Shown here: piece after piece, positions 1 through 64,000 of the stretch | Layout: the number at the start of each line of letters is the position of its first letter | Numbering within the stretch: position 1 is the stretch's first letter | NCBI GenBank assembly: GCA_963666215.2 | Contig: CAXWPL010000005.1 | Location: forward strand, 288,001-352,000 | Direction of reading: 5' to 3' | Length of the DNA stretch: 64,000 nt | Source of the DNA: Acidobacteriota bacterium | GTDB lineage: Bacteria > Acidobacteriota > UBA890 > WLXD01 | Notes under the pieces: generated by a model | The model's input: only the letters and a program-made list of their open reading frames with translations | What the model was told of the DNA's origin: nothing | Databases searched by the model: none | Translations under genes and position numbers: made by a program

Positions 1-363
1 GCGTCCGTCCTTTGGCAGCGCCGCCACCTGCACGGTCGAGCGCGCCGGCGGGTCCGATGTGAAGTACTCGGCGTAAATCGCGTTGCAGGCCGCGAAGTCG
101 CCCATATCGGCGAGAAATATCGTGGTCTTGAGCACGCGGTCGAAGCCGCTGCCAGCGGCTTCGAGCACCGCGGCCAGGTTCTCCATGGCGCGCCTGACCT
201 GCGCCTCTACGCCACCCTCGACCATTTCGCCGGTGCTTGGGTCCAATCCGACTTGGCCCGCCGTGAACACCAACGTGTGAGGCCCTTGGTGCAGGGTCAG
301 GGCTTGTGAGTAGGGGCCGAGAGCTGCCGGGGCCTGAGCGGTATGAACGCGATCGTGGGACAT
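1..363 (-). CDS. ridA: RidA/YjgF/YER057c family reactive imine deaminase (3' end runs off the window)
   Basis: Not in the ORF track. Manual translation from ATG at 363 gives MSHDRVHTAQAPAALGPYSQA...VFTAGQVGLDP...VLKTTIFLADMGDF...PPARSTVQVAALPK, with GGAGG RBS upstream. Confidence 0.9.
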   Translation of the reverse strand, partial: MSHDRVHTAQAPAALGPYSQALTLHQGPHTLVFTAGQVGLDPSTGEMVEGGVEAQVRRAMENLAAVLEAAGSGFDRVLKTTIFLADMGDFAACNAIYAEYFTSDPPARSTVQVAALPKDGR

Positions 364-478
364 GGGTAAGACCTCCGAATCTGCGTGATCAGCAGGTGAC
401 ACGCCAAAGGAAATCAGGGGCGATCAATAGACTCCGATCGCCAAGTCGCATCGCCGCTCGGCGCCGGCCGAGGGTGCT

Positions 479-2689
479 TCAGGGTACCCGGCCGCGGCGC
501 ACAGCGCGTACCCCGTCGAGCTCACGAAGGCCCTTCAGCACGCGCTTCAGATGGCGGCTGTCGGTCACGTCAACGACGAGCTCGATCGTGCCGCGGGAGG
601 TGTCCATCTTGCTCTCGATGTGGCGGATGTTGGTCTTGTCGTCGGCGATCTTGGCGGTGAGCCTGGCCAGAAGACCTTGACGGTCGTCTACGGCGACGGC
701 GAGCTTGACAGGCTGCACCACCCCCTTGCTGCTGCGCCACACGACGTCGATCCGGCGCTCCTTGTCGAGCAGAAGTCGATCGATGTTGCCGCACGTCCGG
801 GCGTGAACCGAAACTCCTTTGCCGCGCGTGACGTAGCCGACGATGGCCTCACCTGGCACCGGCCCGCAGCAGCGCGCGCGGTAGACCATGATGTTGTCGA
901 TTCCTTTGACCTCGATCGCCGCATCGGCGGCCCAGCCGACCGCGCGCTCGAAGACGCGGCGCAGGCGACCAGGCGGCGCCTTGGGCTGTCGCCTGTCAAT
1001 GTCCTCTTCCGGCAGCAAGCGGGTGACCAGCGCCCGAACCGATACCTTGCCAAATGCCACCGCAACCAGAAGATCGTCAGCTTTGCCGAGGCCGAACTGG
1101 CTCGCGACGCTGTCCATCGAGCCGTCCTTCGACAGCCTGCTGAGGCGCGCGCCGTACTTGCGTAGCTCTTTCTCGCACATCCGCCGGCCCATCTCGACGC
1201 TGCGGTCCCTCTCCTGCTTGTTGAGGTGCGCGCGGATCTTGCTGCGCGCCCGCGTCGTCTGCACCAGCTGCAGCCAGTCGCGGCTGGGCGAAGCGTCCGA
1301 GCTCGTGACGATCTCGACGATGTCACCGTTCTTGAGGTGCTGACGTAGCGGCGCGAGCTTGCCGTTGACCTTGGCCCCGGAGCAGTGGTGCCCAACCTCG
1401 GTGTGCACCATGTAGGCAAAATCGAGTGCCACCGCCCCGCGCGGCAACGCCTTGATATCGCCCTTTGGCGTGAACACGTAGACCTCGTTGGGGTAGAGGT
1501 TGAGCTTGAGCTCCGAGAGGAACTCGCGGGGATCGGAGACATCTCGCTGCGACTCGACCAGTTGCCGGAGCCAGGCAAGCGCACGCTCGTTCTCGCCCGG
1601 CGTTGCCCCCTCCTTGTACATCCAGTGCACCGCGATCCCCTCCTCCGCGATGCCGTGCATCTGCTCGGTGCGGATCTGAACTTCAAACGGCCGGCCGGCC
1701 TCCATCAGGGTCGTGTGCAGCGATTGGTACATATTGGGCTTGGGCATCGCCACGAAGTCCTTGAAGCGCCCTGGCACCGGGCTCCATTGGTTGTGGATGA
1801 TGCCGAGCACCGCATAGCAGCTGCGGATGCTGTCGGTGATGATGCGGAAAGCAACGAGATCGTACACCTGCTCCAGGTCGAGCTCGCGCCCCGACATCTT
1901 GCGGTGCAGGCTGTACAAGCCCTTGACGCGGTGTTCCACCGTGCAGGGGATGGAATGTTCCGCCACGCCGGCGCGGATTCGTCGCTCGATGTTGTGCGTC
2001 AACCGTCGCGCGGCGCGCAGCCGGCCCTTGACGCTGGCCTCGAGCGCTGCGAATTCCTCTGGCTCGAGGGTCTTGAACGATAGATCTTCGAGCTCCCCGT
2101 GAATCCGAGCCATGCCCAGGCGATGCGCCAGCGGCGCGTAAATCTCCAGTGTTTCGCGCGCAATTCGCTGCCGCTTGCCCTGCGGCAGCACCGCCAGCGT
2201 TCGCATGTTGTGCAGACGGTCGGCCAGCTTGACGAGCAGTACACGCACGTCATCGACCATCGCGACCAGGAGCTTGCGGAAATTCACCGCCTGCTGCTCG
2301 AGGTCGCTCGTAAAGCGGACACGGCCGATCTTGGTCACGCCCCCGACAAGCTTGGCAACCTCGTCGCCGAAGGCTTCGCTCAGCCGTTCGGTGTCGACCT
2401 CCGTGTCCTCGAGGACGTCGTGGAGGATCGCAACGGCGACGCTGACGCCATCAAGACCGAGCTCGGCGAGGATCATGGCCACGGCCAGCGGATGGCTGAC
2501 GTAGGGCTCCCCCGACTTGCGGTTTTGACCCTCGTGCGCGTGCTCGGCGAACACGTGGGCGCGCCGTATCAGGTCAACATCACCGTCGGGCCGCTTGCGC
2601 TCGAAGATCTCGAGCACGTCCTCGAGCCGAACCACTCCGGAGCCGCCTATGGCGGCAGTTCGGGCACGAGAAAGGGTCCGGACGGCCAC
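479..2689 (-). CDS. spoT: Bifunctional (p)ppGpp synthetase/hydrolase (Rel/SpoT)
   Basis: HD hydrolase motif (AILHDVLED, KLADRLHNMRTL), synthetase RFKD...YQSLHT...EVQIRT, TGS (VFTPKG), ZFD (RCCGPVPG) and ACT domains. True start may be the GTG at 2635. Confidence 0.95.
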   Translation of the reverse strand: MAVRTLSRARTAAIGGSGVVRLEDVLEIFERKRPDGDVDLIRRAHVFAEHAHEGQNRKSGEPYVSHPLAVAMILAELGLDGVSVAVAILHDVLEDTEVDTERLSEAFGDEVAKLVGGVTKIGRVRFTSDLEQQAVNFRKLLVAMVDDVRVLLVKLADRLHNMRTLAVLPQGKRQRIARETLEIYAPLAHRLGMARIHGELEDLSFKTLEPEEFAALEASVKGRLRAARRLTHNIERRIRAGVAEHSIPCTVEHRVKGLYSLHRKMSGRELDLEQVYDLVAFRIITDSIRSCYAVLGIIHNQWSPVPGRFKDFVAMPKPNMYQSLHTTLMEAGRPFEVQIRTEQMHGIAEEGIAVHWMYKEGATPGENERALAWLRQLVESQRDVSDPREFLSELKLNLYPNEVYVFTPKGDIKALPRGAVALDFAYMVHTEVGHHCSGAKVNGKLAPLRQHLKNGDIVEIVTSSDASPSRDWLQLVQTTRARSKIRAHLNKQERDRSVEMGRRMCEKELRKYGARLSRLSKDGSMDSVASQFGLGKADDLLVAVAFGKVSVRALVTRLLPEEDIDRRQPKAPPGRLRRVFERAVGWAADAAIEVKGIDNIMVYRARCCGPVPGEAIVGYVTRGKGVSVHARTCGNIDRLLLDKERRIDVVWRSSKGVVQPVKLAVAVDDRQGLLARLTAKIADDKTNIRHIESKMDTSRGTIELVVDVTDSRHLKRVLKGLRELDGVRAVRRGRVP

Positions 2690-2808
2690 GCGATCGCCTG
2701 CGGCTGACGGGGCGCAAGAAGCGCCGGTAACGAGCGACCCGGCAGTCGGCCGCTAGGCGCGGCTACGAGTGCGACCGCGACGACGATCCGCTACCGGGAG
2801 TTCCCCCG

Positions 2809-2817
2809 AGGATACCA
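2809..2817 (-). promoter_or_regulatory. Putative extended -10 promoter element (TGGTATCCT) for the Rel gene
   Basis: TGnTAnnnT match in the secF-rel intergenic region. The same pattern recurs upstream of other genes in the window. Confidence 0.4.
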
Positions 2818-2865
2818 CCGGCGACGCCGAATTCGCTGGGGTCACAGCCAACTCGCCACCGGCGA

Positions 2866-4035
2866 TCACGCGCGTAGCTTGCGCCTCGCGGTCTCGCGCT
2901 CCTCCCACAGATACACGATGGGCGCGGCGACGAAGAGCGACGAGTAGGTGCCGATGACCACGCCGATGAGCAGTGCAAACGAGAAATCGTTGATCACCGG
3001 GCCGCCGAGCACGAACAGCGACACCACCACGATCAACGTCGTCATCGAGGTGAGCAACGTGCGCGACAGGGTTTGGTTGAGACTGAGGTTGAAACGATCG
3101 AACACGGGCATCCGCCTCTGGGTCGTGTTGTTCTCGCGGATGCGGTCGAACACGACCACGGTATCGTTCAGCGAATAGCCGACGATCGTCAACAACGCCG
3201 CCACGACCGGCAGATTGAACTCACGGCCGCTGAGCGAGAAAGCGCCGACGGCCACGAGGACGTCGTGCACGAGCGCGACCACGGCCGCGACACCGAAACG
3301 GAACTGGAAGCGGTACGTGATGTACGCGAGCAGTCCCACCAGCGCCCAGATGATCGCCTGCACCGTCTGACGGCGCAACTCCTGCCCGACCTGCGGCCCC
3401 ACCGACTGGCTGTCGACAACGGCGTAAGACCCCAGCCTCGTACCGTCGCGAACGGCGCTCAGGACGCGCTCGTCGGCGGTGTCAGCGCGGAAGCCGTCCC
3501 ATGTGGTGAGCAGCCCCTGCTGCGCCTTCGCCGCGTAAATCGCGTCGACCCCCTCTCGGTACGCGGCCTGCGCAGCCTCGAGGTCGAGGTCGAGGTCGAA
3601 CTCCAAGGGATTGGCTCGCAACAGGAGCGCCAGAACCTGATCTTGGCCGGCCATGTTGATGTCGAGCGCGTCGTCCTCCGAGCCATAAATGTCGGCAAGT
3701 GCCGCGGTTACAGCGGCGACGGCCGCGTCGATCTCGCTTCCTTCGGTGACCGCGCCGGGAGCCCTGATCAGCACCTCGTTCGAGCCCGCTTCGAATTCCT
3801 GCAGCGTCACTTCCGGCAGGCCCGCTGTGGTCAACGCGTCGCGCAGCGCGCCAAGGTCTGGCGCCTGCGCGAAGCGGACGACAATCTGGCTGCCACCGGC
3901 GAAGTCGATGCCGAGACGCGGCCCGCCGGCGAGGATGAGGGATCCGACGCTGACCGCGAGGAGCGCAGCCGACACGGCAAAGCCCAGGCTGCGCTTGCCG
4001 AGGAAATCGATGTGGGTCTCGCCAAAGAATCTCAT
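2866..4035 (-). CDS. secF: Protein translocase subunit SecF, with an inserted periplasmic domain
   Basis: LGIDFAGG, VGPQVG, GYSLNDTVVVFDRIRE and GTYSS motifs; lies directly downstream of secD. Confidence 0.95.
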   Translation of the reverse strand: MRFFGETHIDFLGKRSLGFAVSAALLAVSVGSLILAGGPRLGIDFAGGSQIVVRFAQAPDLGALRDALTTAGLPEVTLQEFEAGSNEVLIRAPGAVTEGSEIDAAVAAVTAALADIYGSEDDALDINMAGQDQVLALLLRANPLEFDLDLDLEAAQAAYREGVDAIYAAKAQQGLLTTWDGFRADTADERVLSAVRDGTRLGSYAVVDSQSVGPQVGQELRRQTVQAIIWALVGLLAYITYRFQFRFGVAAVVALVHDVLVAVGAFSLSGREFNLPVVAALLTIVGYSLNDTVVVFDRIRENNTTQRRMPVFDRFNLSLNQTLSRTLLTSMTTLIVVVSLFVLGGPVINDFSFALLIGVVIGTYSSLFVAAPIVYLWEERETARRKLRA

Positions 4036-4071
4036 TGCGGATCGGCCTCGGGATTCGAACTCGGTCGCTTG

Positions 4072-5628
4072 CTAGATGCTGAGGCTGCGCGGTCGAAGCA
4101 GCGTCCAAAGATCGAAGAGCACGCGCGACACGAAAACCGCGGTGAACATCGAGGCGAGGATGCCGATCACCAGCGTGACGGCGAAGCCTTTCACCGGACC
4201 GGTGCCGAACTGAAACAGGAACACCGCGGCCACCAGGGTCGTGATGTTGGCGTCGACAATCGCCGAGAATGCCTTGGCGAAACCCGTGTTGATAGCTGAG
4301 CGCACGGTCTTGCCGAGATTGATCTCCTCACGAATTCTTTCGAAGATCAGCACGTTGGCGTCGACCGCCATGCCGATCAGCAGGATCATGCCGGCAATAC
4401 CCGGAAGGGTCAGCGTCGCCTCCAGCATGGCCATGACGCCCATGACGATGACGAGGTTGAGCGCCAGCGCGACAATCGCGTTGATGCCGGCGCCCTTGTA
4501 GTAGACGAGCATGAACGCCACGACGATCGCCAAGCCCACGCTCGCGGCAGCCACTCCCCGATCGATCGACTCGCGGCCGAGCGACGGCCCCACAGAGCGT
4601 TCCTCTAGGTAGCGGATCGACGCTGGCAACGCACCCGCACGGAGCACCAGGGCCAGATCCTCGGCCTCCTCGAGCGAGTAGCCGCCACGGATTTGCCCGT
4701 TGTTGATGATGCGCTCCTCGATAATCGGTGCCGTCTGGACCCGATTGTCGAGGATGACGGCCAGGTAGCTGCCCACGTTGGCGCCCGTGGCTTCGCCGAA
4801 TTTCCGTGAGCCCTCGGCATTGAGTGTGAAGTTGACGGAGGGCAAGCCGAACTCGTCCTGGCCCATCCGCGCCGTCCTCAGGTCGCGGCCAGTAATGACC
4901 GGATCGCGGTCCACCAGGTAAAAGTGCGTGTGAGCCGCAACACCCTCGTTCCCCGTGCCGGTCACCACTTCCGAGGCCGCGGGTACCAAGCCGTCGGGCA
5001 GCAGCAGCTCGCGACTGTCGGCCGGGCCACGCTGCACCAACTTGAGCTCGAGCAGGGCTGTGTTGCGCAGCAGCTCCTTCACCCTCTCGGGGTTCTCCAC
5101 GCCGGGAAGCTGAACGAGAATGCGATCGCCGGTGATGCCTTGCCGCTGAATGATCGGCTCGCTGACGCCAAACTCGTCGATTCGGTTGCGGATGGTCTGC
5201 AGCGCCTGCTCGATCGCGGTGTCGCGGTAGCGAGTGGCCGTGGTCGCAGACAGAACGAAGCGGACTCCCGGGGCGCCGTCGTCGCCGCTGACGCGGGACG
5301 TGCTGTACACCGAGTAGTTGTCGGTTGCCACCTGAAGAGCGCGGTCTCGATCGGCATCCGACGCCAACAGCACGGTGCCGCCGCGAGTACCGTCAGGCGT
5401 CACGCTGGCCGCCTCAATGCCTTCGTCGGCGAGAAAGCGGCGGAACGAATCGAGGTCGTCACGGACCTCCGCCTCTACCGCCTCGTCGGCGTCCACGCTG
5501 AGCACCAGATGGATGCCGCCGCGCAGATCGAGGCCGAGCTTGATCTTCTCGCCGGGCGGATAGGACAGGAAGGCGAAGAGCGCGGCGACACCGGCGATCA
5601 GGATTAGCTTCCAGCGCAGCTCTTGCAT
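4072..5628 (-). CDS. secD: Protein translocase subunit SecD
   Basis: LGLDLRGG, RNRIDEFGVSEP, VGPSLG and GMAVDANVLIFERIREE motifs. Confidence 0.96.
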   Translation of the reverse strand: MQELRWKLILIAGVAALFAFLSYPPGEKIKLGLDLRGGIHLVLSVDADEAVEAEVRDDLDSFRRFLADEGIEAASVTPDGTRGGTVLLASDADRDRALQVATDNYSVYSTSRVSGDDGAPGVRFVLSATTATRYRDTAIEQALQTIRNRIDEFGVSEPIIQRQGITGDRILVQLPGVENPERVKELLRNTALLELKLVQRGPADSRELLLPDGLVPAASEVVTGTGNEGVAAHTHFYLVDRDPVITGRDLRTARMGQDEFGLPSVNFTLNAEGSRKFGEATGANVGSYLAVILDNRVQTAPIIEERIINNGQIRGGYSLEEAEDLALVLRAGALPASIRYLEERSVGPSLGRESIDRGVAAASVGLAIVVAFMLVYYKGAGINAIVALALNLVIVMGVMAMLEATLTLPGIAGMILLIGMAVDANVLIFERIREEINLGKTVRSAINTGFAKAFSAIVDANITTLVAAVFLFQFGTGPVKGFAVTLVIGILASMFTAVFVSRVLFDLWTLLRPRSLSI

Positions 5629-5638
5629 CGCGAGTCTC

Positions 5639-5655
5639 GGGGGGGGGGGGGGGGG
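5639..5655. repeat. G17 homopolymer (C17 on the coding strand) in the yajC-secD spacer
   Basis: 17 consecutive G read directly, ending 10 nt upstream of the secD ATG. Confidence 0.85.
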
Positions 5656-5691
5656 TGCGGATGGCCCTAGAGGGCTCGTTCCAGAAATCCG

Positions 5692-6027
5692 TCAGTCTTG
5701 ATTGGGCGGCTTGGCCAAGCTCGACACGCTCGGTTTGGTGACCTCGATCTTGACCTGCTCGGCGATCTTCAGGCGAATCCTGTCTTCCTGGATCCCGACT
5801 ACGGTGCCGTAGATGCCGCCGCTCGTGACCACCTTGTCGCCGTGCTTGAGCGCCGCGATCATCGCGTCGTGCTCGCGTTGGCGACGACGCACGGGAGCGA
5901 TCAGCAGAAAGTAGAAGATCGGCAGGAGCAGCAGGATCGGGACGAGCCCCGCCCACGGACTCTGGCCCTGCGTCGGGGCGATCAGCCAGATGTTCAGCAA
6001 TGGTGCGGACAAGCGCGAGATCTCCAT
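5692..6027 (-). CDS. yajC: Preprotein translocase subunit YajC
   Basis: FYFLLIAP...LKHGDKVVTSGGIYGTV; tgt-yajC-secDF synteny. Start codon uncertain (ORF extends to 6084). Confidence 0.9.
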   Translation of the reverse strand: MEISRLSAPLLNIWLIAPTQGQSPWAGLVPILLLLPIFYFLLIAPVRRRQREHDAMIAALKHGDKVVTSGGIYGTVVGIQEDRIRLKIAEQVKIEVTKPSVSSLAKPPNQD

Positions 6028-6120
6028 GTCCCAAGTGCCAGGCAACGTACGTACGCTTCCCGCGCTCGGCAATGCGAATTGCACCGGGCCACCGCGCGCT
6101 CGACCGCGCTCATTCGCTGC

Positions 6121-7296
6121 CTATTCGCTCTCGACACCTTGGTCGATTCGGCCCAAGCGGGCACGCAGCTCGGCGAACTCACCGGCCGCGATAGCCTGAC
6201 GGATGCCCCTCATGGTGTCAAGATAGAAGGTCAGGTTATGGAGCGTGAGAAGCACGCTGGCGAGCATCTCACGGCGTTGATTCAGATGACGCAGATAGGC
6301 GCGCGAATAGCGCTCGCATGCCGGACAACCACAGGCCTCGTCGAGAGGCCTTTCGTCGTCGGCGTACGCCGCATGCCGTAGCGTAATGCGACCGCGGCTG
6401 GTAATCGCCACGCCGTTGCGGGCGTGGCGCGTGGGGATGACGCAGTCGAAGAGATCAACGCCTCGGGCCACCCCCTCGATGAGATCGTGCGGCGTACCCA
6501 TGCCCATCAGGTAGCGGGGCTTGTCGCCAGGCAGTTCCTCGATCGCTGCGCCGAGCGCCGACCAGGTCCGTGCCTTGTCCTCGCCAACCGAAAGACCACC
6601 CACCGCGTACCCGTCGAACGGCAACGCGGCAAGAGCAGCCGCGTGGGCCGCGCGAAGCTCCTCGTGCTCGCCCCCCTGGGCGATGGCGAAGAGTCCGCCA
6701 GGCAGCAGATCGCGACGTGCCAGGCTGCGCTCGGCCCATCGCTGACTGCGCTGCATGGCGGCCGCCGCGCGACCCCGGTCGGCAGGATTGGCGATGCACT
6801 CGTCGAGCACCATCGCCACGTCAACGCCCAGGTCCGCCTGGATCTCAACGACCCGTTCGGGGGTCAGTCGCGCGCGCGACCCGTCGATCGGAGATTGAAA
6901 CGTGACACCGTCGTCGTCGATGATGCGCCGGCCCGCAAGCGACATCACCTGATAGCCACCACTGTCAGTCAGGATTGGCCGCCGCCATCCCATGAACCGA
7001 TGCAAGCCACCGAGCCTCTTGACACGGTCTGCCCCGGGCCGGTCCGAAAGGTGGTAAGCGTTGGAGAGTACGATCTGGGCTCCGACCGCTTCGAGGTCCT
7101 GGGCTCGAACACCCTTGACCGCGCCGTAGGTGCCCACGGGCATGAACTCCGGCGTCTCGACGTCGCCGTGCGGTGTCCGCAGTCGCCCACAGCGAGCGCA
7201 GTCGGCGCCCATGGCTTCAGCGACGCCGGCCTCCGCCACCGGCTGGTCGCCGGGCGCACGGCCTGGGGCGGGCACAGTGATATCGAACTCGATCAT
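6121..7296 (-). CDS. tgt: tRNA-guanine transglycosylase
   Basis: FMPVGT, LTDSGGYQ, LDEC, GGLSVGE, YLMGMG and FDCVIPTR motifs; Zn site CGCPAC...H. Confidence 0.96.
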   Translation of the reverse strand: MIEFDITVPAPGRAPGDQPVAEAGVAEAMGADCARCGRLRTPHGDVETPEFMPVGTYGAVKGVRAQDLEAVGAQIVLSNAYHLSDRPGADRVKRLGGLHRFMGWRRPILTDSGGYQVMSLAGRRIIDDDGVTFQSPIDGSRARLTPERVVEIQADLGVDVAMVLDECIANPADRGRAAAAMQRSQRWAERSLARRDLLPGGLFAIAQGGEHEELRAAHAAALAALPFDGYAVGGLSVGEDKARTWSALGAAIEELPGDKPRYLMGMGTPHDLIEGVARGVDLFDCVIPTRHARNGVAITSRGRITLRHAAYADDERPLDEACGCPACERYSRAYLRHLNQRREMLASVLLTLHNLTFYLDTMRGIRQAIAAGEFAELRARLGRIDQGVESE

Positions 7297-8657
7297 CTGC
7301 CCGGCGAGGCCTTCGGGTTCGCCAACTCGTCAGGCGGCGCGCTCCCGGTCCCGCAAGCACCAGAGCCCGCGCTATCGGCGAAGTGATCGAAGCCGCGCGG
7401 CGCCAGCTCGCGTCGTTTGCCCTCGGCCACGATCGTGATCGCTGTCGCCTCGTCTTCGCCGACCGGTTGCGACTTTGGGGCACAGATTGACCCTATCCGT
7501 CGAGCGGCAACGCCGTGCCGCGCCGCCAGACCGGCGAAGGCTTCAGAACGGCCCGCATGGACGGCACAGAGCAACTCGTAGTCGTCGCCCCCGTGCAACA
7601 CCCATTGGAGCACCAAGTCGGCCACCGCCGCCGGCTGAGAGGGCGCGTCGCCCCAGTCGACGGGATCAGCGGTATCGGCCGTATCGGCGCGGTCGGCGCG
7701 GTCGACGGCGCCGATCAGATGAGCAGCCGCGAGCAGTACGGGATCCGCGAGCGCCTCCCTCTGCAGCACGGCTGCGACTCCCGAAGCACGGCACATCCGC
7801 TCGAGGTCAGTCGCAAGGCCATCGCTGACGTCCAGCATGGCAGCAACGAGGCCGGCGGCTCCGGCTTCGGCCCCGAGCTGTATCGGCGGGCAAGGTCGCA
7901 CGAAAGCGGCGACGCACACCGATGCGGCCGACTCATCATCGGGCGTTGTTTCCATGGCCAGCAGCTCTCGCCCGGCGGCTGCGCGGCCGGGATACCCGGT
8001 GACCCAGAGCTCCATTCCTTCAACGGCGCCGTCGCGACGAACCGGCTCACCCGGCCGGGCCGCAGCGGCGTCGACCGCGCGACTGTCGTCCGTGTGCTGA
8101 ATCACACCGATCGCGGTTACGGTCAGGCCGCGCTCAGCGCCGCGACCGAGGTCGCCGCCGATCACTGCCACTCCGAGCTCGACCTGCGCATCGGCCATGC
8201 CATCGGCGACGCCGTCGAACCATTCGTTCGGAGTGTCTCTGGGCGCCTGCACCGTGCACAGGGCCCAGCGCGGTACGGCTCCCATCGCCCCGAGATCGCT
8301 GCAAGCGACCGCGAGGGCGCGCCGGCCGAGCTGTTGGGGTGTCAGCCACGAACGCTCGAAGTGCACCCCTTCCCGCTGCGCATCGACGGAGAGAACCAAC
8401 CTTCCTGCGGGCGACCGGACCACGGCAGCGTCGTCCCCCGGCCCGAGCTCGAGGCGAGCCATCGCGTCGGCGAGGGCGGCTTGCGGAGAGGCGGCCGCGC
8501 CGAGCGATGCGGTCGACGCGGCGGTGTGACTCTCGGGGATCGCGGCGGCCAATCGGCGGCGGATACGCTCGATACGCCCGGTCTCCAACCCGCCATCAGC
8601 CCGGCACGCGGCGGATCCAGAAGCCCGTCGCAGCTCGCGGCGCGAAGTCTGGCTCAT
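7293..8657 (-). CDS. thiL: Thiamine-phosphate kinase with low-complexity insertions
   Basis: GPGDDAAVV, EGVHF, SDLGAMGA, IGGD, MLDVSDGL and GGDDYELL motifs. Start ATG at 8657 overlaps the upstream stop (ATGA). Confidence 0.88.
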   Translation of the reverse strand: MSQTSRRELRRASGSAACRADGGLETGRIERIRRRLAAAIPESHTAASTASLGAAASPQAALADAMARLELGPGDDAAVVRSPAGRLVLSVDAQREGVHFERSWLTPQQLGRRALAVACSDLGAMGAVPRWALCTVQAPRDTPNEWFDGVADGMADAQVELGVAVIGGDLGRGAERGLTVTAIGVIQHTDDSRAVDAAAARPGEPVRRDGAVEGMELWVTGYPGRAAAGRELLAMETTPDDESAASVCVAAFVRPCPPIQLGAEAGAAGLVAAMLDVSDGLATDLERMCRASGVAAVLQREALADPVLLAAAHLIGAVDRADRADTADTADPVDWGDAPSQPAAVADLVLQWVLHGGDDYELLCAVHAGRSEAFAGLAARHGVAARRIGSICAPKSQPVGEDEATAITIVAEGKRRELAPRGFDHFADSAGSGACGTGSAPPDELANPKASPGR

Positions 8658-10243
8658 GGGTTCGTACCCCCTGGCTCGCCAACGTCGGCGCCGACCGACG
8701 CTGAGCACGCCTCCTGCAGCCGAACAACTTCGGCCGCGGCCCACGCGATCGCCTCTTCGGCGTCGCCAAAACGGCCCTGAACCTGCCGCCGCGCGGCACG
8801 ACGCAGCAACTGGCCCAGCTTCGGTCCGGGCGTCAATCCGGCGTGCTCGAGCATGCGTCCGTCCACCCAGCGGGGCAGCCGCGCGGCAGCAGCGAGCTCG
8901 GCGAGCCGCGTCGCGGCGCGATTTTCGGAGAACGGCACTGCGAGCTCGGCGAGAACGGCGGCGTCGAGCGCCGCCGCAGGATCGTCGAGCGCCTTCTCGG
9001 TAAGCTGTCGATCGAGGTCGTCGTTTTTCTCCACCGGCTCGCCAAGATCGCCGCCAGCGCACCGCGGGTCGTCGTCTTCGTTCTCGCTCCCGGCTTGATC
9101 CACCTGGTTGATCGCCAACGTCCACCGTGCGCGCCGGCTCGATTGGCGCAACCAGCGGCGAGACCAGCGGCGCCGTGCCATCTGATCGCAAAGAGCCTCG
9201 ATAGCGACCACCGCGTTGGCCCGCGTCGACTCCTGTGGCTGGCTCGCGGCCAACACTCCCAGGTCGTGAAGCAACGCCGCCAGCCGCATACACGCCGCTC
9301 GATCGCTCCACACCGGTGGGCGCCCTTGCCGTCGCCCAACATGTCTGGGTGGATCGGGAGAATCCGGGGAATCGGCAGCATCGAGACCAGCGCGATCGGG
9401 ATCTCCCTCGCGGGCCTCCAAGGCCTCAATGAGGCCATCGGTGGCACCTGAGACGGAACCACCGAGCGTCAGCTCGGCCAGACCGAACTCTGAGGCTAGC
9501 GCGACGCCGTCCGCCCAGCGCGGCCCTGAAAGTAGCAGCTCCCATTCGCTAGCCACGCGCTCGTCCGCCACGCTCGCGATTCGCGCCACGTTGCCGGCGA
9601 TGGCAGCACGTGTTGCCGGATCGAGATCGAACCCGGGCAGCGCGCTGGCGTAGCGAACTCCACGCAGCAAGCGCAACGGATCGTCGCGAAATGCGCCCTG
9701 GGTAACACAAACCAGCCGCCGAGCGGCGAGATGGTCGCGGCCGTGGAACGGGTCCATGAGGCGGGTCGCGAGGAGCTCTGGGTCGACGTCGACCGCGGGC
9801 CCCGGCGCAGACGCCTGGCCGCCCGGCTCCGTCTTGTCCCAGGGCGGGGAGACGCTCGCACGCGGCGCAAGTCCGCCGAGCCGCAATGCCATGGCGTTCA
9901 CGGTGAAGTCACGACGCGTCAGATCGTCACGCAGCGTGCCCAACGCGCGCCCGATGTCTACTTGTTGGCCGTGCCAGCGGAAACGTCGAGTGTCCTGGAA
10001 ACGATCGCCGATTTGCGCCGGCTCCCGACCCAGAGCGAGGCGCACGGCGTCCAGGAACACCTCGAATTCGGATTCGACGACGATGTCCAGATCGTGCGGC
10101 GGACGCCCGAGCCAGGCGTCGCGGAGGGCGCCGCCCACGAGCGCCACAGGCGCCGGATGAGCGCCAGCCAATCGATCGAGGCTGGCGAGCGGCTCGCGAC
10201 TGAGGAGTCGAGCAAGTGCGCCAAGGCCGTTGACGGTGTTCAT
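8654..10243 (-). CDS. Class II tRNA nucleotidyltransferase (CCA/poly(A) polymerase family), probably CC-adding type
   Basis: LVGGALRD, DLD, DDLTRRDFTVNAMA and DDPLRLLR motifs; C-terminal GLTPGPKLG. Confidence 0.85.
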   Translation of the reverse strand: MNTVNGLGALARLLSREPLASLDRLAGAHPAPVALVGGALRDAWLGRPPHDLDIVVESEFEVFLDAVRLALGREPAQIGDRFQDTRRFRWHGQQVDIGRALGTLRDDLTRRDFTVNAMALRLGGLAPRASVSPPWDKTEPGGQASAPGPAVDVDPELLATRLMDPFHGRDHLAARRLVCVTQGAFRDDPLRLLRGVRYASALPGFDLDPATRAAIAGNVARIASVADERVASEWELLLSGPRWADGVALASEFGLAELTLGGSVSGATDGLIEALEAREGDPDRAGLDAADSPDSPDPPRHVGRRQGRPPVWSDRAACMRLAALLHDLGVLAASQPQESTRANAVVAIEALCDQMARRRWSRRWLRQSSRRARWTLAINQVDQAGSENEDDDPRCAGGDLGEPVEKNDDLDRQLTEKALDDPAAALDAAVLAELAVPFSENRAATRLAELAAAARLPRWVDGRMLEHAGLTPGPKLGQLLRRAARRQVQGRFGDAEEAIAWAAAEVVRLQEACSASVGADVGEPGGTNP

Positions 10244-10347
10244 CGATTTCTTCGATTCATCCAAGCAAGCGCCGGACGACTGTCGGGCTTGTCCGATCAC
10301 GCGCTCTACGCTCCCTCGAGAGAAGTACGGAGCCCACTCACGACCGC

Positions 10348-10803
10348 CTACGGCTGCTGTAGCAGTCCCTTGAGCTCCGCCATGAACGCGTTCAGGTCCT
10401 TGAACTCACGATAAACAGACGCGAATCGCACGTAGGCCACTTCGTCGAGCCCGCGCAGCCGCTCGACCACCAGCTCGCCGATCTGCGCGCTGTCGATCTC
10501 GCGATTCGGACCGTCGTGAGCAAGTGTCTCGACCGCGTCGCAGATCTCTTCGAGCTGCTGCATCGAGATCGGTCGACGATGCGAGGCGCGCATCAGGCCG
10601 GCGAGGAGCTTGTTCCGGTCGTAGCCCTCGCGGCGGTCGTCTTTCTTGACCACCATGATCGGTACGGCCTCGAACTGCTCGTAGGTCGTCGTGCGCCGAC
10701 CACATTCGACGCATTCACGACGCCGTCGGATTACGCGCCCTTCGCGACTCTCACGAGAATCGACCACCTTGTCGTTGTTGTGGCCGCAATAGGGACACTT
10801 CAT
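10348..10803 (-). CDS. nrdR: Transcriptional repressor NrdR
   Basis: MKCPYC...VVDSRE...IRRRREC..C zinc ribbon, ATP-cone, AYVRFASVY. Confidence 0.97.
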   Translation of the reverse strand: MKCPYCGHNNDKVVDSRESREGRVIRRRRECVECGRRTTTYEQFEAVPIMVVKKDDRREGYDRNKLLAGLMRASHRRPISMQQLEEICDAVETLAHDGPNREIDSAQIGELVVERLRGLDEVAYVRFASVYREFKDLNAFMAELKGLLQQP

Positions 10804-10812
10804 GACATCACG

Positions 10813-11838
10813 CTACATTCTTTCGGGCGCCAGCGCCCCCACCGAGCCCAACGTCATGCCCTCGCGGAATAGAAGCAGTAGCCCGATCGCGGCACCTGGC
10901 AAGAACACCAGTGCGTGGCTGATCAATGCGTAGGCGATCGCGCTGTCGTTGGGCACTCCCCACAGCGTCACGAGACCGATCTGGGCCGCCTTGTGGAAAC
11001 CGCCGATGCCCGCCGGTGTGGGGACGAGAACCCCGACCACCATGAGCGCCACCAGTGGGATGGTGGCGTACCAGGGCAGATCAATACCGAGCGCCCGGAA
11101 CAGCAAGAAGTACGTCAGGCAGGTGACGCTCCAGATTCCGACCGAGTGAAGTGCGATCGCGGCTACCAACCGCCCGTCTCGCAGCCCTGCGAGCCCGTCG
11201 ACAAACGACCTCCCGAGATCTTGCAGCTTGCCGGGCAGCAGCGCGAACAGCCGCCCTACGAGCCCCGATTCCAGATCGGGATCGTCTCCCTGCCGTCGCA
11301 CCCAGCGGAGCAGAATCGCGCCGCCGAGCAGCGAAACGAGCAGCGCCGCACTCCCGGTGACGCGCAATCCCGACATCACGCCCTGGGAATCGTCCCCGAG
11401 CATCGCGGGGGCCGGCAAGATGGCCAGATACGTCGCCAACAGCACGAGAACAGCGATCCCATCGAACGCCCGCTCGAGCACCACCGTGGCGATTGCCGCG
11501 CTCGCCGTCACGTCGTCTCGACGCGCTAGCAAGATCGGCTTGGCGACCTCGCCGATCCGCCCAGGCAGGACCACGGTGATCGCCCAGCCCATCAGCACGC
11601 ACGCCACGAGCCGGCCGAAAAGGGCGCGAAACCCGGGTAGCATGGGCGACAGGAGCAACCCCCACCGCCAGGCCCGATACACCTGAACGGAGACCGCCAA
11701 CACCACGGCAAGCAGCAGCAGCGACACGTCGGCGCTGCGAGCTTCGGCGAGTACCTGCTGCGGATCTGCGCTACGCAAGAACAGATAGAGCAGAACACAT
11801 GCGAGCAAGACTCCGACAACAGCCTGCGGTCGACGCAT
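10813..11838 (-). CDS. Lysylphosphatidylglycerol synthase TM / flippase-like membrane protein
   Basis: RAWRW, LPGRIGEV, VVLERAFD and PTPAGIGGFH motifs; multiple TM helices. Confidence 0.85.
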   Translation of the reverse strand: MRRPQAVVGVLLACVLLYLFLRSADPQQVLAEARSADVSLLLLAVVLAVSVQVYRAWRWGLLLSPMLPGFRALFGRLVACVLMGWAITVVLPGRIGEVAKPILLARRDDVTASAAIATVVLERAFDGIAVLVLLATYLAILPAPAMLGDDSQGVMSGLRVTGSAALLVSLLGGAILLRWVRRQGDDPDLESGLVGRLFALLPGKLQDLGRSFVDGLAGLRDGRLVAAIALHSVGIWSVTCLTYFLLFRALGIDLPWYATIPLVALMVVGVLVPTPAGIGGFHKAAQIGLVTLWGVPNDSAIAYALISHALVFLPGAAIGLLLLFREGMTLGSVGALAPERM

Positions 11839-12024
11839 GACCGGACACCCTTTGTTGACCCTGACCTATAAACCAACCCGAGCCCGCCGAATTCAAGCCT
11901 GACGAGCGCCGCACCCGCTAGGAAGCTAACTCATGCGAGAATCGGCGGCGCTCACACCCGTCGGCGGGAAACGCGCGGACGGGCTCCCGAATCGCAGATC
12001 AGCTTGTATCCAACCGAACACGCC

Positions 12025-12822
12025 ATGTCGCGCGAAGCGGAAACCGACATCTCGCAAGCGGTGGCGCTGATCGCCGCTGGGCGACGCCTCTATGAGCGCC
12101 GCATTCTGGCATCGTACGAGGGGAATCTGAGCGTGCGACTCGGCCACGGCGCGGGAAGTCCCGCGACTCCCGGAACGGGCGATGGCGAGCGTATCCTCAC
12201 CACGCCCAGCGGGGTGCACAAAGGGAGGCTCGAACCCGACGACCTCGTGCTCACCGACCTGTCTGGAACGCCGCTCAACGGCCGCGTCCCATCGTCGGAG
12301 CTGCCCATGCACCTGGCGGTGTACCAGGAGCGGCCCGACCTGCGAGCGATCGTCCACGCTCATCCTCCAACCGCCACGGGCTATGCGGTTGCCGGGCGTC
12401 GGCTGCCCACCGCGGCTCTGGCCGAGGTGGTAACGATGCTCGGCTGCGTGCCTGTCGCCCCGTACGGCACGCCATCCACGGATGAGCTCGCCGACGCGGT
12501 GCGCGAGCCGGTGCGCTCGTTCGACGTGCTGTTGCTGGCCAATCATGGCGCCCTCACCGCGGGCATCGACCTCGAGCAGGCCGAGGAGCGAATGCACCAA
12601 CTCGAGCACTTCGCCGAGATTGCCCTCGTCAGCCACCTTCTGGGAGGACCACAAAGCCTGTCAACGGAGCAGGTTGCACGGCTCTCCGAGCTGCGCGAGC
12701 GCGGTGGAGGACGCCCGGTGCCGCCGGCTTGCTACCCCTCGGACGACAAATCGGGCACCATTACCCTCACTCGCGCGCAGCTCGTCGAGCTCATTGCCGA
12801 CGCTGTGCGTACGATCCGCTGA
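12025..12822 (+). CDS. Class II aldolase (FucA/adducin family) with a C-terminal encapsulation-peptide-like helix
   Basis: EGNLS, TTPSG, PSSELPMH, IVHAHP and LANHG motifs; tail TLTRAQLVELIADAVRTIR after a Pro/Gly linker; precedes BMC shell genes. Confidence 0.9.
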   Translation: MSREAETDISQAVALIAAGRRLYERRILASYEGNLSVRLGHGAGSPATPGTGDGERILTTPSGVHKGRLEPDDLVLTDLSGTPLNGRVPSSELPMHLAVYQERPDLRAIVHAHPPTATGYAVAGRRLPTAALAEVVTMLGCVPVAPYGTPSTDELADAVREPVRSFDVLLLANHGALTAGIDLEQAEERMHQLEHFAEIALVSHLLGGPQSLSTEQVARLSELRERGGGRPVPPACYPSDDKSGTITLTRAQLVELIADAVRTIR

Positions 12823-12947
12823 ATTCCTCGGCAACTGACAGACCAAGATCGCACCGCTGAGCGAAGCCGCCCGGCGGCGAGCCCGAGCTGGGCAGCAACA
12901 ACAAAGCACCCACCAAGCGCGCCTCGCGCCCGCAAGGAGAACGATCG

Positions 12948-13238
12948 ATGGCAGAGTACGGTGACGCCCTTGGCATGATCGAGACGCGGGGCTTCGTGGG
13001 TATGGTCGAAGCCAGCGACGCGATGGTAAAGTCCGCCAAGGTCACGCTCGTGGGCTATGAAAAGGTTGGCGGTGGTCTGGTCACCGCCATCGTGCGCGGC
13101 GACGTCGCCGCGGTGAAATCGGCGACCGACGCTGGTGCCGCCGCCGCGCGCAGAGTCGGCGAGTTGGTCTCGGTGCACGTGATCCCGCGGCCGCACGGCA
13201 GCCTCGAGGACAACCTACCGATCGGTAAGAGCGACTAG
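12948..13238 (+). CDS. BMC shell hexamer protein (BMC-H, EutM/PduA/CcmK family)
   Basis: ALGMIETRG...[10 protein letters not shown]...[12 protein letters not shown]...VHVIPRPH; AAGGAG RBS. Confidence 0.97.
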
Positions 13239-13327
13239 ATCGAGCTTCCGACAACCGTCGGCAAGTTCGGGTGTACCGAAGAACACCCCGTCTCACCCAT
13301 CTCACCACGGCCTGCTAGGAGAGCGGC

Positions 13328-13594
13328 GTGTTTCTCGCCCGCGTTGTCGGCACAGTGGTCGCCACCCGCAAGGACCCCAAGCTCGTCGGCAGCAAGTTGC
13401 TGCTCGTCGTCCCGATCGACGCCGAGGGTAACGACGAGCCCGGGTACCACATCGCGATCGACACAGTCGACGCCGGGTATCGCGAGCGCGTGATCGTGGT
13501 TCGAGGATCGTCGGCTCGCATGGCCGAAGGGCTGAACGATCGTCCGGTCGACGCGGCCATCGTCGGCATCGTCGACCACACGAACATCGAGTGA
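13328..13594 (+). CDS. BMC vertex pentamer protein (BMC-P, EutN/CcmL family) 1
   Basis: MFLARVVGTVVATRK...KLLLV...AIDTVDAG..E.V...DAAIVGIVD; GTG start after AGGAG. Confidence 0.95.
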   Translation: MFLARVVGTVVATRKDPKLVGSKLLLVVPIDAEGNDEPGYHIAIDTVDAGYRERVIVVRGSSARMAEGLNDRPVDAAIVGIVDHTNIE

Positions 13595-13684
13595 GCGACC
13601 GATTGGCAACCTCCCACGCGCAGCCGACCACGAGGCGCGTCCTCGCCGTCATACTCCCGCTCGCATCTCCCGGCGGCTGAGCGG

Positions 13685-13987
13685 TTGGACCTGGCGAGAG
13701 TCGTCGGAAGCGTCGTCTGCACGATCAAGGACGATGGCCTCCACGGCGTCAAGCTGCTGCTCGTCCAGCCGCTCGACGAAGCCCTGCAACCCCGAGGCCG
13801 AGCGCTCGTGACTCTCGACGCTATCGGCGCGGGCACAGGCGAGACGGTGTTCTTCGTCACCGGCCGCGAGGCTTCGTTCGCTTTCCTGCCGCGCATCGTC
13901 CCGGCCGACGCATCGATCGTCGCGATCGTAGACTCGGTCTACGTCGAGGCCGGCGCAAATGACCAGCCCGTGCGGACGAATCGATGA
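13685..13987 (+). CDS. BMC vertex pentamer protein (BMC-P) 2
   Basis: LARVVGSVVCTIK...KLLLVQP...DAIGAG.GE.V...DASIVAIVD. Confidence 0.93.
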   Translation: MDLARVVGSVVCTIKDDGLHGVKLLLVQPLDEALQPRGRALVTLDAIGAGTGETVFFVTGREASFAFLPRIVPADASIVAIVDSVYVEAGANDQPVRTNR

Positions 13988-14349
13988 TCTTGGCTCGCGT
14001 GATCGGCAACGTCGTGGCAACACAAAAACACGACAAGTTCACCGGCTCCAAGCTTCTTTGCGTGCAGCCGATCGACCTGCAGGGCGGTGATATCGACGAC
14101 GCGATCGTCGCCGTCGACAGCGTCGGCGCCGGCCCCGGCGAGATCGTGGTCGTGGTCATCGAGGGACGTTCCGCTAGCCACGCGATGCAAATCGAGCTGG
14201 CGCCGGCGAACGCGGCCATCATCGGTATCGTCGATCAAATCGACCTCGACGAACGCGCCGAGGCCAAGATGGCAAGCAGCCCTCCCGCAGACAAGAATTC
14301 CCGGGACGCGGGGACCCTCAAGAAATCTGAACGCGGAGCCAGCCGTTGA
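13984..14349 (+). CDS. BMC vertex pentamer protein (BMC-P) 3 with a C-terminal extension
   Basis: MILARVIGNVVATQK...KLLCVQP...VDSVGAGPGE...AAIIGIVD, followed by a ~30-aa polar tail; ATGA coupling to BMC-P2. Confidence 0.93.
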   Translation: MILARVIGNVVATQKHDKFTGSKLLCVQPIDLQGGDIDDAIVAVDSVGAGPGEIVVVVIEGRSASHAMQIELAPANAAIIGIVDQIDLDERAEAKMASSPPADKNSRDAGTLKKSERGASR

Positions 14350-15296
14350 GCGCCACGGTACTTGCAGGCAAGCCGATCCAGGAAGCCATCCTCGCCGAAG
14401 TCGCCGAGGGGGTCCGCGCATTCACCGCGACTTCGGCACCATCGAGCCCGCCGCATCTCACTGCGGTTCTCGTCGGCGACGACCCGGCCTCGACGATCTA
14501 CGTGCGCAGCAAGACGCGCACCTGCCGCGAGCTCGGCATCAGCTCCGCCACCCTTCGCCTCGCCGCGACAACGACGACCGAGCAGCTCCTCGACGAGATC
14601 GCGCAGCTCAACGCCGACCCCTCCGTCGACGGCATCTTGGTGCAACTCCCATTGCCGCCGCAGATCGACGAGAAGGTCGTGCTCGATGCGATCGACCCAC
14701 GTAAGGACGTCGATGGCCTGCACCCTGAGAACGCCGGGCTGCTGGCCCAAGGACGGCCGCGCTTCGTTCCCGCGACGCCGGCTGGAATCATCGACATGCT
14801 GGAGCGACTCGAGATCGAGATCTCGGGCAAGCACGCCGTGGTGGTCGGTCGCAGCGAGATCGTCGGCAAGCCGATGGCGGCCTTGTTGCTGCAGCGGCAC
14901 GCCACAACCACCATCTGTCACTCGCGGACCGCCGACTTGGGCGCCATTACGCGACAGGCCGATATTCTGGTCGCCGCGGTTGGTGTTGCCGGCTTGGTGG
15001 GCCCCGAGCACGTCAAGGGCGGCGCCACGGTCATCGACGTCGGCATCAACCGCGTGGACGATCGCGCGCGTCTAGAGACGCTCCTGGGGACGCGTGCCGC
15101 GGGCGCGGATTGGGCCCGATTCGAAGAGCGTGGCTACCTCGTTGTGGGCGACGTCCGTCCCGACGTCGCCGACGTCGCCGGCGCCATGACGCCGGTGCCA
15201 GGTGGCGTCGGGCTGCTGACGATAGGCCTTGTTCTGGTCAACACACTCGAGGCCGCCAGACGACGCCAGGCGGCGGGCGAGCGCGATCTCGTTTGA
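14346..15296 (+). CDS. folD: Methylenetetrahydrofolate dehydrogenase/cyclohydrolase
   Basis: YVRSK, DGILVQLPLP, KDVDGLHP, GRSEIVGKP, VIDVGIN and TPVPGGVG motifs. TTG start overlaps the BMC-P3 stop. Confidence 0.96.
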   Translation: MSATVLAGKPIQEAILAEVAEGVRAFTATSAPSSPPHLTAVLVGDDPASTIYVRSKTRTCRELGISSATLRLAATTTTEQLLDEIAQLNADPSVDGILVQLPLPPQIDEKVVLDAIDPRKDVDGLHPENAGLLAQGRPRFVPATPAGIIDMLERLEIEISGKHAVVVGRSEIVGKPMAALLLQRHATTTICHSRTADLGAITRQADILVAAVGVAGLVGPEHVKGGATVIDVGINRVDDRARLETLLGTRAAGADWARFEERGYLVVGDVRPDVADVAGAMTPVPGGVGLLTIGLVLVNTLEAARRRQAAGERDLV

Positions 15297-15326
15297 ACGA
15301 GATCGAGAGCGATTGAAAGAACGCCG

Positions 15327-16034
15327 GTGAGCCAACTGAATGGCGAACCCGACCCGCGCCCGCGAGCGACGGGTCGATGCACCAACGACGACCCCGCAGC
15401 CATCCTGTTGGTGGGTCTCACCGGCAACATCGCGGCGGGCAAAAGCACCGTCGGACAGCTCCTCGCTGCGCACGGTTTTCTGGTGATCGACGCCGATCGG
15501 CTCGGGCACGCCGTGCTCGAGCAGCCCGAGATCCAGCAAGCGCTGGTCGAGCGCTTCGGCGACCAGGTTCTCGGCGACGATCGTCGGATCGACCGCACGC
15601 GGCTCGGCGCCGTGGTCTTCGGCGACGCCCAAGCACGCGAGTTCCTCAATCACATCACCCACCCGCGCATCCGTGCCCGCGAACAGGAAAGCGTGGCGGC
15701 GTGGTCCGCCGATCACAATCCTGGAATCGCGGTGACCGAGGCCGCGCTGCTCGTGGAGACCGGAGGCGCATCGCGCTACCACCGGCTCGTCGTGGTGACG
15801 GCGGATGACGAGCTGCGACTCGAGCGACTGGCTCAACGCGGGCTCGACGCAGAACACGCGCGGCGGCGAATGGACAGCCAGATGGCGCAGCACGAGAAGG
15901 TCAAGGTGGCCGACTACCTCATCGACAACTCCCGAACCCTGCAGGCGCTCGCGACGCGCGTCGACGACGTGGTCGAGAGTCTGCGACGCGATCTCGAAGC
16001 GCTGGTCGCCGGGACCGACGCCGACGCCGGCTAG
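15327..16034 (+). CDS. coaE: Dephospho-CoA kinase
   Basis: VGLTGNIAAGKSTV, IDAD, THPRI, EAALLVE and ADYLIDNS motifs. Confidence 0.94.
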   Translation: MSQLNGEPDPRPRATGRCTNDDPAAILLVGLTGNIAAGKSTVGQLLAAHGFLVIDADRLGHAVLEQPEIQQALVERFGDQVLGDDRRIDRTRLGAVVFGDAQAREFLNHITHPRIRAREQESVAAWSADHNPGIAVTEAALLVETGGASRYHRLVVVTADDELRLERLAQRGLDAEHARRRMDSQMAQHEKVKVADYLIDNSRTLQALATRVDDVVESLRRDLEALVAGTDADAG

Positions 16035-16447
16035 CTGGCCGGCTCGCCCCTCGGCAGTGCCTCGTAGCTGATCCCGGGATCGCAGGTCACGGCAACGCCG
16101 AGCACCCGCACGCCGGCGCCCAGGTCGGCTGTCGAGAGGCGCCCCAGAAGCCAGTCCGCGACGTCCGAAGCATGCGCCCGCCCGTCGCCGAGCTCGGGAT
16201 GACGCTCCAGCGTCGTGCCTTCGAGCTCGGCGATCTGCTCCTCGATCAGACGGCGCAGCCGTCTGAAATCGACCACGATGGCGATGCCGTCGAGCTGCTC
16301 CGATCCTGCTCGCACAGCCGTGCGCCATCGATGCTCGTGCAGAGTGGCGGCACCGCCGGCGGCATCCACCGCGTGCGACGCACGGAACTCGCACTCCACA
16401 CGCACCTCGTAGGTCGGCGGCGATCGTCGGGGCAACGAAACGCTCAC
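16031..16447 (-). CDS. QueD/6-pyruvoyl-tetrahydropterin synthase-like T-fold protein (divergent)
   Basis: F.ASH...LHEH.W...V...VDF pattern of the PTPS family. Canonical Cys and HGH are altered. Confidence 0.7.
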   Translation of the reverse strand: MSVSLPRRSPPTYEVRVECEFRASHAVDAAGGAATLHEHRWRTAVRAGSEQLDGIAIVVDFRRLRRLIEEQIAELEGTTLERHPELGDGRAHASDVADWLLGRLSTADLGAGVRVLGVAVTCDPGISYEALPRGEPAS

Positions 16448-17655
16448 GCGCGCTCCTCACCCAGCGTGTTCCAGCCGTGGCAATGCGGGCAGCGGGTGAA
16501 CGGCTCGAGGCCGCGGAAGCGACACTCCAAGCAGACGTAGGGCTCGTCGACAAGTCCGTTCACACTGGCGTCGAGCAACTCAGTCAGACGTGCGGCAGCG
16601 GGGTCGTTGCTCTGCGGTGGTCGTCCATTGCTGCCACCGGCCACCCGCCCCTCGGGAGCCGAAGCCAGCGCCCGCCACAGCGCGCGCTGCACACCGAAGG
16701 CGTGGGGGCGCTCGCGCAGCGCCGCCGCCAGAACGTCGCTCGCTCCCTCGGCGTCGCCCCCATGAAGCCGCGAACGGCCGAGGGCCAACGCCGCCCACCA
16801 GGCGCGTGGATCACGCTCCAGGAGCTCGCCACATACACGTTCGAGGGTGGCGAGGGCGCCGCACTCGAGCGCGATATCGCTCAGAGCTTCGACCGCGGCG
16901 CGAGGCCAGGGCGCCGCAGAAGAGGTGGCCGCCGCCAAATGCTTCACGGCTTCGTCTTGCTTCCCTTCGGCGCGCTCCAGAGCGGCAATGCCGACCAGTG
17001 CCGGCGCATATCCAGCGTCGAGGTCCAGTGCCTTTCGGTAGTGATCCGCGGCCCGTCGCGAATCGGACGCTACGAACTGCTTGGCCCACTCGGTGTGCAT
17101 CGCGGGCAACAGGTCGATGTCACCGCCCTCGCCCACGGCTCGTAGTCGCCGGTAGAGCTCGATCGCCTCACCCCAGCGTCCGAACTCCTCGTGGATCCCC
17201 TGCAAACGCCTGAGGCCCGACACGTTGTCGAGGTCGAGCTCCAGAACCTCCCGAAACGTACGCTCGGCACGATCACTGAGCCCGGCGCGGCGGAAGTCCT
17301 CGCCCAACGACAGCAGGATGTGCAGGCGCTCCCCCTCGCTCAGGTCGGGGCGGTGCAGCAAGCTCTTGTGGACCTCGATGGCGCGATCGGCCTGCCCGGT
17401 TTCACGGAAGAGATTTCCCAGTGCGACGTGTGGCTCAAGCGCGTGCGTCTCGTCGTGTACGGCGCGTGCCAGCTCGCGAACGGCCCTGGTGGGCTCCTGT
17501 GAAGCGAGATAGCCGAGCGCCCGCAGGTAGTGCGGGCGCTCGGGCTGCTCCGGCCGACGCGGACGTCGGCGGCGCGACCACAGCTCTCCGATCAGCGCAC
17601 CCACCGCGAGCAGCGCCAACCCCACCCCGATGCTCAGTGGCCAGCTCGAAGTCAT
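16444..17655 (-). CDS. lapB: LapB-like TPR protein with a C-terminal rubredoxin domain
   Basis: N-terminal TM anchor, ALGNLFRETG..DRAIEVH..L, TPRs, YVCLEC...CPHCHGWNT; located in the Kdo operon. Confidence 0.85.
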   Translation of the reverse strand: MTSSWPLSIGVGLALLAVGALIGELWSRRRRPRRPEQPERPHYLRALGYLASQEPTRAVRELARAVHDETHALEPHVALGNLFRETGQADRAIEVHKSLLHRPDLSEGERLHILLSLGEDFRRAGLSDRAERTFREVLELDLDNVSGLRRLQGIHEEFGRWGEAIELYRRLRAVGEGGDIDLLPAMHTEWAKQFVASDSRRAADHYRKALDLDAGYAPALVGIAALERAEGKQDEAVKHLAAATSSAAPWPRAAVEALSDIALECGALATLERVCGELLERDPRAWWAALALGRSRLHGGDAEGASDVLAAALRERPHAFGVQRALWRALASAPEGRVAGGSNGRPPQSNDPAAARLTELLDASVNGLVDEPYVCLECRFRGLEPFTRCPHCHGWNTLGEERA

Positions 17656-18194
17656 TCGCGAGCCCGCATTTTTTCGAGCAAATCGCCCCAAGCGCCGTGG
17701 GCTTCCACCATGTCGTCAACCAACTCGCGCAAGGCGCCCCGACCACCCGCCGTCTCGGTAACCCAGTGAGCAGCGTCAAGGGCCACCGGATGTGCATCGG
17801 CGACGGCCACCGCCAGTCCGACGCGTTCGAGCAGCGGCACGTCAATCAGATCGTCGCCGATAAAAGCCACCTCCTTCAATTCCAGGCCGCGCTCGGCGCA
17901 AATCCACTCGCCGGCGGCCAGCTTGTTGGTGCAGCCTTGCACGAGTGCGGCGGTGGGCAGCTCGGCGAACCGCCGCGCAACGGCAGCCGAGGTACGCCCC
18001 GTGATGACGGCGATCGGAAGGCCGATGTCGCAGGCGATGTGGACGGCACTGCCGTCGCGCACATGGAAGACCTTGGCCTCCCAGTCGTCGCTACCGTAGA
18101 CAATTGAGCCGTCGGTGAGGACGCCATCAACATCCACCGCCACCAGGCGAATGGATCGCAGGCGCTCCATGTATTCCTCGCGCGTCAGTCGCAT
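17652..18194 (-). CDS. kdsC: Kdo 8-phosphate phosphatase
   Basis: DVDGVLTDG, FHVRDG, ITGR, IGDDLID and GGRGALRE motifs. Confidence 0.93.
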   Translation of the reverse strand: MRLTREEYMERLRSIRLVAVDVDGVLTDGSIVYGSDDWEAKVFHVRDGSAVHIACDIGLPIAVITGRTSAAVARRFAELPTAALVQGCTNKLAAGEWICAERGLELKEVAFIGDDLIDVPLLERVGLAVAVADAHPVALDAAHWVTETAGGRGALRELVDDMVEAHGAWGDLLEKMRARE

Positions 18195-18250
18195 CGGTCC
18201 TGGCCCGCGACGGGTCGACCCACAACTTGCCGGACCACCGCCTGCCCCGC

Positions 18251-19261
18251 TCAAACCATCTGCGTACGCCACAAATCGTGCAGATGCACGACTCCGGCGA
18301 ACGCTTCTGACGAATCGGTGACAATCAGAACCGTGATTCGACGCTCCTCGAGAAGCTTCAACGCTTCGGTGGCAAGCGCGTCGGCCTCGATGCTGACTGG
18401 CGAGCGTGTCATGCAAGCGTCCACCGAAAGTTCGTGCGGTGCGTCGGCGGAGCCTAGCCATCGGCGCAGGTCGCCGTCGGTGACGATACCGGCAACCTCG
18501 CCCGCTTCATCGACCACCACGGTCATCCCCAGACGCTTGGCGGAAATCTCGCGCACAGCGTCGCGCACACTCGATCCCGAGCGCACGAGGGGCACCTGCT
18601 CCCCCGAGTGCATGACGCTGTTCACTCGCAGCAGCCGGCGGCCCAGCGAGCCGCGAGGGTGAAACGACGCAAAGTCCTCGGGACCGAATCCACGCTCGTT
18701 GAGCAGCGCCATCGCCAGGGCATCACCGAGGGCGAGCGCCGCGGTCGTGCTGGCGGTGGGAGCGAGGCCCATGGGGCAGGCCTCGTTGTCGATAGCGACG
18801 TGCAACACCACGTCAGCCTCGCGAGCCAGGGTCGACATCGCCTCCCCGACCAGTGCAATCAAACCTACCTCGAGCCGGCGCATCGCCGGCAGGAGGGCAA
18901 CGAGCTCCTCGGTTTCGCCGCTGTGACTCAGAGCCACCACCACGTCGCCATCGACGATCATGCCGAGGTCGCCGTGGCCCGCCTCGGCTGGGTGCAGGAA
19001 AAAGGCCGGAGTCCCCGTCGAGGCCAGCGTCCCAGCGAGCTTCTTGCCGATAATTCCCGACTTGCCCATGCCGGTGCAGACGATGCGACCCGGGCACTTG
19101 AGCAACATCGTCAGCGCTGCGGACAGTGCCTCCTCGTCGAACTCGGCGGCGAGCTTCGTCAACGCCGCCGCCTCGGTGACAAGCACCTGCCTGGCGATCG
19201 CAAGGCTTTCCGCGCGACGGCCCACAAGTGGTGCCGCGTCAACTCCACTCGCCGGCTTCAT
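18251..19261 (-). CDS. kdsD: Arabinose-5-phosphate isomerase (KpsF/GutQ)
   Basis: GMGKSG, HPAEAGHGDLG, APTASTT and FHPRGSLG motifs; paired CBS domains. Confidence 0.95.
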   Translation of the reverse strand: MKPASGVDAAPLVGRRAESLAIARQVLVTEAAALTKLAAEFDEEALSAALTMLLKCPGRIVCTGMGKSGIIGKKLAGTLASTGTPAFFLHPAEAGHGDLGMIVDGDVVVALSHSGETEELVALLPAMRRLEVGLIALVGEAMSTLAREADVVLHVAIDNEACPMGLAPTASTTAALALGDALAMALLNERGFGPEDFASFHPRGSLGRRLLRVNSVMHSGEQVPLVRSGSSVRDAVREISAKRLGMTVVVDEAGEVAGIVTDGDLRRWLGSADAPHELSVDACMTRSPVSIEADALATEALKLLEERRITVLIVTDSSEAFAGVVHLHDLWRTQMV

Positions 19262-20091
19262 GAGCTCCTCCGAGCGCCATCGGCCTGTACGGCATCGTGC
19301 ACCCGCCGCAGCGACGCCAGAAGAAAATCGAGCTCTGCCAGCGGCAGCTGCGTTGTTGCGTCGCTGACCGCGCGCTCCGGCTCGTCATGGACTTCGATAA
19401 AAAGCACGTCCACGCCCGCCGCCACACCGGCGCGCGCCAGCAGAGCGGCAAACCGGCGCTCTCCTCCCGTTTCTCGTCCCAGGCTCGGCAGCTGCAGGCT
19501 GTGGGTCACATCAAGGACGACGGGGTAACCAAAGTCCTGCATGAACCCGAGCCCTTTGAAGTCGACGACCAGGTTGTTGTAGCCGAAGCTGGCTCCGCGC
19601 TCGGTAATCAGCAACCTCTCGTTGCCCGTCGAAGCGGCCTTCTCGACGACATTCCGCATATCCCAGGGGGCCAGGAACTGCCCCTTCTTGAGATTCACCA
19701 CACGGCCGCTCGCCGCTGCGGCGAGCACGAGATCGGTCTGCCTGCAAAGGAACGCCGGGATCTGAAGCACGTCGCACACCTCAGCCGCGGCTCCAACCTG
19801 TTCGACCGTGTGGACATCGGTGAGCACAGGCACGCCCACTTCAGAGCGAACCTCCGCGAGAATCTTCAGGCCAGCCTCGATGCCAGGGCCACGCGCCGAA
19901 TCGACCGCCGTGCGGTTAGCCTTGTCGAACGACGCCTTGAAGACGTATGCCAGGCCGCACGTCTCCGCTGCCGCCGACACGGCCTCGGCCATCCTCAAGC
20001 AATGGTCGCGCGACTCGATCGCGCACGGCCCCGCAATGAGCCCGAGCCCACCGTTGCCGAAAACAACGCTTTCGGAGACCTGCACACCCAT
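19258..20091 (-). CDS. kdsA: Kdo 8-phosphate synthase
   Basis: IAGPCAIE, FKASFDKANRT, QIPAFLCRQTDL and KKGQF motifs; GGAG RBS before ATG 20091. Confidence 0.96.
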   Translation of the reverse strand: MGVQVSESVVFGNGGLGLIAGPCAIESRDHCLRMAEAVSAAAETCGLAYVFKASFDKANRTAVDSARGPGIEAGLKILAEVRSEVGVPVLTDVHTVEQVGAAAEVCDVLQIPAFLCRQTDLVLAAAASGRVVNLKKGQFLAPWDMRNVVEKAASTGNERLLITERGASFGYNNLVVDFKGLGFMQDFGYPVVLDVTHSLQLPSLGRETGGERRFAALLARAGVAAGVDVLFIEVHDEPERAVSDATTQLPLAELDFLLASLRRVHDAVQADGARRSS

Positions 20092-20228
20092 CGATCGTGC
20101 TCCGTGCCGCCGGTCGCGAGACATCACGCGGCCGCAGCGGCTAGGCGAGCGTCCGAGGTATCGGACCGCGCCGAGGAAGTTGGGATCTGGGACCCATTGG
20201 CGAACCGGAGGGCGTGGAGTCGGCGGCC

Positions 20229-22040
<1,812 letters not shown>

Positions 22041-22895
22041 CTACACAGCGTCATCGTCTTCGATCAGCTTCCGCACCCGCTCCAGATCGGCGGGAGTGTC
22101 CACCCCCGGCGCCACCTCCGGAACTTCGTATGTCTGGATTTCTTCTCCCGCTTCGAGAACGCGCAGTTGCTCGAGACGTTCGCTACGCTCGAGCGAGGAC
22201 GGCGGAATTGTAGCCCACCGCAACAGGGCATTCCGTCGATACATGTAGATGCCGACGTGCAGCCAGTACGGCCCCGGGAGCGCCGGAGCTCCGTCGAACT
22301 CGACCACCGCCCCACCGCCGCCCTCTTCGCCCTGGTCACAGGCCAGCGGACGGCTGGCTCGCCAGACGTTTCGCGGGAAAGGCAGCGCCGCGCGGCTGAA
22401 GTAGAGCGCCCGACCGTTGTGGTCGACGACAACCTTGACGACGTTGGGGTCCCAAAGATCCGCTGCCGCCACGAGCGGCGCGCGCAGGGTGCCGTAGTCG
22501 TGCTCCGAAGCGGCAAAGCTACCCAGCGCGCGGCCCACCGCTTGAGCGTCGAACAGCGGCTCATCTCCTTGAATGTTCAACACCAGATCGGCATCGAGCG
22601 TCGCGGCAACGTGTGCCACCCGATCGGTCCCCGAAGCGAGGTCGCCGGGCGTTTCGACAGCTCGGGCACCCGCGGTCTGAGCCGCGTCGGCGATACGCTG
22701 ATCGTCGGTCGCCACCACGATCTCCTCGGGACCTTCGATGCCACGACAGCGCTCGATAACGTGGGCGATCATCGGGCGACCGGCGAGCAAGGCCAACGGC
22801 TTGCCGGGAAATCGTGTTGAGCCGTAGCGCGCAGGGATCACGGCGACGCAACTCAGGGCACCGACTTCCCCGGACGGCTGCGCGGCCGTGGGCAT
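22041..22895 (-). CDS. kdsB: CMP-Kdo synthetase
   Basis: IPARYGSTRFPGKPL, SGTDR, NIQGDEP, ALYFSRA and LEQLRVL motifs. Confidence 0.96.
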   Translation of the reverse strand: MPTAAQPSGEVGALSCVAVIPARYGSTRFPGKPLALLAGRPMIAHVIERCRGIEGPEEIVVATDDQRIADAAQTAGARAVETPGDLASGTDRVAHVAATLDADLVLNIQGDEPLFDAQAVGRALGSFAASEHDYGTLRAPLVAAADLWDPNVVKVVVDHNGRALYFSRAALPFPRNVWRASRPLACDQGEEGGGGAVVEFDGAPALPGPYWLHVGIYMYRRNALLRWATIPPSSLERSERLEQLRVLEAGEEIQTYEVPEVAPGVDTPADLERVRKLIEDDDAV

Positions 22896-22899
22896 CGAT

Positions 22900-23196
22900 C
22901 TAGCCGCGATCGCCGGCCGGCTCGGCGGCGCTGCCTACCGGCCCCGGGGGCAACATCTCTGCCAGCTCCGCCAGAGTGGCATCGAGTAGGGCCTCGGTTT
23001 GATCGTCCGGAATCACGACGTCGAAAACCTCCTCTGCCGCTACCAGCAGATCGATAATCTCCACCGAGGCAAGGCCCAGATCACTCTGCAGGCGAGACTC
23101 CGGGCCAATGTAGAGGGAGCGCTCTCGCAGCATCGGCTTGACCTCGTAGACGAGCTCACCCAGCCGCTGGATGACACCAGGATCGGCGGCGCTCAT
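22900..23196 (-). CDS. Stand-alone acyl carrier protein
   Basis: SDLGLASVEIIDLLVAAEEVFDVVIPD, with the phosphopantetheine Ser in an LGLAS variant. ATG overlaps the FAAL stop. Confidence 0.85.
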   Translation of the reverse strand: MSAADPGVIQRLGELVYEVKPMLRERSLYIGPESRLQSDLGLASVEIIDLLVAAEEVFDVVIPDDQTEALLDATLAELAEMLPPGPVGSAAEPAGDRG

Positions 23197-24977
23197 GGCA
23201 GCTCGCGGGCCATGTACATCGTGCGGCACTTCGCGCGGCACCGCTTACCGCTGGTGGTGCGCGGAATCCGACCGCGCTCCACCAGCACAACGTCGAGCAA
23301 CGGGAGGCCCATACCGTCGGCGACCGCCTCACGGATCGCCGCAGCGACGCCACTTCGGCGACCGTTGTCGGAGCCGGCGGGGGCGGCGGCACGCCCGTTA
23401 CCGTTCGCCGGTGAAGCGACGACAACGATCCCCTCTCGGTCCCCGTCGTCGACGCCGAAAGCCACAGCGCTGCCGTCGCGAACCTCTGCAAGGCCCTCGA
23501 CCACCCACTCGATATCTTGCGGGTAGATGTTGCGGCCGTCGACGATGATCAGCTCCTTGGCCCGCCCGGTCACGAACAACTCGCCGTTGCGAAAAAAGCC
23601 CAGGTCGCCGCTATGCAGCCAGCCGTCGCGAAGCACCTCCGCGGTGGCGCGCTCGTTGTCGAAGTACCCCGACATCACCGAGTCGCCCGCGATGACGATC
23701 TCGCCAATCGTGCCGTCGGGAACCGGGAGTCCGTAGCAATCGAGAATTCGAACCTGCATGGCGCCGATCGGCTCGCCAACCCCGACCAGCACCAGGTCGC
23801 CGCTAGCGTGACGCGTGGCTTCGCTTACAAGGCCCGCGTTCTCGAACGAATCGCGCTCGCAACGCAGCAACGTATGGCGGCGATCAACCTCTGATCCGGT
23901 GACCATGAGTCCGACTTCAGCGAGCCCGTACGCCGGCGTGAAAGCCGTGGGCGACATGCCGAGGGGCTCGAACGCGGCCGAGAACGACTCGAGCAGATAG
24001 GGGTCGATCGGCTCGGCACCAACAATCGCGATGCGCCAGGCGTCGAGTCGCTGGCCGCCTGGGCGGCCGCGACGCAGCAGGTGTCGGTAGCTGGCGTTGG
24101 GTCCGGCGGTAGCCGATACACGATGGCGCTCCATGATCTCGAGCCAGCGGCGAGGACGACGCAGAAAGCCGAAGGGAGTCGTCATCACCAGGCTCATACA
24201 CGCGGCGGTGGCCGACAGGAGGTTACCGATCAGCCCCATATCGTGGAACAACGGCAGCCATCCACCGCCAATATCTTCAGGCGTGACGCCCAGATGGTCG
24301 ACGATGGCTCGGACGTTGGCCATCACCTGGCGGTTCTCCAGCACAACACCGCGCGGCGCCGACGTGCTGCCGGAGGTGAACTGAATCAGGCAGACGCGGT
24401 TGGAAGCGTCGTCACCGGCCGGGGAGCCCTCGGACCACGGCGTCGACAATGCCGCGCCGCAGGCCGGCTGTAGCTCGTCAGCGCGCAGCAAGGCACCGCC
24501 CTCCAGGTCGGCTGCGGCCACCAGTTCGTCGTCAACTCGAGCGAGCGCCTCGTCCACCAGAACACGCCGCGGCCGAGCCACTCGCAAGACGCCGCTCGCG
24601 TGCCGAACGTAGCTCGCCAGTCGCCGACGGCCGACCGGGGTCGGCAGAATGCTCGGCTGCAGGCCTCCCATCTGCGCCGCGAAAAACGCGGTCACGAGGC
24701 CGCGTAGATCGCCCAGTAGCAGGGCGATCCGATCGCCCGACTGCAGGCCGGTCCCGCGCAGGCGCCCCGCCATCTCGCCAGCCTCGTCGAGTAGTTGCGG
24801 CCAGTTCTGCCGCCGTTCCTCGCCGCCATCGACGTAAATCAGCCCGCGCTCTGGCTCCAGGCGCGCGGCGCGCTCGAGCAGGTCCGAAATCGTGCGAGGC
24901 TGGTCGCTCGGCAAGGCCGACTCATCCGAGAGGTGTCGGCCGGGCGTTGCAAGGCTTGTGAGTCGGCTCGGGGTCAC
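23193..24977 (-). CDS. Fatty acyl-AMP ligase (FAAL)
   Basis: QFTSGSTSAPRG, WLPLFHDMGLIG, PAYGLAE followed by a FAAL-type insertion, SGDLGF, RTTSGK. Confidence 0.9.
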   Translation of the reverse strand: MTPSRLTSLATPGRHLSDESALPSDQPRTISDLLERAARLEPERGLIYVDGGEERRQNWPQLLDEAGEMAGRLRGTGLQSGDRIALLLGDLRGLVTAFFAAQMGGLQPSILPTPVGRRRLASYVRHASGVLRVARPRRVLVDEALARVDDELVAAADLEGGALLRADELQPACGAALSTPWSEGSPAGDDASNRVCLIQFTSGSTSAPRGVVLENRQVMANVRAIVDHLGVTPEDIGGGWLPLFHDMGLIGNLLSATAACMSLVMTTPFGFLRRPRRWLEIMERHRVSATAGPNASYRHLLRRGRPGGQRLDAWRIAIVGAEPIDPYLLESFSAAFEPLGMSPTAFTPAYGLAEVGLMVTGSEVDRRHTLLRCERDSFENAGLVSEATRHASGDLVLVGVGEPIGAMQVRILDCYGLPVPDGTIGEIVIAGDSVMSGYFDNERATAEVLRDGWLHSGDLGFFRNGELFVTGRAKELIIVDGRNIYPQDIEWVVEGLAEVRDGSAVAFGVDDGDREGIVVVASPANGNGRAAAPAGSDNGRRSGVAAAIREAVADGMGLPLLDVVLVERGRIPRTTSGKRCRAKCRTMYMARELP

Positions 24978-25055
24978 GCGCTGGCTCCGACGATTTCGCG
25001 TCAGTCTGACTCGGGGAACCCGGAACGACGTCGGTCCAAGGCGGGGTCGAGAAAC

Positions 25056-26228
25056 TCAGGCCACGCCGGCAGGGGCGATCGCGGCATGCCGAGCATAAAC
25101 CAACGACCAGGCGTCTTCCGTATCGGCGCCGGTGATCAGCAACCCGTGGTTGGTGAGCCCGAGGATCGTTCGGTCCGGATCCTCGGTCCGGCTCAGACCG
25201 TCGACGATCGAATCGCACAGCTCCACGGTGCCGCACGGGTAGTGGTTGTCGGTGTACACAATGTCGTCGAGCTCGGCGTGAATGTGGATCATCGAGCCAA
25301 TCTTCGGGTAGGCGTCGTAGATCACGGCGTGAATCGACGTATCGATTGAGGAGCGCGCCTCGTCGTACCCGGAAGGAACACGCAAATAGACCGCGCGCTC
25401 ATCCCTATCGAACCGATCGATGTAGACCAGGTCGCGGCCAATGACATCGAGGGCGGCCTTGTCGACACCTCGGCCGGTCATCCAGAAGCCCGTCCTACCG
25501 GGCTCGCGAGCGCTCATGTTGCCGTAGCTGATCTGCCGCAGCCCGAGCACCTTGAAGTAACGCCGCCGGGCGCGCCCCGACAGCCCGTCCAGCGGAACCG
25601 CCGGCGGCACCAGATCGAGACCGTCAAGGCGCCGCGCGACGTCCTGTATCGACGCCGTCACGGCTGTTCCGGCACAAAGATCGGCTGCCAGATCGGTGCT
25701 GACGACGTTGTCGTCGATGTAGGTAACGTCGGAGCGCCGCACGAGAGTGAGAAACAGCTCGTCGAACAGCTCTGCCGTTGGGCCGCACGATGAATCGGAA
25801 TCAGGCTCGCCTTCAGCGGCGACGCGCTTGGTGCCAACGACCGTCTCGATACCACGCTCCGGGGTCACCAGCGTTAGCAGCAGCTCGTTGGAGTCATCGC
25901 CGGTGCCCTCGACATCGATGGCCAGATTCGCCATCACCGTCAGACCGGCCTCGTAGGCGCGCACAACTTTCGCGCCTTCACCGGAGCCCGGCTCTCCGAT
26001 ATAGATCAGCCCGATGAAATCCTGGTAGCTGCGGCGCACGATTGGCAGCCGCGACGCCACCATCGGATCGTCCATCACAGCCAGCGTGACATCGGCCTGC
26101 TCCAGCGAATCGGCTGGAAGGTCGAGCAGCTCGTAGCGGTCGGACTCCGCGAAGCGCCAGCGCAACTCGGACGCGAAACCCTGCAACATCGGTGAGCTGC
26201 TGGGTGCGAACAGGCGGACCGTCTTCAT
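25056..26228 (-). CDS. Class II aldolase/adducin-fold protein with a long N-terminal domain of unknown function
   Basis: C-terminal YGNMSAR...SIDTSIH...MIHIH...YPCGT...LTNHGL (three-His metal site). Start could be up to 26330. Confidence 0.75.
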   Translation of the reverse strand: MKTVRLFAPSSSPMLQGFASELRWRFAESDRYELLDLPADSLEQADVTLAVMDDPMVASRLPIVRRSYQDFIGLIYIGEPGSGEGAKVVRAYEAGLTVMANLAIDVEGTGDDSNELLLTLVTPERGIETVVGTKRVAAEGEPDSDSSCGPTAELFDELFLTLVRRSDVTYIDDNVVSTDLAADLCAGTAVTASIQDVARRLDGLDLVPPAVPLDGLSGRARRRYFKVLGLRQISYGNMSAREPGRTGFWMTGRGVDKAALDVIGRDLVYIDRFDRDERAVYLRVPSGYDEARSSIDTSIHAVIYDAYPKIGSMIHIHAELDDIVYTDNHYPCGTVELCDSIVDGLSRTEDPDRTILGLTNHGLLITGADTEDAWSLVYARHAAIAPAGVA

Positions 26229-26373
26229 GTCGTCAAACCTAGGGAACTCGCTGCGAATCACCCGGTGCTGCCGGATGACCGCGGCCTCGTTTCGTTCGCG
26301 GAAGCGGGCCAACACCGACCGTACAATCAACAGGCATCGCGGTCGGCCCGGGGATGTGAAGCGGCAACAGTAT

Positions 26374-27324
26374 CTATTTCGGCATTCTCAGGCGCAATCC
26401 GCCTGGCAGCACTCGGAGCCTTCCGGGCAAGCGGCCCGGGATCTCCCCGTCGAGCTCCACGGCTACCGCCTCACCCTCGAGACTGAGCTCGGCGCACTCC
26501 AAATAGGTGACAGCCGGGTGATCGGTGCCCGTCCCTTTCATCAGGCGCGGCAGTTGCCGCAGCGCTTCAAAGGTCGGCATCGAGCCAATACAGGCGATCG
26601 CCAACAGCCCACTTCGCAGGTCGGCGTCCGGGCAGGGGCGCATGCCACCGCCGAAGAACGGACCGTTGCAGACCGAAAGGTTGAGCACGGCCGCGGAGTG
26701 GGCGTCACCCTCGTCGGCCGCCAAGCTCAGCTCGACGAGTTGTGGGCGCAGCAACTCCAATGCCGACGCGATGACGTAGGCCGGCGCGCCCATCGCGCCG
26801 AGCAGCCGCGAACTCGCCACACGTTCGGCAACCGTCGGGCCGAGTCCGATGTTGGCGGCGTTGAGGAAGTACTTGGTAATTCGACCATGATCCGTACTGA
26901 GGTCAGCTACCCCCACATCGACGAGCATCTCGTAGCCCTGCGGCAGGCGGCGCAGGTTGTCCAGCGGGTCGGGCGACAGCCCGAGTCCACGAGCGAAGTC
27001 GCAGCCGGTCCCCATTGGCACGTGGGCCAACGTCGGCGCGTCCTGCGACTCGGCCCCCAACAGCCCGTTGACGACCTCGTGCGCCGTGCCATCGCCGCCA
27101 ATTGCGACAACCAGGTCCACGCTGCTGGCCGCTGCCGTTCGCGCCAGGTCGGTGGCATGGCCGGGCCCGTTGGTCAATTCAACCCGAACGTCATCGCGTG
27201 ATTGGCGATCGGAGCCGGAATCGCCGGCGGCGGGCCAGCCGTTGAGAATCTCTCTCACCGACGCGACGCGCTTGCCCGCACGCCCGCTGGCAGCGACGGG
27301 GTTCAGGATGACAACCGTGCTCAT
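26374..27324 (-). CDS. Diacylglycerol/sphingosine kinase family lipid kinase (YegS/DgkB-like)
   Basis: ILNPVA, GGDGTAHEVVNG, PMGTGCDFAR, NGPFFGGG and ELDGE motifs. Confidence 0.92.
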   Translation of the reverse strand: MSTVVILNPVAASGRAGKRVASVREILNGWPAAGDSGSDRQSRDDVRVELTNGPGHATDLARTAAASSVDLVVAIGGDGTAHEVVNGLLGAESQDAPTLAHVPMGTGCDFARGLGLSPDPLDNLRRLPQGYEMLVDVGVADLSTDHGRITKYFLNAANIGLGPTVAERVASSRLLGAMGAPAYVIASALELLRPQLVELSLAADEGDAHSAAVLNLSVCNGPFFGGGMRPCPDADLRSGLLAIACIGSMPTFEALRQLPRLMKGTGTDHPAVTYLECAELSLEGEAVAVELDGEIPGRLPGRLRVLPGGLRLRMPK

Positions 27325-27378
27325 GATCTCCTCGCGACCACGCAACATCCGAGCGCTCGTGGCTGCTCTCGCCCGCTC

Positions 27379-27408
27379 TTGACGACACGACAGGCGGAAA
27401 CCTATCGT
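27379..27408 (+). promoter_or_regulatory. Putative sigma70 promoter TTGACG-N18-TATCGT driving the ino1 leader
   Basis: TTGACG at 27379-27384 and TATCGT at 27403-27408, immediately before the structured region. Confidence 0.55.
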
Positions 27409-27414
27409 AGCTCC

Positions 27415-27754
27415 GACCGCGGTCGTGTGAACGACGGCGTGGCGAGCGCGTTGCGTGGGAAGAACGCGTGTGCGTGGTCAATACATTCGGGAAGCCATCA
27501 TTCATACCTATCGATCATCCTCCTGCTGATGGTTCCTCTTGGGCTTCGGCCCTCGTAGGCCAATCAACCAAGAACAGCCCGCGCGCTCGCCACAGCAAGC
27601 CGTCGGATTTTTCCCTCTGGGCAAGGGTTCCCGTGCGCCTGGCGCCGGGGCCAGCGCTGTCGCGGCCCGTCGATTGCCTGGAAAGAGCCCTCCGTGCGAA
27701 CGGAGAAGATCCTCTTGGGCTGCGCACGGGCCGAGGCCGCGCGTAGGGGGAACT
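27415..27754 (+). ncRNA. Candidate structured 5' leader or small RNA upstream of ino1
   Basis: 12-bp stem 27439-50/27582-93 plus 7-bp stem 27432-38/27599-605; GGGC-UUCG-GCCC and UCCGU-GCGA-ACGGA tetraloop hairpins; 9-bp stem 27630-38/27722-30. Confidence 0.5.
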
Positions 27755-28927
27755 ATGCGTCCGATCCGGATCGCAATCGTCGGCGTGGGCAACTGCGCCA
27801 GCTCGTTGCTGCAGGGAATCGAGTGGTACCGCCGCCGGTCCACCGACTTCGCTACGCGCGACGCGGTGCGCGAAGAGCACCTCGGCCTGATGAACTACGA
27901 GATCGGCGGCTATCGGCCGTTCGATATCGAGGTGGTCGCCGCATTCGACGTCGACGGCCGCAAGGTCGGCCTGCCCGTCGAAGAGACGATTTTTTCGCCG
28001 CCCAACAACACGATGGTGCTGCAGCGTGATCTGCCCGCCACCGAGGTGTTCGTGCAGATGTCGCCCGTTCTCGATGGGGTGGCCGAGCACATGGCTGATT
28101 ATCCGGACCGGCAGACATTCGTTGTTGCCGACGAGCCGGCCGTCGATGTGGAGCGAGTGCTGCGCGCCAGCGGCGCCGAGATCCTGCTCAACTACCTGCC
28201 CGTCGGCTCCGAGGCGGCGACTCGATTCTATGCCGAGTGCGCGCTCAACACCGGAACGTCGTTCATCAACTGCATTCCGGTATTCATCGTGTCCGACGAG
28301 GGCTGGGGCCGGCGCTTCGCCGAGTCCGGAATCCCCTGCGTCGGAGACGAGATCAAGGCACAGGTGGGCGCCACGATCACGCACCGCGCGCTAGCTCGAC
28401 TCATGGTCGAGCGCGGCGCCCGGCTTGACCGCACCTATCAGCTCAACACCGGTGGCAACACCGACTTCCTCAACATGCTCAACCGCGACCGACTGGCGTC
28501 GAAGAAGATCAGCAAGACGGCGGCGGTGGCCTCACAGCTGCCGTATGAGATGTCGCCCGACGACATCCACATCGGCCCCTCCGATTTCGTGCCGTGGCAG
28601 AAGGACAACAAGCTCTGCTTTCTGCGACTCGAGGGGCGCGGCTTTGCCGGCTTCCCGGTGGAGATGGAGCTGCGACTGTCGGTGGAGGACTCGCCCAACA
28701 GCGCCGGCTGCTGCGTCGATGCCATCCGCGCCTGCAAGCTGGCGCGCGATAGAGGCATCGGAGGACCTCTCGAGGACATCTCGGCGTACCTCATGAAGCA
28801 CCCGCCACGACAGATGACCGACGACCATGCCCGACGACGAGTCGAGGCCTTCGTTAGCCACTCTCCACCGACTGACCTACCTTCGCCCGACAGCGATCGC
28901 GTGGACCTGGCGCACGCGACGGCGTAG
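27755..28927 (+). CDS. ino1: Inositol-3-phosphate synthase
   Basis: IAIVGVGNCASSLLQG, NYLPVGSE, GDEIKAQVGAT, YQLNTGGNTDFLNM, SKKISKT and EDSPNSAG motifs. Confidence 0.95.
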   Translation: MRPIRIAIVGVGNCASSLLQGIEWYRRRSTDFATRDAVREEHLGLMNYEIGGYRPFDIEVVAAFDVDGRKVGLPVEETIFSPPNNTMVLQRDLPATEVFVQMSPVLDGVAEHMADYPDRQTFVVADEPAVDVERVLRASGAEILLNYLPVGSEAATRFYAECALNTGTSFINCIPVFIVSDEGWGRRFAESGIPCVGDEIKAQVGATITHRALARLMVERGARLDRTYQLNTGGNTDFLNMLNRDRLASKKISKTAAVASQLPYEMSPDDIHIGPSDFVPWQKDNKLCFLRLEGRGFAGFPVEMELRLSVEDSPNSAGCCVDAIRACKLARDRGIGGPLEDISAYLMKHPPRQMTDDHARRRVEAFVSHSPPTDLPSPDSDRVDLAHATA

Positions 28928-29067
28928 TCTCCCGGGGGCCGTCAAAGGGGCGCTGGCCGCCCCTTCGGCGGTCAGCCGAGAACCGCCGACGTCTACCAGT
29001 TATCCGATGCCTCTCGAGATCCATTAGGGGCTCAGCATCGAGCCTCTCGCGAGGCCTCCGACACAGC

Positions 29068-29664
29068 ATGATCAGTCACTCCATCGCACGCTTCTTCCAG
29101 GCGCTGAAGGCCGCTATCGCCAAGGCGGTCAGTTCCATTGGAATCCATCCGAACTTCATCACCGTCTCATCGCTGTTCCCGATGGTGATCGCCGCCTGGG
29201 CTCTTTCCGAAGGACGTCTGGTGACCGCCGGGCTCTGGATCATCGCCGGCGGCGCGCTCGACCTGATCGACGGCGCGGTGGCGCGGCTCTCGGGCAAGGC
29301 GACGCCATTCGGTGGCGTGCTCGATTCAGTTGTCGACCGAGCCTCCGACACGCTTCTGTACGTGGGCGCGGTCCTCTACTTCGACCGCATCGGCGAGCCG
29401 CTCTACGTCGGTCTCAGCGCCATCGCCCTGGGCGGAGCGCTGGCCGTCTCGTACACCCGGGCGCGCGCCGAGAACGTCATTCCCGAATGCGAGGTCGGCT
29501 TCTTCGAGCGCGGCGAGCGCATCGTGCTGCTGTTGCTCGGATTACTGGTCAACCGCCTGCCCCAAGCCATCCTGTTGCTGGCGGTGCTATCGTGGCTCAC
29601 GACCGTGCAGCGATTGATCCATGCTCACCGCCACATCAGCGCGACAACAGCTCAGGATCGATGA
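29068..29664 (+). CDS. CDP-alcohol phosphatidyltransferase (phosphatidylinositol-phosphate synthase-like)
   Basis: DLIDGAVAR...G..LD...DR signature; SYTRARAE and GFFERGER; adjacent to ino1. Confidence 0.92.
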   Translation: MISHSIARFFQALKAAIAKAVSSIGIHPNFITVSSLFPMVIAAWALSEGRLVTAGLWIIAGGALDLIDGAVARLSGKATPFGGVLDSVVDRASDTLLYVGAVLYFDRIGEPLYVGLSAIALGGALAVSYTRARAENVIPECEVGFFERGERIVLLLLGLLVNRLPQAILLLAVLSWLTTVQRLIHAHRHISATTAQDR

Positions 29665-29734
29665 CCGCAACTTCAACGCCGGGAGGGCGGCCGCCAAGAA
29701 CGGCCAACCAGAGGCATTACCAAGGATCCTCCTG

Positions 29735-30664
29735 ATGACTCAGATGCGCCTATTCGGGGCCCTCGTGGTGACGCTGTTCGCATCGGCCATCTTCACGTCG
29801 GCCAGCCCTCGCGGGTCGACGCCACGGTCGGCGGTTGCGGCTGCACAGAAGTTCTACGTCGCCGACGGCACGGGTTCTGGCAGCAAGGTCGCAGGTGATT
29901 GCGACTCCAATCCGAGCGAATTGTCGGTGCTCAGCTCAGGCTCGGGCAAGCTGAAGAAGATCGGCGACATCGACTTTAACCGGGTTTCCGCGATCGATGT
30001 TGGACTCAACGGCAAGCTCTACGGCGTGGGCGAGAAGAGCAACTGCGACATCGCCTTCATCGAGATCAACACGGACAACGGTCAGGGCACCGAGATCAGG
30101 ACAATCGGGAACGCGCAGGACGACGACAACATCGAAGCGGTCACCGACATGACAGTGCGGAACGCCAAGGAGTTCCTGCTGCACACGTTCGCGTTCAGCC
30201 CCCCGGTTGAGGACCTTCGCCGGATCAAGATCAAGAAAGGCAAGCTCAAGAAGGGGCTGGGTGTAGCCAGTGCCGATTGCTGTGGCGAGGGCCTCGCGCA
30301 CGTATCCAAGAAAGCTGCCGGCCGGTTGGGTTTCGAACAGCCGGCCGCAGTGACACACAACCCAACGCCAACGCCGAAAGAGCCGAAGGGCCTGTGGATT
30401 GTCAACGGCACGGCTGCGGAGCGCTACAAGAAAAAGGGCGCACCGGTGTCGTCGGCACCGATGGACTATGGACCCTTCGGCAAGGGTGCGCGGGTGAACG
30501 CCATGGACCGGTGCCGGGACCAAAAAGTCTACGGGCTGGTCAACGTCGGCGACGGCGGCCCCGAGCGTGAGCCCGGCCTGGTACTTCTCGACCTGGCAAC
30601 TGCCACGTTGCAGCTCGTGGTGCCCGAAGTCGTCGGCGGTGACGCGCTGGCCTGCATCGACTAG
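29735..30664 (+). CDS. Putative secreted Lys/Cys-rich hypothetical protein
   Basis: Signal-peptide-like N-terminus (MRLFGALVVTLFASAIFTSA); beta-strand-rich repeats (KLYGV, KVYGLV); coding-like GC3. Confidence 0.65.
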   Translation: MTQMRLFGALVVTLFASAIFTSASPRGSTPRSAVAAAQKFYVADGTGSGSKVAGDCDSNPSELSVLSSGSGKLKKIGDIDFNRVSAIDVGLNGKLYGVGEKSNCDIAFIEINTDNGQGTEIRTIGNAQDDDNIEAVTDMTVRNAKEFLLHTFAFSPPVEDLRRIKIKKGKLKKGLGVASADCCGEGLAHVSKKAAGRLGFEQPAAVTHNPTPTPKEPKGLWIVNGTAAERYKKKGAPVSSAPMDYGPFGKGARVNAMDRCRDQKVYGLVNVGDGGPEREPGLVLLDLATATLQLVVPEVVGGDALACID

Positions 30665-30709
30665 CTTGATCCAACGGCGCCAGATCGCCTCGACACGCTG
30701 GGGGCGAAG

Positions 30710-31684
30710 CTAGGCGGGTAGCGGGGCCGCCATGTAATGCTGGGGCTTGCGCTGATCGATCGCCGACGCGCGCCGCACACACCCGACGGTGCACGACGGC
30801 GCGCAGCCCTTGGGCGTGTGGTACTCGCGCTCGAGGTCGGCGCGGGTGTACTCGAGTAAGGCGGTACCCGGCTCGCCCCGACGCTGGCTGCAGTACGAGA
30901 CGTCGCCGAACTCATCGATGTACAGGTAGCGAGCGCCAGCGCGGCACTTCCAGTTGGAGATGCCGTCGCTCAGCATGTCGCGCTCCCAGCCCTCGCCGAA
31001 GCCATGAAAAAAGCTCTTCTTCGAATTGCCATGGATCTCGTGGTACAGCTCCGGCAGATCGGCACCGAGAAGCCCCGCGTCGAGCTGGCCCTCGTCGTCG
31101 TGCATCAACCCGACGGTCATGTAGAAGCCGAGCTCGCGAACTCCCGCAACGACCTCACGAGTTTCTTCCGGCGAGCAAGAGCCGAGCACCGCGTTGACGT
31201 TGACCGCGAACCTGGCGTGCTCGACCAAGAGCTTCAAGCGCCCCTTGAGACGCGACCAGGACTTCTGCGAGATCTCGTTGGGTTCGACATTGTCGATGGA
31301 GATCTGCAGCAGCGTCAGCCGGGCCTTGTTGAGGCGCTCGATCCAGGTCTTGGTGAGCGGGTAGCCGTTGGTGATCGAGGTGCACACCATGCCGAGCTTC
31401 ACCGAATGCGCAATCACCTCATCGACCTGCGGATGAATCATCGGCTCACCACCCGTGAGCGTCACCGACACGGTGCCGAGCTCACGCAGCTTGTCGAGCC
31501 TCTGTTTCAGAACGTCGATCGGGATCGGCGCCGAGACCTGGTCGTACTCGTTGCAGTAACCGCACGAGAGATTGCAGCGACGCGTGACGACGATCTGCGT
31601 CTGCAGCGGGACGTACGGATCTCTGAGGGCGCGCAGAACACCGCGCGTCGCACCGAGAAACGGCTGGGGTATGAGTCGCGCCAT
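30710..31684 (-). CDS. Radical SAM protein with a C-terminal auxiliary Cys cluster
   Basis: CNLSCGYC, TLTGGEP and ITNG motifs; C-terminal CRAG...YC...CAPSCTVGC. Confidence 0.9.
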   Translation of the reverse strand: MARLIPQPFLGATRGVLRALRDPYVPLQTQIVVTRRCNLSCGYCNEYDQVSAPIPIDVLKQRLDKLRELGTVSVTLTGGEPMIHPQVDEVIAHSVKLGMVCTSITNGYPLTKTWIERLNKARLTLLQISIDNVEPNEISQKSWSRLKGRLKLLVEHARFAVNVNAVLGSCSPEETREVVAGVRELGFYMTVGLMHDDEGQLDAGLLGADLPELYHEIHGNSKKSFFHGFGEGWERDMLSDGISNWKCRAGARYLYIDEFGDVSYCSQRRGEPGTALLEYTRADLEREYHTPKGCAPSCTVGCVRRASAIDQRKPQHYMAAPLPA

Positions 31685-31976
31685 GGTGTTGCGCCCTTGC
31701 CGCCGCAGCTGCGGCATGCGGTACCGGCCAATCGAGTCGGCCGGTCAGGCTCCGGGGAGCAGAAAGAGTAGCAGGATGATCAGAGCGCAGATGACGTCGT
31801 ATTGCCACGAACCACGGGGCCAGTTGAGGAACAGCCAACGTCCGGTCGAACCCCACATCGCCAACCCTCGGCGGGTGTCGGTTTGCGCGCGCTCTGTCAT
31901 CGGATCGAATGCTTTCTCGGCGGCTTCTCGTACAGGTGCGGGTACGCGAGTCTATACGTTGGTCGCCAGATGCAGA

Positions 31977-33020
31977 CTACATGCTGCGCGCGACAATGAA
32001 GTCGGGCAGCTCGGCCAGCGCGTCGCGGACCTCATTATGCGGCAGCACGGCGAGCGCAGTGCGCCCCTGGTCGGCATAGCGGCGAGCCTCCTCGCGTGTC
32101 GCTTCGAGGCTGCCAGTTTCACGCATGGCAGCCAATACGCGCGGCAGCCCATCGGCAGTTTGAGCCGGGCTACCCAAACAGGCAAGCGCCAGCTCGCAGT
32201 GCTTGCGGGAGCCGTGCTCGAGCAGATGGATGAGCGGGAAGGTCACCTTACCCTCGCGCAGGTCGGCCCCGGGCTCCTTTCCGAACTTGGCCACATCGGC
32301 ATCGTAGTCGAGCAGGTCGTCGATCAGTTGGAATGCGATCCCGACGTCGTGGCCGTAGCCGGCAAGCGCCGCCTCCTGCTCGGGTTCGACGCCGGCGAGC
32401 ACTGCTGCCGCCTGTGCGCAGCCGGCGAACAGCGAGGCCGTTTTCCGATCGATGATGTCCATGTATGTGGCTAAATCGAGCTCCAAGTTGCCGTTGTGCA
32501 TGACATCCAGCATCTCACCCTCGACCAACCGGCTGGTCGCCTTTGTGAGCACCTCGACGAGCCGTAGCTTGCCTATCGACACGCTCATCGAAAGCGACTT
32601 GGCATAGAGAAAATCGCCAAAGAGCACCGCGAGTTGATTGCCCCAGACGCCGTTCGCCGGTGGCTTCCCACGTCGAACCATGGAGCCGTCGACGATGTCG
32701 TCGTGAACCAGAGATGCCGTGTGGATGAGCTCCACGATGACGCCGAGGTCGACATCCGCATCGCCGCGGTAACCGCAGGTACGGGCGCACAGCAGCACCA
32801 ACGCCGGTCGTAGCCGCTTGCCACCGTTCTGATGCAGATAAGTGGCGATCTCACGCACCAGCGCGATATCGGAGGCAATGAGGCCGTGGATTTGTCTCTC
32901 CACCAGCACCAAGCGATCCTTGGCGAGGTGGTAGGCGGCAGTGTGCGTATGCGCCGGTTGGCTGGAGGAGAACTGCATCGCCAGAGGGGCCGTTGGGTCA
33001 GCTACCGCGATACTCGACAT
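31977..33020 (-). CDS. Polyprenyl (octa/heptaprenyl-type) diphosphate synthase
   Basis: GGKRLRP, FARM SLVHDDIVD..RRG, KTASLF and SARM FQLIDDLLD motifs. Confidence 0.93.
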   Translation of the reverse strand: MSSIAVADPTAPLAMQFSSSQPAHTHTAAYHLAKDRLVLVERQIHGLIASDIALVREIATYLHQNGGKRLRPALVLLCARTCGYRGDADVDLGVIVELIHTASLVHDDIVDGSMVRRGKPPANGVWGNQLAVLFGDFLYAKSLSMSVSIGKLRLVEVLTKATSRLVEGEMLDVMHNGNLELDLATYMDIIDRKTASLFAGCAQAAAVLAGVEPEQEAALAGYGHDVGIAFQLIDDLLDYDADVAKFGKEPGADLREGKVTFPLIHLLEHGSRKHCELALACLGSPAQTADGLPRVLAAMRETGSLEATREEARRYADQGRTALAVLPHNEVRDALAELPDFIVARSM

Positions 33021-33717
33021 CGACCCCGGGCGGGATCTCGAACCGGAAAAGCTCATCCGACACGCCGACATCGGTTTCTATCGTGAGGAATCGATATTCC
33101 GTCGACTCCCCGAGACGGCCGAAAGATACCAGGCGCGCGATCAGAGCGGTATCCGGGTCGATCTCCACAACCAGACGCTGGAAGTCGGTACCGTCGGCGC
33201 GGGGATCGAGTTGCAGCTGTACGTTGCCAGGTTGCAGGCGCTCCTCCCACTCCGTTCCCGAAACATGGAAGTCGCCCACCAGGTCGCCCTGACCCGCGAG
33301 ATAGGCGATGGGGAGCTGTCCGGCCCCGGCTTTCTCCGCAGGATAGATATGCACCTGATTGTCCTCCGGAACGTACCAGTACACGGCTTCGCCGTCGGCC
33401 ACGAAGGTGCGCCCGCTGCCGTCGTACTCCACACGAACCAGGTTCGGCGTGCGGATAACCCACACTCCCGTGCTTTCGACCACAACGCTGCCCCGTCGCC
33501 TCTGCTGACGCTGGAGGAAGCGCATCCGCAGATCGTCGAAGCCACGATAGCGTTCCTGTACGGCGCGCAGCAGGGCCTCGAGCGGTAGCTCGTGGTGCGT
33601 CTCCGTTGCCTGGGCGCGTGCCGGCGACACGCCGACGCTGAACCCGCCGCCGAGACTCAATACGCCGACAAGCACCAGGAACGGCAGCCGGCCACTAGCG
33701 CTGTTTTGAAGGCTCAT
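32998..33717 (-). CDS. lolA: Outer-membrane lipoprotein carrier LolA-family protein
   Basis: Signal peptide; F.Q, G..VIRTP..VR.EY, FVADG..VY.Y.PE.NQV and F.F.IPPGVDV. Confidence 0.85.
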   Translation of the reverse strand: MSLQNSASGRLPFLVLVGVLSLGGGFSVGVSPARAQATETHHELPLEALLRAVQERYRGFDDLRMRFLQRQQRRRGSVVVESTGVWVIRTPNLVRVEYDGSGRTFVADGEAVYWYVPEDNQVHIYPAEKAGAGQLPIAYLAGQGDLVGDFHVSGTEWEERLQPGNVQLQLDPRADGTDFQRLVVEIDPDTALIARLVSFGRLGESTEYRFLTIETDVGVSDELFRFEIPPGVDVEYRGS

Positions 33718-33846
33718 ATCGGGCTGCCGCGAGCAGGCGCTCGGCTGAGGGTCGGGTTTTGGGCTGCGGAAGAGAACTGAAACGCCGAGGCGCCGAGACG
33801 TCGCACGCTCGTAAAGGCTAACCGGACCGCCAAACGGCTCGACCCC

Positions 33847-33858
33847 TGGTATCATACC
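33847..33858. promoter_or_regulatory. Candidate bidirectional -10 element (TATCAT on +, TATGAT on -)
   Basis: Palindromic GGTATCATACC between the divergent lolA and thiD-like genes. Confidence 0.35.
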
Positions 33859-33975
33859 GCGATCTCGCGGCACGCCCCCGACCCTTCAGGGGCGCTCTCC
33901 CGCTTCAGCTTTCCTCACGGGCGACTCCACCGGCTCCGGTCGAATCGTCCTGCCGCTGCTTTCCGGACCCTCCTC

Positions 33976-34752
33976 ATGTCGGTACGTGTGCTCGTCGTTT
34001 CGCCCCTGGACACCACCGGCAGACACGGCCTCGCCGCTGATGTACGCGCCGTGGAAACAACCGGCGCCACAGCGGTCGCGATACCTTCGGGGATCTTGCT
34101 GGGCGCCGCTCCCGACAGCAAGGGAGGCCTGCATTTGGCGCCTCAGACACCGTGGGTTCTCGAGCGTGCCATCGACGAGGCGATGCAGGAGCCGGTGGAC
34201 GCTCTATTCCTGGGCGCTCTGCCACGCTACCGCCAGGTCAAGGCGCTGGGGCGTATTCTCGACCGTGCGCTGCCCGAGGTGCTCGTGTGGGCACCCCTCG
34301 CGTGTCACCCTCGGGTCGACACGCTCAACGGAGCCTGGAGCCGACGCGAGCTCCGCCGCCGCCTGCCGGCCGATAGCACCGTAATCGTGCTGCCGAGCAA
34401 TCGCGCCAACTGGCCCGCCGACGCCCCTGCGAGAGCGGCGGCCACCGACGAGGAAACCGACCCGTCCGCGGAATCGCTGGGTGCCGGTGCCACGCCGTTG
34501 CTGGACGAGGGTGCCTACGCCGTGTGGCTGCGCGGCGAGCCTGCGTCGGGCCGCTGCATCGATCGCGTAGTCACTGGGCGCGGCACGAGCGTGATCGACT
34601 ACCCGGCGCTCGCAGTCTCGGGTGGCGACGTCGCGCCCGCGGCACTCGCCGGCTTGCTCGCCTTGGGTATCGAGCTGAGCGAAGCCATCGAACGGGCGCG
34701 TGCGGTAACCGCCGCAGAGAGTCAGCCCGAGCCCATCCTGGCGCTCGCGTAG
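33976..34752 (+). CDS. Degenerate ThiD/PdxK-like (ribokinase-fold) protein
   Basis: VLVVSPLDTTGRHGLAADV aligns by eye with the ThiD N-terminus; GAYAVWLRG; anion-hole motif not conserved. Confidence 0.6.
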   Translation: MSVRVLVVSPLDTTGRHGLAADVRAVETTGATAVAIPSGILLGAAPDSKGGLHLAPQTPWVLERAIDEAMQEPVDALFLGALPRYRQVKALGRILDRALPEVLVWAPLACHPRVDTLNGAWSRRELRRRLPADSTVIVLPSNRANWPADAPARAAATDEETDPSAESLGAGATPLLDEGAYAVWLRGEPASGRCIDRVVTGRGTSVIDYPALAVSGGDVAPAALAGLLALGIELSEAIERARAVTAAESQPEPILALA

Positions 34753-34765
34753 TCGAGCAGACCCC

Positions 34766-36334
34766 TCAGCTCTCGAGGCGCGGAAACAGCGCGTCTCCTG
34801 GCTGCAGGCGCCACGGTGACTCGGCGGGCTCCGCCAGCGCCGCCAGCGGGATCGGACTCCCGGAGCCGGATTGAGGCTCGGAGTCCAGCGAGGCAGCGAT
34901 CCCGAGCCGAGCGAACATCTGTTTGGCCCGCCCGGGCACGACCGGCTGCAGCAGAACCGCCAGCGTGCGCAGCGCATCCACAAGCTCCCAGAGAACACGA
35001 TCCAGTTTCTCCGCGGCCGCAGTGTCGTCCTTACGTCCGGCCAGCTCCCACGGTTTGGCCTCGTCGATTGCCAGATTCGCTGCCGAGACCAGCCGCCATG
35101 CCGCGGCCACGCCACCCTGAAGGTCGTAGGCATCCATACGCTCGCGGTAGTCGTGGATCGCCGCCACGCCAGCGGCTGGCAGCTTGGTGGCCGGCTCGCC
35201 GGGCAGTGGTTTCGTGAGCTCGGCGCCGCGATACTTGCCGGCCATCGCCAGCGTGCGCTGGAACAAATTGCCCAGATCGTTGGCCAGATCGGCGTTGTAG
35301 CGCTCTTCGAGGCGATCGAGATCGAAGTCGAGATCGCGGCCGAACGGCACCTCCCGAATGAGGAAGTAGCGCAACGCATCAACACCCACAACCGCCGCCG
35401 CCGCTAGCGGGTCGATGACGTTTCCGATCGTCTTGCTCATGCGCCCACCCCCCTGCTGCACGAATCCGTGCCCAAAGATCGTGCGCGGTAACGGCAACCC
35501 GGCGGCGAGCAGCATCGCGGGCCAAATCACCGCGTGGAAGCGAGTGATGTCCTTACCAACGAGGTGAACGTCGGCCGGCCAAAAGTCGGCATACTCCGAG
35601 CCCTCGTCCTCGTCGGGGTAGCCCAGACCTGTGAGGTAATTCGTCAGGGCGTCGAACCACACGTAGACCGCCTGTCCTTCGTACCCGGGCATCGGAATCC
35701 CCCACCCCGCAGCGCGACGGGAGATGCTGATGTCATCGAGTCCCTGATCCAGCAGAGCCAGGATCTCGTTGCGACGAACATCCGTGAGAACGAACTCGGG
35801 GTGCGCTGCGATGCGTGCCTTGAGCGGCTCCGTGTAGCGCGACATCCGGAAGAAAGCGTTCTCCTCCTCGCGCCAGTCGGGCTCGGTCAGATGCTGCGGG
35901 CATTTCCCGTCGACCAGATCGCGCTCTGAGTAGAACGCCTCGCAGCCGACGCAGTACCACCCGTTGTACGTATCGGTGTAGATATCCCCGTTAGCCTCGA
36001 CGCGCTCGAGAATCGCCAGAACGGCCCGCCGATGCCGCTCCTCGGTGGTGCGCACAAAGATGTCGTTCGACACCCCTAGCTTGGCCCAGGTGTCCTGGAA
36101 GATCGTCGCCATCCGATCGGTATATTCAGAAGGTTCCAGCCCCTGATCGATCGCCTTCTGCTCCACATTCTGCGAGTGCTCATCGAGCCCCAACAGAAAC
36201 CGCACGTCGCGCCCCAACAGCCGCTGGTAGCGCGCTATGACGTCGGCGGCAATCTTCTCGTAGGCCGTCCCCAGATGAGGCGGACTGTTGGGATAGTCGA
36301 TGGCGCAGGTGATGTAGAAACGGTCGTTTGGCAT
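34766..36334 (-). CDS. metG: Methionine--tRNA ligase (short form, no C-terminal dimerisation domain)
   Basis: FYITCAIDYPN..PHLGT, GLDEH, CVGCE, YVWFDAL, GKDI.RFH and RMSKT motifs. Confidence 0.96.
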   Translation of the reverse strand: MPNDRFYITCAIDYPNSPPHLGTAYEKIAADVIARYQRLLGRDVRFLLGLDEHSQNVEQKAIDQGLEPSEYTDRMATIFQDTWAKLGVSNDIFVRTTEERHRRAVLAILERVEANGDIYTDTYNGWYCVGCEAFYSERDLVDGKCPQHLTEPDWREEENAFFRMSRYTEPLKARIAAHPEFVLTDVRRNEILALLDQGLDDISISRRAAGWGIPMPGYEGQAVYVWFDALTNYLTGLGYPDEDEGSEYADFWPADVHLVGKDITRFHAVIWPAMLLAAGLPLPRTIFGHGFVQQGGGRMSKTIGNVIDPLAAAAVVGVDALRYFLIREVPFGRDLDFDLDRLEERYNADLANDLGNLFQRTLAMAGKYRGAELTKPLPGEPATKLPAAGVAAIHDYRERMDAYDLQGGVAAAWRLVSAANLAIDEAKPWELAGRKDDTAAAEKLDRVLWELVDALRTLAVLLQPVVPGRAKQMFARLGIAASLDSEPQSGSGSPIPLAALAEPAESPWRLQPGDALFPRLES

Positions 36335-36415
36335 GGTTTGGGGAGTCTACCGTGATGGCTGTGGCGCCGAGTGCGGGTACGGCGGCGGGTCGTGAGCGCT
36401 GGGCTTAGGAGGAGA

Positions 36416-36564
36416 GCTCGGACGGATACACCCTCTCCTAGGCGATGCCCTGCGCAACGAAAAATCGCCGCGGGCAAAGATCGTCACTTGACCCGAGCCA
36501 CTCCGCACGGCCCGCGGCTACTGCTCGCAGCCAATCGTCTAGGAGGGGGTGTGTCCGTCCGTGC
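36416..36564 (+). repeat. ~150-nt rod-like palindromic element, copy 1
   Basis: 28-bp terminal stem 36419-46/36534-61 with three G.U pairs; inner stem 36467-75/36510-18; homologous to 48894-49044. Confidence 0.85.
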
Positions 36565-36644
36565 GGCCCACGCCCAGAAAGTGTCGGATCCGACCGTGCA
36601 CACCACGCCGGAGGGGCCGCCGAGCGCAGGACGTTGACGATCAG

Positions 36645-37355
36645 TTATTCGACCGTCTTCTGATCGAACCCACACAAATCCGTCACACAACAACGCCAGC
36701 ACTTCGGCGACCTCGCCGTGCACACCTCGCGGCCGTGGCGAATCACGTTCATGTGGAATGGGTAGGAAATCTCGTCGGGTACGGCTTCCTGAAGCTCGTT
36801 GTTGGCGCGCGTCAGGTCCTTCGTGGCGTGGATGCCGATGCGCTGCAGCATTCTGAAGACGTGGGTGTCGACGGGGAACGCGGGCTTCTTCAGCGAAAAC
36901 AGCAGGATGCAATTGATGCTCTTGGCGCCGAGACCCTTGTAGCCAGAGAGAGCCTCTCGGGCGGCGGTGAGGTCGAGGTTGCGAAGGTGCTCGAGGTCGT
37001 AGGCACCGTGCTCGCGCTTGATCTGGAGTAGGAGATCCTTGATACGACGCGCTTTCACGCGCTGCAGACCACCGGGCTGGAGGGCCTCCTCGAGCGACCG
37101 AAGGCTGGCTTGGGCGACGCTCTCCCAGTCGGGATAGCTCTGCTTGAGCGCGGTCCAGGCGCGATCTCGGTTGGTGTCGGTGGTGTTCTGCGAAAGGATC
37201 GTCAGGACCAGCTCGTCGAGCGCGGGAAGCGCCCGCTGTGGGATCGGGACGCCGTACTCTCCGACCAGCCGCTCGTGCAAGATCTCGATAGCGGCGGCTT
37301 GCTCCTTCAAGGGAACCGAGCGTGTGGCTCGTCTAGCTGTCACATCAGCAACCAC
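36645..37355 (-). CDS. nth: Endonuclease III-family HhH-GPD DNA glycosylase
   Basis: ILSQNTTD, GLGAK and FPVDTHV motifs; FeS motif CTARSPKCWRCCVTDLC. Confidence 0.88.
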   Translation of the reverse strand: MVADVTARRATRSVPLKEQAAAIEILHERLVGEYGVPIPQRALPALDELVLTILSQNTTDTNRDRAWTALKQSYPDWESVAQASLRSLEEALQPGGLQRVKARRIKDLLLQIKREHGAYDLEHLRNLDLTAAREALSGYKGLGAKSINCILLFSLKKPAFPVDTHVFRMLQRIGIHATKDLTRANNELQEAVPDEISYPFHMNVIRHGREVCTARSPKCWRCCVTDLCGFDQKTVE

Positions 37356-37412
37356 GGTGGAGTGCGTTGCGCTCTGATGGCCGCGCTCGGCGGAGCGGCG
37401 AGGCGCTGAGGG

Positions 37413-38813
37413 TCACGCCGGGGAGCCGCCGATACGTTCCTTCAAGTAGTCAACCAGGCCGTCGAGTGGCACGCGCTCTTGGTTCATCGTGTCGCGGTCG
37501 CGGACCGTCGCCTTACCGTCCTCGAGGCTATCGAAATCGAAAGTCACACAGAAGGGCGTTCCGACCTCGTCTTCGCGACGGTAGCGCTTGCCAATGCTGC
37601 CGGCGGCGTCGAAGAGGGTATGGAAGTGAGCGCGCAAGTCGCTGGTGAGCTTCTGCGCCGGCTCCGAGAGCTTCTTGGCGAGCGGGAAGACGGCGACTTG
37701 GCGCGGCGCGATATGAGGCGCGAAACGGAGCACGGTGCGCTCCTCACCCTCTGTTTCCTCGATTGCGAACGCGTCGGCGAGCAAAGTGAGAACGGTGCGA
37801 TCGAGCCCGGCCGATGTCTCGATGACGTTGGGAACGAACTTCTGCTGCAGCTGAGGGTCGAAGTAGAACTGGTCCTTGCCTGAAGCCTCGGCGTGTTGTG
37901 TGAGGTCGTAGTTACCACGGTTGGCGATGCCTTCGAGCTCCTGCCATCCGAAGGGAAACTCGTACTCGACGTCGGTGCAGGCGCTCGCGTAGTGGGCCAG
38001 CTCATCGCTGTCGTGAGGCCGTAGTCGCAACTTGGAAGGCGTGACCCCCATGCGCTCGTACCACGCGAACCGCTCGGCGATCCAATACTCGAACCAACGG
38101 TTCTGCTCCTCGGCATGGATGAAGAACTCCATCTCCATCTGCTCGAACTCACGCGAGCGGAAGGTGAAGTTGCGCGGCGTCACCTCGTTGCGGAACGCCT
38201 TGCCCACCTGGGCGATCCCGAAGGGCACCTTTTGACGCGACGAGGTCTGCACGTTCTTGTAGTTGACGAAGATCGCCTGCGCGGTCTCCGGCCGCAGGTA
38301 GGCAACCGACTTCGAGTCGGCGACGGCGCCGACGTGGGTCTCGAACATCAGCCCGAACTGCCGCGGCTCGGTGAGCTCGCCCTCACAAACCAGGCAGCGG
38401 CTCGGAATCTCACCCTCGGGAACTGTCTCGCCGTCGCCGTCGTAGCCGGGAAAAATCTTGCCGAGGTCGCCGGCTTCCGCGGCATCGCGAATGAGGTGAT
38501 CGAGCCGGAAACGATGGTTGCATTCCTTGCAGTCGACCATCAAGTCGTAGAACGACGACACGTGACCCGAGGCCTCCCAAACGCGCGGGTGCATGATGAT
38601 CGCGGCGTCGAAACCGACCACGTTGTCGCGCTCGCGCACCATCGAGCTCCACCACGAGTCCAGCACCCGACGTCGTAGCTCAACGCCGAGCGGCCCATAG
38701 TCCCAGAAGCCGTTGAGGCCGCCGTAGATCTCGCTGCTTTGGAAGATGAAGCCTCGCCGTTTGCACAACGAAACGAGGGCATCGAGGCTGGTCAGGTGTT
38801 CGCTCGAGCTCAT
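37413..38813 (-). CDS. glyQS: Glycine--tRNA ligase, alpha2 type
   Basis: CKRRGF...EIYGG, YLRPETAQ, FRNEVTPRNF.FRSREFEQME and IGKRYRR.DE motifs. Confidence 0.96.
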   Translation of the reverse strand: MSSSEHLTSLDALVSLCKRRGFIFQSSEIYGGLNGFWDYGPLGVELRRRVLDSWWSSMVRERDNVVGFDAAIIMHPRVWEASGHVSSFYDLMVDCKECNHRFRLDHLIRDAAEAGDLGKIFPGYDGDGETVPEGEIPSRCLVCEGELTEPRQFGLMFETHVGAVADSKSVAYLRPETAQAIFVNYKNVQTSSRQKVPFGIAQVGKAFRNEVTPRNFTFRSREFEQMEMEFFIHAEEQNRWFEYWIAERFAWYERMGVTPSKLRLRPHDSDELAHYASACTDVEYEFPFGWQELEGIANRGNYDLTQHAEASGKDQFYFDPQLQQKFVPNVIETSAGLDRTVLTLLADAFAIEETEGEERTVLRFAPHIAPRQVAVFPLAKKLSEPAQKLTSDLRAHFHTLFDAAGSIGKRYRREDEVGTPFCVTFDFDSLEDGKATVRDRDTMNQERVPLDGLVDYLKERIGGSPA

Positions 38814-38962
38814 CGGCTGATCTGATCCTAGGCGCGCGTCTTGGCGCTGTGATTGCTGGGAACTGTGGAGATGCTTGCGGGCGGCTCAAATCGAATCGTG
38901 TAAGACACAAGGCCGTAGAGAACGACAAGCGGACGGCCACAGGCCGCCCGCGGACCTCTATC

Positions 38963-40195
38963 CTACCCGACCTTGCTCAAACTGAACCGTTGCAGCTTGT
39001 CGAGCGCGCGAGCAACATCGAGGGCGTCCTCACGACCGCCGAGCAGCGCGTTTTGACGAATCCAAACAGCTTCGCTGGCACAGGCGCGCTCGGCAACCGG
39101 GCACTCACCGCGCCGATGCGCCGGTGCGCAGTCAGAATCTGCGAAGACGGCCTGATCACACGCCGGGACGTCGTAGCCGGCGGTTGCCGGTACTCCTTCC
39201 GCCACCAACGCCCGTACCAGATCGAACTTGGTCCAAGCGCCAAAAGCCCGCGGGGCGATTCGCAAGACGAACAGATGCCAGGCCGACTGATCGACGGCGC
39301 CTGGCAGCGCCTGCGCCTCCACACCATCGATCTCGCCGAGCGCCGCGCGCAACGCGGCCGCGTTGCGGCTGCGCCGCTTCAACTCCTCGGGATAACCATC
39401 GAGGCCGCAGCACAGCAGCGCACCCTGGAAGTCGGTCAGTCGCGAGTTCGTTCCGAGTCGTACGTGGCTGTAGCGATCGGCTGACGCTCCGCGACCGTTG
39501 TCGGCAATCGAGCGGCAGGCGGAAGCGAGCTCGGCGTCGTTGGTGAGAATGATGCCCCCCTCGCCACAGGCGAGGTTCTTGCTGGCCTGGAAGGAGAACA
39601 TGCCGACGTCCCCCTGTGCCCCGACGGCGCGCCCGTCGCAGCGTGCGCCCCAGCCCTGCGCGGCATCTTCGATCACTTTGAGGCCGTGACGTTTCGCCAG
39701 AGCGCTCAGTCGCGACATGTCGGATGGCAGGCCGGCAATGTGAACCGGCATGAGCGCCACCGTGCGCTCTGAGATCAGCTCCTCGGCAGCGGTCGCGCTG
39801 AGGCAATAGGTGTCGGGATCAACGTCGGCGAAAACCGGTACGCCTCCGGCGTACACAACCGCCGTAGCGCTGGCGACGAAAGTGTACGCCGGCACAATGA
39901 CCTCGTCGCCGGCACCGATCTCCAACGCCTCGAGCGCCACGCGCAGCCCGGCCTCGCCGTTTGCGACACAGATCCCGTGCTCGGCCTCCTGATAGGCGGC
40001 GAAGCGCTCCTCGAAGCTGCGCACGAAGCGTCCGTGCCGGCTGTCCCAGTTGCCCGATTCCAGCACCTCGAGCAGCGCCTCGGCCGCACCTGCGGGGGGC
40101 TGTGGCCAGCGCGGATAGTCGGCCGCCCGCAGCGGGGTGCCGCCCGCGATGGCCGGCAGGCTCAGCTCGCCCGGTTCGTGAGGACTCACCAGCAA
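38963..40195 (-). CDS. DegT/DnrJ/EryC1/StrS PLP-dependent aminotransferase
   Basis: GDEVIVPAYTF.AS, IEDAAQ and FSFQASKNL..GEGG motifs. Confidence 0.92.
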   Translation of the reverse strand: MLVSPHEPGELSLPAIAGGTPLRAADYPRWPQPPAGAAEALLEVLESGNWDSRHGRFVRSFEERFAAYQEAEHGICVANGEAGLRVALEALEIGAGDEVIVPAYTFVASATAVVYAGGVPVFADVDPDTYCLSATAAEELISERTVALMPVHIAGLPSDMSRLSALAKRHGLKVIEDAAQGWGARCDGRAVGAQGDVGMFSFQASKNLACGEGGIILTNDAELASACRSIADNGRGASADRYSHVRLGTNSRLTDFQGALLCCGLDGYPEELKRRSRNAAALRAALGEIDGVEAQALPGAVDQSAWHLFVLRIAPRAFGAWTKFDLVRALVAEGVPATAGYDVPACDQAVFADSDCAPAHRRGECPVAERACASEAVWIRQNALLGGREDALDVARALDKLQRFSLSKVG

Positions 40196-40237
40196 CGGTC
40201 GTGCACGTCCGGCGCTAGCCCTCGCCGACCGCCACCG

Positions 40238-41794
40238 CTAGCCGAGAGCAGCAATGATCCGCGGGTCGAGCCCGGGCCACGACTCCAGGTACTCCACCCG
40301 GTCGCGACGAATACGCTCGACGATCTGTGCGTACTCCTCCTGGCGGCCCTGCGCCTCGTACAACCGCCGCGGCTGCAGCAGGTGGGCGTCTTCGTCGCCA
40401 ATCCCGGGCACCGAAATAGCAATCTCGTAGCCGAAGTCGGGATCGCGCTCCCACGTGACCGTCCCCTCGGCGATGGCCTTCACGACGGCGCTCGAGTGAC
40501 GGATCTTGACCTTGCTCGAACGCTCGTCTTCGTCTCCACCGCCAACGCGGCCGGTGTTCATCACGTAGACCTCGAAATCGGCGGCGTCCTGAAGCTCGCC
40601 GAATCGGTTCCCCTGCTGCGCGTGCAACAACGGGAAGAACGGGTTCGTGCCAGGGATGCGCAGGAACTTGCCAGCCTCGGCGGCGCCGCCGGCTGACGTG
40701 CCTTTGGTCTCGCCCAGCATGAAGTAGGCCGCAGCCTGGGCCCCCGAGAGGCGGCAAACGGCCGGAATGATGTTGTCGTTGCGGTTCAGGATGAGGATGA
40801 AGTCAACGCGGCCGACCTCGGTTGTGGGATGGCTCGGCACCGCCGACATCGGGAAGACCGCGCGACCATTTTGTGTGTAGCCGTCGTCGAAGAAGTCGAC
40901 CTTGCCTTCGGGCGTCTGAGCGACGTTCTCGAGGTACGACTCGGGTTGCGTCACGGCGCGGTAAATCACCGGCTCGTTGTCGACGTCGAGGCCGTAGGTC
41001 TTGGCAAAGCAGCCGTTCTCGGTGCCGTAGACGCGTCCATCGGGCATGACCGCCACAAAGTCGTCCTGCACCGGGAGAGAGTTGTTCTGCTGGGTGAAGG
41101 TAGTCGTGGTCTTGCCGGTGCCCGACAGACCAATGATGAGGCCGACGCGCTGCCGAACCTCCCCTCCGTCTCCGGCCACTGGAATCACTTTGCAGCCGGC
41201 GTGCAGCGCCAACCCGCCGCGGTCGTAGACCAGCTTGTTCCACATCCTCAATCCGGCCTTCTTGCTTTCGCCGAAGTAGTCGGAGTTGAAGATGCGCGTT
41301 GTGTAGTTGTCCAGATCCACGACAATCAGCCGCTCGTCGGGGTAGCCGTCAACCGCCAGGTTGGGCGTGTAGATGATCGACAGCTCGGGCTCACCGGAGT
41401 GAGGTCCGGCATCGAAGTACAGCAGCTGCTGCATCGCGGCGACGTTGGCGTTGCTGGCCTCGATCAGCAGGCGTGCCGACGTGCGAAATTCCGGGTCGGC
41501 ACCGATGTAGCCATCGATCACAACCATGTCGCGCCCGGCGATGTACTCGTTCTGGAGCGCCGTCACGCGCTCGTACTCGGCGCGGGAGATGCACTGCGTG
41601 GAGTGCTGGCCGCAATCGTCGGCAACGATGAACGTCGACTTGCTCGAGCGCGCCACCGCCACGGTCTGCACGTTGAGGTTGTTGTACTCGGTTTCCCGAG
41701 CGATCGACATGGCGGCCGCCAAATCGCGTAGTCGCGCCGCAGTCGGGTTGTCGAGAATGTTCTTCACGTCGAGCTCTGTTTCTGCGATAACCAT
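40238..41794 (-). CDS. pckA: Phosphoenolpyruvate carboxykinase (ATP)
   Basis: YFGESKK, GLSGTGKTT, QDD, ENGCFAKT, LENV, TQNGR and MNTG motifs. Confidence 0.9.
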   Translation of the reverse strand: MVIAETELDVKNILDNPTAARLRDLAAAMSIARETEYNNLNVQTVAVARSSKSTFIVADDCGQHSTQCISRAEYERVTALQNEYIAGRDMVVIDGYIGADPEFRTSARLLIEASNANVAAMQQLLYFDAGPHSGEPELSIIYTPNLAVDGYPDERLIVVDLDNYTTRIFNSDYFGESKKAGLRMWNKLVYDRGGLALHAGCKVIPVAGDGGEVRQRVGLIIGLSGTGKTTTTFTQQNNSLPVQDDFVAVMPDGRVYGTENGCFAKTYGLDVDNEPVIYRAVTQPESYLENVAQTPEGKVDFFDDGYTQNGRAVFPMSAVPSHPTTEVGRVDFILILNRNDNIIPAVCRLSGAQAAAYFMLGETKGTSAGGAAEAGKFLRIPGTNPFFPLLHAQQGNRFGELQDAADFEVYVMNTGRVGGGDEDERSSKVKIRHSSAVVKAIAEGTVTWERDPDFGYEIAISVPGIGDEDAHLLQPRRLYEAQGRQEEYAQIVERIRRDRVEYLESWPGLDPRIIAALG

Positions 41795-42082
41795 CGGGAA
41801 TCCCTCGAAGCCGCTGTCGATCGCACCATCTGGCGGAGCGGCTGTTTGAGTTCAGCTTGTTCGTAGATGTGCGGCCTGTGAGCGTTCACAGCCACGGCAA
41901 ATCGTCCTGCCGAAAGAAGCCCCGTCGCCGAGACCTCCGGCCGAATCGAGCAGTCGATGAGTTTGCTTTGGGCACAGGGCCCCGGAAGAAAAGAGAACGC
42001 CGAAGACATCAGCCGCCACCCCTTTTGCGGTCCCGGCTGCACCCAGGCTCAGCGTCTTCGCTGTTGATTCCACCCGCGCCGG

Positions 42083-42091
42083 AGTCTAGCA
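42083..42091 (-). promoter_or_regulatory. Putative extended -10 (TGCTAGACT) upstream of the long pckA leader
   Basis: TGnTAnnnT match about 290 nt upstream of the pckA ATG. Confidence 0.4.
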
Positions 42092-42114
42092 GAACAACCC
42101 TCGTTAGCCGAGCG

Positions 42115-43335
42115 CTAGAGAATGATCTGGAGGCCAGATTCGGCCAGGTACTGACGGAGCGTTTTGATGTCCTGTGAACGGCTCAGATCGGCTACCAACA
42201 GGACGTCGCCGGCGCGCACTATGGCGAGTCGCTCGACCCCGAGCAGCGCTACGGTTTCGCCCGGCGCGTGCACCATGTTGTCGCGCGCATCGAGAACCAC
42301 GACGACGCCAGCGCTCGGAGCTCCATTCTCGGCCTCTGCGAGCCCTGATTCGGAGGACGACGCCGTTCCCATCAGCGCCGATCGGGTAGCAACGTTGCCA
42401 TGCTCATCGCCGTCGAGAAGCTCGTGCAGCGCCTCCCACGAGCCGACGTCCGACCAGTCGAAGATCGCACGCACGCAGGCCACGTTGGCCGCCGCGGCGG
42501 CAGGCTCCATGACGCCATAATCGATCGACGTCGCGGGCATCCTCGAATAGGCCTCGGACATGGCGGAAGCTGCGGCCTCGGAGCCCGTCTCTGGCGTGGC
42601 CGCGGCGGCAAGCATGCTGGCCGCCGCCACGCGCGCCTCTGGTAGGTGCTCGTCGAGTGCCTCCAACAGCGTGTTCGCACGCCACACGAACATGCCGCTG
42701 TTCCACATGAAGTTGCCGGCCTCGACATAGGTCTTCGCGGTTTCCGTATTCGGTTTTTCGCGGAAGGCGCTCACCTGGTTGGCCGGCACCTCGACGCCGT
42801 CCTCGGGCAGCGGCATCGCGGCGCCCAGTTCCACGTAGCCGTAGCCGGTCTCGGCATAACGCGGCGGCACGCCGAAGGTCACCAAGTAGCCCCGTCGCGC
42901 CGCCGCCGTGGCGGCGATCACCGACTGGGTCAGACCGTCGACGTCACGAATCACGTGATCGGCGGGGAAAACCGCCATCACCGCTTCGGGGTCGCGCTCG
43001 GCGAGCACCGCAGCGGTCCACGCCAGGCAAGGAGCTGTGTTGCGCGCCTCGGGCTCCGCCAGCAAATTGTCGGGTGCAAGCTCCGGCAGCTGCTCACGCG
43101 TCAGCTTGGCGAGCGCCGCCGACGTCACCACCAGAACCCGGTCAGCGCTGCCGACCACGCGCACCGAGCGATCCCATGTCTGCTGCAGCAGCGACCGATC
43201 GCCGACGATCGACAGGAACTGCTTGGGACACTTGTCGCGCGACAGTGGCCAAAATCGGGTCCCGCTGCCGCCGGCCATGATCACGGCCCAGACGTGCTCA
43301 TCCAGCATGGTCGCGTTCGAGTTGCTCACATTCAT
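42115..43335 (-). CDS. manC: Mannose-1-phosphate guanylyltransferase
   Basis: IMAGGSGTRFWPLSR..PKQF, RNTAP, PADH, ETGYGY, FREKP, WNSGMF and WSDVGSW motifs. Confidence 0.93.
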   Translation of the reverse strand: MNVSNSNATMLDEHVWAVIMAGGSGTRFWPLSRDKCPKQFLSIVGDRSLLQQTWDRSVRVVGSADRVLVVTSAALAKLTREQLPELAPDNLLAEPEARNTAPCLAWTAAVLAERDPEAVMAVFPADHVIRDVDGLTQSVIAATAAARRGYLVTFGVPPRYAETGYGYVELGAAMPLPEDGVEVPANQVSAFREKPNTETAKTYVEAGNFMWNSGMFVWRANTLLEALDEHLPEARVAAASMLAAAATPETGSEAAASAMSEAYSRMPATSIDYGVMEPAAAAANVACVRAIFDWSDVGSWEALHELLDGDEHGNVATRSALMGTASSSESGLAEAENGAPSAGVVVVLDARDNMVHAPGETVALLGVERLAIVRAGDVLLVADLSRSQDIKTLRQYLAESGLQIIL

Positions 43336-43341
43336 CAGTCG

Positions 43342-44730
43342 CTAGCCCGCAGCTTCAAGCGTTTCCGCGGCAAGGCGCTCTTCGATCCGCCGCAAGCGTC
43401 CCTCCACCAGATCGCGAATCTCCTGCATGCGCTCGGGTGTCTGCGCCTCGAAGCGCATCACGATCTTCGGCCCCGTGTTGCTGGCCCGCGCCAACCCCCA
43501 ACCGTCGTCAAACTCCACCCTGACGCCGTCGATGTTGGAAACCGTGAACTCGGATGCGAGCTCCTGTTCGAGCCTGCGGCAGATTTCGAACTTCGTCGCT
43601 TCGGTCGAATCGTGGTGCAGCTCGGGGGTTGAATAGACCTCGGGAAGGTCGGCGAGCAGCGATGAAAATGGGCCTTCCTGCTTCGACAAGATCTCGAGCA
43701 GCTTGGCGCCTGCGTACACCGCGTCGTCGTGGCCGAAGAAGCGCTCGCCAAAGAACAGATGACCGCTCATCTCACCGGCGAGTAGCGCCTTCTCCTCGCG
43801 CATCTTCTGCTTGATGAACGAGTGGCCCGTCTTCCACATCAGCGGCGTGCCGCCGTGCTTGGCGATGTCGTCGCCGAGGAGCTTCGAGCACTTCACGTCG
43901 AAGATCACCGTCGCGCCCGGCTGTCTTTCGAGCAGGTCGCGGGCCAGCAGAATCGTCAACCGATCGCCCCAGACGATGTCGCCTCGCTCGTCGATGATGC
44001 CCACCCGATCGCCGTCTCCGTCGAAGCCCAGGCCCAGGTCGAGGCTCAGTTCGACGACCTTGGCACGCAGGTCGATGACGGCGTCTTCACGAGTTGGATC
44101 CGGATGGTGATTCGGGAACGTGCCGTCGACGTCGCAGTACATCTTCTCCACCTCGCAGCCGAGCTCGCGGTACAGACGCGGCGCAATCATGCCGGCCACC
44201 CCGTTGCCGGCGTCGACGGCGATACGCAGAGGTCGCTTGATCTCGATGCGCTCCTTGAGCATCGCCGAGTACGGCGTCACCAGATCCACCGACTCCACCG
44301 TGCCCGATCCCGACTCGAAGTCGTCGGCCTGGATGATCTGCAGCAGCTCTTGGATACCGTCGCCGAAGATCGTCTTCGTCCCGAGGCACAACTTGACCCC
44401 GTTGTACTCCGGCGGATTGTGGCTCGCGGTGATCTCGCCGCCGCCATGTACGTCGAGGTGGTGGAGCCCGAAGTACAGCAACGGCGTCGGTATCAGCCCA
44501 GCGTCGAGAACGTCGCAGCCGGCGTCGCAAGCGCCCTGGGCAAACGCCGCGGCGAACTCGGGGCTCGACAATCGCCCGTCGCGGCCGATCGCAATCCGGC
44601 TGCCGCCCTCGCGGCGCACACGCGTGGCGAACGCGCGGCCGATCTGGACGAAGACGTCCTCGGTTAGCTCATCGTCAACGAGGCCGCGAATGTCGTAGGC
44701 GCGGAAGACCCCGGTCGGAACGCGCGGCAT
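43342..44730 (-). CDS. Phosphomannomutase/phosphoglucomutase (AlgC-like)
   Basis: FRAYDIRG, TASHNP, FDGDGDR, GEMSGH and RASNT motifs; GGAG RBS. Confidence 0.95.
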   Translation of the reverse strand: MPRVPTGVFRAYDIRGLVDDELTEDVFVQIGRAFATRVRREGGSRIAIGRDGRLSSPEFAAAFAQGACDAGCDVLDAGLIPTPLLYFGLHHLDVHGGGEITASHNPPEYNGVKLCLGTKTIFGDGIQELLQIIQADDFESGSGTVESVDLVTPYSAMLKERIEIKRPLRIAVDAGNGVAGMIAPRLYRELGCEVEKMYCDVDGTFPNHHPDPTREDAVIDLRAKVVELSLDLGLGFDGDGDRVGIIDERGDIVWGDRLTILLARDLLERQPGATVIFDVKCSKLLGDDIAKHGGTPLMWKTGHSFIKQKMREEKALLAGEMSGHLFFGERFFGHDDAVYAGAKLLEILSKQEGPFSSLLADLPEVYSTPELHHDSTEATKFEICRRLEQELASEFTVSNIDGVRVEFDDGWGLARASNTGPKIVMRFEAQTPERMQEIRDLVEGRLRRIEERLAAETLEAAG

Positions 44731-44946
44731 CGTGCTCTCCTGGGATTTGCCCGCCTAGATCGGGTGCGCCGTAGGCACCGAATCGAGTGCGGCTTGCAGC
44801 AAAGATCGCCCACACGGGCAAAAGGGGTGTCGGCGCAGCCGTTAGCGCTTCAGTCTGCAGGTTGTGCGGCGACCGCCGGTCACGTAGCCCGGCAGGTCGG
44901 GTGTAATCATCGCTGCCATTTTCACACGGCCGCGGTCGCAGCGAAG

Positions 44947-46602
44947 TCACCTGGCCCAGGCTGGCACGCCGCCCGAGAGATCGATGTTGAAGAGTGCCGG
45001 CGCCAGGAAGTAGCACAGCAGCGTCAGCACGACGATACCGCAGAGATTGAGCACCAGCCCGTACCGCATCATGTCGCGCATGCGGACAACCCGCGAGCCG
45101 AAGATGACGGCGTTGGGCGGCGTTGCTACCGGCAGCATGAACGCGAACGACGAAGCGATCGTCACCGGCAGCATGAGCACCAACGGGTTGAGGTTGGCGG
45201 CGCGTGTCGAGATCCCGGCGACGATCGGCAGCATCACTTCGGCGGTCGCTGTGTTCGATGTCACCTCGGTGAGGAATGTGAGAATTGTCGCGGCGCCACC
45301 GATCAACCAGAGGGGGTGTGCTCCGGCCAGGAACCCGAAGCTCGAGCCGACCCAGCTCGACAAGCCGGACCTCGAAATAGCGTCGGCCAACGCGAACCCA
45401 CCACCGAAAAGCAGCAGGATCCCCCACGGCATTTTTTCCTGGACCAGCTCCCAGTCGAGCAGCCGAGGGCTCTGCCGGGGAGACCCGCGGCCCGCGGCTC
45501 GCGGCTGCGAGGGTGTTCTCGATCCTGAGGATTCAGACCTCGAACCGTCGGGCGGCTCGGCCTTGCCGGCCGGCAGCACGAACAGGAGCAGACCCATGGC
45601 CATCGCCACCACGCCGTCGTTGATGCCACGAGCGGCAGCCTCGGGCAGCATCTCGCTCCAGCCAGGAATCACGAACAGCTGCAAATCGATTGGCCGGCGG
45701 AAGATCCATAACATCGCCGTCGAAACGAACATGACGAGTACGCGGCGCTCTGCACCCGACATGTCGCCGAGCTTCGCCAATTCTGCGGCCAGCACCTCTT
45801 CGGCGTCGCCGTCTGTGGGTTTCATGGTGAAGGTCAGTACAAGCCACGCGACGGGCAGCATCAGCAACACAAGCGGCAAACCGAACGCCAGCCAGGTCGC
45901 GAACGCTATCGGCGGAGCGCTCGGGAACAGACTGCCGTAGATGCCCTGCATCGAGATATTCGGCGGCGTGCCGATAGGCGTGGCAACGCCTCCGATACTG
46001 GCCGAGTAGGCGATCCCGAGCATCAACGCCGTCGCGAATCGCAGTCGCGAGCCGAAGTGGTGCACCACGGCCATTCCGATCGGCAACATCATCAGCGCCG
46101 TAGCCGTGTTCGAGATCCACATCGAAAGGAACGCAGTCGACACCATGAAACCGAAGATCAAACGCTTCGGCTTGGCACCAATCAGGGCGATCGTTCGAAG
46201 CGCCAAGCGGCGGTGAAGGTTGCAGCTCTCCATCGCGATCGCCATCAGGAAACCACCAAGGAAGAGGTAGATCCGCCAGTTCCCATAGTTGGCGGTGACC
46301 TGCGCCATCGAGAACCGGTCGCCGGCCAGCAGCGGCAACAGCACCATCGGCGCCAGCGACGTGACGGGTATGGGAAGCGCCTCGGTCATCCACCAGATCG
46401 CCATCAGAACCGTCAGCGCGGCGACGACGGCGAGCGTCCCCGCCTCTAACCCGGCCCCGACCTCACCCGGTTCCGGAAGGACGCCAGACAGAACGTCGCT
46501 CGGCATCACCTGCGGCCGCCACAACAACAGGACGAGCAGACTGACCGTGAGCCCGGCGACGAGCCCGCGCAGATTGAAGTGATTGTGGCCTGGCTCGCTC
46601 AT
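44947..46602 (-). CDS. SLC13/DASS family sodium:dicarboxylate (or sulfate) symporter
   Basis: WWMTEALP, LSMWISNTATA, TPIGTPPN, TEVTSNTATA and FMLPVATPPNA motifs. Confidence 0.93.
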   Translation of the reverse strand: MSEPGHNHFNLRGLVAGLTVSLLVLLLWRPQVMPSDVLSGVLPEPGEVGAGLEAGTLAVVAALTVLMAIWWMTEALPIPVTSLAPMVLLPLLAGDRFSMAQVTANYGNWRIYLFLGGFLMAIAMESCNLHRRLALRTIALIGAKPKRLIFGFMVSTAFLSMWISNTATALMMLPIGMAVVHHFGSRLRFATALMLGIAYSASIGGVATPIGTPPNISMQGIYGSLFPSAPPIAFATWLAFGLPLVLLMLPVAWLVLTFTMKPTDGDAEEVLAAELAKLGDMSGAERRVLVMFVSTAMLWIFRRPIDLQLFVIPGWSEMLPEAAARGINDGVVAMAMGLLLFVLPAGKAEPPDGSRSESSGSRTPSQPRAAGRGSPRQSPRLLDWELVQEKMPWGILLLFGGGFALADAISRSGLSSWVGSSFGFLAGAHPLWLIGGAATILTFLTEVTSNTATAEVMLPIVAGISTRAANLNPLVLMLPVTIASSFAFMLPVATPPNAVIFGSRVVRMRDMMRYGLVLNLCGIVVLTLLCYFLAPALFNIDLSGGVPAWAR

Positions 46603-46644
46603 CCACCCTCAGTCAAAGGTCACCTGACGTGGTGCTCTTTCGAG

Positions 46645-47799
46645 CTAGGGAGCTGTCAACGTGGTCCGCTTGACCAGATGGCGCTCGACCCTCTCCTCGA
46701 TCACCTCGTAACCGATACCCGGAGCGCTCGGCACCGCCACCTTGCCGTCATGACCAAGCTCGACCGCCGGCTCGATGATGTCCTCTTTCCAGTATCGATT
46801 CGATGCCGACAGGTCGTTGGCCATCGAGAAACCGGGCAACGTGGCGATGGCGATGTTGTGCAGTCGACCCACGCCCGATTCGAGCATGCCACCGCACCAC
46901 ACCGGGATGTCGTGGCGGCCACACAGGTCGTGCACGGCGATGCCATTGCTGCGCCCGCCGAGACGCGAACACTTGATGTTGATGATGCGCCCCGCTTCTT
47001 TGTGCAGAGCCTCGGCCGTGCGCTCGACGGTGGACGCAGCTTCGTCGAGGCAAATCGGGGTCTTCATACGGGTCTGCAGCTCTGCATGCCCGTCGAGGTC
47101 GTCGTGACCCAGAGGCTGCTCGATCATCAGGAGCCCCATATCGTCGAGCTCGAGCAGCGGCGCCACGTCGCGACCCTCGTAGCCGCAGTTGGCGTCGGCC
47201 ATCAGCGGGATATCGCCAAAACGGTCACGCACTCTCCGAATCAAGTCGACATCGTGCCCGTCCTCGATCTTGAGCTTGATGCGTCGGTAGCCGCTCGCGA
47301 GCGCGTCGTCGATTTGTTTTTCGAGGACGGCGAACTCGGGCTGGATCCCCAGGGAAATGCCCACCTCCACGCGATCGCGCGGTGCCGCGCCATCAGCGCC
47401 GCGGGTTTCGGATGCCTCTGAGTAGAGGCGGTGCAGTGGCATGCCACGGCGCCGGGCTTCGAGATCCCACACCGCCTCTTCGATCGCCGCCCGCGCCATC
47501 GGATGCCAGTGCCAATCCGCGAGCACACGCCCGAGCGCGGCCGCTGCGCCCTCCTCCGGCAGCTCCGCCGCAAACGTGTCGGCAGCGAGAAAGTCCTCGA
47601 TGATGTGCCAGCACGTGCCGACCGTTTCGTACGAGTAACGGGGTGGCCAGTCGGCGCCAGCTTCGCCCCACCCTGTCACGCCCTCGGCGTGCGCTCGCAC
47701 CAGCAGGATGTTGCGTTCGTGTATGCCGCCGCGCGAGGTGGCGAACCACCCGACCAGCGGCATCTTGATCCATATCAGATCGAGCGCTTCGATTCGCAT
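46645..47799 (-). CDS. OSBS/N-succinylamino acid racemase (enolase superfamily)
   Basis: GYRRIKLKI, MADAN, IEQP, CLDE, INIK, WCGGMLE and DLSAS.RY motifs; next to a GNAT gene with no men genes nearby. Confidence 0.88.
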   Translation of the reverse strand: MRIEALDLIWIKMPLVGWFATSRGGIHERNILLVRAHAEGVTGWGEAGADWPPRYSYETVGTCWHIIEDFLAADTFAAELPEEGAAAALGRVLADWHWHPMARAAIEEAVWDLEARRRGMPLHRLYSEASETRGADGAAPRDRVEVGISLGIQPEFAVLEKQIDDALASGYRRIKLKIEDGHDVDLIRRVRDRFGDIPLMADANCGYEGRDVAPLLELDDMGLLMIEQPLGHDDLDGHAELQTRMKTPICLDEAASTVERTAEALHKEAGRIINIKCSRLGGRSNGIAVHDLCGRHDIPVWCGGMLESGVGRLHNIAIATLPGFSMANDLSASNRYWKEDIIEPAVELGHDGKVAVPSAPGIGYEVIEERVERHLVKRTTLTAP

Positions 47800-47862
47800 T
47801 GATTGCCTCTTGTTGTGCACGTCTCGGTGGGAGCGGGTTGGCGGCCAGGCCAGGAGGCCCGT

Positions 47863-48762
47863 TCAGCTCAACCAGGAATCCGCCCCTGGCTCTACCTCAG
47901 GGTCGCTCAGCTCGAGCAGGTAGTACGTCCGTCGCTGTCCGTTGGCGTCGGGTGGGGTCGGAAAGCACTCTCGCGCGTGATAGCCGCGATCGAAGTAACC
48001 CACCAGTACCGCACGAGTCGCCGCACGCCAGGCCAGTGCAGCCTCTCGATCGGTCGCTTTGATTGCCTGGATCGATCGCGGGATCTCACACAGTAAGCGC
48101 GCCTCGTCCAGAGCGAGTCGAGGCTCTCCCGGCCACTCCACTCCGTCGCGCTCCACCGCATCCAGAGCGCTTGGAAGTGTGGCGCGCTCCGCCGACAGGC
48201 GCTCGACGAGCGCCTTCGTGTTGCCGGAGCGCCGCTGCGCCACGCGGCTGGCGCTCAGATACCAGTCGGCTCGAAAGCGGTCGGTGGGCGTCCCCTGATG
48301 CAACGGGCTGGTGGTATCGCCATACATATTGGGCCAATACGTCTGTGCCACGACTCCGAGCTTGCCGAAGTTGAAATACCCGTTGAGCGACTCCAACGGG
48401 TCGTACGTCCAGCACATCAACTCAAGTCCCTGCTCGAGAGCCACATCGCGCTGCGCCCATTTGAGAGCCGTTCCCAGCCCGGAGTCGCGCAAATCCGAGC
48501 GCACCGCGGTCATCTGCGAGTAGTGCATCAACCGACCGTCGTCGAGGCGCCCGAGAAAGCCGTAGCAAAAGGCGAGCATCGCCGCCTCGGTGTCGAAGGC
48601 ACCGAGCAGAATGCCCCCCGCCTTGCGCGCGGCGATGAGCTGCGTCAGAGGAATGACGTCACGGTCGCAGGAAAACCCCCAAGCGTGCTTCTGGAGCTCT
48701 TCGCACGCGTGCAGCTCGTCGAACTCGACGATGTCGCGTATCTCGATCTCGCTCGGTTGCAT
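47863..48762 (-). CDS. GNAT-family acyltransferase (putative D-amino acid N-succinyltransferase)
   Basis: GGILLGAF, YSQMTAV, LKWAQR, WTYDPL...N..FN..KLG and TDRF...W motifs. Confidence 0.8.
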   Translation of the reverse strand: MQPSEIEIRDIVEFDELHACEELQKHAWGFSCDRDVIPLTQLIAARKAGGILLGAFDTEAAMLAFCYGFLGRLDDGRLMHYSQMTAVRSDLRDSGLGTALKWAQRDVALEQGLELMCWTYDPLESLNGYFNFGKLGVVAQTYWPNMYGDTTSPLHQGTPTDRFRADWYLSASRVAQRRSGNTKALVERLSAERATLPSALDAVERDGVEWPGEPRLALDEARLLCEIPRSIQAIKATDREAALAWRAATRAVLVGYFDRGYHARECFPTPPDANGQRRTYYLLELSDPEVEPGADSWLS

Positions 48763-48893
48763 ATGACCGCTCTCAGCCTCAAGACCGCCCCACGATCGCC
48801 ACGCGGGCGTCCGACGACGCGATGATACGTCAGCGACGAGGGCGGCGGCAGACGGAGTGGATTCTCAGTTCGGCACGCGGTGGGGGAAGGGCC

Positions 48894-49044
48894 GCTCGGG
48901 CGGACGCACCCCTCTGCGTAGCGATGCCCTGTGCAGTAGAAAATCGACGCCGGCCAAGGCCGGTCATTGAATCGAGGCGCTCGTCCCGGCCGGCGTCCAC
49001 TGATCGCAGCCAATCGCCTAGCAGAGGGGTGCGTCCGCCCGAGC
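48894..49044 (+). repeat. ~150-nt rod-like palindromic element, copy 2
   Basis: Perfect 24-bp terminal inverted repeat 48894-917/49021-044; inner stem 48946-55/48988-97; homologous to 36416-36564. Confidence 0.85.
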
Positions 49045-49059
49045 CCCGCTCCCCTCGCC

Positions 49060-49830
49060 TCAAACCCCCGTCGGATGATCGATCCAAACGATCTCCACCC
49101 CGAGCTCCGCCGCTAACCGCTCGCCGACCGCACGCACACCAAGAGTTTCGGTGGCGTAGTGGCCGCCGAAGAGGCAGTTGATGCCGAGCTCGCGAGCGTC
49201 GTGGTAGGCGGACTGGCGCGGTTCGCCGGTCACCAGACAGTCGGCGCCGCTGGCCGCCGCCTCGGCGAGCGTGCTGGCGCCGGCACCGGTGACCACCGCG
49301 AGGGTTTCCACCGGATCGGGCCCGGTGGCCCAAAGGAGCTGTTCGTCGCAACCAATGGCGGCGAAGCGGCCGGCGAGCTCGGCGAGGGCGATCGGTTGGG
49401 GCAAACGACCCAACGTGCCGATATCGACGCCGGCGTAACTCCCGAAACGACCCGTGGGCTCGGCGCCAAGGGCTCGTGCCAGCAGGACATTGTTGCCGAC
49501 CTCGGGGTGCAAATCGAGCGGCAGGTGGGCCGCGTAGACGTTGAGATCGGCTGTGAAGCAGCGGCGAACGCGGGCGCCGAGGATGCCGCGGAGGGGTTGT
49601 TGCGGGCCCCAGAAAAGGCCGTGGTGGGTGAACAGGAGCTGACAGTCGGCGTCGATCGCGCGCTCGATCGTCGCCGCGGCCGCATCGACCGCAACCGCGA
49701 CACGCTCTATTGCCGCGGCACCCTCCACCTGTAGTCCATTGAGCGACGGCTCGTCGATGCCGCCAATTTCGAGGAGTCCGTCGAGATAGGCCACGACGCG
49801 GTCGCGTGGAGTACCTGATTCGGTGCTCAT
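49060..49830 (-). CDS. Nif3-like dinuclear metal centre protein (DUF34)
   Basis: NGLQVEG, THHGL, YAAHLPLD.H, VTGE and GHYATE motifs. ATG 49830 overlaps the upstream stop. Confidence 0.92.
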   Translation of the reverse strand: MSTESGTPRDRVVAYLDGLLEIGGIDEPSLNGLQVEGAAAIERVAVAVDAAAATIERAIDADCQLLFTHHGLFWGPQQPLRGILGARVRRCFTADLNVYAAHLPLDLHPEVGNNVLLARALGAEPTGRFGSYAGVDIGTLGRLPQPIALAELAGRFAAIGCDEQLLWATGPDPVETLAVVTGAGASTLAEAAASGADCLVTGEPRQSAYHDARELGINCLFGGHYATETLGVRAVGERLAAELGVEIVWIDHPTGV

Positions 49831-51260
49831 CACTTGCCCACTAGCCACTGCGTCAGCGACCGATCGCCAGGCTCCTCGTAGGGCCCCGCCACGGCGACGG
49901 CGTAGCCGTTGGGGCGCAGCACTCGCCGCGCGGCGCGTGTCACGTCGTCGACGGTAACGGCCTGCATGAGCGCCGGAAAGCGATCGAGGTAATCGAGGCC
50001 GAGGTCGTGGACCTCGATCTGCCGCATGAGGCCGGCGATCCCCGCGTTGCTCTCGAGGCTGCGCGGCAGCGAACGCACGATCGCTGAACAAGCGTCGTCG
50101 AGCTCTTGCGGTTCGACGGGCTGTGTGGCCATACGGTGGATCTCGGCGACGATCGCCTCGAGCGCCGGTTCAACGTGGTGCGGCTGCACGCCGGCCCGCA
50201 CAACGAACGCACCCGCGCCGAGTCCGGCGCGAAGCGCGCTGTAGGTCGTGTAGGCCATGCCCTTCTCCTCGCGCACAATGCGGCCCAACCGACCGCCCAT
50301 GGCGAAACGGCCGAGGATCATGTTCATCAGCGCGGCGCCGTAGTACTCGGGATCGTTGCGGCGAATGCCGGGATGTCCGAGCGCAAGCTCCGCTTGCGTC
50401 TTGTTCATCATCGGACGCACCACAGCGCGGATCGCCCCGAGCTCGGGAGCATCTGGAATTTCAGGCTGCAGCGTCCTATAGCTTGTTTGCGTCGCGGCAC
50501 CGGCCTCAGCGGGTGCCTGCACTGAGTTGGCAGCCACAGAGCTCCAGCTGCCGAACCCGCGCTCGGCCGCCTCGAGTGCGCTGTGCTCGTCTACGTTGCC
50601 GACGATGACGAGCAGGCTCGCTTCGGGACGGTAGTGCGCGGCATGAAACGCAACAAAGTCGTCGCGGCCGAGAGCGTCGACGCTTTCTACGGTGCCGCGC
50701 GCCGGCGTGGCATACGGATGCTCGGCCGGATAGATCAGCTCCCGGAACGCCGTGTCCATCACGTGCGCCGGGTCGTCAGCGGCCTCGCGCAGCGAAGTGA
50801 CGCGATCACCCTTGATCTGGCTGATCTCGCGCTGCGGGAACTCCGGTTCGCGCGCCACCTCGGCGAGCAACTCGAGCAAGGGCTCGAAATCTGCCGGACG
50901 GCCACGTACGCCGATGCCGGCGGCATGACGACCGGCGTCGCCGGCCAGATCGGCGCCGACGAAGTCGAGCAACTCGCCAATCTCCTGCTTGCTGCGACGC
51001 ATGGTGCCACGTGTCGTGCCGCGGGCGACCAAGGATGCCAGGCCGAGCGGGGACCCGGTCGATAGACCGTCGGTCGAGTCCGCCAGACCGCCCGTGGCCG
51101 ACGCGCTCACCTCGAGCGTAGCGCCGGCAACAACGTTGAGCGTCGCGCTCACCGCGGCTGACGCGGGGTTGCGCTGGCAAAGAACGGTCAGACCGTTGTC
51201 GAGTCGGCTGCGCAAGGGCGAGAACGCCTTGCCAACGCTCCAGGCGGGCGATTCGCTCAC
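49830..51260 (-). CDS. M16B peptidase-like subunit lacking HxxEH
   Basis: LDNGL start, GLASLVARG in place of HxxEH, and RLGRIVREEKGMAY. Confidence 0.88.
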   Translation of the reverse strand: MSESPAWSVGKAFSPLRSRLDNGLTVLCQRNPASAAVSATLNVVAGATLEVSASATGGLADSTDGLSTGSPLGLASLVARGTTRGTMRRSKQEIGELLDFVGADLAGDAGRHAAGIGVRGRPADFEPLLELLAEVAREPEFPQREISQIKGDRVTSLREAADDPAHVMDTAFRELIYPAEHPYATPARGTVESVDALGRDDFVAFHAAHYRPEASLLVIVGNVDEHSALEAAERGFGSWSSVAANSVQAPAEAGAATQTSYRTLQPEIPDAPELGAIRAVVRPMMNKTQAELALGHPGIRRNDPEYYGAALMNMILGRFAMGGRLGRIVREEKGMAYTTYSALRAGLGAGAFVVRAGVQPHHVEPALEAIVAEIHRMATQPVEPQELDDACSAIVRSLPRSLESNAGIAGLMRQIEVHDLGLDYLDRFPALMQAVTVDDVTRAARRVLRPNGYAVAVAGPYEEPGDRSLTQWLVGK

Positions 51261-51342
51261 CGGGCCCTCCGCGACGCGCCGGGGCGAGCGTCGGCCGCGG
51301 GCCCGATCGTCGAACTGCGTGCGGCGCTATCGGAGCTCCTCA

Positions 51343-52671
51343 TCACGACTCCAAAGGCTGCGGCTCGAAGCGACCCACCGTTCGCCTCTCCGGCACCCAG
51401 TAGCGCTGTGCAGCGGCTTGCACGTCGTCGGATTTCAGCGACTCGACGCGCTCGACAAGCTCTCCGAGCATGCGCCAGTCGGCAATGGTGGCGAAGTAGC
51501 CGAGCTGATGCGCAATCTGGGTCGCGCCCTCGACTTCGAACGCGAGCGACGCCAGCACCTGGTTCTTGGCCTTACGCAGGGCGTGATCGCTGAGATCTCC
51601 CGCAGCGACGTCGTCCATGGCTCGGTACACCGCGGCCTCGGCGGCATCCGGATCGGCACCGTCGCGCAGCGTCGCTCCGACGCCGTACAGGTAGGGCTGT
51701 TCTGTGGGCAGGAGTGCGCTGCTCGCGACAACGGCGAGCTCGGTCTCGACGAGCTCGCGGTACAGCGGCGAAGTCGTCCGCGCGTTGCGCCCAAAGCCGC
51801 CGCTCCACAAGCTCACCCCTTTGCCGCCCGCTAGAACGGCGTCGGCAACCAGCAACGGCAGGAAGGCGGGATCGGCGAACGCCGGTGCATGGTGGACAAT
51901 TTGCAGATACGCCGCCGTTCCCGGCCGCCGCAGCACCACTCGGCGCTCGCCGCCCTGCTCAGGCTCCGCCACTGGCGGCGTCTGCGAATGCGCGCCGGCC
52001 GGAATGTCGCCAAAATGCGCCACCACCGCGTCGAGCACGGTGCCAGGGTCAACGTCGCCCACAACTACGAGCGTCGCATTCGACGGCACGTAGTGGCGAC
52101 GGTAGTAACCCAGCAGGTCGGCGTGCTCGACGCGCTCGAGATCGGTCTTCCAGCCGATCGTCGGCCAGCGGTACGGGTGAGCGCGAAAAGCGGCAGCCGT
52201 GACGTCGACGTCGAGCTCGTAGGCCGAGTCGTTCATGTTGCCCTGCAGCTCGGAGAGCACGACCGTGCGCTCGCTCTCGAATTCGTCGACCTGGTAGAGG
52301 CACTCGTGCATGCGTTCGGCCTCGATCTGCAGCGCCAGATCGAGGGCATCGGAGGCCAGTGTCTCGAGGTAGGTCGTCTGATCGAGCCAGGTGTAGCCGT
52401 TCCAGGTGCCGCCAGCCCGCTCGATCCAAACCTTCAGATTCTCGCGGGAGATGTTGCGCGTGCCCTTGAAGTTCATGTGTTCGACGAAATGTGCCAAGCC
52501 CGTTGTGCCAACACCATCGTCTTTCGAGCCGACGTGATACCAGCACCAAACCGACACCAAAGGCACGTTATGCAGCGGCAGCACGAGAACCCGTAGCCCG
52601 TTGTCGAGGCGATGCTCGACGACGTCGTCGAGCGGCAACAGCGCGCCGGCCGAGGCAAGGGCATCAGACAT
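51343..52671 (-). CDS. M16B zinc metallopeptidase, catalytic subunit
   Basis: GLAHFVEHMNFKG, NGYT..D.T.Y, ERTVVLSE and HPYRWPTIG motifs. Confidence 0.92.
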   Translation of the reverse strand: MSDALASAGALLPLDDVVEHRLDNGLRVLVLPLHNVPLVSVWCWYHVGSKDDGVGTTGLAHFVEHMNFKGTRNISRENLKVWIERAGGTWNGYTWLDQTTYLETLASDALDLALQIEAERMHECLYQVDEFESERTVVLSELQGNMNDSAYELDVDVTAAAFRAHPYRWPTIGWKTDLERVEHADLLGYYRRHYVPSNATLVVVGDVDPGTVLDAVVAHFGDIPAGAHSQTPPVAEPEQGGERRVVLRRPGTAAYLQIVHHAPAFADPAFLPLLVADAVLAGGKGVSLWSGGFGRNARTTSPLYRELVETELAVVASSALLPTEQPYLYGVGATLRDGADPDAAEAAVYRAMDDVAAGDLSDHALRKAKNQVLASLAFEVEGATQIAHQLGYFATIADWRMLGELVERVESLKSDDVQAAAQRYWVPERRTVGRFEPQPLES

Positions 52672-53138
52672 CAAGAACCCCCTCCATCGGCGGTGTCGTT
52701 GCCCTGTGGCCCGAAGATCTCTGGCGCGAACTCGGCCATGAGCGAACGCGTGGTCTCGTCGGCGGGAGCGAACGCCCGCTGCCCAACATGCACTCGCCAG
52801 CTGTAGCGCTGCTGCTTGCACGTTGGGCAACTGGCCGGCGCGCAGGTCACGTCAAGCGTGCCGTAGAAGCGCGAAACGAGCGCAGCGGAGCAGTCGATCG
52901 CGGATTGTTGCCGAGACTCGATGTACTCGCCGAGGGTCGGTGTCGGTTCCGTATCCACGCCAGCTCTGAAGTCGGTCACGACCTCGATCGAGCGTCGAAT
53001 GTCGCCCGCCTGGTACATCCGGTCGATGGTGTACAGCGCGACGAGCCCGAGAATCGCCGCCGGAATCACCAGGAACCAGTTGTCGCGCCGAATACGGGGC
53101 TTCCGCGGCCCGACTCCGATCATCTTCTCGAGGCTCAT
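52671..53138 (-). CDS. Hypothetical single-TM membrane-anchored protein with Cys motifs
   Basis: Exactly fills the gap between the NhaC-family and M16 genes with ATGA/TGATG coupling at both ends; TM segment WFLVIPAAILGLVALYTI; C...C...CPTC. Confidence 0.7.
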   Translation of the reverse strand: MSLEKMIGVGPRKPRIRRDNWFLVIPAAILGLVALYTIDRMYQAGDIRRSIEVVTDFRAGVDTEPTPTLGEYIESRQQSAIDCSAALVSRFYGTLDVTCAPASCPTCKQQRYSWRVHVGQRAFAPADETTRSLMAEFAPEIFGPQGNDTADGGGS

Positions 53139-54541
53139 GCGGGAAACAGGCCGGCGACGAAGAAGAGCACCAGCGACGCGGCACCCGGAATCAGCGCATA
53201 GGGGATTTGCGTCGTCACGTGCTCGATGTGATCGCAGCCAGCCGACATCGATGCCACAACCGTGGTGTCGGAGATCGGCGAGCAGTGATCGCCGAAGATG
53301 CCGCCGGCCATCACCGCAGCCACCGCCAGTGGCAGCGGCGAGCCGAGCTGCTGCGCAAGGGGCACCGCGATCGGCATGAGAATCGCGAAGGTGCCCCACG
53401 AGCTTCCGGTCGAGAAGGCGATCAAGCCACCCGTAAGGAAGACGAGAGGTGCGACGGTCGAAGGGCCAATCCAGGGTGCCACGGTGTTGGCCACCCACGG
53501 GCCGGTACCCAGAGCCCGGCAGACCGATCCCATCGCCAGCGCGAGCGCCAGGATGGTGGCTACCGGCAGCAGCTCCTGAAAGCCCTGGATCGCCTTCTCG
53601 GACATCTCGGTCACGGTGAACAGGCCTTGGCTGCGGTAGAGCAGCATAGCCGAGAGCACGCCCGACGATACCGCCCACAGCACGGAGGTCGATCCGGAGC
53701 CCGCCGTCCAGTCGCCGTTGCCGGTGATGTACAGCACGACCATCACCATGACCACGGTTACGACGACGGGCAGCACCAGGTTGATCGGCCGCTTTCCGGC
53801 TTCCGGGGCGGCCGCGAACGACGGATCGTCGACGGCGTCGGCAGCGGTGGCATCGTGGCCGTCGCGCGCTTCGCGCTCGGCACGGCGCATGGGACCGACC
53901 TCCCAGCCGGTGGTGGCCACCCAAAACACCATGGCCAGTGCCAGCAGGGCGTAGAAGTTGAGGGGTATCGCTCGCAAGAGCACCCCCAGCGGGTCGCTCA
54001 GTCCCTCCGCCGCCAGCAGGCTGAGGATGAGCGCGCCCCACGCGTTGATCGGAATGAGCATGCAGATCGGTGCCGACGTGGAGTCGCAGATGTAGGCCAA
54101 CTTGGCCCGCGACACCCCCACGCGGTCGTATAGCGGCCGGCAGACGGTACCGGTGATCAAGCACGTGATGTTCGACTCGATAAAGATGCTGATCCCGATA
54201 CAGGCCGAGATCAACTGCGCCGAGCGTGGTCCGCGCACCCAGCCGCGCTCGATGGTCCACTCGGCAAAGCCGGCCACGCCGCCCGACTCACGTAGCAACA
54301 CGATGAGCGAGCCGACCACCAGGGTAAACAGAAGCGTCTCGGCGTTCCCCGAATCCGTGACCACGCCGACGATCTGGTTCATCGCCCCCGCGGCGCCAGC
54401 CAGCGGGTTCCAGCCGCCAAGAATCACCGCGCCCACCCAGATCCCGACGAACAGCGAGAGGTACACCTGGCGCGTCCACAAGGCGAGGCCGATCGCCATC
54501 AGTGGCGGTACGAGCGAAAGCCAGCCGTAGTCAACCTGCAT
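53135..54541 (-). CDS. NhaC-family Na+/H+ antiporter or amino-acid transporter
   Basis: SRAKLAYICDSTSAP, FSTGSSWGTF, GDHCSPISDTT and HVTTQIPYA motifs. Confidence 0.9.
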   Translation of the reverse strand: MQVDYGWLSLVPPLMAIGLALWTRQVYLSLFVGIWVGAVILGGWNPLAGAAGAMNQIVGVVTDSGNAETLLFTLVVGSLIVLLRESGGVAGFAEWTIERGWVRGPRSAQLISACIGISIFIESNITCLITGTVCRPLYDRVGVSRAKLAYICDSTSAPICMLIPINAWGALILSLLAAEGLSDPLGVLLRAIPLNFYALLALAMVFWVATTGWEVGPMRRAEREARDGHDATAADAVDDPSFAAAPEAGKRPINLVLPVVVTVVMVMVVLYITGNGDWTAGSGSTSVLWAVSSGVLSAMLLYRSQGLFTVTEMSEKAIQGFQELLPVATILALALAMGSVCRALGTGPWVANTVAPWIGPSTVAPLVFLTGGLIAFSTGSSWGTFAILMPIAVPLAQQLGSPLPLAVAAVMAGGIFGDHCSPISDTTVVASMSAGCDHIEHVTTQIPYALIPGAASLVLFFVAGLFPA

Positions 54542-54659
54542 TCGTTCCAGGTCCGGATCCGGATCCGGATCAGCCGAGGGGGCCGGCTAGAAGTCCGGCC
54601 AAGGATCACACAAGAGCTTGCAACCGCCGGCCATGTTACGCGATGTCACCGAATCACCT

Positions 54660-54668
54660 TGGTAGACT
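54660..54668 (+). promoter_or_regulatory. Extended -10 (TGGTAGACT) 6 nt before the plsC ATG; likely leaderless transcript
   Basis: TG-G-TAGACT, then GCCGCT, then ATG at 54675; no SD sequence. Confidence 0.5.
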
Positions 54669-54674
54669 GCCGCT

Positions 54675-55439
54675 ATGCCCCTGGCAGAGTCTCGAGCACC
54701 GTTGTACCGCGTCGGAGTCGGCCGTGTTCGCTACGTCACCAACTGGATCGTGACTGGCGCCGCGACCGTGCTCTTCGGCAGCCTTGGCGCGCTCGCCGCG
54801 ATCGTCGACAGCAGTGGTCGCGGCGCGTATGCCTGTGGGCGCTACTGGGGGCGCCTCGTGCTGAGCGGCAGCGGCATCCGCGTCAGCGTCTCGGGAGTCG
54901 AGCGACTCGATCCAGCCGCCACCTACATCCTGGTTTCGAACCACCACTCGTTGCTCGACATCCCGGCGGTGCTCGGCTATTTGCCGGTACGTACACGCAT
55001 GCTGGCGAAGGCGTCGTTGTTTCGGATTCCGTTCATGGGCTGGTACCTGAGCCGTGCCGGCTACGTTCCGGTGCACCGTGAGGATCGGCGCCGCGCGCGC
55101 GCGAGTGTCGGCGTTGCCGCCGGGCGCACGGGCAAGGGGTCGTCGATGTTCCTGTTCGCCGAGGGCACGCGCTTCCCCGAGGGCCAGCCTGGTCCTTTCA
55201 AGAGGGGCGCCGCCCATCTGGCGCTGACAACAGGGTTGTCAGTTGTCCCGATTGGGCTCATCAACAGCGGTCGCTTGCTGCCGAGAGGCGGCTGGCGCGC
55301 CGACCCGGGGGTGATCGAGATCCGCGTGGGTGAGCCCATCTCGGTCGAGTCGGCGGAACAGGCCAGCATCGACGCCGCCGGGCTCACGCGTCGCATCCGA
55401 CGCGAGGTGCTCACTCTCGCCGGCATCGCCAACGACTAG
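54675..55439 (+). CDS. plsC: 1-acyl-sn-glycerol-3-phosphate acyltransferase
   Basis: SNHHSLLDIP (HxxxxD), FAEGTR and FKRGA motifs. Confidence 0.9.
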   Translation: MPLAESRAPLYRVGVGRVRYVTNWIVTGAATVLFGSLGALAAIVDSSGRGAYACGRYWGRLVLSGSGIRVSVSGVERLDPAATYILVSNHHSLLDIPAVLGYLPVRTRMLAKASLFRIPFMGWYLSRAGYVPVHREDRRRARASVGVAAGRTGKGSSMFLFAEGTRFPEGQPGPFKRGAAHLALTTGLSVVPIGLINSGRLLPRGGWRADPGVIEIRVGEPISVESAEQASIDAAGLTRRIRREVLTLAGIAND

Positions 55440-55507
55440 CCGGACACCGAGATCGATCCGCTGCCCACAGACCGCCAGCCGCACAGGCAACTCCACTCGA
55501 GTCCGAC

Positions 55508-56218
55508 GTGATCCCGCTCAAAGATCTCAACCCGAGCCGCTCGACGCCGGTCGTCACCTACACCGTGCTGGCCGTGAACATCGCCGTCTTCCTGTACCAG
55601 GTGCAGCTGCAGTTCGCCGGCGGCGCCGAGGCCTACACCAACTTCGTCACCCAGATGGGCCTCGTGCCGCAGGCGCTGCTGTCGCCATCGGTGTGGGGAG
55701 CGATGCCGATACCCGCGCCGCTAACGCTGCTGACGTCGATGTTCGTGCATGGCGACCTGTTCCATCTGGCCGGCAACATGCTCTACCTGTGGGTCTTCGC
55801 CGATAATGTCGAAGATGCCATGGGCTCGGCGCGCTTTGTCGCCTTTTACGCCGCCTGCGGGCTCGGTGCCGCGGGCGCCCAGCTGCTGGTCATGCCAGAG
55901 AGCCAGGTGCCGATGGTGGGCGCCAGTGGCGCCATCGCCGGCGTGCTCGGCGCGTACATGATCCTGTACCCGTCGGCGCGCGTGTTGACGCTGGTTTTTC
56001 TGTTCTTCTTCGCGCGGATGATGTATCTCCCGGCTGTTCTACTGCTCGGGGTGTGGTTCGTGATTCAGCTCTTGTCGGCCGTGGGAAGCTCCGGCGCGGG
56101 CGTCGCCTGGTTCGCGCATATCGGCGGCTTCGTCGTAGGGGTCGTGCTCATCAAGGCCTTCGCCGCACCCGCCCAGCGGCCCCGTCCCCCACAGGCGCCC
56201 ACCGTTCACCGCGTCTAG
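55508..56218 (+). CDS. Rhomboid intramembrane serine protease
   Basis: MIPLKD start, MFVHG..HL.GNM, GASGA and AHIGG motifs. Confidence 0.94.
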   Translation: MIPLKDLNPSRSTPVVTYTVLAVNIAVFLYQVQLQFAGGAEAYTNFVTQMGLVPQALLSPSVWGAMPIPAPLTLLTSMFVHGDLFHLAGNMLYLWVFADNVEDAMGSARFVAFYAACGLGAAGAQLLVMPESQVPMVGASGAIAGVLGAYMILYPSARVLTLVFLFFFARMMYLPAVLLLGVWFVIQLLSAVGSSGAGVAWFAHIGGFVVGVVLIKAFAAPAQRPRPPQAPTVHRV

Positions 56219-56254
56219 CAGGCTGCACGAATCGACGAGCGGACGACCGGGTTG

Positions 56255-57127
56255 CTAGCCGAGCACTTCGACGATCTTGGCGCCAATTTCCGACGGGCTC
56301 CCGACCACGTGGACACCGGCTTCGCGCAGCGCCGCCATCTTCTCGGCTGCCGTGCCCTTGCCGCCAGCGATGATCGCGCCGGCGTGGCCCATGCGCTTAC
56401 CGGGAGGTGCCGTCTGACCGGCGATGAACGACACGACCGGGAGTGGATAGTCGTCGGCGATCAAGGCGGCGGCCTCTTCTTCGGCGCTGCCGCCGATCTC
56501 GCCGATCATCACCACCGCTCGCGTCTGCTCGTCTTCGGTAAACATCCCGAGGCAATCGCTGAATGTCGTGCCGATGACAGGGTCGCCGCCGATGCCGATG
56601 CAGGTCGATTGCCCGAGCCCGGCGCGAGTGATCTGATCGACCGCCTCGTAGGTCAGCGTACCGGAGCGCGAGATCACGCCGACGTTCCCTTCGCGATGCA
56701 CGAAGCCGGGCATGATCCCGACCTTGCACGAACCCGGAGAGATCACCCCCGGACAATTCGGACCAACCAGCCGCGTGCCGCGAGCATTGCAGTAGCCGAC
56801 CACGTCGACCATATCGAGCGCCGGTATGCCTTCCGTGATGCAGATCGCGAGCCGCATGCCGGCCTCCGCGGCCTCCATAACGGCGTCCGCGGCAAACGGC
56901 GGGGGCACGAAGATCAGCGAGACGTCGGCACCCGTGGCCTCCACCGCTTCGCCCACCGTGTTGAAAACCGGCACCTCGTCGTCGAACTGCTGGCCGCCCT
57001 TGCCGGGGGTGACGCCAGCAACAACGTTGGTGCCGTACTCACGGCATTGACGGGTGTGGAAGGTCCCCTCTGTGCCGGTAATTCCCTGCACCAGAAGCCG
57101 CGTGTCGGCATCTACGAGGATGCTCAT
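56255..57127 (-). CDS. sucD: Succinate--CoA ligase alpha subunit
   Basis: [21 protein letters not shown] and RMGHAGA motifs. Confidence 0.98.
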
Positions 57128-58338
57128 GAGCCGGCTCCAGAGCCTGCCTCAGCGGCGATCGCGCGAGTTTTCGAAGCGGCCGCGACGGCCTTGCTCGCCG
57201 CCTCGTCCAGCGTTTCGGCGACGATGAACTCGATCTCCGACGCCTCGAGGATCGCTCTGCCTTCCACGGCGTTGGTTCCCTGCAGCCGCACGATGATCGG
57301 AACGTCCACTCGAACCGTCTCGAGCGCCTCGATCACACCTTTGGCCACCCGATCGCAGCGCACGATGCCACCGAAGATATTGATCAGCACCGCCTCTACC
57401 GACGGGGCCTTCATCAGAATGCGGAACGCCGCCGCAACGCGCTCGACAGATGCGCCGCCGCCGACGTCCAGAAAGTTCGCCGGAAAGCCACCGGCGTTGC
57501 TGATCTGGTCCATGGTGCCCATAGCCAGACCTGCGCCGTTGACCATGCAGCCAATCGTGCCGTCGAGTGCGACGTAGCTGAGCGAGTGCTCGGCCGCCTC
57601 GACCTCGAGGGGCTGCTCCTCTGAAGGATCTCGTAGCGCCTCGAGATCCGGATGCCGGTACAGGGCGTTATCGTCGAGGACGATCTTGGCGTCGAGCACG
57701 ATCACTTCGTCGTCATCGGTGATCACCAGCGGGTTGATCTCGGCCATCGAACCGTCCAGCGCACCGAAGATCTCGGCGAGTTGACCCATGACATGGGCCA
57801 CTCGGCGACTCGCCTTGCCCTCTAGGCCGAGGGCAAACGCCAGCCGCTGGGCTTGAAAAGGCCGTAATCCCCACCCTGGTGCGCACGGTTCGCTGTGGAT
57901 GGCCTCGGGCCGCTCAGCCGCGACCTCCTCGATCTCAACACCACCCTCGGCCGAAGCGATGACCACCGGCTGCCGCGACGCACGATCGAGCGTGAGCCCA
58001 ACGTAGAGCTCGCGGGCGATCGCGACACCGGCCTCGACCAGGACCTTCCTGACGATCACACCTTCAGGTCCGGTCTGAGGCGTAACGAGAGGTTGGCCGA
58101 GCATGGCGTCGGCCAGTCGGCCCGCCTCGTCGGGGCTGTCGGCGAGCTTGATGCCTCCCCCCTTGCCGCGGCCACCGGCGTGCACCTGTGCTTTGACGGC
58201 GAACTTGGTGGAGCCGGCAGCGGCCAAGCGTTCGGCAACGGCGCGCGCTTCGTCACCGGTGGCGGCCACACCGCCCTCTGGCACCGTAAGGCCCCGCGCG
58301 CGCAGCAATGCCTTCGACTGGAACTCGTGAAGCTTCAT
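57124..58338 (-). CDS. sucC: Succinate--CoA ligase beta subunit
   Basis: [35 protein letters not shown] and [10 protein letters not shown] motifs. Confidence 0.98.
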
Positions 58339-58419
58339 ACGACGCGTCCGGTCAGGAGCGGGGCCGAGCTATCGGACCGATCCTGGTCAAGTGGGGGCTG
58401 GGGCCGAATGGCGAGCCGG

Positions 58420-58428
58420 AGGATAACA
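58420..58428 (-). promoter_or_regulatory. Putative extended -10 (TGTTATCCT) for sucCD
   Basis: TGnTAnnnT match in the bioY-sucC spacer. Confidence 0.4.
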
Positions 58429-58439
58429 ATTTGGCGCCG

Positions 58440-59000
58440 CTAGCGACTCGACGCCGAAGGCCAGCGGCGAACGAGCGTCGACGCTGCCACAATCTTGAGC
58501 ACGTCGCCGGGAATAAAGGGCGCCGCACCCATCAAGAACGCCTGTGCCGGAGACAAGCCCAGCAGTAGCCCGAGATGTAGCGTGCCGCAGAAGAGAATGA
58601 TGACCGTACCCAGCGTCATCGTTGCCGCAGTGCGAGCCCAGCTCAGCTGCCGATCGAGGAGCCGCGAGAGCACCAAGACGGCGACGAACCAACCGAGCAC
58701 GTAGCCACCTGTCGCGCCGCCGAAGGCAGCGAGTCCGCCGCGTAGGCCCGACAGCACCGGCAGGCCGATCAGTGCCAGCCCCACGTATAGACCCACACCG
58801 GCCAGCGCGGTCCGCGTAGCAAGCACCGCCGCCCCGGAATAGAGAACGAATGTTTGCAGCGTGATTGGCACCGGGTTGTTCGGCAGAAGAATCCTCACCT
58901 GCGCGGCAGCGGCGAGTGCCAGGGCGAAACCTCCGGCCATCAGGAGAGCATCGCGCAGCGTCGTTTCTTTCGCGGCGGTACGAACCTCAGTAGCGTGCAT
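58440..59000 (-). CDS. bioY: Biotin transporter BioY
   Basis: PVPITLQT, GLPV.SG, TGGY..G and PFIPGD.LK motifs. Confidence 0.92.
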   Translation of the reverse strand: MHATEVRTAAKETTLRDALLMAGGFALALAAAAQVRILLPNNPVPITLQTFVLYSGAAVLATRTALAGVGLYVGLALIGLPVLSGLRGGLAAFGGATGGYVLGWFVAVLVLSRLLDRQLSWARTAATMTLGTVIILFCGTLHLGLLLGLSPAQAFLMGAAPFIPGDVLKIVAASTLVRRWPSASSR

Positions 59001-59190
59001 CGCGACTCCGTTTGGCGGGCTGTTCTGCTGCGGTTTTCGAGAGGCTCGGCAACTCGATCGCGAGGCTAACTGCGGGGTGAGGGTCGGTCAAGCGAGGCGA
59101 GGCCTCGGAACGACGCCGGAGTCGCCCCAGAGCAACTCCTCAGACTTGCAGGCGCGGAATTCCGACACCACGCGCTCGCCCCAGCTTCCG

Positions 59191-60216
59191 TCAGCCGATG
59201 GACCGCCCGATCACCGGCGCGATCTGCCTGACCTGCCCGAACAGCTTCGAGAATTGGTCGGGGTAGAGCGCCTGCGGACCATCCGAAAGCGCCTCCTCCG
59301 GGTTGGTGTGCACCTCGATAATCAAACCGTCGGCACCGGCCGCGATCGCCGCGAGCGCCAGCGGCGCGACCTTGTCGCGGATGCCGATGGCATGACTCGG
59401 ATCGCCAATCACCGGCAGGTGCGACAGCTTCTTGACGATCGGGAACGCCGAGATGTCGAAGGTGTTGCGGCTGTGGTGCTCGAACGTGCGGATGCCGCGC
59501 TCGCACAGCATGACGTTGCGATTGCCGCCCGCCATCAAGTACTCGGCCGACATCAACCATTCCTCGATCGTCGACGACAAGCCGCGCTTGAGCATCACCG
59601 GCGTCCCAGAGCGCCCGAGCGCCTTGAGCAGCGCGAAGTTCTGCATGTTGCGCGCGCCCACCTGAAAGATATCGACGTACTCCGACATCAATTCGATCTG
59701 CGACGACTCCATGACCTCAGAGATCGTCAACATACCGTTGGCGTCGGCCGCAGAGCGCAGGAAGCGCAGCCCGGGCCCGCCAAGGCCTTGAAACGAATAG
59801 GGCGAGGAGCGTGGCTTGTACGCCCCGCCTCGAAGCACGGTGGCTCCCGCCTTGGCGACGACCGCGGCGACGTTATGGATCTGCTCCTCGCTCTCGACAC
59901 TGCATGGTCCCGCCATCATGACAACGTCGTCGCCGCCGATGACGACGTCGCCGATGCGAATAACCGTCCCCTCAGGACAGAACGAGCGCGACACCAACTT
60001 GTAGGGCTTGGAGACCTTGACCACTTCCTTCACACCGGGCAGGAGCTCGAATACACGCTTGTCGATGCTGGCTCCATCGCCACCCACCGCCCCGATAACT
60101 GTCCGCTCGACCCCCGAGGAACGATGCGCGTCGTAGCCCAGGAAGGTGAGACGCTCGATCACCTGCTGGATCTCTTGCTCCTCGGCGCCCACCTGCATGA
60201 CGACTACCATGGTCAA
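59191..60216 (-). CDS. aroF: DAHP synthase type I-beta with an N-terminal regulatory domain
   Basis: AGPCSVES, RGGAYKPRSSPY.FQG, QVGARNMQN, LCERGIRT and DPSH motifs. Confidence 0.95.
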   Translation of the reverse strand: MTMVVVMQVGAEEQEIQQVIERLTFLGYDAHRSSGVERTVIGAVGGDGASIDKRVFELLPGVKEVVKVSKPYKLVSRSFCPEGTVIRIGDVVIGGDDVVMMAGPCSVESEEQIHNVAAVVAKAGATVLRGGAYKPRSSPYSFQGLGGPGLRFLRSAADANGMLTISEVMESSQIELMSEYVDIFQVGARNMQNFALLKALGRSGTPVMLKRGLSSTIEEWLMSAEYLMAGGNRNVMLCERGIRTFEHHSRNTFDISAFPIVKKLSHLPVIGDPSHAIGIRDKVAPLALAAIAAGADGLIIEVHTNPEEALSDGPQALYPDQFSKLFGQVRQIAPVIGRSIG

Positions 60217-60223
60217 CCTCTAC

Positions 60224-60541
60224 TCAAGAGCCTGTTGAAGGTGAAAATTCTTCCGCACGCTTCGATCGTTCGAGCCGGCGGGCCTCGTCAAGAACACGCT
60301 CGAGCAACCGCTGCACCGCGGCGTCTTCGAGGGGGCCGTGGTTCGCTTCCAGGGCCCGCTTGATCACCCGAGCCTCACGATCGGGCTGATAGATCTGGTC
60401 ACCGGTGACGTTCTTCGCCTCTCCGATGGCCAGCACGTGTCCTGCACGCTCGCTCAGAAGACCAACGAGCTCGACGTCGATGCGATCGATTTCCACGCGA
60501 GCCGCCTCGATCTGTTCCCGAGCTCGTTCCAAGTCGCTCAT
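60224..60541 (-). CDS. Chorismate mutase (AroQ/CM_2)
   Basis: R.EID.ID..LV.LL.ER...IG..K......PDRE pattern. Confidence 0.9.
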   Translation of the reverse strand: MSDLERAREQIEAARVEIDRIDVELVGLLSERAGHVLAIGEAKNVTGDQIYQPDREARVIKRALEANHGPLEDAAVQRLLERVLDEARRLERSKRAEEFSPSTGS

Positions 60542-60545
60542 GTGT

Positions 60546-61487
60546 CTAGGACGTCCGCGCCGGCGGCGCCGGTTGGCCTTGGTCTGATGACGCCGTGTTC
60601 ACGTCGCCACTGAGCTCGGCGGCGGCATCCCTCAAGGCGGCAATCATCTCACCCGCCGCGGCCGCGCAGGCACCGAAATCGTTGGCCTCCTCACGACCTG
60701 CGTCAGGGCGCCGGTCCCAGGCCCCGTCAATGACCTCGAGCAGGGCGCTGCCAACAACCACCCCGTCGGCGTGGGGCCCGAGCGCCCGCACGTGCGCCGG
60801 TGCCTTGATCCCAAAGCCGACCACGAAGGGTTTTTGAGCCAAACGCCTGACACGTCGGAGAAAATCGACCGTACGCTCATGCACGTCGCCTCGAGCGCCG
60901 GTGACTCCGGTGACGGATACGCAGTATGAGAAATGTGTCGAGAGCTCGTCGACGAGGCGAATGCGATCGTCCGGCGCGTTGGGTGCCACAAGGAACACCG
61001 CGGCGAGACCACGCTGCAGGCAACCCTCGCGATACTCGCTAGCCTCTTCGGGCGGCAAATCGGGAACGATAAGCCCGTCCACGCCGGCTGCGATGGCGTC
61101 GTCGAGAAACGACGACAAGCCGTAACGCAGGATCGGGTTGCAGTAGCCCATCAGGACCAGCGGTAGCTCCCGAGTCGACGGCTGGGCGCGCAGCGCCCGC
61201 ACAGCGTCGAGCGTCCGCGCCAGGCTAGCGCCGTTGGCGAGGGCACGCTCGCTGGCACGCTGGATGGTTGGGCCGTCGGCGAGCGGATCGGAGAACGGCA
61301 CGCCGATCTCGATGATATCGGCGCCGGCGGCGGCAATCGCCGTCACCAATGGCACGGTAGCGTTGAGCGCCGGATAACCGAACGTCACGAACGGAATCAG
61401 CAGCGGACGACCGTCGCGACGCCCCGATGCCAGGGCGCGCGCCAGCCGCCCCGACTTGTCCTCAGGAACCACCGATGCAGCGCTCAT
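60546..61487 (-). CDS. trpA: Tryptophan synthase alpha subunit
   Basis: [33 protein letters not shown] and DGVVVGSA motifs. Confidence 0.96.
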
Positions 61488-62737
61488 GCGTCGTCCAGTG
61501 CCGCGAGCGTGGCGACGTCCTTGTCACCGCGTCCGGAAAGGCAAACAACCACTCTGTCGTCTGGATCCAAACGTCCGGTGTCGCCCATCTGCAGCAGGTG
61601 GGCGACGGCGTGGGCGGACTCGAGGGCGGGGATGATTCCCTCGATGAGTGACAGCTGACGCAGCGCGGCGAGCGCCATGTCGTCGGTCACGGCCACGTAT
61701 TCCGCCCGTCCGGTGGACTTGAGCCAGGCGTGCTCGGGGCCGACGCCCGGATAGTCGAGGCCGGCCGATATCGAGTGCGCCAGCTGGATTTGGCCGTCGT
61801 CGTTCTGCAGCAAGAAAGAACGCGCCCCGTGCAGCACGCCCGGAGTGCCCACCGAAAGCGTGGCCGAATGCCGTCCGCTGTCGAGCCCTTCGCCCGCCGC
61901 CTCAACGCCGATGAGTCTCGGCCCGTCGTCGATCCAGTCGTGAAACAGGCCGATCGCGTTGCTGCCACCACCAACGCAGGCGAGCAGGATGTCGGGACTC
62001 CCCTCCTTCAGCTCGGCGAGCTGCGCCCGCACCTCGCGCCCGATCACCGACTGAAAGTCGCGCACCATGGCTGGGTACGGATGCGGGCCGACCACCGAGC
62101 CGATGATGTAGAAAGTCCCCTCGACATTCGTGACCCAATCGCGGATGGCTTCGTTGGTGGCATCTTTGAGCGTTCGACTGCCGGACGACACCGGAACCAC
62201 GCGAGCTCCGAGCAGATCCATCCGATACACGTTCAGCCGCTGACGTCGAATGTCTTCCTCGCCCATGTAGACAACACACTCGAGGCCGAACATTGCGGCC
62301 GCGGTGGCGGTTGCAACGCCGTGCTGACCCGCTCCCGTCTCGGCGATCACCCGGCGCTTGCCCATGCGGCGCGCCAACAATGCCTGACCGAGCGTGTTGT
62401 TGATCTTGTGCGCACCCGTATGCAGTAGGTCCTCGCGCTTGAGCCAAACCCGCGCTCCCACCTCCTCCGACAGCCTCGGCGCGGCGTACAAAGGCGTGGG
62501 TCGGCCGGCGTAGGTGGCCAGCAGGTGCTGCAGCTCGGCCACGAAGTCGGGGGCGGCGAGGGCTTCGCGGTAGGCGGTTTCGAGCTCGAACAGCGCGGGC
62601 ATGAGCGTTTCGGGAACGTAGCGTCCGCCGAACTCGCCGAATCGCCCCGAATTGTCGGGAAGAACAGGCCGATCGGAAGTGTCCGACGGATCGGACGGCC
62701 CGGGTTGCTCTGGCAGAAACGCGGAGAAGCGCTTCAT
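61484..62737 (-). CDS. trpB: Tryptophan synthase beta subunit
   Basis: [30 protein letters not shown] and [11 protein letters not shown] motifs; ATG 62737 overlaps the trpF stop. Confidence 0.97.
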
Positions 62738-63372
62738 CGATTCGACTCCAGCGCCGCGGCAAAAGCCCGCAGCTTGGCCCAATCCTTGCGTCCGGGACTC
62801 GACTCCACTCCCGACGAAACATCCACCGCCCAAGGTTGTACCTGGCTCACGGCCGCCGCCACGTTGGACGGGTTGAGTCCGCCGGCCAAAAAAAGCCGAT
62901 AGCGGCCGGCCAAATGAGCGGCGACGCTCCAGTTGCCCGTGCAACCCGTGCCGCCGTACAACCGCTTCGAGGCAGTATCAACCAGAAGCGTGCACTCCGG
63001 ATACCGGGCAGCGAGCGCGTCGGCTTCATCGATCGTGGTTGCGTCGCTCACTCGCAAGGCCTTGATAGCGTGCCGCGTCAGTGGCGCGACATCTCCATTT
63101 GCCCGACTTGGTCGATCACAGTGCAGCTGCAGAAAATCGAGCCCCACAGCAGCCACGGCTCGATCCATCTCGCCGACCGTGGCGTCGACAAAAACGCCGA
63201 TCCGCCAGGTCTCCTCCGGCAATCGCGCCGAAATCGCCGCCGCTCGCTCCAGCGTGACGGCGCGCAGGCTCGGCTCGTAGAAGACGAGACCAATCGCGTC
63301 GGCACCCGCCTCGACCGCGGCCATGCCGTCGTCGGCGGTCGTGATGCCGCACACCTTCCACCGTGGTCTCAC
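62734..63372 (-). CDS. trpF: Phosphoribosylanthranilate isomerase
   Basis: KVCGIT, LQLH, GGTG, LAGGL and VDVSSGVE motifs; GTG 63372 overlaps the trpC stop. Confidence 0.94.
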
Positions 63373-64000
63373 GATGTCTCGCCGTCCGCTTCCGCTTCTG
63401 CGGCCAAGTCGGCAAGCCACTCGGCGAGCACCGCGCCCGGATCGTCGGCGCGCATGAAGGCGCTGCCGATGAGCGCTCCCTGGTAGCCCACCTGATGGAG
63501 TCGAATCAACGTGCTCGGACCCGCGATGCCGCTCTCAGCAACACGCAGGATGTCCGCGGGAAGATCGGGGGCGATCGCGATCGAGTGCTCCACATCGACG
63601 CGCATGGTGCGCAGGTCCCGATTGTTGATGCCAATCAGACCGCTGCCGCACTCCACGGCAGCCGTCAGCGAACGATACCCATGGACCTCGACCAGGGCGT
63701 CGAGGCCGAGGTCGTGCGCTGTGCCCACAAGATCGGCGAGCTGGCCAGCGGAAAGCACGTTGGCAATCAGCAGCAAGGCGCCCGCGCCAGCGAGCGCGGC
63801 CTCGTGCACCTGGTAGGTATCGACGATGAAGTCCTTGCGTAAGGTGGGCACCTCCACCGCTGCGGAGACTGCCCGCAGGTCGTCGAGTGAGCCATCGAAG
63901 TAGTGCTCTTCGGTGAGCACCGACACCGCCACCGCGCCGGCAGACTGATAGCCCGTGGCGATAAACACCGAATCGAAGTCCTCCGAATCGTCGGTGGGAC
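63369..64000 (-). CDS. trpC: Indole-3-glycerol-phosphate synthase (5' end outside the window)
   Basis: SVLTE..YF.GS, LRKDF, LVEVH, GINNRDL and VAESGI motifs. Confidence 0.95.
   Translation of the reverse strand, partial: PTDDSEDFDSVFIATGYQSAGAVAVSVLTEEHYFDGSLDDLRAVSAAVEVPTLRKDFIVDTYQVHEAALAGAGALLLIANVLSAGQLADLVGTAHDLGLDALVEVHGYRSLTAAVECGSGLIGINNRDLRTMRVDVEHSIAIAPDLPADILRVAESGIAGPSTLIRLHQVGYQGALIGSAFMRADDPGAVLAEWLADLAAEAEADGETS

Follow-up and report, generated by a model that had tools for sequence, protein, structure and literature searches.

What would a stand-alone fatty acyl-AMP ligase (FAAL) and an acyl carrier protein (ACP) do in an operon with a lipid kinase (KIN) and a class II aldolase-fold protein (ALD), back to back with putative genes of inositol phospholipid synthesis? 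The window that raises this question is a 64,000 nt stretch of an Acidobacteriota genome, and the preliminary description had placed the six genes concerned correctly (Table 1), with kinase, ALD, FAAL and ATGA-coupled ACP on the minus strand and ino1 and a PIP-synthase-like (PIPS-like) gene diverging from them across exactly 430 nt. The absence of PKS and NRPS genes that it reported also holds, as such a domain is found in none of the 49 open reading frames of the window that were scanned (the remaining ones are all shorter than 200 aa). It did not include the continuation of the operon past the ACP gene, the second, N-terminal domain of ALD or the standing of the kinase gene as the sole DAGK_cat gene of the genome.

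Table 1. The kinase-headed operon and its divergent neighbours (positions in the window)
Feature	Position	Strand	Basis
kdsD	18251-19261	-	SIS+CBS
kdsA	ORF 19258-20301	-	DAHP_synth_1, 214 bits
pyrG	20229-21935	-	CTP_synth_N, 419 bits
kdsB (CMP-Kdo synthetase)	22041-22895	-	TIGR00466, 191.7 bits (cut-off 155.2)
ACP, dedicated acyl carrier protein	22900-23196	-	ATG overlaps FAAL TGA as ATGA
FAAL-like fatty acyl-AMP ligase	23193-24977	-	PF00501 AMP-binding, 183 bits
ALD, two-domain, 390 aa	25056-26228	-	PF00596 Aldolase_II, 59.2 bits
KIN, soluble DAGK/YegS-type lipid kinase, first operon gene	26374-27324	-	PF00781 DAGK_cat, 86.4 bits; PF19279 YegS_C, 83.8 bits
Divergent intergenic region, 430 nt	27325-27754		sequence read
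ino1, extra paralogue	27755-28927	+	PF01658, 115.7 bits
PIP-synthase-like CDP-alcohol phosphatidyltransferase	29068-29664	+	PF01066, 60.5 bits

GAGGAG lies ahead of the kinase start codon, which is the ATG at 27324. At the other end of the four genes, kdsB starts 4 nt beyond the ACP stop, and so the operon extends into kdsB-pyrG-kdsA-kdsD. The last three are the housekeeping tail of the operon, and their order is retained in loci L001-L013 and L098-L101. kdsB is single-copy (one genome match above the family cut-off) and the Kdo genes of the operon are the sole copies in the genome. Apart from the ALD-FAAL-ACP cassette, the operon is an ordinary one of envelope-lipid genes. At 27379-27431 two divergent promoter-like sites overlap, but with 1.1 expected the number is not significant, and an Rfam scan of 27325-27754 gave no match.

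KIN passes the lipid-kinase subfamily model TIGR00147 (149 bits, cut-off 118.65), and its GGDGT motif is invariant in 16/16 aligned kinases. The genome, of 4.65 Mb, was also searched for a DgkA-type kinase and none was found. The products of the FAAL, ACP, ino1 and PIPS-like genes all score under NCBIfam equivalog cut-offs. For FAAL, the best of these matches is nevertheless to a FAAL model (PRK09192, 384 bits with a cut-off of 600), the top PDB matches are all FAALs (3pbk at 251 bits, FadD32 and 3kxw), and the gene is the only one of its type in the genome. ACP models match the ACP weakly (at most 32.6 bits vs a cut-off of 70), but the motif LQS(D/E)xGL(A/T/S)S(V/T)EIIDL, serine included, is conserved in 13/13 homologues. 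Judged by the ATGA overlap, ACP synthesis is translationally coupled to that of FAAL. Neither an acyltransferase nor any other evident acceptor for the acyl-ACP is encoded in the cassette. INO1 reaches 423 bits with TIGR03450 (cut-off 638) and the PIPS-like protein 154.7 bits with NF040950 (cut-off 180) and 115.2 bits with NF045883 (cut-off 170), but the latter protein has the CDP-alcohol motif DxxDGxxAR...GxxxDxxxD, and its closest solved relatives are PIP synthases (6h53, 5d92 and 6wm5).

ALD starts at MKTVR, as do its homologues, which makes it 390 rather than 424 aa long. It has two domains, a class II aldolase-fold (AraD-like) one over residues 181-390, where the metal and phosphate motifs are intact, and a degenerate CoaB/DFP-like one over residues 1-168. 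In comparisons made with a structure model (pLDDT 86.6), the former matches FucA (4c25) with Z 17.4 and the latter CoaB (2gk4/5int) with Z 11.2. The fold matches to FucA, AraD and YgbL lie at Z 15-17, and YgbL (6voq, titled in the PDB as a putative aldolase/epimerase/decarboxylase) is among the top ones with Z 16.2. Alignment by hhalign with DFP+Aldolase_II fusion proteins gives a probability of 100% (E 2.3e-41). The motifs YGNxS, SxD...H, HxH, YPCGT and NHG are invariant; YGNxS, SxD...H, HxH and NHG are retained across phyla and align with AraD, the top PDB match of the ALD profile (1k0w, E 8.7e-5). The top curated equivalog, MtnB, is not reached (27.8 bits vs a cut-off of 137). A decarboxylase-ALD fusion protein (P0048) was also found. 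The predicted combination of a CoaB-like with an AraD-like domain in ALD is new here.

By tblastn, 55 of 80 ALD loci have a DAGK-type kinase gene no more than about 8 kb away, as do 33 of the 45 loci flanked by 7 kb or more on either side; clustering of open reading frames places the two together in 48 of the 80. These loci span Acidobacteriota, Bacillota, Ignavibacteriota/Bacteroidota and Chloroflexota, with gene orders that vary between Acidobacteriota, Bacillota, the Ignavibacteriota/Bacteroidota/Aminicenantes group and Chloroflexota. Since there is one DAGK-type kinase per 4.65 Mb in this genome, chance adjacency is estimated at well under 1%. The coupling is not obligatory, as no kinase gene is near ALD in 25 of the 80 loci, 12 of which are among the 45 fully flanked ones, and such kinases exist without ALD. 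Kinases of ALD-less genomes are on long branches (tips 0.19-1.22, internal 0.37-0.53; tips of 10 sister-family kinases are 0.025-0.49 and that of the window kinase is 0.56), which fits relaxed coupling. Besides that of the kinase, the genes around ALD belong to lipid metabolism or encode oxidoreductases. In 30 Bacillota loci a Zn-ADH or SDR adjoins ALD in 28, and PlsC-like acyltransferases (10), phosphodiesterases (10) and the glycolipid-type transferases GT28 (9) and GT4 (7) occur; in the Ignavibacteriota group they include a PEMT/BtaA-like protein (17/20), a PLP decarboxylase (17/20), FtsX (16/20) and ABC (12/20), and lysophospholipase-like genes are also found. Kinase and ALD travelling together in several phyla points to an undescribed lipid step, and a literature search found no paper on the pairing.

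Within the order, 26 genomes were compared, namely that of the window, 10 from its own family and 15 from a sister family. ALD is present in 14 (this genome, 13/15 of the sister family and 0/10 of its own), FAAL in 14/15 sister-family and 0/10 own-family genomes, and the PIPS-like gene in 23 of the 26. The synteny KIN-ALD-FAAL-ACP-KdsB-PyrG-KdsA(-KdsD) is found in 13/13 related acidobacterial loci (ALD and FAAL identity 50-62%), which are all from one order and so not independent. The upstream flank is long enough in 10 of these (L005, L009 and L011 are truncated), and in all 10 the PIPS-like gene is divergent from KIN-ALD-FAAL-ACP. In 4/4 own-family loci examined, which have no ALD, FAAL or ACP, it is divergent from KIN-KdsB-PyrG-KdsA-KdsD.

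The explanation tentatively preferred, though perhaps slightly more apt to be wrong than right, is a composite locus of three layers. The first would be an order-wide backbone, a housekeeping envelope-lipid locus in which the PIPS-like gene diverges from a lipid kinase gene heading kdsB-pyrG-kdsA-kdsD (for Kdo and CTP). The second would be the cassette, inserted between kinase and kdsB only in this genome and the sister family, and the third the additional ino1 paralogue that just two genomes have between the divergent genes. The functional core may be the kinase and ALD pair that recurs in several phyla. The kinase would phosphorylate a primary hydroxyl group carried by a lipid or by a lipid-linked diol/polyol, for which diacyl- or monoacyl-glycerol-type acceptors are the simplest candidates. 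ALD, a putative metal-dependent AraD-like enzyme with a kept phosphate pocket and a catalytically dead CoaB-like domain, would then hold the substrate by its phosphate and convert the ketol/diol next to it by epimerisation, aldol/retro-aldol reaction, dehydration or decarboxylation. Phosphorylation followed by a class II aldolase-fold transformation is what such kinase pairs do with sugars. The keto group could come from the adjacent Zn-ADH or SDR in Bacillota, and a dedicated acyl chain could come from FAAL-ACP, a supply specific to this acidobacterial lineage. An accessory membrane lipid would result, one that is not a ceramide and is dispensable for inositol phospholipid synthesis in the order. 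That the acidobacterial operon has no oxidoreductase counts against such a module, as does the chance that the single candidate DAG kinase of the genome is simply housekeeping and ALD an unrelated neighbour.

The preliminary description had instead suggested that the six genes may form one pathway, with an inositol-phosphate lipid as its product and a backbone of an unusual kind, either ceramide-like or a long-chain diol/polyol. Spelled out, FAAL-ACP would feed backbone synthesis, ALD would make a C-C bond, the kinase would phosphorylate the backbone and the PIPS-like enzyme would add inositol phosphate. The divergence of the PIPS-like gene from the cassette in every sister-family locus with enough flank, the catalytic motif and PIP-synthase relatives of its product, the adjacent ino1 here and in L001, and an SPT-like cluster elsewhere in the genome favour this proposal, of which the conserved co-location and the nature of the PIPS-like protein stand. 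The six-gene unit does not, as the PIPS-like gene keeps its place beside the kinase where the cassette is missing, and is present in more genomes than ALD. Nor is ino1 a constant partner of the cassette: it is one of three MIPS genes in the genome (PF01658 matches), its adjacent type occurs in 2 of the 26 genomes, and another, long ino1 is located elsewhere in 5/5 relatives tested. Where ALD and the kinase are paired in Bacillota, Ignavibacteriota and Chloroflexota, neither ino1 nor PIPS lies within 7 kb. As for a ceramide-like backbone, the only SPT-like gene of the genome (436 bits, under the 640 cut-off) and its neighbour are present in 10/10 own-family and 0-1/15 sister-family genomes, the inverse of FAAL-ACP and ALD except in the window genome, which has both, and this anti-correlation argues against it. 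The tie of the cassette to inositol or ceramide lipids is weak and the single pathway improbable. What the cassette makes may conceivably serve the PIPS-like enzyme as a substrate.

It is unlikely, but deserves to be reckoned with, that the kinase is merely the housekeeping diacylglycerol kinase, turning DAG back into phosphatidic acid from which CDP-DAG, PI and the envelope are made. ALD-FAAL-ACP would then be a functionally separate insert on the same promoter, for instance one that provides lipid A/LPS with a particular acyl chain, as rhizobial AcpXL systems do. A single-copy kinase in a genome where DgkA was not found, its position directly before kdsB in cassette-less genomes, the closeness of the ACP stop to kdsB and the sole copies of the Kdo genes all agree with this, but the link between ALD and this kinase family also exists in phyla with no Kdo genes nearby, the Gram-positive Bacillota among them, and neither the cassette nor its immediate surroundings contain a lipid A acyltransferase. 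Rather doubtful, too, is action of kinase and ALD on a polyol, sugar acid or natural-product intermediate instead of a lipid. The logic of dehydrogenase, kinase and aldolase-fold enzyme is that of the oxo-tetronate kinase/decarboxylase, fuculose and ribulose pathways, and DAGK-like kinases for small molecules exist (VlmJ of valanimycin). The oxidoreductases beside ALD in Bacillota and the structural match to YgbL fit such a soluble substrate, and membrane segments were not noticed on inspection of the ALD and kinase sequences. However, lipid enzymes predominate among the neighbours (PlsC-like, GT28/GT4 glycolipid-type, BtaA/PEMT-like and lysophospholipase-like), the kinases paired with ALD pass TIGR00147 with 149-203 bits, and FAAL-ACP accompanies the acidobacterial form.

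PI synthesis of the Mycobacterial/Bacteroides type is described as proceeding through MIPS, PIP synthase and PIP phosphatase (PMC9246714). The locus resembles it in having ino1 and a CDP-alcohol transferase with the expected motif and PIP-synthase relatives, but the PIPS-like scores are under both PIPS and AIPS equivalog cut-offs, a PIP phosphatase was not identified, the neighbouring ino1 is a lineage-specific paralogue, and the PIPS-like gene in this order has the kinase-Kdo operon, and not ino1, as its constant partner.

The N-terminal domain of ALD shares its fold with CoaB (phosphopantothenoylcysteine synthetase, Pfam DFP PF04127) and is homologous to true DFP+Aldolase_II fusion proteins. 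The N-terminal glycine-rich nucleotide motif of the fusions (TAGGTxExID.VR.I.N.SxG.LG) and the FK(L) lysine are missing from ALD; on its sequence, the domain is probably not a ligase.

Dedicated pairs of an ACP and an acyl-ACP synthetase or FAAL feed lipid pathways, as with the Caulobacter sphingolipid genes and rhizobial AcpXL. The locus is in keeping with these in that PKS and NRPS are absent and a stand-alone FAAL is translationally coupled to a small dedicated ACP whose serine is conserved, but neither serine palmitoyltransferase nor lipid A acyltransferase is linked to the cassette, and the SPT-like cluster of the order is anti-correlated with FAAL-ACP. Pairs of a sugar kinase and a class II aldolase-fold enzyme (FucK/FucA, AraB/AraD, RhaB/RhaD, MtnK/MtnB and OtnK/OtnC) have in common with KIN and ALD that the kinase gene adjoins that of a metal-dependent aldolase-fold protein, and the phosphate-site and metal-site motifs of ALD are retained and align with those of AraD. 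Unlike in those pairs, KIN belongs to the DAGK/YegS lipid-kinase family instead of a sugar-kinase family, and ALD has an extra degenerate CoaB-like domain and lipid genes as neighbours.

The locus is arranged about a divergent gap of exactly 430 nt, counted from the ino1 start to the ATG, preceded by GAGGAG, of the DAGK/YegS-type lipid kinase (KIN). The gene list and order given in the preliminary description are borne out by ORF listing and family scans. Its ATGA coupling of FAAL and ACP can be read in the sequence, and its statement that there is no PKS or NRPS holds for the 49 window ORFs that were scanned. What it overlooked is that the operon runs on after ACP, the stop codon of which is 4 nt from the start of kdsB, into pyrG, kdsA and kdsD. 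It also missed that ALD, the 390-aa aldolase-fold protein, has two domains, and that KIN, ALD, FAAL and ACP are each single-copy in the 4.65-Mb genome (completeness 91.7%), the kdsB of the operon being likewise the sole kdsB. A scan of positions 22000-31000 against Rfam gave a chance-level match (E 0.19), and promoter and terminator scans were at background level. The polyprenyl synthase adjoining the locus is IspB-like and was left out of the proposed system.

Positions of the genes and loci discussed (window coordinates unless a contig or locus is named; G000 is the window genome, C1 and C5 its contigs)
Feature	Position	Strand	Remarks
ACP, small	22900-23196	-	own ATG overlaps FAAL stop as ATGA
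FAAL-like adenylating enzyme	23193-24977	-	ORF listing and family scans
ALD, class II aldolase domain protein	25056-26228	-	ORF listing and family scans
KIN, DAGK/YegS-type kinase	26374-27324	-	ORF listing and family scans
ino1	27755-28927	+	start MRPIRIAIVG
CDP-alcohol phosphatidyltransferase (PIPS-like)	29068-29664	+	family scans
347-aa ORF	29621-30664	+	after PIPS-like gene
Radical SAM protein, 335 aa	30710-31717	-	adjoins PIPS-like gene
Single-domain class II aldolase and divergent membrane protein	10813-12822		aldolase of 272 aa
ino1 copy 2 (L102)	G000:C5:770000-786000		outside window; 58% identical to window copy
ino1 copy 3	C5:557298		outside window; 449-aa open frame
SPT-like cluster (L115)	G000:C1:276761-285286		outside window; SPT-like oxoamine synthase, 380-aa protein without known role, SDR/epimerase-like reductase
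Best serine palmitoyltransferase candidate	G000:C1:278993-280273		oxoamine-synthase family
Ignavibacteriota-type operon	L019:4496-12760		16 similar loci: L018, L021, L025, L026, L029-L031, L039, L049, L050, L052, L053, L056, L058, L070, L075

Some features of the surroundings deserve mention in their own right. The 347-aa ORF probably begins at an internal Met, behind which the sequence is hydrophobic and signal-like; it has no family match, nor a homologue in the 17 related loci searched. The radical SAM protein has no assignable subfamily and is conserved at two other loci (74% identity at L098, 66% at L001); loci of the sister family (f2, see below) have in its place a Fer2-like protein and a radical SAM protein of 695-748 aa that bears an HMPTM zinc ribbon. 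DNA near-identical to window positions 22000-29700 (0.8-0.99 of sampled words) is present in 11 public runs, none recorded as RNA; these belong to 5 of the 9 studies in which some of the stretch occurs, and their organism labels are of several kinds.

The order to which the window genome belongs was sampled as 26 species genomes: the window genome, 10 others of its own family (f1) and 15 of the sister family (f2). ALD and FAAL co-vary among them. Both are present in the window genome and in none of the 10 other f1 genomes, while in f2 ALD is found in 13 of 15 and FAAL in 14 of 15 (one being a fragment at a contig end). At all 13 related acidobacterial loci, 12 of which were matched to f2 genomes by contig and coordinates, the gene order is kinase-ALD-FAAL-ACP-kdsB-pyrG-kdsA(-kdsD), with the PIPS-like gene divergent at every one of the 10 with enough upstream sequence. 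The four fetched f1 loci all have polyprenyl synthase, PIPS-like gene and then divergent kinase-kdsB-pyrG-kdsA-kdsD, the kinase standing directly before kdsB without ALD, FAAL or ACP. This comparison of the two families leads to the deduction that the backbone is a PIPS-like gene divergent from a kinase-Kdo/CTP operon, and that ALD-FAAL-ACP (the cassette) is a three-gene indel between kinase and kdsB. The six genes had been proposed to form a single inositol/ceramide lipid pathway. This proposal is supported only in part. Co-location survives, as the 10 loci with a divergent PIPS-like gene attest; against a single pathway, the cassette is an indel and the PIPS-like gene and the kinase keep their pairing at the four f1 loci that lack it. 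We read the neighbourhood of ino1, PIPS-like gene and FAAL-ACP as having been built up in layers rather than as a single pathway.

All kinases of the order fall in one clade (100/99) of the kinase tree, with an f2 subclade (98/97) that excludes the window kinase and with the f1 kinases lacking ALD on long branches. The tree gives no support for a recent acquisition of the cassette by lateral transfer out of f2, the window kinase being outside the f2 clade at a position that the tree does not settle.

KIN passes the cut-offs of PF00781 (86.4 bits, cut-off 23.6), of the YegS C-terminal domain PF19279 (83.8 bits, cut-off 27) and of TIGR00147 (149 bits, cut-off 118.65). The nucleotide/catalytic motif GGDGT is defining for the DAGK/YegS/BmrU family; in KIN it is G76 G77 D78 G79 T80, and it is invariant across the 16 aligned kinases. 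The scores against the equivalog models are below cut-off, both for YegS (118.8 bits against 284) and for DAG kinase (110 against 342). By its sequence KIN is a member of the DAGK/YegS/BmrU lipid kinase family, with a putative lipid substrate. Complex prediction for KIN with ALD returned a score of 0.00, which was weighed neither way.

In fatty acyl-AMP ligases a specific insertion blocks CoA ligation. The adenylating enzyme of the locus matches PF00501 at 183 bits, and its top PDB matches are 3pbk FAAL (251 bits), FadD32 (203 bits) and 3kxw (202 bits); against the NCBIfam FAAL subfamily model it reaches 384 bits, under the cut-off of 600. It is a putative fatty acyl-AMP ligase, the nearest relatives of which are proven FAALs. 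The ACP has no Pfam match at E≤0.001, and its highest score with an NCBIfam ACP model is 32.6 bits, under the cut-off of 70. All 13 ACP homologues keep, where helix II begins, a putative phosphopantetheine serine within LGL(A/T/S)S(V/T)EIIDL.

ALD is less simple. Its match to PF00596 (59.2 bits, cut-off 22.2) spans profile positions 9-92 of 183 only, and its AlphaFold model (pLDDT 86.6) has two domains. Residues 181-390 of the model align with FucA 4c25 over 164 residues (Z 17.4, rmsd 2.7), followed by YgbL (Z 16.2) and AraD (Z 15.1), and Foldseek places the model with AraD 1jdi at E 8.9e-8. Two alignments covering four phyla keep YGNxS, SxD...H, HxH and NHG of this second domain in every sequence, with N237, S239, D296, H300, H315, H317 and H361 invariant (16/16 and 17/17). 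The best solved match of the ALD profile is AraD, its WGNVS, SSD..H and HTH aligning with YGNlS, SvD..H and HiH. In AraD and FucA the counterparts of these residues are metal ligands (Asp/Glu and three His) and the phosphate-binding GNxS. The second domain is thus placed, on motifs and modelled fold, in the class II aldolase/adducin superfamily with putative metal and phosphate sites. Identification of ALD as MtnB (27.8 bits against 137), ribulose-1-P aldolase (25.4 against 300), AraD (16.3 against 389) or FucA was rejected, no NCBIfam equivalog cut-off being reached.

The window also holds, as a separate observation, a canonical class II aldolase (PF00596 155 bits, full domain) of a different sequence class from ALD; this aldolase is divergent from a flippase-like/LPG_synthase_TM membrane protein. 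LPG-synthase homologues are reported near Bacteroides inositol clusters (PMC9246714).

For residues 1-168 of the ALD model the best matches are the CoaB domains 2gk4 and 5int (Z 11.2), with flavodoxin-like folds behind at Z 8-9. ALD has no match to PF04127 (DFP). The profile search did find proteins in which a bona fide DFP/CoaB domain (PF04127, 85-177 bits) is joined to Aldolase_II: P0146, P0149, P0168, P0173, P0176 and P0177, one of them with a C-terminal GNAT in addition. Their aldolase halves carry the private motifs of ALD (GTYGNMS, ITGRNVxK, PSIDAAIH, HIH, YPCG, KHG), and hhalign matches ALD to them with probability 100% and E 2.3e-41, in ALD columns 60-360 only. These shared motifs and this match mean that the CoaB likeness of ALD is homology, not chance. 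The fusions have an N-terminal nucleotide motif, as well as an FK lysine, that ALD has lost, and from sequence we read the first domain of ALD as a probable non-catalytic remnant; the fusions are likely the ancestral form of the architecture. Such fusions were not found in 5 ALD-carrying genomes nor in 201 Chloroflexota genomes, in searches that had no positive control, and the one metagenome scan for them gave ordinary CoaB-domain matches only (query residues about 5-295). A word-index search, which is weak evidence, showed no longer fused forms of ALD; the full HMM search did. The ALD family is small: when 1.84 billion representatives are searched with its profile, the number of matches falls from 1435 (E≤0.001) to 345 (E≤1e-10) and 101 (E≤1e-30).

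With each species represented by a single genome, a scan yielded 300 loci with ALD relatives, and the best 80 of the 300 were analysed (Acidobacteriota 14, Bacillota 30, Ignavibacteriota/Bacteroidota/Aminicenantes 20, Chloroflexota and Thermomicrobiota 11, others). Among these best 80, a DAGK-type kinase is near ALD at 55 loci by tblastn and at 48 by ORF clustering; where at least 7 kb is available on both sides, the tblastn figure is 33 of 45. The arrangement differs between groups. It is kinase-ALD in Thermomicrobia and ALD-SDR-kinase in Thermoactinomycetaceae, while in Bacillaceae ALD goes with a Tdh-like Zn-ADH, both being divergent from kinase and PlsC-like acyltransferase. The 30 Bacillota loci among the best 80 have Zn-ADH or SDR in 28 (Zn-ADH 22, SDR 7), kinase in 21, acyltransferase and phosphodiesterase in 10 each, GT28 in 9 and GT4 in 7. 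Adjacency of ALD both to genes of the lipid-kinase family and to lipid or redox genes thus recurs across phyla. FAAL and ACP adjoin ALD only in the acidobacterial order, among the best 80 of the 300 loci.

The Ignavibacteriota group has a tight operon of kinase, PEMT-like+BtaA-like fusion protein (DUF3419), 371-aa protein (weak GNAT), LysA-like PLP decarboxylase, ALD, FtsX and ABC. Of its 20 loci among the best 80, DUF3419 and the decarboxylase are each present at 17 and the kinase is present at 15, and P0048 (843 aa), a decarboxylase-ALD fusion, agrees with the gene order. Taken by itself, this operon of Ignavibacteriota, Bacteroidota and Aminicenantes (in which ABC is the ATPase) has the appearance of an as yet undescribed pathway to betaine-lipid or aminolipid head groups.

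What is of interest after this dissection is the kinase-ALD module, as yet uncharacterised, to which FAAL-ACP adds an arm specific to this lineage. In the mechanism that we propose, KIN would phosphorylate a lipid-linked primary alcohol, and ALD would use the new phosphate as a handle to transform an adjacent ketol or diol. The carbonyl may be supplied by an oxidoreductase where one is encoded nearby, and in the acidobacterial lineage the acyl chain by FAAL-ACP. A candidate substrate is of the acyl-dihydroxyacetone-phosphate type, which would fit the set of kinase, ketoreductase and PlsC-like acyltransferase. In a bolder version, a KIN-type kinase and ALD would together perform an undescribed two-enzyme membrane-lipid step, found in at least four phyla, that remodels or makes a backbone or head group via a phosphorylated ketol and is fed by FAAL-ACP in this order; the product may pass to the PIPS-like enzyme and give a new class of envelope lipid. 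We regard this bolder version as speculative and rather improbable.

The main rival to the proposed mechanism is that KIN is simply a housekeeping DAG kinase and the cassette an unrelated insert. KIN is the sole DAG kinase candidate in the genome, with no DgkA found and one CdsA, which speaks for that role. The f1 loci, where the kinase stands without the cassette, point the same way; the recurrence of kinase beside ALD in other phyla points against it. The other rival is that the module belongs to a soluble-metabolite pathway; the Zn-ADH or SDR beside ALD in Bacillota speaks for it, and the lipid enzymes among the neighbours of ALD speak against it. Searches of the full-text literature, the coverage of which omits most subscription journals, turned up no account of the kinase-aldolase pairing, and none of DFP-aldolase fusions or of inositol lipids in acidobacteria. 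In bacterial membrane-lipid metabolism enzymes are still missing, for ether bonds, for backbones of unusual type and for the remodelling of head groups when phosphate is short. In the uncharacterised ALD family (about 100 clusters at the strictest threshold) the catalytic signature is clear, and lipid kinases and other lipid enzymes recur beside it in genomes; the kinase-ALD pair is a concrete, testable entry point, also in cultivable Bacillota, the hits in which include Evansella clarkii DSM 8720, Cytobacillus oceanisediminis and Aeribacillus pallidus.

A ceramide-like backbone had also been suggested, to be checked by a search for serine palmitoyltransferase (SPT). The window genome has three genes of the oxoamine-synthase family; the best for SPT scores 436 bits against NF047600, under the cut-off of 640, so that none is at equivalog level. 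Each of the 10 other f1 genomes has both this gene and the 380-aa neighbour. The f2 count is 1 of 15 for the SPT-like gene (a 39% paralogue) and 0 of 15 for the neighbour, and with this query 13 cassette-bearing genomes lack an SPT-like gene. The distribution is the inverse of that of FAAL (0/10 f1, 14/15 f2) and ALD, and for this reason FAAL-ACP does not serve the SPT-like pathway; the ceramide suggestion falls with it. The SPT-like cluster, which has an HpnM-like protein, an outer-membrane factor and an HpnN-like RND transporter as neighbours, is on its own account a candidate sphingolipid-like or aminolipid cluster.

The PIPS-like gene is present in the window genome, in 10 of 10 other f1 and 12 of 15 f2 genomes, that is in 23 of 26 overall and in all 12 of those at least 90% complete. 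Its best PDB matches are all PIP synthases (M. tuberculosis, Renibacterium, M. kansasii; 53-63 bits), and its scores against the equivalogs for PIPS and archaetidylinositol-phosphate synthase are under cut-off (NF040950, 154.7 bits against 180; NF045883, 115.2 against 170). The translation carries DxxDGxxAR...GxxxDxxxD, given as the CDP-alcohol phosphotransferase motif in PMC9246714. The window ino1 product passes PF01658 (115.7 bits, cut-off 27) and reaches 423 bits with the actinobacterial equivalog TIGR03450, under the cut-off of 638; its Inos-1-P_synth domain places it, at the level of sequence, in the myo-inositol-1-phosphate synthase family. This type of ino1 occurs in 2 of the 26 genomes, the window genome (two copies) and G015, the relative that carries L001. 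By Pfam search all 5 relatives tested have an Inos-1-P_synth gene (ORFs of 467-523 aa, divergent type), by which loss of inositol synthesis is ruled out as the meaning of this rarity: the distribution is that of a paralogue. From the distributions of ino1 and the PIPS-like gene, inositol phospholipid synthesis is plausible order-wide and independent of the cassette.

Inos-1-P_synth genes number three in the window genome. Copy 3 we take, from length alone, to be the type present in the relatives. Copy 2 is in a locus that may be a composite mobile island, since two DDE transposase genes (376 aa each) flank it. There ino1 is accompanied by an inositol monophosphatase and by a 567-aa fusion of NTP-transferase and CDP-alcohol transferase, and these genes resemble those of di-myo-inositol-phosphate or CDP-inositol pathways.
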